From: an uncultured Holophagales bacterium
GTDB lineage: Bacteria; Acidobacteriota; Thermoanaerobaculia; Multivoradales; UBA5704
NCBI GenBank assembly: GCA_963842525.1
Contig: CAWJGT010000003.1
Coordinates: forward strand, 1,760,001-1,824,000
Length of the DNA: 64,000 nucleotides
Direction: 5' to 3'
Position 1 is the stretch's first letter. Each line of letters opens with the position of its first letter. A program made the translations under genes and the position numbers. Under the pieces are notes generated by a model. That model made no database searches. It had not been told where the DNA came from and worked only from the letters and a program-made list of their open reading frames with translations. Of this stretch, positions 1-64,000 are shown one piece after another.

Positions 1-238
1 GCTCGACCAGGTTGGCCGCCGCAACTTCCATGGCCAGGGTGCCGCTGCCTGCGAGGAGGAACGGCTGGCTGCCTTCACCGGACTGCCAGACCTCGCGCAT
101 CCCTTCGAGGCAGGTGCCGAAGGCCTCGAGGATCCGGGGCGACGTGTGCCCCGGCGGCCGGCTGGCCGCGGCGGCAGCCACGGCCGGCGAGATCTCGACG
201 GGGCCGGGGATCATGAGGAGCGGTGACGGGTCGGGCAT
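1..238 (-). CDS. Class V PLP aminotransferase (alanine-glyoxylate/serine-pyruvate family), 5' part, runs off window
   Basis: Not in the ORF track. Manual translation from ATG 238: MPDPSPLLMIPGPVEISPAV...PGHTSP...PFLLAGSGTLAMEVAAANLVE; the LMIPGP and GSGTxAME motifs are typical of the family; GGAG RBS upstream. Confidence 0.88.
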   Translation of the reverse strand, partial: MPDPSPLLMIPGPVEISPAVAAAAASRPPGHTSPRILEAFGTCLEGMREVWQSGEGSQPFLLAGSGTLAMEVAAANLVE

Positions 239-271
239 GGGGTGGTCTCCCTGAGGGATGAGATGGCAGTC

Positions 272-314
272 TTGTTTGAAGGAAGTTTAGAGGGTATCAT
301 GACCATGATGACCC
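272..314 (+). promoter_or_regulatory. Putative sigma70 promoter and palindromic operator of the Phd/VapC operon
   Basis: TTGTTT(272-277)-N17-TATCAT(295-300); inverted repeat ATCATG-AC-CATGAT (296-309), flanked by GGGT/ACCC, overlaps the -10. Confidence 0.55.
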
Positions 315-341
315 ACTTCGCAGTTGGGGAAGAAGGAACTT

Positions 342-599
342 ATGATCTCTTTGAACGTGGCCGAAGCGAAGAAACAATTCTCCGATCTCCTTGGCAGGGT
401 TGCCTATGGCGGTGAGACCATTGTGATTACGCGCCGCGGCAAGCCGATGGCGAAGCTGGTTCCTCCCGATGCCCCAGAGCACGAGTTGCACGAGAGAAAG
501 ACTGTCAGCGTAGTTGAGACGAGTTGGGGTACCTTGCGGCTTGATGCAGAGCAGGTCCGTGAGATCCTGAGGGAGGGGGATGACCTCCTCGACGCTTGA
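342..599 (+). CDS. Type II TA antitoxin, Phd/YefM family
   Basis: MISLNVAEAKKQFSDLLGRVAYGGETIVITRRGKPMAKLVP matches the Phd/YefM N-terminus; AAGGA RBS before ATG 342; overlaps the downstream PIN gene. Confidence 0.9.
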   Translation: MISLNVAEAKKQFSDLLGRVAYGGETIVITRRGKPMAKLVPPDAPEHELHERKTVSVVETSWGTLRLDAEQVREILREGDDLLDA

Positions 600-1086
600 G
601 AGGATCCGGTCCGGAGCCCGCATCTTTATCGATGCCCCCATCTTCATCTATCACTTTACAGGTGCCTCAACCGAATGTAGAGACTTCCTGCAACGTTGTG
701 AGGCGTGCGAGGTGCAAGGGGTGACGTCCACCGTGACGCTCGCCGAGGTGACCCATCGGTTGATGATGATCGAAGCAGTCATGAAAGGGCTCGTCTCGCC
801 GGGTAATGTTGTTCAAAAGCTCCGTAAAAGGCCAGAAGTAGTCTGTGAGCTGAGCCTGTATCAGGAACAGGTGGATAAGATAGCTCAGATGGAGATCGAC
901 ATCCTGCCGCTTGACCTCACGGTTCTTGCCGGCTCAGGGGCGATCAGAAAGAGCTATGGGCTATTGACGAACGACTCCTTGATTGTGTCGACAGCCCGTG
1001 AGCTGAAGATCTCGGCAATTGCGTCTGCCGATCAGGATTTTGATCGGTTGGAGGAGATTGCCCTCTTCTGCCCAGGCGATATCTGA
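580..1086 (+). CDS. vapC: Type II TA toxin, PIN domain (VapC family)
   Basis: IFIDAPIFIY, TLAEV, LLTNDSLIV and IASADQDF carry the PIN acidic residues; lies directly downstream of the Phd antitoxin. Confidence 0.9.
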   Translation: MTSSTLERIRSGARIFIDAPIFIYHFTGASTECRDFLQRCEACEVQGVTSTVTLAEVTHRLMMIEAVMKGLVSPGNVVQKLRKRPEVVCELSLYQEQVDKIAQMEIDILPLDLTVLAGSGAIRKSYGLLTNDSLIVSTARELKISAIASADQDFDRLEEIALFCPGDI

Positions 1087-3038
1087 CCCAGCCGCGCCAC
1101 GAGCGACCAGACCTCGCCGAAAACCGGATGCAGATCCGCGGCGAGACCCAACTCCAGACGCTCGCGGGCCGGCTTCAGGGGATCGTCGCCGGCCGGGGAA
1201 AGCTCCGGCCAGCGCAGCTCCAGACGGTTGAGGCCGGGCCGCAGCGGCTCGCGAGGAACGCGAACGACGGTCCGCGTCCAGCGCTCGCCGGCCGGGGCGC
1301 GGCCGACCGCCCTGCCGTTGACGAAGACTTCCACCTCGCCGTGGCGGTCCGCCAGCCGGACCGTCAGCTCCAGCTCGACCTCGGCGGCCCCGTCACAGAT
1401 CAGGCAGAAGGTGGACACCGGCCACGGGGACCGGTAGGTGGCCCGGCGGGGCGTGTCCTCGTGGTCCATGACCTCGGGGTAGAAGCGCTCCAGCGGCTCC
1501 CAGAGGTATGGCGGACGGGCAAGATCAGTCCCCTCCTGGCGGATCGCGTGGTGCTCCAGGAGCTTCCGGGTGATGGTGTCGCGGACCGGCCGGCTGCGGC
1601 GCTCCAGGACGTTGCAGATCGCCTCGATCAGGTCCGCGTCGAGGTGGTCCCACCGCCAGCCGTGCTGGAGCGAGAGGCGGTAGGGCGAAGCGAGATTGCG
1701 CTGCTGGGCTTCCGTGAGGACGGCGGGGCATGGGGCGGCGCGGGCCTCGATCAGGTCGAGCATCGCCGCTTCGATCCCGGGGGAGGCGTCGAGCGCCGCT
1801 TCGCACCAGTGCTCCAGGATTGGTGCCTTGGGTCCCACGGTGAGCAGCCGGTGGGCGCAGTGGATGGCTGCTCCCAGCTTGGCCGTGGCGTCCGCCTCGG
1901 GAGAGAGGCTCGGGACAGGATGGGCCAGCAGGGTCCGCCAGTCCGGCGCGTTGTCCACCATCCCCGACAGGTCCAGGACCCGGGCGGCCACGGCGGCCAT
2001 GGCCACGTGCATCCCTTCGACGGTCAGGTGGCAGTAGTCGAGGAAAAGGCGGCGGTCCGGCAGCGTCGAGCCCGTGTGCTCCGCGAACCCCCCGGGGAGG
2101 TCCACCAGGAAGGACCCATGCCGGCAGGCCGCTTGGCGCAGGATCTCCTGAGCCTCGGTCGTTGCCTGGGGCGCGCTCAGGAAAGCGAGATTGGCATAGC
2201 GGGCGCTGTCCACCTCGACCCGGCAAGCCTCGGCGGTGCCGAGGAGATCCCCAAGGCCCTGGCGCGCCCGGGCGAGCAGGCGCCAGGTGGAGGGGCAGGC
2301 TCCGCGGTCGAGGTCCAGCATCTTCCGTGCAACGGCGGCAGCCCCTTCCCAATCCTCTCGGGCCAGCCGCTCGACGGCATCCATATAGAAGGAATGCCAG
2401 CGGGCCGTCCGGTCTCCCGGGAGCCAGGCGACCGGCTGGCGGGTCTCCCAGTCCGCTAGGTTGACCTCCGGGAGCACGACCACGACGGGGATGCCGACTG
2501 TCCGCGCGAGCAGTGCGATCTCGTCGAGGGTCGCCTCGGCCGTGGCGCGGAGCTGCTCACGGGCGAGCCGGATAGGGCCTTCGATTCCTTCGCGGAGAGC
2601 CAGGGCATAGCGCTGCCGGGCCTGGACCGAGGGGACGTACGGGGAGACCTCCGGCGTCTCGAGCAGGTTCCAGTTGTTGCCCACGAAGAGGACCAGGACG
2701 TCCGGGTTGATCTGCAGCGACGCCCGGACAGTAGCGCGAAGGCCGGCGAGCGTCTCGTTGGTGCGGGCGAGGTCGATCACCTCGAAATTGCCCTCCCCAC
2801 CGGCGGCCCGGAGCTGCGCTTCGAGCACCTGCGCCGGGGTCAGAGTGGGGGCGTAGAGGTATCCGGCGGCGACCGACTCGCCGAAGAATGCGACCCGCAG
2901 CGGCAGCTCGGATTTCTTGGGACGGAGGACCTCCCGCGTTGCGTAGTGGTCCCCGAACGGCCCGGGGTCCGGACGGACGAAGGCGAGCTCTCCGTCGATC
3001 TGCTGCGGCTGCCAGATGCTGATGGGGTGAGGGCTCAT
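1032..3038 (-). CDS. SGNH/GDSL-like hydrolase with TPR-like middle region and beta-rich C-terminal domain
   Basis: Block I-like RVAFFGESVAAG, block III-like VLFVGNN, block V-like FLDYCHLT; ATGA overlap with the carbamoyltransferase stop. Confidence 0.65.
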   Translation of the reverse strand: MSPHPISIWQPQQIDGELAFVRPDPGPFGDHYATREVLRPKKSELPLRVAFFGESVAAGYLYAPTLTPAQVLEAQLRAAGGEGNFEVIDLARTNETLAGLRATVRASLQINPDVLVLFVGNNWNLLETPEVSPYVPSVQARQRYALALREGIEGPIRLAREQLRATAEATLDEIALLARTVGIPVVVVLPEVNLADWETRQPVAWLPGDRTARWHSFYMDAVERLAREDWEGAAAVARKMLDLDRGACPSTWRLLARARQGLGDLLGTAEACRVEVDSARYANLAFLSAPQATTEAQEILRQAACRHGSFLVDLPGGFAEHTGSTLPDRRLFLDYCHLTVEGMHVAMAAVAARVLDLSGMVDNAPDWRTLLAHPVPSLSPEADATAKLGAAIHCAHRLLTVGPKAPILEHWCEAALDASPGIEAAMLDLIEARAAPCPAVLTEAQQRNLASPYRLSLQHGWRWDHLDADLIEAICNVLERRSRPVRDTITRKLLEHHAIRQEGTDLARPPYLWEPLERFYPEVMDHEDTPRRATYRSPWPVSTFCLICDGAAEVELELTVRLADRHGEVEVFVNGRAVGRAPAGERWTRTVVRVPREPLRPGLNRLELRWPELSPAGDDPLKPARERLELGLAADLHPVFGEVWSLVARLGQISPGQKRAISSNRSKS

Positions 3039-4775
3039 ACGAACGTATACAGGTCCTCGCTGATCGCCCGCCCGCTCGCGAGCGGCCTCTGGCGCCAGGC
3101 ATCGAGCAATTCGGGCCAGCTCGGCGGCAGGATCGCGCGATCGATCACGAAGTCCTCAAGGACCAGGCAGTCGATCCCGGACGTGCCGAGGCTGAAGAGG
3201 GCATCCACCGGGGTGCAGACGATCGGCTCGCCGGCCACATTGAAGGAGGTGTTGACCAGGAGCGGGCAGCCCGTCCGCCGGTGGAAGGCTTGAAGAAGAG
3301 CGGCGTAGCGGGGGGAATTCGCGGGATCGACCGTCTGCGGGCGCGCCGAGCCGTCCACGTGGGTGATGGCCGGCAGGTCGAGCGGCGAGATGACGGCGCA
3401 GGTCTCCAGCATGAACGGCGAGGGGTGATCGAGGTCGAAATGCTCCCCCGCATGGCTCGCCAGGACGCTGGGGGCGAAGGGACGGAAGGCCTCCCGCTTC
3501 TTGACCAGGCGGTTGAGCCGGTCGCGCATGCCGGGGTCGCGCGGGTCGGCGAGCAGGCTGCGCGCGCCGAGAGCCCGGGGGCCGAGCTCCATGGCGCCGT
3601 GGAACCAGCCGACGACCTGCCCCTGGACGAGTCGGTCTACCACGGCTTCGAGAAGGTCCGATCTCCCGGCCGCGGAAGTCCAGCGCGGGAAGACCGGTGG
3701 CGGCGAGGAGGCCGGCGATCTCGTCCGCCTGCCAGCGGGGACCCAGATAGACCTGCTGCTGCGGTCCGGTCGCGGGCCGCTCGCCGGTCCGTTCGATCCA
3801 GGCGAGAGCGGCGGCGCCGAGGCAGCCGCCCGAGTCGCCGGCCGCCGGCTGCACGAAGAGCCGCTCGAAAGGCCCCTCCCGCAGGATCCGCCCATTGGCC
3901 ACCACATTGAGGGCCACTCCGCCGGCCATGCAGAGATCGGAGAGCCCGGTCCGGCCGTGCAGCCAGCGGACCTTCTCCAGGAGGATCTCCTCCAGGACCA
4001 CCTGGAGGCTGCGGGCGACGTCCTTGTGGTGTTGTCCGATCTCGGCTCCACGCGGCCGTGGCGGGGCGCCGAACAGGTCGCACAGCTCCGGCGAGAACAT
4101 CCGCCGGCCGCGCACGAAATCGAAGAAGGAGAGATCGAGCTCGTACTGTCCCTCCGGACCCGACCAGACCAGGGTCCGCACCGCGTCCACGAACCGCGGC
4201 TCGCCATAGGGGGCGAGCCCCATCACCTTGTACTCGCCGTCGTTGACCGCGAAGCCGAGGTAGGAGGTGATCGTGGAATAGAGAAGCCCCAGCGAATGGG
4301 GGAAATCCACCTCCTCGAACCTCTCCAGCGCCGTCCCCCGTCCTGTCCCGTAGGTCGTGGTTGCCCATTCGCCCACGCCGTCGACGGTCAGCACGGCGGC
4401 CGCGTCGAATCCCGAGAAGAAGAAGGCGCTCGCGGCGTGGGAGGCGTGATGGTCGAAGAACCGGATCGGCCCCTCATAGCCGAGCCCTTCGCGGATCATC
4501 CGTTCGGGCAGCCCGGGATCGCCGCATTCCGGCGTCCCGGCCCAGAGCTGGCGGGAGAGCTTGCGGACCGGATCCTCGTAGTAGGCGAGGACGTCGATGT
4601 CGACGATCCCGATCCCGCCTGACTCCAGGCAGAACCGGAACGCGGAGACGGGGAGCCGCGGGTCGTGCTTGACCCGCGAAAACCGTTCCTCCTCCGCAGC
4701 CGCCACCAGCCGCCCGTCCTGGATCAGGCAGCAGGCCGATTCGTGGAAGAAGGCCGAGAGGCCGACGATGTTCAC
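3035..4775 (-). CDS. Carbamoyltransferase (NodU/CmcH/TobZ family), one frameshift near 3661
   Basis: N-part HESA, AAEEERFSRVKH, HHASHAASAF, DGVGE, HSLGLLY, GEYKVMGLAPYG, AGGVALN; C-part ELGPRALGARS, KKREAFRPFAPS, THVDGSARPQTV, NTSFN. The frames join by removing one base at about 3661. GTG start at 4775. Confidence 0.93.
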
Positions 4776-4826
4776 GGTGCGGATGCTACAACGCCCGTCG
4801 CAGCATCCTGCCACCAGGCAGCAGGG

Positions 4827-7800
4827 TCACCGCCCCGCCGGCTGAGCCTGCGCTGTCCTGCCCAGCGCCTCCAGGCGCCGGCGGGCCAGGGCGTGGGTCG
4901 AGGTGGCCCCGTTTTCCCGCGGGCCCGGTGCCTGGACCTTGTCATAGCAGCGGCGGGCCACGTCCGGCAGGCCATAGTGCTCGGCGAGACGGCCGAGGAC
5001 ATACCAGTCGGACGAGCCGGGCTCTTCGTCGGCCTGGGTTTCGAGGGCCTGGAGGAGGATGCGGTAGGCCTCCGCCGTCCGCCCGGTCTCGGCGTAGAGG
5101 GAGGCCAAGGTGTGCAGGCTGCCATAGTCGGTGTACTGGGAGAGCGTCGCGGCCCGCTGGGCCCTCTCGATGGCCTGGTCGTCCACCCGGCCCTGCACCA
5201 GGGCCAGCCAGGCCAGGCTGTTGTAGTCCGTGGCGGTGGCCCGGCCCGCGTCCACCAGGTGGACGAGCTTCTGCTCGGCGCTCTCGAAGTCCCGCTTGCG
5301 CTCGTCCATATCGGACAGGATGCGCAGGGCCAGGGCATCATCCGGATCTCGCTGCCGGCGCTCCTCGGCCAGGCGGCCGGCTTCGTCCCAGTGGTCGGCC
5401 ATGACCAGACCCGCGGTGGCGAGTGTGAAGGCGTGCTGCGAGGTGGGGGCGGAGGAGAGGAGCTGTTGCGCCAGGGCGGACAGATCGTCGAGCCTGCCGA
5501 GGCCGCGCAGGGCATGGGCGAGCGCCACGTCCAGAGCCGTCCTCTGTGCCTCTCCCGCCTTCTCCCGGCAGGCGCGCAGCAGGTCGGCGGTGGCAGGGAC
5601 CGCCGAGTCCTCGGCCATCAGGCTGGCGGCGGCGCAGCGGACCTCGTCGGCTCCGGTCTGCGCGCCGCGCTTCCAGAGCGCCAGAAAGGGCACCACCGGG
5701 AGGGGATCGTCGTCCGATTTCTTGCCGGACAGCAGCTCGTGCGCCCAATCCAGCCACTGCCGGGCTCCGGGCAGGAGGCCGGCGTCGAGCAGGCGCAGAG
5801 CCTCATGGCCGAGGCGCCCCGGGTTGGTCTGAAAGGCGGTGATCCGGTACTGCCCGTCCTCCCGGATGACGAAGATCACCATCTCCGCAGGGCCCTGCCC
5901 GAACGAGTTGACGAGCCGGACCCGATAGCCGATCGTGTCGTCTCCGCTCACGTTGTCGCGGAAGGCGGCGACGCCGAGATCCGTGGCAACGTCCAACGGC
6001 ACGTCGTTCACGTTGAGCTGCCGGCGTTTGGCGCCGATCTCCTGCGCGATCAGGCCGGACACCTGGTCCGGATGCGCCTGGATTTCCTTGGCGAGGTCGC
6101 GGGCGAGAAGGGGGGCGAGGCTCCCGGCATCGAGGCTGCCCGAGGCACCCACGATCATCAGCCGTTTGACCACGCTCGCCGGCTGCGATGCAGGGAGATC
6201 GAGCTCCTCGTGCTTCTTCACCCGGTGCAGCAGCTCGACGCGCGCGAGCAGGGCGGCGGCGTTGGTAGAAAGCCGGCTCGCCCGGTCGAGCAGGGCGGCA
6301 GCCTCCGGATAACGGCGGACCATGAGGAGGTTCTGCGCCGCGTCGGAGAGGGCCTGCATCCGCTGCTCGCCGTCCTGGAGGCTGCGCTCGGCGTCGCGCA
6401 CCGCGCTGTCCGGGCCGTCGAGCACGGCCGTGGCCGCCAGCCGCAGCATGCGCCGGGTGTCCGTCTCCTCGATCTCGGCGAGGAGCTCGCGCAGCTCCGC
6501 GAAACGGCCCGCCCGCAGGAGAGCCGCTGCCAGATTGTCGTCCATGAAGTCGGCCTCGAGGTCCTGCCGCAGCTTCTTGTACTCGTCGATGGCGGCGGCG
6601 AGGTCGGACGTAGGGCTGTAGCGGCGGCCCTGGGCGTCGTACTCCAGGAGGATGGCCAGATCGGCGCGGGAGACGTCGTCGTTCGGGTCGAGCTCGACGG
6701 CCTTGCGGAAGGCGGCGAGGGAGGCGCTTGCGGTCCCAGCCCTTGCCGAAACGCCGCCCGAGGGCGTCGTGCTGCAGGATCCAGCCGAGGCTGTGATGCG
6801 CGGAGGCCGAGCCGGGCTCCCGCCGCACCGCCTCGCGGGCCTCGCGAAGCGCCTCCTCGCCGAGGCCGCCGACGAGCAGGGCGCGCATGATGCGGTTGCG
6901 TGGCAGCGCCTCGCCGGGAGCCGCCGCGGCGAGGCGCTGGAACTCCTGGAGCGCCTCCCGCACCCGGCCGGCCGCGAGATGGCTCTCGCCCACCTGGTCG
7001 AAGAAGAGGAGGACCGCCTTCTCGCCCAGGACCTCCTGCACGCCGGTGCGCAGGGAGTAGAACTCCTGCGGCGACAGGCGCGGCCGGGCCACCGCGAGTT
7101 GGACCGCAGCGTTGACCACCCCTGAATCCTCCGCCGAGTAAGCCTCGCTCAGCGTGACCGGGCCCCAGGTGCGCTGGCGGAAAGCCGGCATCGGCTGCCG
7201 CGGCACGAATCCGGCCGGCGGCACCACGCGGTAGCGCATCTCGGCCTGGAAGGGGCGGGTGAAGACGTAGTCGGACCGGCGGGGCGCCGGCTCTTCGTCG
7301 TCCTCCTCGTCTCCGGTCTCCGTGAAGACCTCGGGCAGGCGGTCGAGCAGGTCGGAAGGGAAGACGGCCACCACGGCGTCAGTGACCTCGGTCTGGCCGC
7401 GCTGGATCCCGGTCGCCTCCAGGCGCAGCTCCAGGGGCATCGAGAGGTCCCCGAGGTCCGAATGTTGCAGCTCGGCGAGGTCCTTGGCGCCGTATTCGGA
7501 CTTCACGTAGTCGGCGAGGCTGCTGCGCAGCGCCTCCGGCTCCTCGGCCGCGTACCAGGACCGCAGGTCGCGCTCGGTCGCTCCCTGATAGGACGTCGTC
7601 TCGACCACGCGGGCGGGGCCGAGCTCGGCGAGGAAGACCTCCCGCGTCTCGACCTCGCGGTTGTCGGCCGCGGTGGCCTCGGGGGTGCGCACCAGCCCCG
7701 TCGCGGTGGGGCTGGCCACGAGGGCCAGCCGGCCCTGGTCCTCGACCGGCAGGACGCCGGCCCGCGCATAGGGATCGGTGGGGTCGATCCAGACCGCGGG

Positions 7801-9000
7801 ATTGCCCGGCACGACCACGATGGCATGGTTGAAGGCGCCCAGGCCGGGGAGGGAGTCCTCGACGTCCTGCTGGTCCTCGCCCGCCGAGAGGAGAGCCACA
7901 TAGGCGGGGATGTCCGAGGCGCGCAGCATGGCCACCAGCAGCACCGCCTTGTCCTTGCAGTCGCCGAACTTGCGCCGCAGGACCTCGGCCGGGGTGCGCG
8001 GGACGAGCCCCCCTTCGCCCAGCTCGACGCCGGTATAGCGGACCTCGTCGGCGAGCTTGCGCAGGTAGAGGTCCATGGTCTCGAGCTGCGACCCGGCGGG
8101 ACCGCCGGTGGCGCGGAGGAAGGCCTGCAGGTCCGAGCCCTGGATCGCGCGGTCGACGATCTCGGCATAGCGCCGCGCGATCTCGGCCCACGACGAGCCG
8201 GTGGAGAAGGCGATGTAGGGCGACCGGGGCGTATCGGCCGGCAGGCCGGGCTCGGGGGCCGTGACGGGCGCGAGCTCGCGCGCCTCGAAGGTGAGGCGCC
8301 GCCGGCCGCCGGCCGTCTCCTCGCGGGGCGTCGCTGCGGGCGGGAGGCGGGAGACCCAACGCAGCGGCGTGCCGGCGGGCGCTTCCAGGACGAGGCGGGC
8401 GAGCCGCACCGGCAGCGACATGGGCAGGGTGTGGTAACGCACGGTCCCGCGGTCGAAGAACGGCGCCGTCTCGCGGACCACGACCTCCTGCTCGACGATG
8501 GACCCGGCGCGGATCGCCGGCAGCGGCGCGCGCAGGACGCGGCCGTCCTCGAACATGTCGGGCGCCTCGGCGGCCTCGGCGTTCTCCGTGATGGTCGACG
8601 GATCGAGCGCGTGCTCGGCTCCGTCGGGGGTGATCACGCGCGCCCGCATCCGCGGCCTCTCCTGGTGCCAGGGAGACCAGCGCTCCTCGACCGCCGACCA
8701 GCTCTCGTGCGCCGAGGTGCTGGCGACGCGGTAGACCAGCCGGTAAGTGTAGGTCTCGCGGCCCGCCTCGTCGTATTCGTAGCGCGCCTCGGAGAGCAGA
8801 ACGGCCACCCCTCCTTCGCTCGCCGGCACGCCCGCGGCGGCCTGGGCCATGGCGGCCGGGGAGGCGCTGAAGACTGGGCCATCCCAGGGCTCGCCGGCCG
8901 GAGCCGCGCGGCCTTCCCCGGGGAGCGCAATGGCGACCAGGACTGCGGCGAGGACGGCGCAGGGGAGCCTACGGCAGGCGGCGCGAACGGGGCACGGCAT
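4827..9000 (-). CDS. Secreted DUF3857 / transglutaminase-like protein with C-terminal TPR repeats (~1390 aa), one frameshift near 6727
   Basis: Signal-peptide-like start with GGAGAG RBS; DUF3857-like segment; Cys-His-Asp motifs GDCKDKA, FNHAIV, WIDPT; TPR-like helices continue in the 4827..6545 frame (SLAAFRKAVELDP, YNSLAWL, LHTLASLYAETG). Confidence 0.82.
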
Positions 9001-9219
9001 GGTCTCTCCTTCGAATAGGGCTTTAGGAAGCAGGCGGAGGGTCATGAGAATCGTACCACGCGAGGCGGAGCGGGCCGGCGGATGGTGTACACTCTTCGGG
9101 CTTCTCTGAGCTGACAGGAAGTGACGAACAGCAGATCCGACCTTGTCTTCATACCCGCCCCTGTCCACCCCCGGCCCCGGCAACAGTTCCGCAAGAACGG
9201 TCCCTACGGGAGAGATGTC

Positions 9220-11139
9220 ATGAGTGTTCGAAGCATTTCGCGGCGGGCCCTGCTCGCCACCCTCCTCGCCCTCCTATCCCTCGCGCCTCTCCAGGCCACC
9301 AGCTATGTCATGGTCTCCGACGAGGCCCTGGTCGATCAATCGGACTACGCCGTGGTGGCGCGGGTGATCGGGGTCGACGACTCGACCGTTACCGCGGGCG
9401 GGCTGTATACGGAATACGAGCTGGAGATCGAAGAGTCGCTCAAGGGCGACCTCCCCGGACGCACCGTCAAGGTGCGCGTCCCCGGCGGCGTGCTTCCGGA
9501 CCAGGGGATCGCGCTCAAGATCTACGGCGCGCCGAGGTTCGGCCAGGGAGAGCGGACGCTGCTCTTCCTCGAGCCGGATGGCCGCGGCGCCTACCGGCCG
9601 CAGCATTTCCTGCTCGGCGCCTTCCACGAGGTGCCGGCCGGTGATCGCCGGCTGGCGGTGCGGAGCCTGGCCGAGGCGCAGGAGCTCCGGCGCACGCCGG
9701 CCGGCGTCGAGGCGGTGCCGGCGGGCAGCGACCGGCTGCGCGATTTCGACTCCTTCGCCCGCTGGGTCGCGGCGCGCGCCGCGCATGGCGTGGCCGAGGC
9801 CGACTATCTGGTGAACGACCCGGACGGCCGGCTGCGCCAGATCGCCGGCAAGTTCACGGTGTTCACGGACCCGGAGCCCCCCCTCGGCGACGGTCTCGGG
9901 ATCCGCTGGTTCCAGTTCGACACCGCCGGCAACATCCCATGGCGGGCCTACAACCAGGGCCAGACAGGGCTCGACGGCGGCGGGTACCTGGCGTTCCAGA
10001 ACGCCCTCAAGGCCTGGAACAATGAGACCGGGACGCCGATCGACTACCGCTATCAGGGCAAAACCGCCGACCGCAGCGGCCTCGAGGAGCCGGACGACCT
10101 CAACACGATCGTCTTCAACGACCCCAACAACGAGCTGCCGAGCTTCAGTTGCAGCGCCGGGGGTGTCCTTGCGTATGGCGGCCCCTGGTATTTCGTCAGG
10201 ACCGAGAACTTCCGCGGCGTGCCCCACCATCCGATCGCGAGCGCGGACATCGTCATCAACAACGGCATCGGCTGTTTCTTCGCCGCGAGCCCCGACGCGG
10301 GCCTGGCGGCGCAGGAGCTCTTCGGCCACGAGCTCGGACACACCCTGGCCCTCGGCCATTCCTGCGGCGACTTCGACGGTCCCGATCCCGACTGCGAGAG
10401 CGTGCTCTTCGACGAGTCCCTGATGCGCGCCTTCGTCCACGACGACGGGCGCGGCGCCCTCCTCAACAGCGACGACCAGGCCGGCGTGCGGTCGCTCTAC
10501 AGCCAGGTACCTCCGGCTCCGACGGGGCTCACGGCCATTGCGCTCTCTACCACCTCGGTCCGGCTCAACTGGACGGACACCGCGACTGGCGAGATCGAGT
10601 ACCAGATCGAGGTCAAGCCCCTGGGTGGGAGCTTCACCCACGTCCTCACAGTCCCGGCGAACAGCACCACGGCCGATGTCCCAGGGCTGACCCCTGCGAC
10701 GAGCTACACCTTCCGCGTGCGTTCGCGCAACGCCAACGGGTTCTCGGCCTACTCCAACGAAGCGACCGTGGCCACGCTCGGGCCGGTCACTCCGTGCGTC
10801 GCCGACGCCAACACCCTCTGCCTGAACAACGGCCGCTTCAAGGTCCAGGTGGCCTGGAAGACCGGGACCGGGAACGGGGCAGGCTCGGTGGTGACCAGCG
10901 CCGCCGACTCGGGCCTCCTCTGGTTCTTCGACGTGAGCAACTGGGAGCTCCTCGTCAAGGTCCTCAACGGCTGCACGATCAACAACCGCTATTGGGTGTT
11001 CCTGGCGGCGACGACCGACGTCGAATACACGCTGACCGTGACCGACTCGCAGAATGGAGCGGTCAAGGTCTACTTCCATCCGCAGGGGCAGCCCGCGCAG
11101 TCCATTACGGACACCAGCGCGTTCGCGACCTGCCCATGA
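9220..11139 (+). CDS. Secreted matrixin-like zinc metallopeptidase with FN3 domain and Cys-containing C-terminal domain
   Basis: Signal peptide MSVRSISRRALLATLLALLSLAPLQA; HELGHTLALGH zinc motif with Met-turn (SLMR); FN3 (PPAPTGLTA...LTPATSYTFRVRSRN); C-terminal CVADANTLCLNNGRF...WFF...WVF module. Confidence 0.85.
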   Translation: MSVRSISRRALLATLLALLSLAPLQATSYVMVSDEALVDQSDYAVVARVIGVDDSTVTAGGLYTEYELEIEESLKGDLPGRTVKVRVPGGVLPDQGIALKIYGAPRFGQGERTLLFLEPDGRGAYRPQHFLLGAFHEVPAGDRRLAVRSLAEAQELRRTPAGVEAVPAGSDRLRDFDSFARWVAARAAHGVAEADYLVNDPDGRLRQIAGKFTVFTDPEPPLGDGLGIRWFQFDTAGNIPWRAYNQGQTGLDGGGYLAFQNALKAWNNETGTPIDYRYQGKTADRSGLEEPDDLNTIVFNDPNNELPSFSCSAGGVLAYGGPWYFVRTENFRGVPHHPIASADIVINNGIGCFFAASPDAGLAAQELFGHELGHTLALGHSCGDFDGPDPDCESVLFDESLMRAFVHDDGRGALLNSDDQAGVRSLYSQVPPAPTGLTAIALSTTSVRLNWTDTATGEIEYQIEVKPLGGSFTHVLTVPANSTTADVPGLTPATSYTFRVRSRNANGFSAYSNEATVATLGPVTPCVADANTLCLNNGRFKVQVAWKTGTGNGAGSVVTSAADSGLLWFFDVSNWELLVKVLNGCTINNRYWVFLAATTDVEYTLTVTDSQNGAVKVYFHPQGQPAQSITDTSAFATCP

Positions 11140-11193
11140 TGCGCGAGACCGGCGGGCCGTCCTTTGTCCTTCCGCGAGAGGCGGCCCGCCCGT

Positions 11194-11222
11194 TTGCCGG
11201 ATGCTTGAGCATCTGCTACTCT
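11194..11222 (+). promoter_or_regulatory. Putative sigma70 promoter of the RRM gene, with a palindrome in the spacer
   Basis: TTGCCG(11194-11199)-N17-TACTCT(11217-11222) with extended TG; GATGCT-TG-AGCATC inverted repeat at 11200-11213. Confidence 0.5.
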
Positions 11223-11356
11223 TTCAGCCACTTGATTCCAAGGCACGCCCTGTCCGTTGCGAGGCGGGTCGAGCTGCTGCCTTTCGGGGGAATCGTTGCA
11301 CCGACGCCCGGTGCTGGACAGAACACGGCCGCAGTGCGGCCAGGAGCGACAGGTAG

Positions 11357-11905
11357 ATGGGTAGAAGGCTTTTTGTCGGAAATTTGAATTTCAAGACCAC
11401 CAGCGAGGACCTCAAAGAGTTGTTCGGCGCGGCGGGAACCTGCGAATGGGCGACCGTCATGATGGACCGCGCCACAGGGAAGTCGCGCGGCTTCGGCTTC
11501 GTCGAGATGGGCACGGACGAAGAAGCCGTCAAGGCGATCGAGGAGATGAACAACCGGGAGTACCAGGGGCGCAACCTCAACGTGAACGAGGCGCGCGAAC
11601 GGACACCGGGCGGCGGCGGTGGCGGCGCCCCGCGCCCCGCGGGTGGCGGCTACGGTGGCGCCGGACGGAGCGAAGGCGGCGGCGGCAGCAACTACCGCGG
11701 CGGCGATTCGCGCCCGAGCTTCGGCGATATGGGCGGCGGTGGTGGCGATTGGGGCGGCGGTTTCGGGGGTGGAGGTGGTTTCGGAGGCGGCGGTGGATTC
11801 GGGGGCGGAGGAGGTGGCCGCTTCGGAGGTGGTGGTGGAGGTACCAAGCCCCGCAAGGAAGGCGGCAGCCGTCGTGGGCTGCGCGCCAAGAAACGCAGCC
11901 TGTAG
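11357..11905 (+). CDS. RRM RNA-binding protein with long Gly-rich tail
   Basis: RNP2 LFVGNL and RNP1 RGFGFVEM; Gly-rich tail with GGGGGF repeats and a basic end. Confidence 0.95.
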   Translation: MGRRLFVGNLNFKTTSEDLKELFGAAGTCEWATVMMDRATGKSRGFGFVEMGTDEEAVKAIEEMNNREYQGRNLNVNEARERTPGGGGGGAPRPAGGGYGGAGRSEGGGGSNYRGGDSRPSFGDMGGGGGDWGGGFGGGGGFGGGGGFGGGGGGRFGGGGGGTKPRKEGGSRRGLRAKKRSL

Positions 11906-11970
11906 TCCAACCGCAGGGTAGACCGGGATTGCGGATCTGGCATCCGATCCGGCGGGCGTGTACCCCGTCC

Positions 11971-13152
11971 TCAGAACAGATCGAACAGCAAGATACGCCC
12001 TTCGAGCGGGCCGTTCAGGACCGGGATGCGCCGGCGCGGGCGGAGGCCGATGTGCTTGCCGCGGTCCGCGCCGCCGGCCAGGATCACGGCCTGCCATCCC
12101 TTGAACCGCTGCTTGAGGAGGTCGCCCAGGGCGCGCCATCCCTCGACGCCCTTGGCTCCGGTGCCGATCCGCTCGCCGTGGGGTGGGTTGACCACCACCA
12201 GGCCGGGCCTCGCGGGGGGCTCGAAACGGAAAGCGTCTCCCTGCGTCAGGGTGGCCCGGTCGAGCACGCCCGCCTGCCTGAGGTTGGCGCGCGCGGCCCG
12301 CAGCGCCTCGGCCGAGCCGTCGTTGCCGAACAGGCGGATGTCCGGACCCGCTGCCCGGATCGGCTCCCGCCGGATCGCGGCGAAGGCGCCGGCGTCGTAG
12401 CCGGGCAGGCGCTGGAAGGCCCAGCTCTCGCGCAGATGGCCCGGCGCCAGCCCGAGGGCGATCCAGGCCGCTTCGACGAGGAGAGTCCCCGAGCCGCACA
12501 TGGGATCGACGACCGGTCCCCTCCCATCCCAGCCCGAGGCCAGGACGCAGGCCGCGGCAAGCTGCTCGCGGACCGGCGCCGTCGTGGTCACCGCGCGGTA
12601 GCCGCGCCGGTCGAGCGGCTCCCCCGAGGTGTCGAGCAGCAGGGTGGCCCGGTCCTGGACCAGGCGGACGCGCAGGTGCAGGTCCGGGTCCTCGCGGTCC
12701 ACCGAGGCCCGCCGGCCCCAGCGGTCGCGCTGGCCGTCGACCAGGCCGTCCTTGACCGACAGGGCGGCCCAACGGGTGTCGCGGATCTCCGAAGCCGTGC
12801 TGGTCGCCTGGATAGAGAAGCTGCGGTCCGGATGGAGCAGGATCCCCAGGTCGAGCCCGGGAGCGGCCTCGGGGGCCCGTCCCACGGCCAACCGCCGGCC
12901 GGTGATCATCTCCCGCGCCCCGGCCGCCAGCTCGCCGCCGTCCCGGCCGTCCCATGAACCCAGCTCCAAGAGCACCCGATTGGCGGTGCGCAGGCGCCAG
13001 TTGGCACGCCAGCAGTCCTCCCAGGTGCCGGCGAACGAGACCGCTCCCTTCTGAATATCTGGATCGGCGGCATCCAGGGCGCGCAGCTCGGAGGCGAGAA
13101 TCTCTTCGAGTCCCAGGACGCACGTGGCGACGAGGCGAAGCGAGGTAGTCAT
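11971..13152 (-). CDS. THUMP-domain RNA methyltransferase, RlmL (23S rRNA m2G2445)-like
   Basis: Start ATG 13152 (MTTSLRLVATCVLGLEEIL); NWRLRTANRVL, LDTSGEPLDRRGYR, DPMCGSGT, VVNPPHGERIG. Confidence 0.88.
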   Translation of the reverse strand: MTTSLRLVATCVLGLEEILASELRALDAADPDIQKGAVSFAGTWEDCWRANWRLRTANRVLLELGSWDGRDGGELAAGAREMITGRRLAVGRAPEAAPGLDLGILLHPDRSFSIQATSTASEIRDTRWAALSVKDGLVDGQRDRWGRRASVDREDPDLHLRVRLVQDRATLLLDTSGEPLDRRGYRAVTTTAPVREQLAAACVLASGWDGRGPVVDPMCGSGTLLVEAAWIALGLAPGHLRESWAFQRLPGYDAGAFAAIRREPIRAAGPDIRLFGNDGSAEALRAARANLRQAGVLDRATLTQGDAFRFEPPARPGLVVVNPPHGERIGTGAKGVEGWRALGDLLKQRFKGWQAVILAGGADRGKHIGLRPRRRIPVLNGPLEGRILLFDLF

Positions 13153-13154
13153 CC

Positions 13155-14075
13155 TCAGGGGCCCTGGCTCTGGAGGAATTTGACGACGATCTTCAGGAGC
13201 TCCTCGGGCTGTTCTTCCATCGGGATGTGCCCGCTCTTCTCCAGCACCGCGAAGGTGCCCCCGGGAAGCCTCTCCGCCGCGCGCCGTCCCCCCGCCAGCG
13301 GGATGATCTGGTCGTGGCGGCCCCAGACGACCAGCGCCGGCGTCTGGATCTCCTCCAGCCGCACCGGGTCCGCGGGCGTGCTGGAGGGAGCCGTCAGACC
13401 GTAGTAGGCGTCGGCCACACCCTCGATCCGCAGCCGCTCGTAATAGGCCTGGACCAGCTCGGGGGTGACCAGGGAGTCGTCGTAGAGGGACCGGAGGAGC
13501 GACTTCCGGACGGAGGACCGACGCAGCACGTAGGAGCGCAGGAACCACGACGTGAGCGGCCGGAGGGCGGCAAGCCGCGAGCGGCGGTCGTTGGCGTAGG
13601 TGGGCGCGGAGCTGTCGACCAGCACCATGGACCGGATCCTCTCCGGGTGGTAGCGGGCGAGCCAGAGGGTGATGCCGCCGCCGTAGGAGTGCCCGACCAG
13701 ATGGGCCCTCTCCATCCCCAGCGCATCCATCACCCGCAGCACCAGCGTGCCCTGCGCCTCCCGGCTGTAGCTCTCCGGCAGCCGCGGCCGTTCCGTGTAG
13801 CCGAAGCCGCTCAGGTCGACGGCGACGACCCGGAACGACTCCGCCAGCCCGGGGAGCACCTTGCGCCAAGAGTACGTCGATCCGCCGAAGCCATGGATCA
13901 GCACGACCGGCGTGCTGTCTCCGCCCGCCTGCTCGATGTGCACGAGCTGATCGCCGATCCGCAGGAACCGGTCCTCCGGCACCTCCCGGCGGATTTCCTC
14001 GAACGTTCGCAGCGAGGCGCAGCCGGCAAGGGACAGGGCGAAGACGAGGAGCGGGGAGGGGGGCCGGCGGCGCAT
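13155..14075 (-). CDS. Alpha/beta-fold hydrolase, probable lipoprotein
   Basis: Lipobox LAGC; HGFGG; nucleophile GHSYGG; WGRHD; SGHIPMEE. Confidence 0.9.
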   Translation of the reverse strand: MRRRPPSPLLVFALSLAGCASLRTFEEIRREVPEDRFLRIGDQLVHIEQAGGDSTPVVLIHGFGGSTYSWRKVLPGLAESFRVVAVDLSGFGYTERPRLPESYSREAQGTLVLRVMDALGMERAHLVGHSYGGGITLWLARYHPERIRSMVLVDSSAPTYANDRRSRLAALRPLTSWFLRSYVLRRSSVRKSLLRSLYDDSLVTPELVQAYYERLRIEGVADAYYGLTAPSSTPADPVRLEEIQTPALVVWGRHDQIIPLAGGRRAAERLPGGTFAVLEKSGHIPMEEQPEELLKIVVKFLQSQGP

Positions 14076-14230
14076 GCGGGGGAGTGTATGTTGATTGGAG
14101 CGTTGGAGCGGCACTCGGCCCGCTGTTGCGGATTGCAGAAACTCGCGTTACGATGGCGGACGACGCGGGGTGCGGATTGACGGCCCCCTCCGGGACCGGT
14201 AATCTCGATTTCGGCTTGTAGGAGGTCACG

Positions 14231-14842
14231 ATGGCCGAACCGGCATACCCCCTGGCTCTCCCCGAGGACGGAAGGAGTTGGCCTGCTCCGGGCGAGTGGA
14301 CCTATGAGGACTACCTGCGCCTGCCGGAGGACGGCCGGCGCTACGAGGTGATCCGGGGATCTCTGTACGTGGCGGCCGCTCCCAGTCTCCTCCACCAGTT
14401 CGTGGCCGGGGAGCTGTTCTCCTCGGTCCGCGACTTCGTCAAGAAGCATGCGCTAGGATTCGTCCTGAACCCGATCGAGATCCATCTGCCTGGGGGGATC
14501 ACCAGCCCTGTCCAACCGGACCTCGTGTTCCTGAGCCGGAACAAGCGGTTCAGATGGAGTGACACAAGCTTCCACGGGGTGCCCGACCTCGTGGCCGAGG
14601 TTCTCTCCCCGAGAACCCGCCGCTTCGATCAGAAGACCAAGCTTGCTGCCTATCGAGATGCCGGCGTCCCGGAGTACTGGCTGATCGATCCCCTGGCCGA
14701 GACGTTCCTGGTGTACGTCCTGAGCGAGGATCGCCGGCAGTACCTGGAGCTGTGTCGCGGCGGGCTGGAGGACACCCTGCGCTCGGCTGTATTGGCCGGA
14801 TTTCGCCTGAAGCTCGGAGACTTGTTCCCGCCGGAAGACTAG
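14231..14842 (+). CDS. Uma2 (DUF820) family endonuclease-fold protein
   Basis: WTYEDYLRLPEDGRRYEVIRG, QPDL, PDLVAEVLSP, KLAAYRDAGVPEYWLIDP; AGGAGG RBS. Confidence 0.92.
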   Translation: MAEPAYPLALPEDGRSWPAPGEWTYEDYLRLPEDGRRYEVIRGSLYVAAAPSLLHQFVAGELFSSVRDFVKKHALGFVLNPIEIHLPGGITSPVQPDLVFLSRNKRFRWSDTSFHGVPDLVAEVLSPRTRRFDQKTKLAAYRDAGVPEYWLIDPLAETFLVYVLSEDRRQYLELCRGGLEDTLRSAVLAGFRLKLGDLFPPED

Positions 14843-14855
14843 CCCCCGGGAAAAG

Positions 14856-14916
14856 CCCTCTCCCCCTCGGGATGGGCGGGTGGTGGACGCGCGGGGGAGG
14901 GGTCGGGGGAGGGGTC
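14856..14916. repeat. REP-like palindromic element (degenerate copy)
   Basis: CCCTCTCCCC...GGGCGGGTGG...GGGGGAGGGG-TC-GGGGGAGGGG just after the Uma2 stop; shares stem and loop words with the copies at 19805, 59025 and 59191. Confidence 0.5.
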
Positions 14917-15032
14917 CGGTTCCAAAACCCGCCGATTTTGTCACCGCCTTTCGACTGACTCTGTCACCTCCGCTCCCTAGTCTCGGCTCTTCGGTCCCGG
15001 CTGCTGCGGGTCCCAGGAGGGCGGTGTTTCTC

Positions 15033-15485
15033 ATGTCGATCGTCGTCGAGGAGCTGACCAAGCGTTACGGCGGACACCCGGTGGGCAACAACGTCTCCCT
15101 GGAGGTGGCGGACGGGGAGTTCTTCGTCCTCCTCGGCTCGTCGGGCAGCGGCAAGAGCACGCTCCTGCGGATGATCGCCGGCCTCACGGATATCGACGCC
15201 GGACGCATCCTCCTCCATGGCCGGGAAGTCACCGATCTGCCTCCGGCGCGGCGGGAGGTGGGCTTCGTCTTCCAGAGCTACGCCCTGTTCCAGGGGACGT
15301 CGGTCGCCGAGAACGTCGAGTTCGCCCTGTCGATCCGCGGCGTGCCGAAGCCGGTGCGGCGCGGCCGGCGGGACGAGCTGCTCGCGCTGGTCGGCCTTGC
15401 CGGGCTCGGCGGACGGATGCCCGTTGCGAAGGAGAAATCTGGTGGTGTTACGGAATCTAGGGCTCGAGTGCTGAGCGAGCTTTAG
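15033..15485 (+). pseudogene. Truncated ABC ATP-binding subunit, CysA-like
   Basis: Walker A GSSGSGKS and FVFQSYALF. Homology stops at GRMP (~15423), just before the expected LSGGQ; no Walker B. A CysW remnant lies 1 kb downstream. Confidence 0.8.
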
Positions 15486-15509
15486 AAGTGCCCGATAGGA
15501 CGGCTGCCC

Positions 15510-15881
15510 TCAGGCAGCATGGGCTAGCAGTCTGCGCATCGTATCGGGCTCGCGTTCGATTGCCTGCAGCAACGCACGCGCCGGCGCATCCGGCGAGGTC
15601 CGACGCTGTTCCCAATCCCGCAGGGTGCTGATTGGCAGTCTAAAAGCTTCGGCGAACTCGACCTGCGTCATTCCGAGCCGCTGCCGCAGAGCCTTCACGG
15701 GAGAGACTCGGCGCATCCTCTTCAGCTCCTCCTCGCCGAGCGGCTGAGCGTCGGGATCGGAAAGGGCCGCGGCCTGAACGTCCTCGTCTGTCATTGCCTT
15801 CACCCGTGCCCAATCGGTGTCGCCGCGAGGCGGCGCCTCACCAGGCTTCACGGTCACCCGCGTAGTATCGTTCTTCCTCAT
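15510..15881 (-). CDS. HTH (Xre-type) antitoxin partnered with BrnT
   Basis: TDWARVKAMTDEDV...DPDAQPL, then LRQRLGMTQVEFAEAFRLPISTLRDWEQ; overlaps the BrnT 3' end. Confidence 0.82.
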   Translation of the reverse strand: MRKNDTTRVTVKPGEAPPRGDTDWARVKAMTDEDVQAAALSDPDAQPLGEEELKRMRRVSPVKALRQRLGMTQVEFAEAFRLPISTLRDWEQRRTSPDAPARALLQAIEREPDTMRRLLAHAA

Positions 15882-16125
15882 GTCGCGTGGCCCTCCGAGC
15901 AGAGATGATGCGGCAAGTGTCGTCACCGCGCGTGGTCGTGATCACGAGTAGGACATTGCCCGCCGCTATGCCGATAACCCGTGTCCGATCCTCCTGGTAC
16001 TCAAAGCGGATATCCATCTCTTCAAGGCGGTTGGGATCTTGGATCGCTGCGATGGCGTCCACGAAATCGATGCCGTGCTTGCGGCGGTTCTCGGCAGCCT
16101 TGTCGGTGTCCCATTCATAGTTCAC
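15838..16125 (-). CDS. brnT: BrnT family toxin
   Basis: [19 protein letters not shown]...EDR...IG...[13 protein letters not shown] signature; GTG start 16125. Confidence 0.9.
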
Positions 16126-16132
16126 CACTGTC

Positions 16133-16161
16133 AGACTACTGGTTACCAGTACTTTTGTCAA
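16133..16161 (-). promoter_or_regulatory. sigma70 promoter and operator of the BrnT operon
   Basis: Minus strand TTGACA(16161-16156)-N17-TAGTCT(16138-16133); perfect palindrome TACTGGT-T-ACCAGTA at 16137-16151. Confidence 0.75.
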
Positions 16162-16167
16162 TCCCAG

Positions 16168-16330
16168 ATGTGCGTTCCCCGCGGGGGCTCGAAGCGGTCC
16201 GCAGGACCGCCAGGGTGCCCCGTGGGACCATGTGCGTTCCCTGCGGGGAAGACTCCGCAGGACCACTTCTAGTTCCCGCGGGGACTGGATCAGCGGTGAC
16301 GGGGGTCAGCAACGCATGCCGCGGGGACAC
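16168..16330. repeat. Degenerate GC-rich repeat tract, ~21-bp sub-period, 62-bp super-period
   Basis: ATGTGCGTTCCC(C/T)GCGGGG at 16168 and 16230; CCGC(A/G)GG-like cores recur about every 21 bp. Confidence 0.55.
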
Positions 16331-16373
16331 GCGGACATGCAGGAGTCGTGTCCCTCGCCACCCGCGCAAGGTA

Positions 16374-16430
16374 CCCGGACTCTCAGACCTTCGGCTCATC
16401 GCGGTCTCAGGGTACGGTCAAGAGTCGGAT
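16374..16430 (+). pseudogene. Short remnant of a response-regulator receiver domain
   Basis: Translates [19 protein letters not shown], resembling the LIAxxGYGQxxD segment of hybrid-kinase receiver domains; no flanking homology seen. Confidence 0.5.
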
Positions 16431-16462
16431 CCGGCGGATCCGGCGGCGCGAGGTGCCAGGCG

Positions 16463-16984
16463 ATTCTCGGCGGTGCCCACGGCGTGCTGGGACCCTGGCT
16501 CGCGGAGCACGACATCAAAATCATCTTCGCCGTGCCGGGAATCGTCCTGGCCACCCTGTTCGTGACCTCGCCGCTGGTGGCGCGGGAGCTGATCCCGCTC
16601 CTGCAGTCCCAGGGCAACGACGAGGAAGAAGCGGCCCTCACTCTGGGCGCCTCGGGCTGGCAGATGTTCTGGCGGGTCAGCCTGCCCAAGATCCGCTGGG
16701 GTCTGCTCTACGGCGTAGTGCTCTGCAACGCCCGAGCAATGGGAGAGTTTGGCGCCGTCTCCGTGGTCTCAGGGCACATCCGGGGGGAGACGACGACGCT
16801 GCCCCTCCACGTCGAGATCCTCTACAACGAATACCAGTTCTCGGCCGCCTTCGCCGTGGCGTCGCTGCTGACGCTGCTCGCGCTCGCCACCCTGGGACTC
16901 AAGAGCCTGATCGCGTGGAGGACGAGGTTAGACCTCACCCCCTGGCCTGCCGTGGCGCCCCTCTTGCTCAAGACCGTGAGTTAG
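16463..16984 (+). pseudogene. cysW: 5'-truncated sulfate ABC permease CysW
   Basis: [93 protein letters not shown]; N-terminal part absent. Confidence 0.88.
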
Positions 16985-17010
16985 CCTCTTGCTCGGCGAC
17001 TGGCACGCGG

Positions 17011-17759
17011 TCACTCGCGCTCGACATTTTGCTTGTTGATAACAGCGTTTGATTTGAGAAAACGGATCAACAGCGTCTCTACTTTTTCTCTGAGACTCTT
17101 GTCCTCAATCTTGACGTAAGCGGCGGTATGAACGATCGGTTGCTTGAACCAGAACTTGTCGCGTGAGAGCGAATGCGGGCCCGAATGTCCGCACCTTGGC
17201 CGACGTAGATAGGTCGCTCGCTGATGTCGTAGAGAACATAGATCCCAGCGACTGCTGGCAGATCGTTGTCAGAGTGAGGGTCAAAGTCGATAAGTTCACC
17301 CACACCCTCGATCTTGGCCTCTTCCCGAATCTCTTCCTTCGCTTCCTTTGGGATTTCCTTCCCGAGAGCGCGCTCTAAGCGGCGAATAGTCTCCTGGCGA
17401 GGATTCAGAATTCGCCCTGATTCGATGCTGTATACAGCTTGCGCGGACACTCCGGCGGCGCTGGCCAACTCAGCTACGGAGATATTCTTTTCGAGTCGCG
17501 TCTTCGTCAGCCATCCACTTAATGGAGTGGGGCCAACCGATGCCTCAGGTCCCGTCCTGCTCAAAGAAGGGTCCAGCGAAAATCCTCCGAGCACTCTCTT
17601 GAGTTCGGCCTTCTGATCTTTGGAAGGGACAACCTTCCCGATCTCCCAGTTGGAAATCGTGGCCTGCGCCACCCCAATCTTCTCGCCAAGATCTCCCTGG
17701 GTCATCGCGTTACGAACACGAGCCCGTCTCAGCTGTTCTCCGAAAGGGATGTTCGCCAT
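17011..17759 (-). CDS. Tandem Cro/C1-type HTH protein fused to a GIY-YIG nuclease domain (~249 aa), one frameshift near 17162
   Basis: HTH1 MTQGDLGEKIGVAQATISNWEIG; HTH2 SVAELASAAGVSAQAVYSIESG; GIYVLYD...IYVGQG.DIRARIRSH. Adding one base gives DKFWFKQPIV...REKVETLLI...NAVINKQNVERE* (stop 17011-17013), supplying the expected Glu and Asn. Confidence 0.8.
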
Positions 17760-18183
17760 GTTTTATATTCTCACTATCTGGAATAATTAGGAAACCTATT
17801 ATCGGACCGACTCCCGACGCCTTATACTCACCTCGCCGGCCGGGTAAGCTTCTCGTCGGCTCGTTGAGAGTTGCTGAGTTCAGTTCCAAGTCTTTCTGCA
17901 TCTGCAGTTAGGAAAGCATACTCCCAGCGGCAGGAAGGCGTCAAACGCGGCCGTGCGGGTCGTGTAATCCCCTCGCTGGAGTCTTCTATGCCACTTCGAG
18001 AGAACAGCGCATCTCTCTGACTCTCTGGGGTTGGGCCGGAGGCTCACATCCCGGGCTGGGTAATCCTCTCCAGCGTGGCGCGGAAGCGCCTCGCCGGGCA
18101 CTCGCCCGAGTCTCGCTGCCTACAGGCGCAAAGTGCCGATTCGTTAACCAGTGACGAGCTTCTCGTTCCCGGCGATTTCGGGC

Positions 18184-18213
18184 TTGACAGGCGGGTGCGA
18201 GCATTCCTAGAAT
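18184..18213 (+). promoter_or_regulatory. Near-consensus sigma70 promoter upstream of the 180-aa orphan gene
   Basis: TTGACA(18184-18189)-N18-TAGAAT(18208-18213). Confidence 0.7.
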
Positions 18214-18324
18214 GGAGGCGGTATCGAGGCAGTAACTCGGGAAAGGAGGTGACCGGGCAAGACCGAAGGAAGCGCACAGTCGTTCCGTAGCGTTCTCGCC
18301 GGCCGCGTGGTCTCGCGGTCAATC

Positions 18325-18400
18325 CACAAGCGGCCCGGAAGTGAGGTGGCACTCACCCCCGGACCTGACCCAACAGGGAGGTAGACTCCATGAAGGGCTC
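18325..18400 (-). ncRNA. Candidate cis-antisense small RNA (~75 nt) covering the RBS and start of the 18390 ORF
   Basis: Extended -10 TGCTATCCT on the minus strand (18414-18406) inside the ORF; a 14-bp hairpin at 18332-18365 whose three A.C mismatches become G.U pairs only in minus-strand RNA. Prediction only. Confidence 0.4.
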
Positions 18401-18932
18401 TGAGAAGGATAGCATCCCGTCTGTCCCCGAAGTTTCGTCTTCGCAGTACATTCCCAATCCCCCGAACGCGTTCACCTCGGAGTTTCTGAAGCGGGTGGGC
18501 GAGCGCGATGAGCCTTTCATGGCGGGTGAGGCCGATATGGCCGGGCCGTGGCAGCTCGAGGAGATCCCCGGCTCCGGCTGGGGTCTGTTCCGCCTCGGCG
18601 AGGATTCGGCCCGGCGGTTCCGGCCGTTCGCGGTGTTCCGGCGGAGGTCGGTGGCTCTGCTCGCCGCGGCGATTCTGCCTGGCACAGGCCGCGACCCGGC
18701 ATTCCGGCTGCAGCTCGATCCGGAGCTGGCCGGCTACGCGGTGGTGGGCAGCGGCGAGCTCGTCGGTCATCTGGCCCTCTATGACGACCGGGTGATCGAA
18801 GCGCTGCACGTCGCCGAGATGCTGGTGCGGTCTCCCGAGTCGCTGGCCCGGCTGCTGGAGGCTGCGGGGGCGATCGCTCTGGAACGGACCGGAGCGATCC
18901 TCGATCGGCAACTCGCCGGACAGGAAGCCTGA
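18390..18932 (+). CDS. Hypothetical protein (180 aa), no family recognised
   Basis: GGAGG RBS at 18377-18381; protein-like composition; low-complexity N-terminus followed by globular-looking sequence. Confidence 0.75.
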   Translation: MKGSEKDSIPSVPEVSSSQYIPNPPNAFTSEFLKRVGERDEPFMAGEADMAGPWQLEEIPGSGWGLFRLGEDSARRFRPFAVFRRRSVALLAAAILPGTGRDPAFRLQLDPELAGYAVVGSGELVGHLALYDDRVIEALHVAEMLVRSPESLARLLEAAGAIALERTGAILDRQLAGQEA

Positions 18933-18943
18933 CCTCAGTTTCG

Positions 18944-19268
18944 GTCCCGAGACGCTGCTCCAGCGTGAGCTGACACTGGTTTTGCGGAGCGCGCGCTGGT
19001 CCAGTGTCCCGGGACGCTGGTCCAGCGTGAGCAGACGCTGGTTTTGCGGAGCGCGCGCTGGTCCAGTGTCTCGGGACGCTGGTCCAGCGCGAGCAGACGC
19101 TGGTTTTGCGGAGCGCACGCTGGTCCAGTGTCCCGGGACGCTGCTCCAGCGTGAGCAGACGCTGGTTTTGCGGAGCGCACGCTGGTCCAGTGTCCCGGGA
19201 CGCTGCTCCAGCGTGAGCAGACGCTGGCTTTGCGGAGCGTACGCTGGTCCAGTGTCCCGGGACGCTGG
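18944..19268. repeat. Tandem array of 5.25 x 62-bp palindrome-rich units
   Basis: Units start at 18944, 19006, 19068, 19130, 19192 and 19254; consensus GTCCCGGGACGCTG(G/C)TCCAGCGTGAGCAGACGCTGGTTTTGCGGAGCGC(A/G)CGCTGGTCCAGT. Confidence 0.97.
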
Positions 19269-19328
19269 GTCGGGCCTTCAGCTCATCGCACCTTGGCCCT
19301 TCCCCCCAGACGTCCAGTGAGGCTGGCT

Positions 19329-19562
19329 TCACACCTTTTGTGCCACCTCTGCGATTGACTTTTTTGTGATGCTTTGTATCTCAGCTCGCACGGCACGGTC
19401 AGGGAGTGCCTCCGCGATCTCGTGGATCCCCAACAAAAGCGACATCTGGTGAAGCGGGTTGTTTGGATCCACGATCTCTTCCCAGTTGGGGACGAAGTGG
19501 GTAATGAAATGATAGTAGGAAGAGAACAGGCTCGGGGTAAGCTTCTTTTTGATTGCTGCCAT
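19329..19562 (-). CDS. Hypothetical protein (77 aa)
   Basis: AAGGAG RBS before ATG 19562; MAAIKKKLTPSLFSSYYHFITHFVPNWEE...; lower GC than its neighbours. Confidence 0.6.
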   Translation of the reverse strand: MAAIKKKLTPSLFSSYYHFITHFVPNWEEIVDPNNPLHQMSLLLGIHEIAEALPDRAVRAEIQSITKKSIAEVAQKV

Positions 19563-19641
19563 GTTGGTCTCCTTAGCCACTGTGTGTGAAAATGCCTAAC
19601 GGCGCTTGGCATTCAGATGCGGGAGCAGCGACGATCCCGCG

Positions 19642-19687
19642 ATCTGTATTGATATGGGCGGCCCATCTGTATTGATATGGGCGGCCC
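19642..19687. repeat. Perfect 23-bp tandem duplication
   Basis: ATCTGTATTGATATGGGCGGCCC twice (19642-19664, 19665-19687). Confidence 0.95.
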
Positions 19688-19804
19688 AGGCCGGCTGAAC
19701 GTTACATACTGCCCGGGTCCGCCATCCTCCTCCGAGGCCGCCGGGTGCCGCCGGCAGCTTCCTCGGGATGGAGGTATGCCACGACGGCCACGGCAGCGTT
19801 ACAC

Positions 19805-19841
19805 CTCCCGGTCGGTGGGAGGGCGATGGGAGAGGGGGGCC
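19805..19841. repeat. REP-like element (partial) just downstream of the NRPS stop
   Basis: CTCCCGGTCGGTGGGAGGGCGATGGGAGAGGGGGGCC aligns with CTCCCGGGCGGGTGGGAGTGCGGATGGGAGAGGGGGCC at 59197-59234. Confidence 0.65.
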
Positions 19842-19859
19842 CGGAAGTTGGCGTGCAGC

Positions 19860-61219
<41,360 letters not shown>

Positions 61220-61664
61220 TTCGCCTCCGTGACTCACCTGCCAGGAGCTCGGCCGAGATGCCGGTGAAGGCTTCTTCCGCACGGTGTGCACGGTGTCACG
61301 CCGTTCCCGGCGCCCTGCAATTCCAACGATACTTCCATAGCAATAACCCTCGCGGCCCGTGGATCTGCAACCGCCTGCCTGCCGGCAAAAATTTCCGCGC
61401 GCTGTTGCAGGAAGACACCCGCCGGATCGCCTTCTCTGCGCACTCGATCCCCATCCCCATCCGGTTGCGTCCGGACGGGGTGAGCGCACCGCGAGGCCCG
61501 CTTCGCACGCGATGGCAGATGGCTCACGAGATTCTTTCTGACAGCACTTCCACGGAAGAGATAGAAGGGCGGTTTCAGATTGCAAAGGCGTACTGGGCAG
61601 GGCGTAGGAAGGAGTACTCATCGAAAATTCAACAATTAGTGGAGGCAAAGAAGTTCGCCTCGTC

Positions 61665-61785
61665 CAGGTCTTCGTCAACCTCCTTGCCAACGCAGCGCGC
61701 GCGCGGTCGAGGCCCGGCGTGAGGGCGAGGGGACGCGCGTCCGCGTCACCCTGCCGCGACATCGCGAGGCCGCGAGGGCCACGGC

Positions 61786-61789
<4 letters not shown>
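61665..61789 (+). pseudogene. Histidine kinase remnant (N-box joined to terminal strand)
   Basis: [10 protein letters not shown] at 61665, then in another frame [17 protein letters not shown]...*, whose TGA overlaps the response-regulator ATG (ATGA). Confidence 0.65.
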
Positions 61790-62448
<659 letters not shown>

Positions 62449-62573
62449 TGGGGCGAGACGTTCTTAACCATCTGTCACTGCTTTTTGATGGACCGCGCCT
62501 GAGTTGGGCTGAGCAGAGGCTTTCAGGCAGGTGAGGAGATCGCGCCTCGCTTAACAATATCCAGACTCTTCTG

Positions 62574-63242
62574 ATGCCGGGGCTCGACGGAACCGGGGAG
62601 CTGTTCCACGAGCTTCTCCGCTCCTGCCCGCCCAACCTCACTCCTCGGGTCATCACCTACCCAAGGAACGAGGTGCAGGATTCCGGAGAGATCGTTCGAC
62701 AAAGTTTGAGCACCTTTGGCCAGGACAGTAGGTCTCTCCTCATTGCGGAGTCGTTCTCCGGACCCTATGCGGTCCGCGCTGCCCAGGAGATGGGCTCCCG
62801 TCTCCTCGGTATTGTTCTGTGCAACAGCTTCGTCACGTCTCCGATCCCGGCGATCCTTCGGCTGGCGCCTCTCTCGCTCTTCTTCCGTCTCCCGATCCCG
62901 CGCTGGGCCATTCGGCACTACCTCGTCGGAGCGCGTGCTTCAGAGGATCTTGTCTCTCGAGTCGGCAATACGGTCCGCACGGTTGATCCTGCCATCCTGG
63001 CAGGACGTGTGAGAACCGTCATGGCCGCTGATGTACGCGCGGAGCTGCGCGCGTGCGAGGTCCCCATCCTGTACATTCGGGGCACCGAGGATCGGCTCGT
63101 TCCGGAACGGAGTGTTGCCGAGATCCTGCGCCTTCAGCCGAAGGTGGTCGTCCGCCGGATCGAGGGGCCTCACTTCCTTCTGCAGGCGGCTGCGGCGCAA
63201 GCCTGGGCGGCGGTGCAGGAATTCATTCGACGGGTGGCCTGA
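62574..63242 (+). CDS. Alpha/beta-fold hydrolase
   Basis: PGLDGTG, nucleophile elbow IAESFSG, GTEDRLV, GPHFLL. Confidence 0.82.
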   Translation: MPGLDGTGELFHELLRSCPPNLTPRVITYPRNEVQDSGEIVRQSLSTFGQDSRSLLIAESFSGPYAVRAAQEMGSRLLGIVLCNSFVTSPIPAILRLAPLSLFFRLPIPRWAIRHYLVGARASEDLVSRVGNTVRTVDPAILAGRVRTVMAADVRAELRACEVPILYIRGTEDRLVPERSVAEILRLQPKVVVRRIEGPHFLLQAAAAQAWAAVQEFIRRVA

Positions 63243-63257
63243 TAGGATACGTCCTCG

Positions 63258-63755
63258 ATGCGCATCGAACTGGAGCCCGCTACTGCCGAGGACGCTGCGG
63301 CCATCGCGGTACTGCAGACCTCGGTCGCCCAGGACCTGACTTCGAAGCACGGGAAGGGGCCGTGGTCCTCGGCGGTCTCGGAGAGGGGCGTGCTCTTCCA
63401 TATGAGAAATGGGAGGGTCTATGTGGCGAGGCAGGACAATGGTGCGATCGCGACCCTGACGCTTTGTACCAAGAAGCCCTGGGCGATTGACAAGAGCTAC
63501 TTCACCGCGTGCAAGAAGCCGATCTATCTGCTGAACATGGCGGTCGATCCCGCGTTGCAGCGCACGGGGATCGGCAGGCTCTGCCTCGAAGAAGCGAAGA
63601 GGATCGGCAAGGAGTGGCCAGGGGATGCCATTCGGCTCGATGCCTTCGACGCCGCAGCGGGTGCAGAGGACTTCTATCGGAAGTGTGGTTTCCGAGAGGT
63701 CGGACGAGTGACGTATAGAAAAGTCCCGCTGGTATATTTTGAGATGCTCTTGTGA
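63258..63755 (+). CDS. GNAT family N-acetyltransferase
   Basis: MAVDPALQRTGIG (motif A), IRLDAF, FYRKCGF. Confidence 0.9.
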   Translation: MRIELEPATAEDAAAIAVLQTSVAQDLTSKHGKGPWSSAVSERGVLFHMRNGRVYVARQDNGAIATLTLCTKKPWAIDKSYFTACKKPIYLLNMAVDPALQRTGIGRLCLEEAKRIGKEWPGDAIRLDAFDAAAGAEDFYRKCGFREVGRVTYRKVPLVYFEMLL

Positions 63756-64000
63756 TTCTTGCCTCGTAAGCCAAGAAGCCCGGCCCAGAGCCCGCAGGCG
63801 CCACCGACGAGGTGAGCGAGAGGGACGGGGACGAAGAGTCCCTCCGAGCCCGCGAAGAGCGCCGTTCCTGACACTGACTCGTAGCCCACCTTGAGCAGGA
63901 AAGCCACGAGCGCGGCCCCGGCCGCGAGCGCCGGCCCGGAACGCAGACTCCCGATCCTCTCGATCTCTTCACGGAGGAGGAGGATCGCAGCGAGCACGAA
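63674..64000 (-). CDS. Rhombosortase / rhomboid-family protease, 3' part
   Basis: Hydrophobic helices ending KVGYESVSGTALF...FVPVPLAHLVGG (catalytic His motif AHxxG); 5' part lies outside the window. Confidence 0.62.
   Translation of the reverse strand, partial: FVLAAILLLREEIERIGSLRSGPALAAGAALVAFLLKVGYESVSGTALFAGSEGLFVPVPLAHLVGGACGLWAGLLGLRGKNHKSISKYTSGTFLYVTRPTSRKPHFR

Follow-up and report, generated by a model that had tools for sequence, protein, structure and literature searches.

A predicted cis-antisense RNA module at the translation start of small acidic proteins in one branch of Thermoanaerobaculia-type Acidobacteriota

The coding sequence at positions 18390–18932 of the plus strand of the window, the 64 000-nucleotide stretch of DNA that was analysed, encodes a protein of 180 residues that homologue searches assign to a large family, here called family A. 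The gene had been taken for an orphan in a sequence-only reading of this DNA, which is wrong: a word-indexed search produced 322 homologues at E ≤ 1e-3, a profile search with family A produced 705 representative clusters, and the 9.95-Mb genome from which the window comes contains 19 family A matches (18 by tblastn). The named homologues of the 180-residue protein are all hypothetical proteins from Thermoanaerobaculia metagenome genomes. DNA homology to the two closest paralogues extends from 18160 or 18207 to 18935, and so spans the promoter, leader and coding sequence only; in two further paralogues the DNA alignment starts at 18325, where the hairpin described below begins.

The family A protein is acidic and hydrophilic (pI 4.94, GRAVY −0.12), and its AlphaFold2 model (mean pLDDT 76.4) combines a beta sheet with two long helices at the C-terminus, the N-terminus being disordered. 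Searches with the 180-residue protein (P0001) produced no Pfam family at E ≤ 1, no NCBIfam match and no PADLOC match. Comparison of family A with PDB sequences gave no match (best E 0.57), nor did a Foldseek comparison of the model with the PDB (best E 0.46) or a wide VIA fold search, the best Z score of which (4.7) covers residues 100–147 only. A SymE-type family was absent among the Pfam matches of 35 family A members at E ≤ 10, and the family shows neither a Pfam SymE match nor a SymE/AbrB-like (SpoVT-AbrB) fold. The protein had been expected to resemble neither SymE nor the small membrane toxins, and the lack of a SymE-type family match in an acidic, hydrophilic protein of this length bears this out. 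A relationship to the Imm61/TNT-antitoxin-like immunity proteins (PF15598) was also considered; its score in a protein atlas, 0.81–0.82, lies below the level at which a match counts as more than a lead, and PF15598 is absent from the Pfam matches of 35 members at E ≤ 10.

Clustering of neighbouring open reading frames at 88 loci did not identify any recurring partner gene of family A, giving shadow reading frames and ordinary-looking neighbours; at some loci (clusters in 13–18) the neighbours, read by eye, are rimI/tsaB-like, DUF465-like, pssA-like and asd-like, and on this reading one orthologue lies in a conserved housekeeping gene order. No transposase-like family occurs among the recurring neighbour clusters, and tblastn searches against plasmid and phage collections gave no match.

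Comparative analysis of the 5′ end of the gene drew on 80 loci from public genomes, the paralogues of the same genome and, later, 40 further loci. Counts anchored on the start codon were made over 83 upstream stretches, loci with no in-frame ATG, too little upstream DNA or an unmatched N-terminus having been excluded; where several start codons were available, one close to a GGAG was favoured, which may sharpen the start-anchored columns. A structural alignment of 90 rows (A2) was built from 99 loci, for 92 of which a start was found and from which two exact duplicates were then removed; eight loci without an ATG, one with a short upstream region and eight without the N-terminus had been dropped beforehand.

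A sense promoter occupies positions 18184–18213 of the plus strand, with TTGACA at 18184–18189, an 18-nt spacer and TAGAAT at 18208–18213 (score 11 of 12); a scan of 3 kb produced two such sites against a shuffle mean of 0.5. The motif TTGAY-N16–18-TAnnnT is found upstream in 72 of 83 homologous loci, the other strand of these 270 nt having it in 3 of 83, and the promoter can be aligned across five paralogues. The end of the −10 element is separated from the ATG at 18390 by 176 nt, and with the 5′ end placed from the −10 the predicted mRNA leader is about 170 nt long (18220–18389, plus strand). Across loci, the distance from the end of the −10 to the ATG has a median of 126 nt (range 41–197). 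A GGAGGTG box at 18245–18251 of the plus strand, conserved in copies with a long leader, is kept in all five aligned paralogues and, by reading, in many but not all loci. A small upstream open reading frame following this box was considered and rejected, as reading of the window copy reveals no start codon in range.

The ribosome site, read from the sequence (18377–18392, plus strand), comprises GGAG at 18377–18380 and CTCC at 18386–18389, separated by gtaga and followed directly by the ATG at 18390. Pairing of GGAG with CTCC forms helix 2 of the module alignment. The ATG itself is kept at 83 of 83 anchored loci, partly as a consequence of the procedure by which starts were picked. Both the near-consensus promoter and the small stem at the ribosome site had been noted from the letters alone; each is present as described, and each is conserved in the relatives of the gene.

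The opposite strand of the region around the start codon is predicted to encode a cis-antisense RNA that is about 78 nt long and forms two stem-loops (18322–18399, minus strand), as delineated by its fold, its constant length and a covariance model. Read from 18399 to 18322, these 78 nt fold with −40.1 kcal/mol (z = −2.95, with 2 of 200 shuffles equally good), compared with −29.9 kcal/mol (z = −1.39) for the plus strand of the same stretch, and the window copy scores 79 bits with the covariance model, R1. The 3′ stem-loop (18332–18365, minus strand) is a terminator-like hairpin of 14 base pairs, helix 3 of the alignment, with arms at 18332–18345 and 18352–18365. On the plus strand the hairpin contains three mismatches (C·A, A·C and A·C), whereas on the minus strand 14 of 14 pairs form. 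Helix 3 is 92.2% paired in A2, with double changes at 12 of its 14 pairs, and 96.7% paired in a second set of sequences introduced below. A T-rich tail recognized by its T counts lies past the hairpin (18320–18331, minus strand) and reads GCTTGTGGATTG in the window copy and GTTTTCGTTT in the consensus. Within the 9 nt past the stem, at least five T occur in 63 of 90 rows and a run of at least four T in 55 of 90, the overall T frequency being 0.25; the run is weak in the window copy and, by reading, likewise in most of the copies that precede a second protein family, B.

The 5′ stem-loop (18368–18398, minus strand), which RNAalifold predicts in the antisense sense only, is complementary to the ribosome site, the ATG and codons 2–3. 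In this element the complement of codons 2–3 pairs with a stretch upstream of the anti-ribosome-site sequence, and the GGAG/CTCC stem is included. In A2 the paired share is 89.4% for helix 1 and 88.0% for helix 2, and 7 of their 10 pairs show double changes.

Several comparisons bear on which strand the structure belongs to. Applied to the same columns of A2, RNAalifold gives −9.75 kcal/mol and the two stem-loops in the antisense sense, but 0.0 kcal/mol and no structure in the mRNA sense. The 24 pairs of the alignment hold 1392 Watson–Crick, 416 G·U and 185 other cells when read as antisense RNA, and 1392 Watson–Crick, 53 G·U and 548 mismatched cells when read as mRNA, a ratio of about 8:1 among the non-Watson–Crick cells in favour of the minus strand. 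A fold in which all purine–pyrimidine pairs are treated alike, and which therefore cannot favour a strand, gives 556 against 139 in favour of the minus strand, compared with about 1.1–1.5 to 1 in control windows. Dinucleotide shuffling gives a mean z of −3.83 for the minus strand and −2.48 for the plus strand, with the minus strand lower at 71 of 83 loci; z falls below −2 at 73 loci on the minus strand and at 55 on the plus strand, and a coding-region control lies near 0 on both. The plain difference in folding energy (minus strand better at 76 of 83 loci) was dropped as sole evidence, since a coding-region window gave 74 of 83, a bias that shows this difference to be in part an effect of composition.

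Covariation supports the same pairs. Standard pairs make up 90.7% of the 1993 cells of A2, compared with 84.1% after column shuffling; none of 500 shuffles was as high, a count that, like the Fisher test, overstates independence because the loci are relatives and paralogues. Controls with slid partners were 39–54% paired, and two-sided changes occur at 19 of the 24 true pairs. A second set consists of 35 R1 matches (33 distinct), the alignment of which (A4) was fitted to the structure model and some rows of which may duplicate genomic places of seed rows; 96.9% of its cells are paired against 78.6% after shuffling, with double changes at 16 of 24 pairs, and the 33 distinct further rows hold 166 G·U cells in the antisense sense and 7 in the mRNA sense. 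The earlier proposal that the 14-bp hairpin pairs fully only in an antisense transcript therefore agrees both with the window copy and with the strand asymmetry kept across homologues, and the strand-specific covariation suggested at the time as a check was found.

Column counts over the 83 loci delineate a putative antisense −10 element, TATCCT with a TG extension, within codons 6–9 of the coding sequence (18406–18414, minus strand); in the window copy, TGCTATCCT runs backwards from 18414 to 18406. Numbered from the ATG as 0, the columns of the motif hold A at +16 (79 of 83 loci), T at +20 (75) and A at +21 (78), and 74 loci have the complete ANNNTA at +16. The TG extension is present in about half of the loci (C at +23 in 76 of 83, A at +24 in 42), and T is found at +9 in 62 of 83. 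Two of the T columns fall at third codon positions (+17, 59 of 83; +20, 75 of 83), where the T background in codons 31–150 of the same genes is 6.6%, and at the adjoining third positions C prevails (+8, 66 of 83; +23, 76 of 83), which makes the motif a sharp one. The residues encoded by these codons vary among homologues. The combination of T at third positions with variable amino acids amounts to selection at the nucleotide level for a minus-strand TAnnnT. In the second set, 33, 34 and 34 of the 35 rows preserve the reverse T, A and T. On the evidence of the motif only, the predicted RNA would thus have a promoter of its own on the opposite strand, as a cis-encoded antisense small RNA should. 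No convincing −35 element, and none at a fixed distance, was recognized by reading the aligned loci. The base most often found 7 nt after the hexamer is A (65 of 90 rows).

The reverse −10 and the hairpin go together: 77 of 90 rows have both, eight have neither and five have one alone. Measured from the predicted start to 8 nt past the stem, the RNA has a median length of 77 nt with an interquartile range of 76–78 (80 rows). The hairpin, the T tails and this constant predicted length describe a short transcript with a defined 3′ end and a terminator. The extended −10 pointing backwards from codons 6–9, the apparent lack of a matching −35 and an antisense RNA of about 75 nt running from near 18399 over the start codon and ribosome site to the hairpin were all elements of the sequence-only reading. 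The first is present (TAnnnT fixed in 74 of 83 loci), the second is agreed, and the third now has comparative evidence from pairing, covariation, the −10 motif, co-occurrence and length.

The module also precedes genes outside family A. The covariance model finds 23 module places in the same genome, one of them a partial match beyond the 22 with a downstream open reading frame; these reading frames belong to family A (13), family B (7), family C (1) and family D (1). Family B proteins have 111–122 residues (one member is truncated), the family C member has 136 and the family D reading frame 96. Many family C genes in other genomes are likewise preceded by the module. The homology probability from hhalign is 0.3–3.6% among families A, B and C, with D outside the comparison, and families B, C and D have no Pfam match below E = 0.19. 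All four families are acidic (pI 4.4–4.9). Homologues number 7 for family B and 167 for family C and are confined to the same kind of genomes as family A; the model of family C is helical (pLDDT 75.2) and has no Foldseek match. Among 121 sampled genomes of the class, five carry the module, with 3–22 copies each: the genome of the window, all three others of its family and one belonging to another family within the order.

Compared pairwise within this genome, the target regions have a longest shared run with a median of 7 nt, and a run of at least 14 nt is common to only 13 of 231 pairs of copies. The target regions have thus drifted apart, which fits an action in cis at each locus; the pattern is that of a sequence that can change freely as long as structure, promoter and register are preserved. 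A family-wide network of antisense RNAs acting in trans was considered as well and is a weak proposal given so short a shared run.

Judged from these comparisons, the 5′ end of the gene represents one of many copies of a conserved regulatory module that occurs in a branch of Thermoanaerobaculia-type Acidobacteriota. The explanation that best fits it is a lineage-specific, portable cis-antisense RNA that acts on translation start, to which a probability of roughly 0.6 is given; transcription of the RNA, its pairing with the mRNA and a repressive effect are all deduced from sequence patterns. A strong σ70-type promoter would produce an mRNA with a leader of roughly 100–180 nt. A second promoter, which lies in codons 6–8 and is directed backwards, has a −10 TAnnnT, extended by TG in roughly half of the copies, and lacks a clear −35; it would produce an RNA of about 77 nt ending at the GC-rich hairpin, usually followed by a T-run. 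This short RNA would form two stem-loops, one at its 5′ end that is complementary to codons 2–3, the AUG and the ribosome site and one at its 3′ end that acts as terminator, and would be fully complementary to the mRNA from about −68 to +9. Its pairing at the translation initiation region would most likely block ribosome loading, mark the duplex for cleavage or both, and convergent transcription could add interference. A more far-reaching and tentative proposal is that an `antisense-guarded start site' cassette, comprising ribosome site, start codon, the first eight or so codons, the backward −10 and the terminator hairpin, may sit on four small acidic families and place a whole set of lineage-specific proteins under one kind of RNA switch, with RNAs that are largely specific to their own loci; such a set could form a multi-family group that is type I toxin–antitoxin-like or released under stress.

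The stems could instead act in the mRNA leader, sequestering the ribosome site or being bound by a protein, with no antisense RNA involved and with ANNNTA serving something else. Roles named for ANNNTA in this case are low-structure or rare-codon usage near the start and a protein binding site. GC-rich genomes are often A/T-enriched at early codons, the stems are still 72.5% canonical by cell in the mRNA sense with the mean z of −2.48 given above, and the GGAG/CTCC stem would hide the ribosome site. Such a leader structure would nevertheless sit poorly with non-Watson–Crick cells that lean towards the minus strand by about 8 to 1 in A2 and by 166 to 7 in the further rows, and in the mRNA sense RNAalifold returns no consensus fold. 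Nor would general A/T enrichment match a motif so sharp (+16, +20 and +21 fixed, +8 and +23 mostly C) or its loss together with the hairpin, and this account is considered unlikely. An element acting at the DNA level, whether a strand-specific hairpin in single-stranded DNA, a site of recombination or mobility or the remnant end of a small mobile element that spreads a promoter-plus-start cassette, is highly improbable. The presence of 3–22 copies per genome would suit it, but these are diverged paralogues with compensatory changes and not near-identical repeats; the joining of the module to families without detectable mutual homology and the limits of the homology between close paralogues, from just before the promoter to right after the stop codon, would suit it too, but the register with the ribosome site, the ATG and the reverse −10 is constant, transposase-like genes are absent from the recurring neighbours, terminal repeats were not noticed in passing, and plasmids and phages gave no match.

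A type I toxin–antitoxin system, with a toxic 180-residue protein and the antisense RNA as its antitoxin, is distinctly unlikely. It keeps some probability because, in the available parts of the sources, type I systems are described as lineage-restricted and multiplied (PMC5367252), as are the chromosomal copies here, and symE/SymR has a matching layout (PMC1891008); the near-consensus mRNA promoter paired with a guarded start site points the same way. The protein, however, shows no similarity to toxin families in Pfam, NCBIfam or PADLOC and no resemblance to a toxin fold, and with its acidic, hydrophilic character (pI 4.94, GRAVY −0.12) it is not a small membrane peptide. Part of the loci lie among ordinary-looking genes (rimI/tsaB-, DUF465-, pssA- and asd-like, by eye), plasmid and phage collections gave no match, and the module is also found in front of families B, C and D. 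Of the sequence-only reading, the antisense-RNA half is well backed by comparison, and no positive evidence was found for the toxin half.

The module is real and conserved and is apparently undescribed. A cmscan search of positions 17000–20000 against Rfam at E ≤ 10 produced nothing above threshold in 18184–18420, the best match being SorX (18326–18410, minus strand; 17.1 bits, E = 1, gathering score 46.6). Among the titles listed in full-text searches on Thermoanaerobaculia antisense RNA, on type I toxin–antitoxin systems and antisense RNA of Acidobacteria and on small RNAs and RNA motifs of Acidobacteriota, none concerned the module. Regulatory RNAs in Acidobacteriota are almost unexplored, and the module has no Rfam family. 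If the RNA is real, it would represent a new and well-delimited family of antisense RNAs with strong backing from comparison, a rare case of an antisense-plus-start-site module shared by families without detectable homology and a way into three large uncharacterized families that have multiplied in these soil bacteria. The module is also well suited as a clean test of how antisense RNAs can be predicted from strand-asymmetric G·U pairing combined with promoter motifs at synonymous sites.

Near convergent promoters and an antisense stem-loop RNA that pairs with the ribosome site and start of its target, present in several copies, are features of IS10 RNA-IN/RNA-OUT, ibs/Sib and ldr/Rdl. The proteins described here are much larger than those of these systems and hydrophilic, and the lineage and the sequence and structure of the RNA differ. 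The multicopy IS200 tnpA/art200 system, as presented in the available part of its description, has a cis-encoded small RNA opposite the 5′ UTR that, together with mRNA secondary structure, affects the downstream gene (PMC4513863). The present module is similar in having an RNA (here predicted) opposite the 5′ UTR, structure in the mRNA and many copies. Its genes, however, are not transposases, its copies are diverged paralogues of host families, no ends of a mobile element were seen and its predicted antisense start lies inside the coding sequence. This last feature is shared with symE/SymR, where, according to the available part of the report, the SymR promoter is embedded in the symE coding sequence and the RNA covers the translation start region (PMC1891008); an antisense promoter inside the coding sequence and an RNA over the translation start, both predicted here, are common to the two. 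The present case differs from symE/SymR in that the protein is acidic, has 180 residues and matches neither a SymE/AbrB-like nor any other family, and in that 23 copies of the module occur in one genome, in front of four protein families.

Families A, B, C and D, the small acidic protein families preceded by the module (sense promoter, leader, ribosome site and ATG, reverse −10 in codons 6–8 and the hairpin of the predicted cis-antisense RNA), share an N-terminal pattern over their first 8–10 codons, both in the genome of the window and in the 40 later loci (L100–L139). The pattern consists of M, then R, P or S, a stretch rich in D, E or Q, S or T, and finally a P-rich segment. Families A, B and C all carry it, and comparison of these three with one another detected no homology; the pattern is common to families A–D because these first 8–10 codons belong to the DNA module. 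A profile search with family A identified five database members of 341–399 residues (P0258, P0260, P0272, P0318 and P0330), each containing two profile-matching stretches, and these proteins are tandem-fused double forms.

A subgroup of family A (8 of the 90 rows of the locus alignment) has neither the hairpin nor the reverse −10. The module is missing at the family A loci L029 (7463–7568), L039 (7464–7569), L067, L068, L074 and L075. In several module-less rows, words resembling GGCGTAA occur two or three times directly 3′ of the sense promoter, as they also do in some module-bearing loci (e.g. L065 and L076). The window copy of the gene has GGCGGTATC and GGCAGTAAC at this site. The words could serve as an operator or as an RNA 5′-end motif. 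A GGAGGTG box (window 18245–18251 and homologous loci), located ∼140 nt 5′ of the ATG, is retained in the long-leader copies; in our reading it has no start codon downstream.

Homology among the family A paralogues stops at 18935, and a tandem array at 18944–19267, in which a 62-bp unit is repeated 5.2 times with 95% matches, falls outside it. The array begins 12 bp 3′ of the stop codon of the family A gene, and arrays of the same unit occur at ∼19 other places in the genome. Folding of two units gives a very stable structure (−78.1 kcal/mol for the plus strand, z −6.6); as we read it, each unit comprises a stem followed by TTTT. Further downstream, an exact 23-bp direct repeat in two copies (19642–19688) adjoins the 5′ end of a long ORF whose listed start is 19677. 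A 34-bp sequence at 19805–19838 recurs on both strands at dozens of places in the genome and on many contigs, with copies that are 90–100% identical and at times form close inverted pairs, and looks like a small dispersed repeat.

Upstream, a divergent gene (17079–17759, minus strand) encodes two XRE-type helix–turn–helix domains and a C-terminal GIY-YIG nuclease match that is weak (E = 6 × 10−4) and below the Pfam cutoff; this gene does not adjoin the other family A paralogues. Beyond it lie a permease match (16232–16981), a BrnT-type toxin gene (15841–16266, minus strand), an HTH gene (15513–15926, minus strand), an ABC-transporter ATPase match (14880–15482) and a Uma2 nuclease gene (14231–14839). 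The BrnT-type toxin and HTH genes are flanked by the ATPase and permease matches, an arrangement suggestive of a transporter operon interrupted by an insertion.
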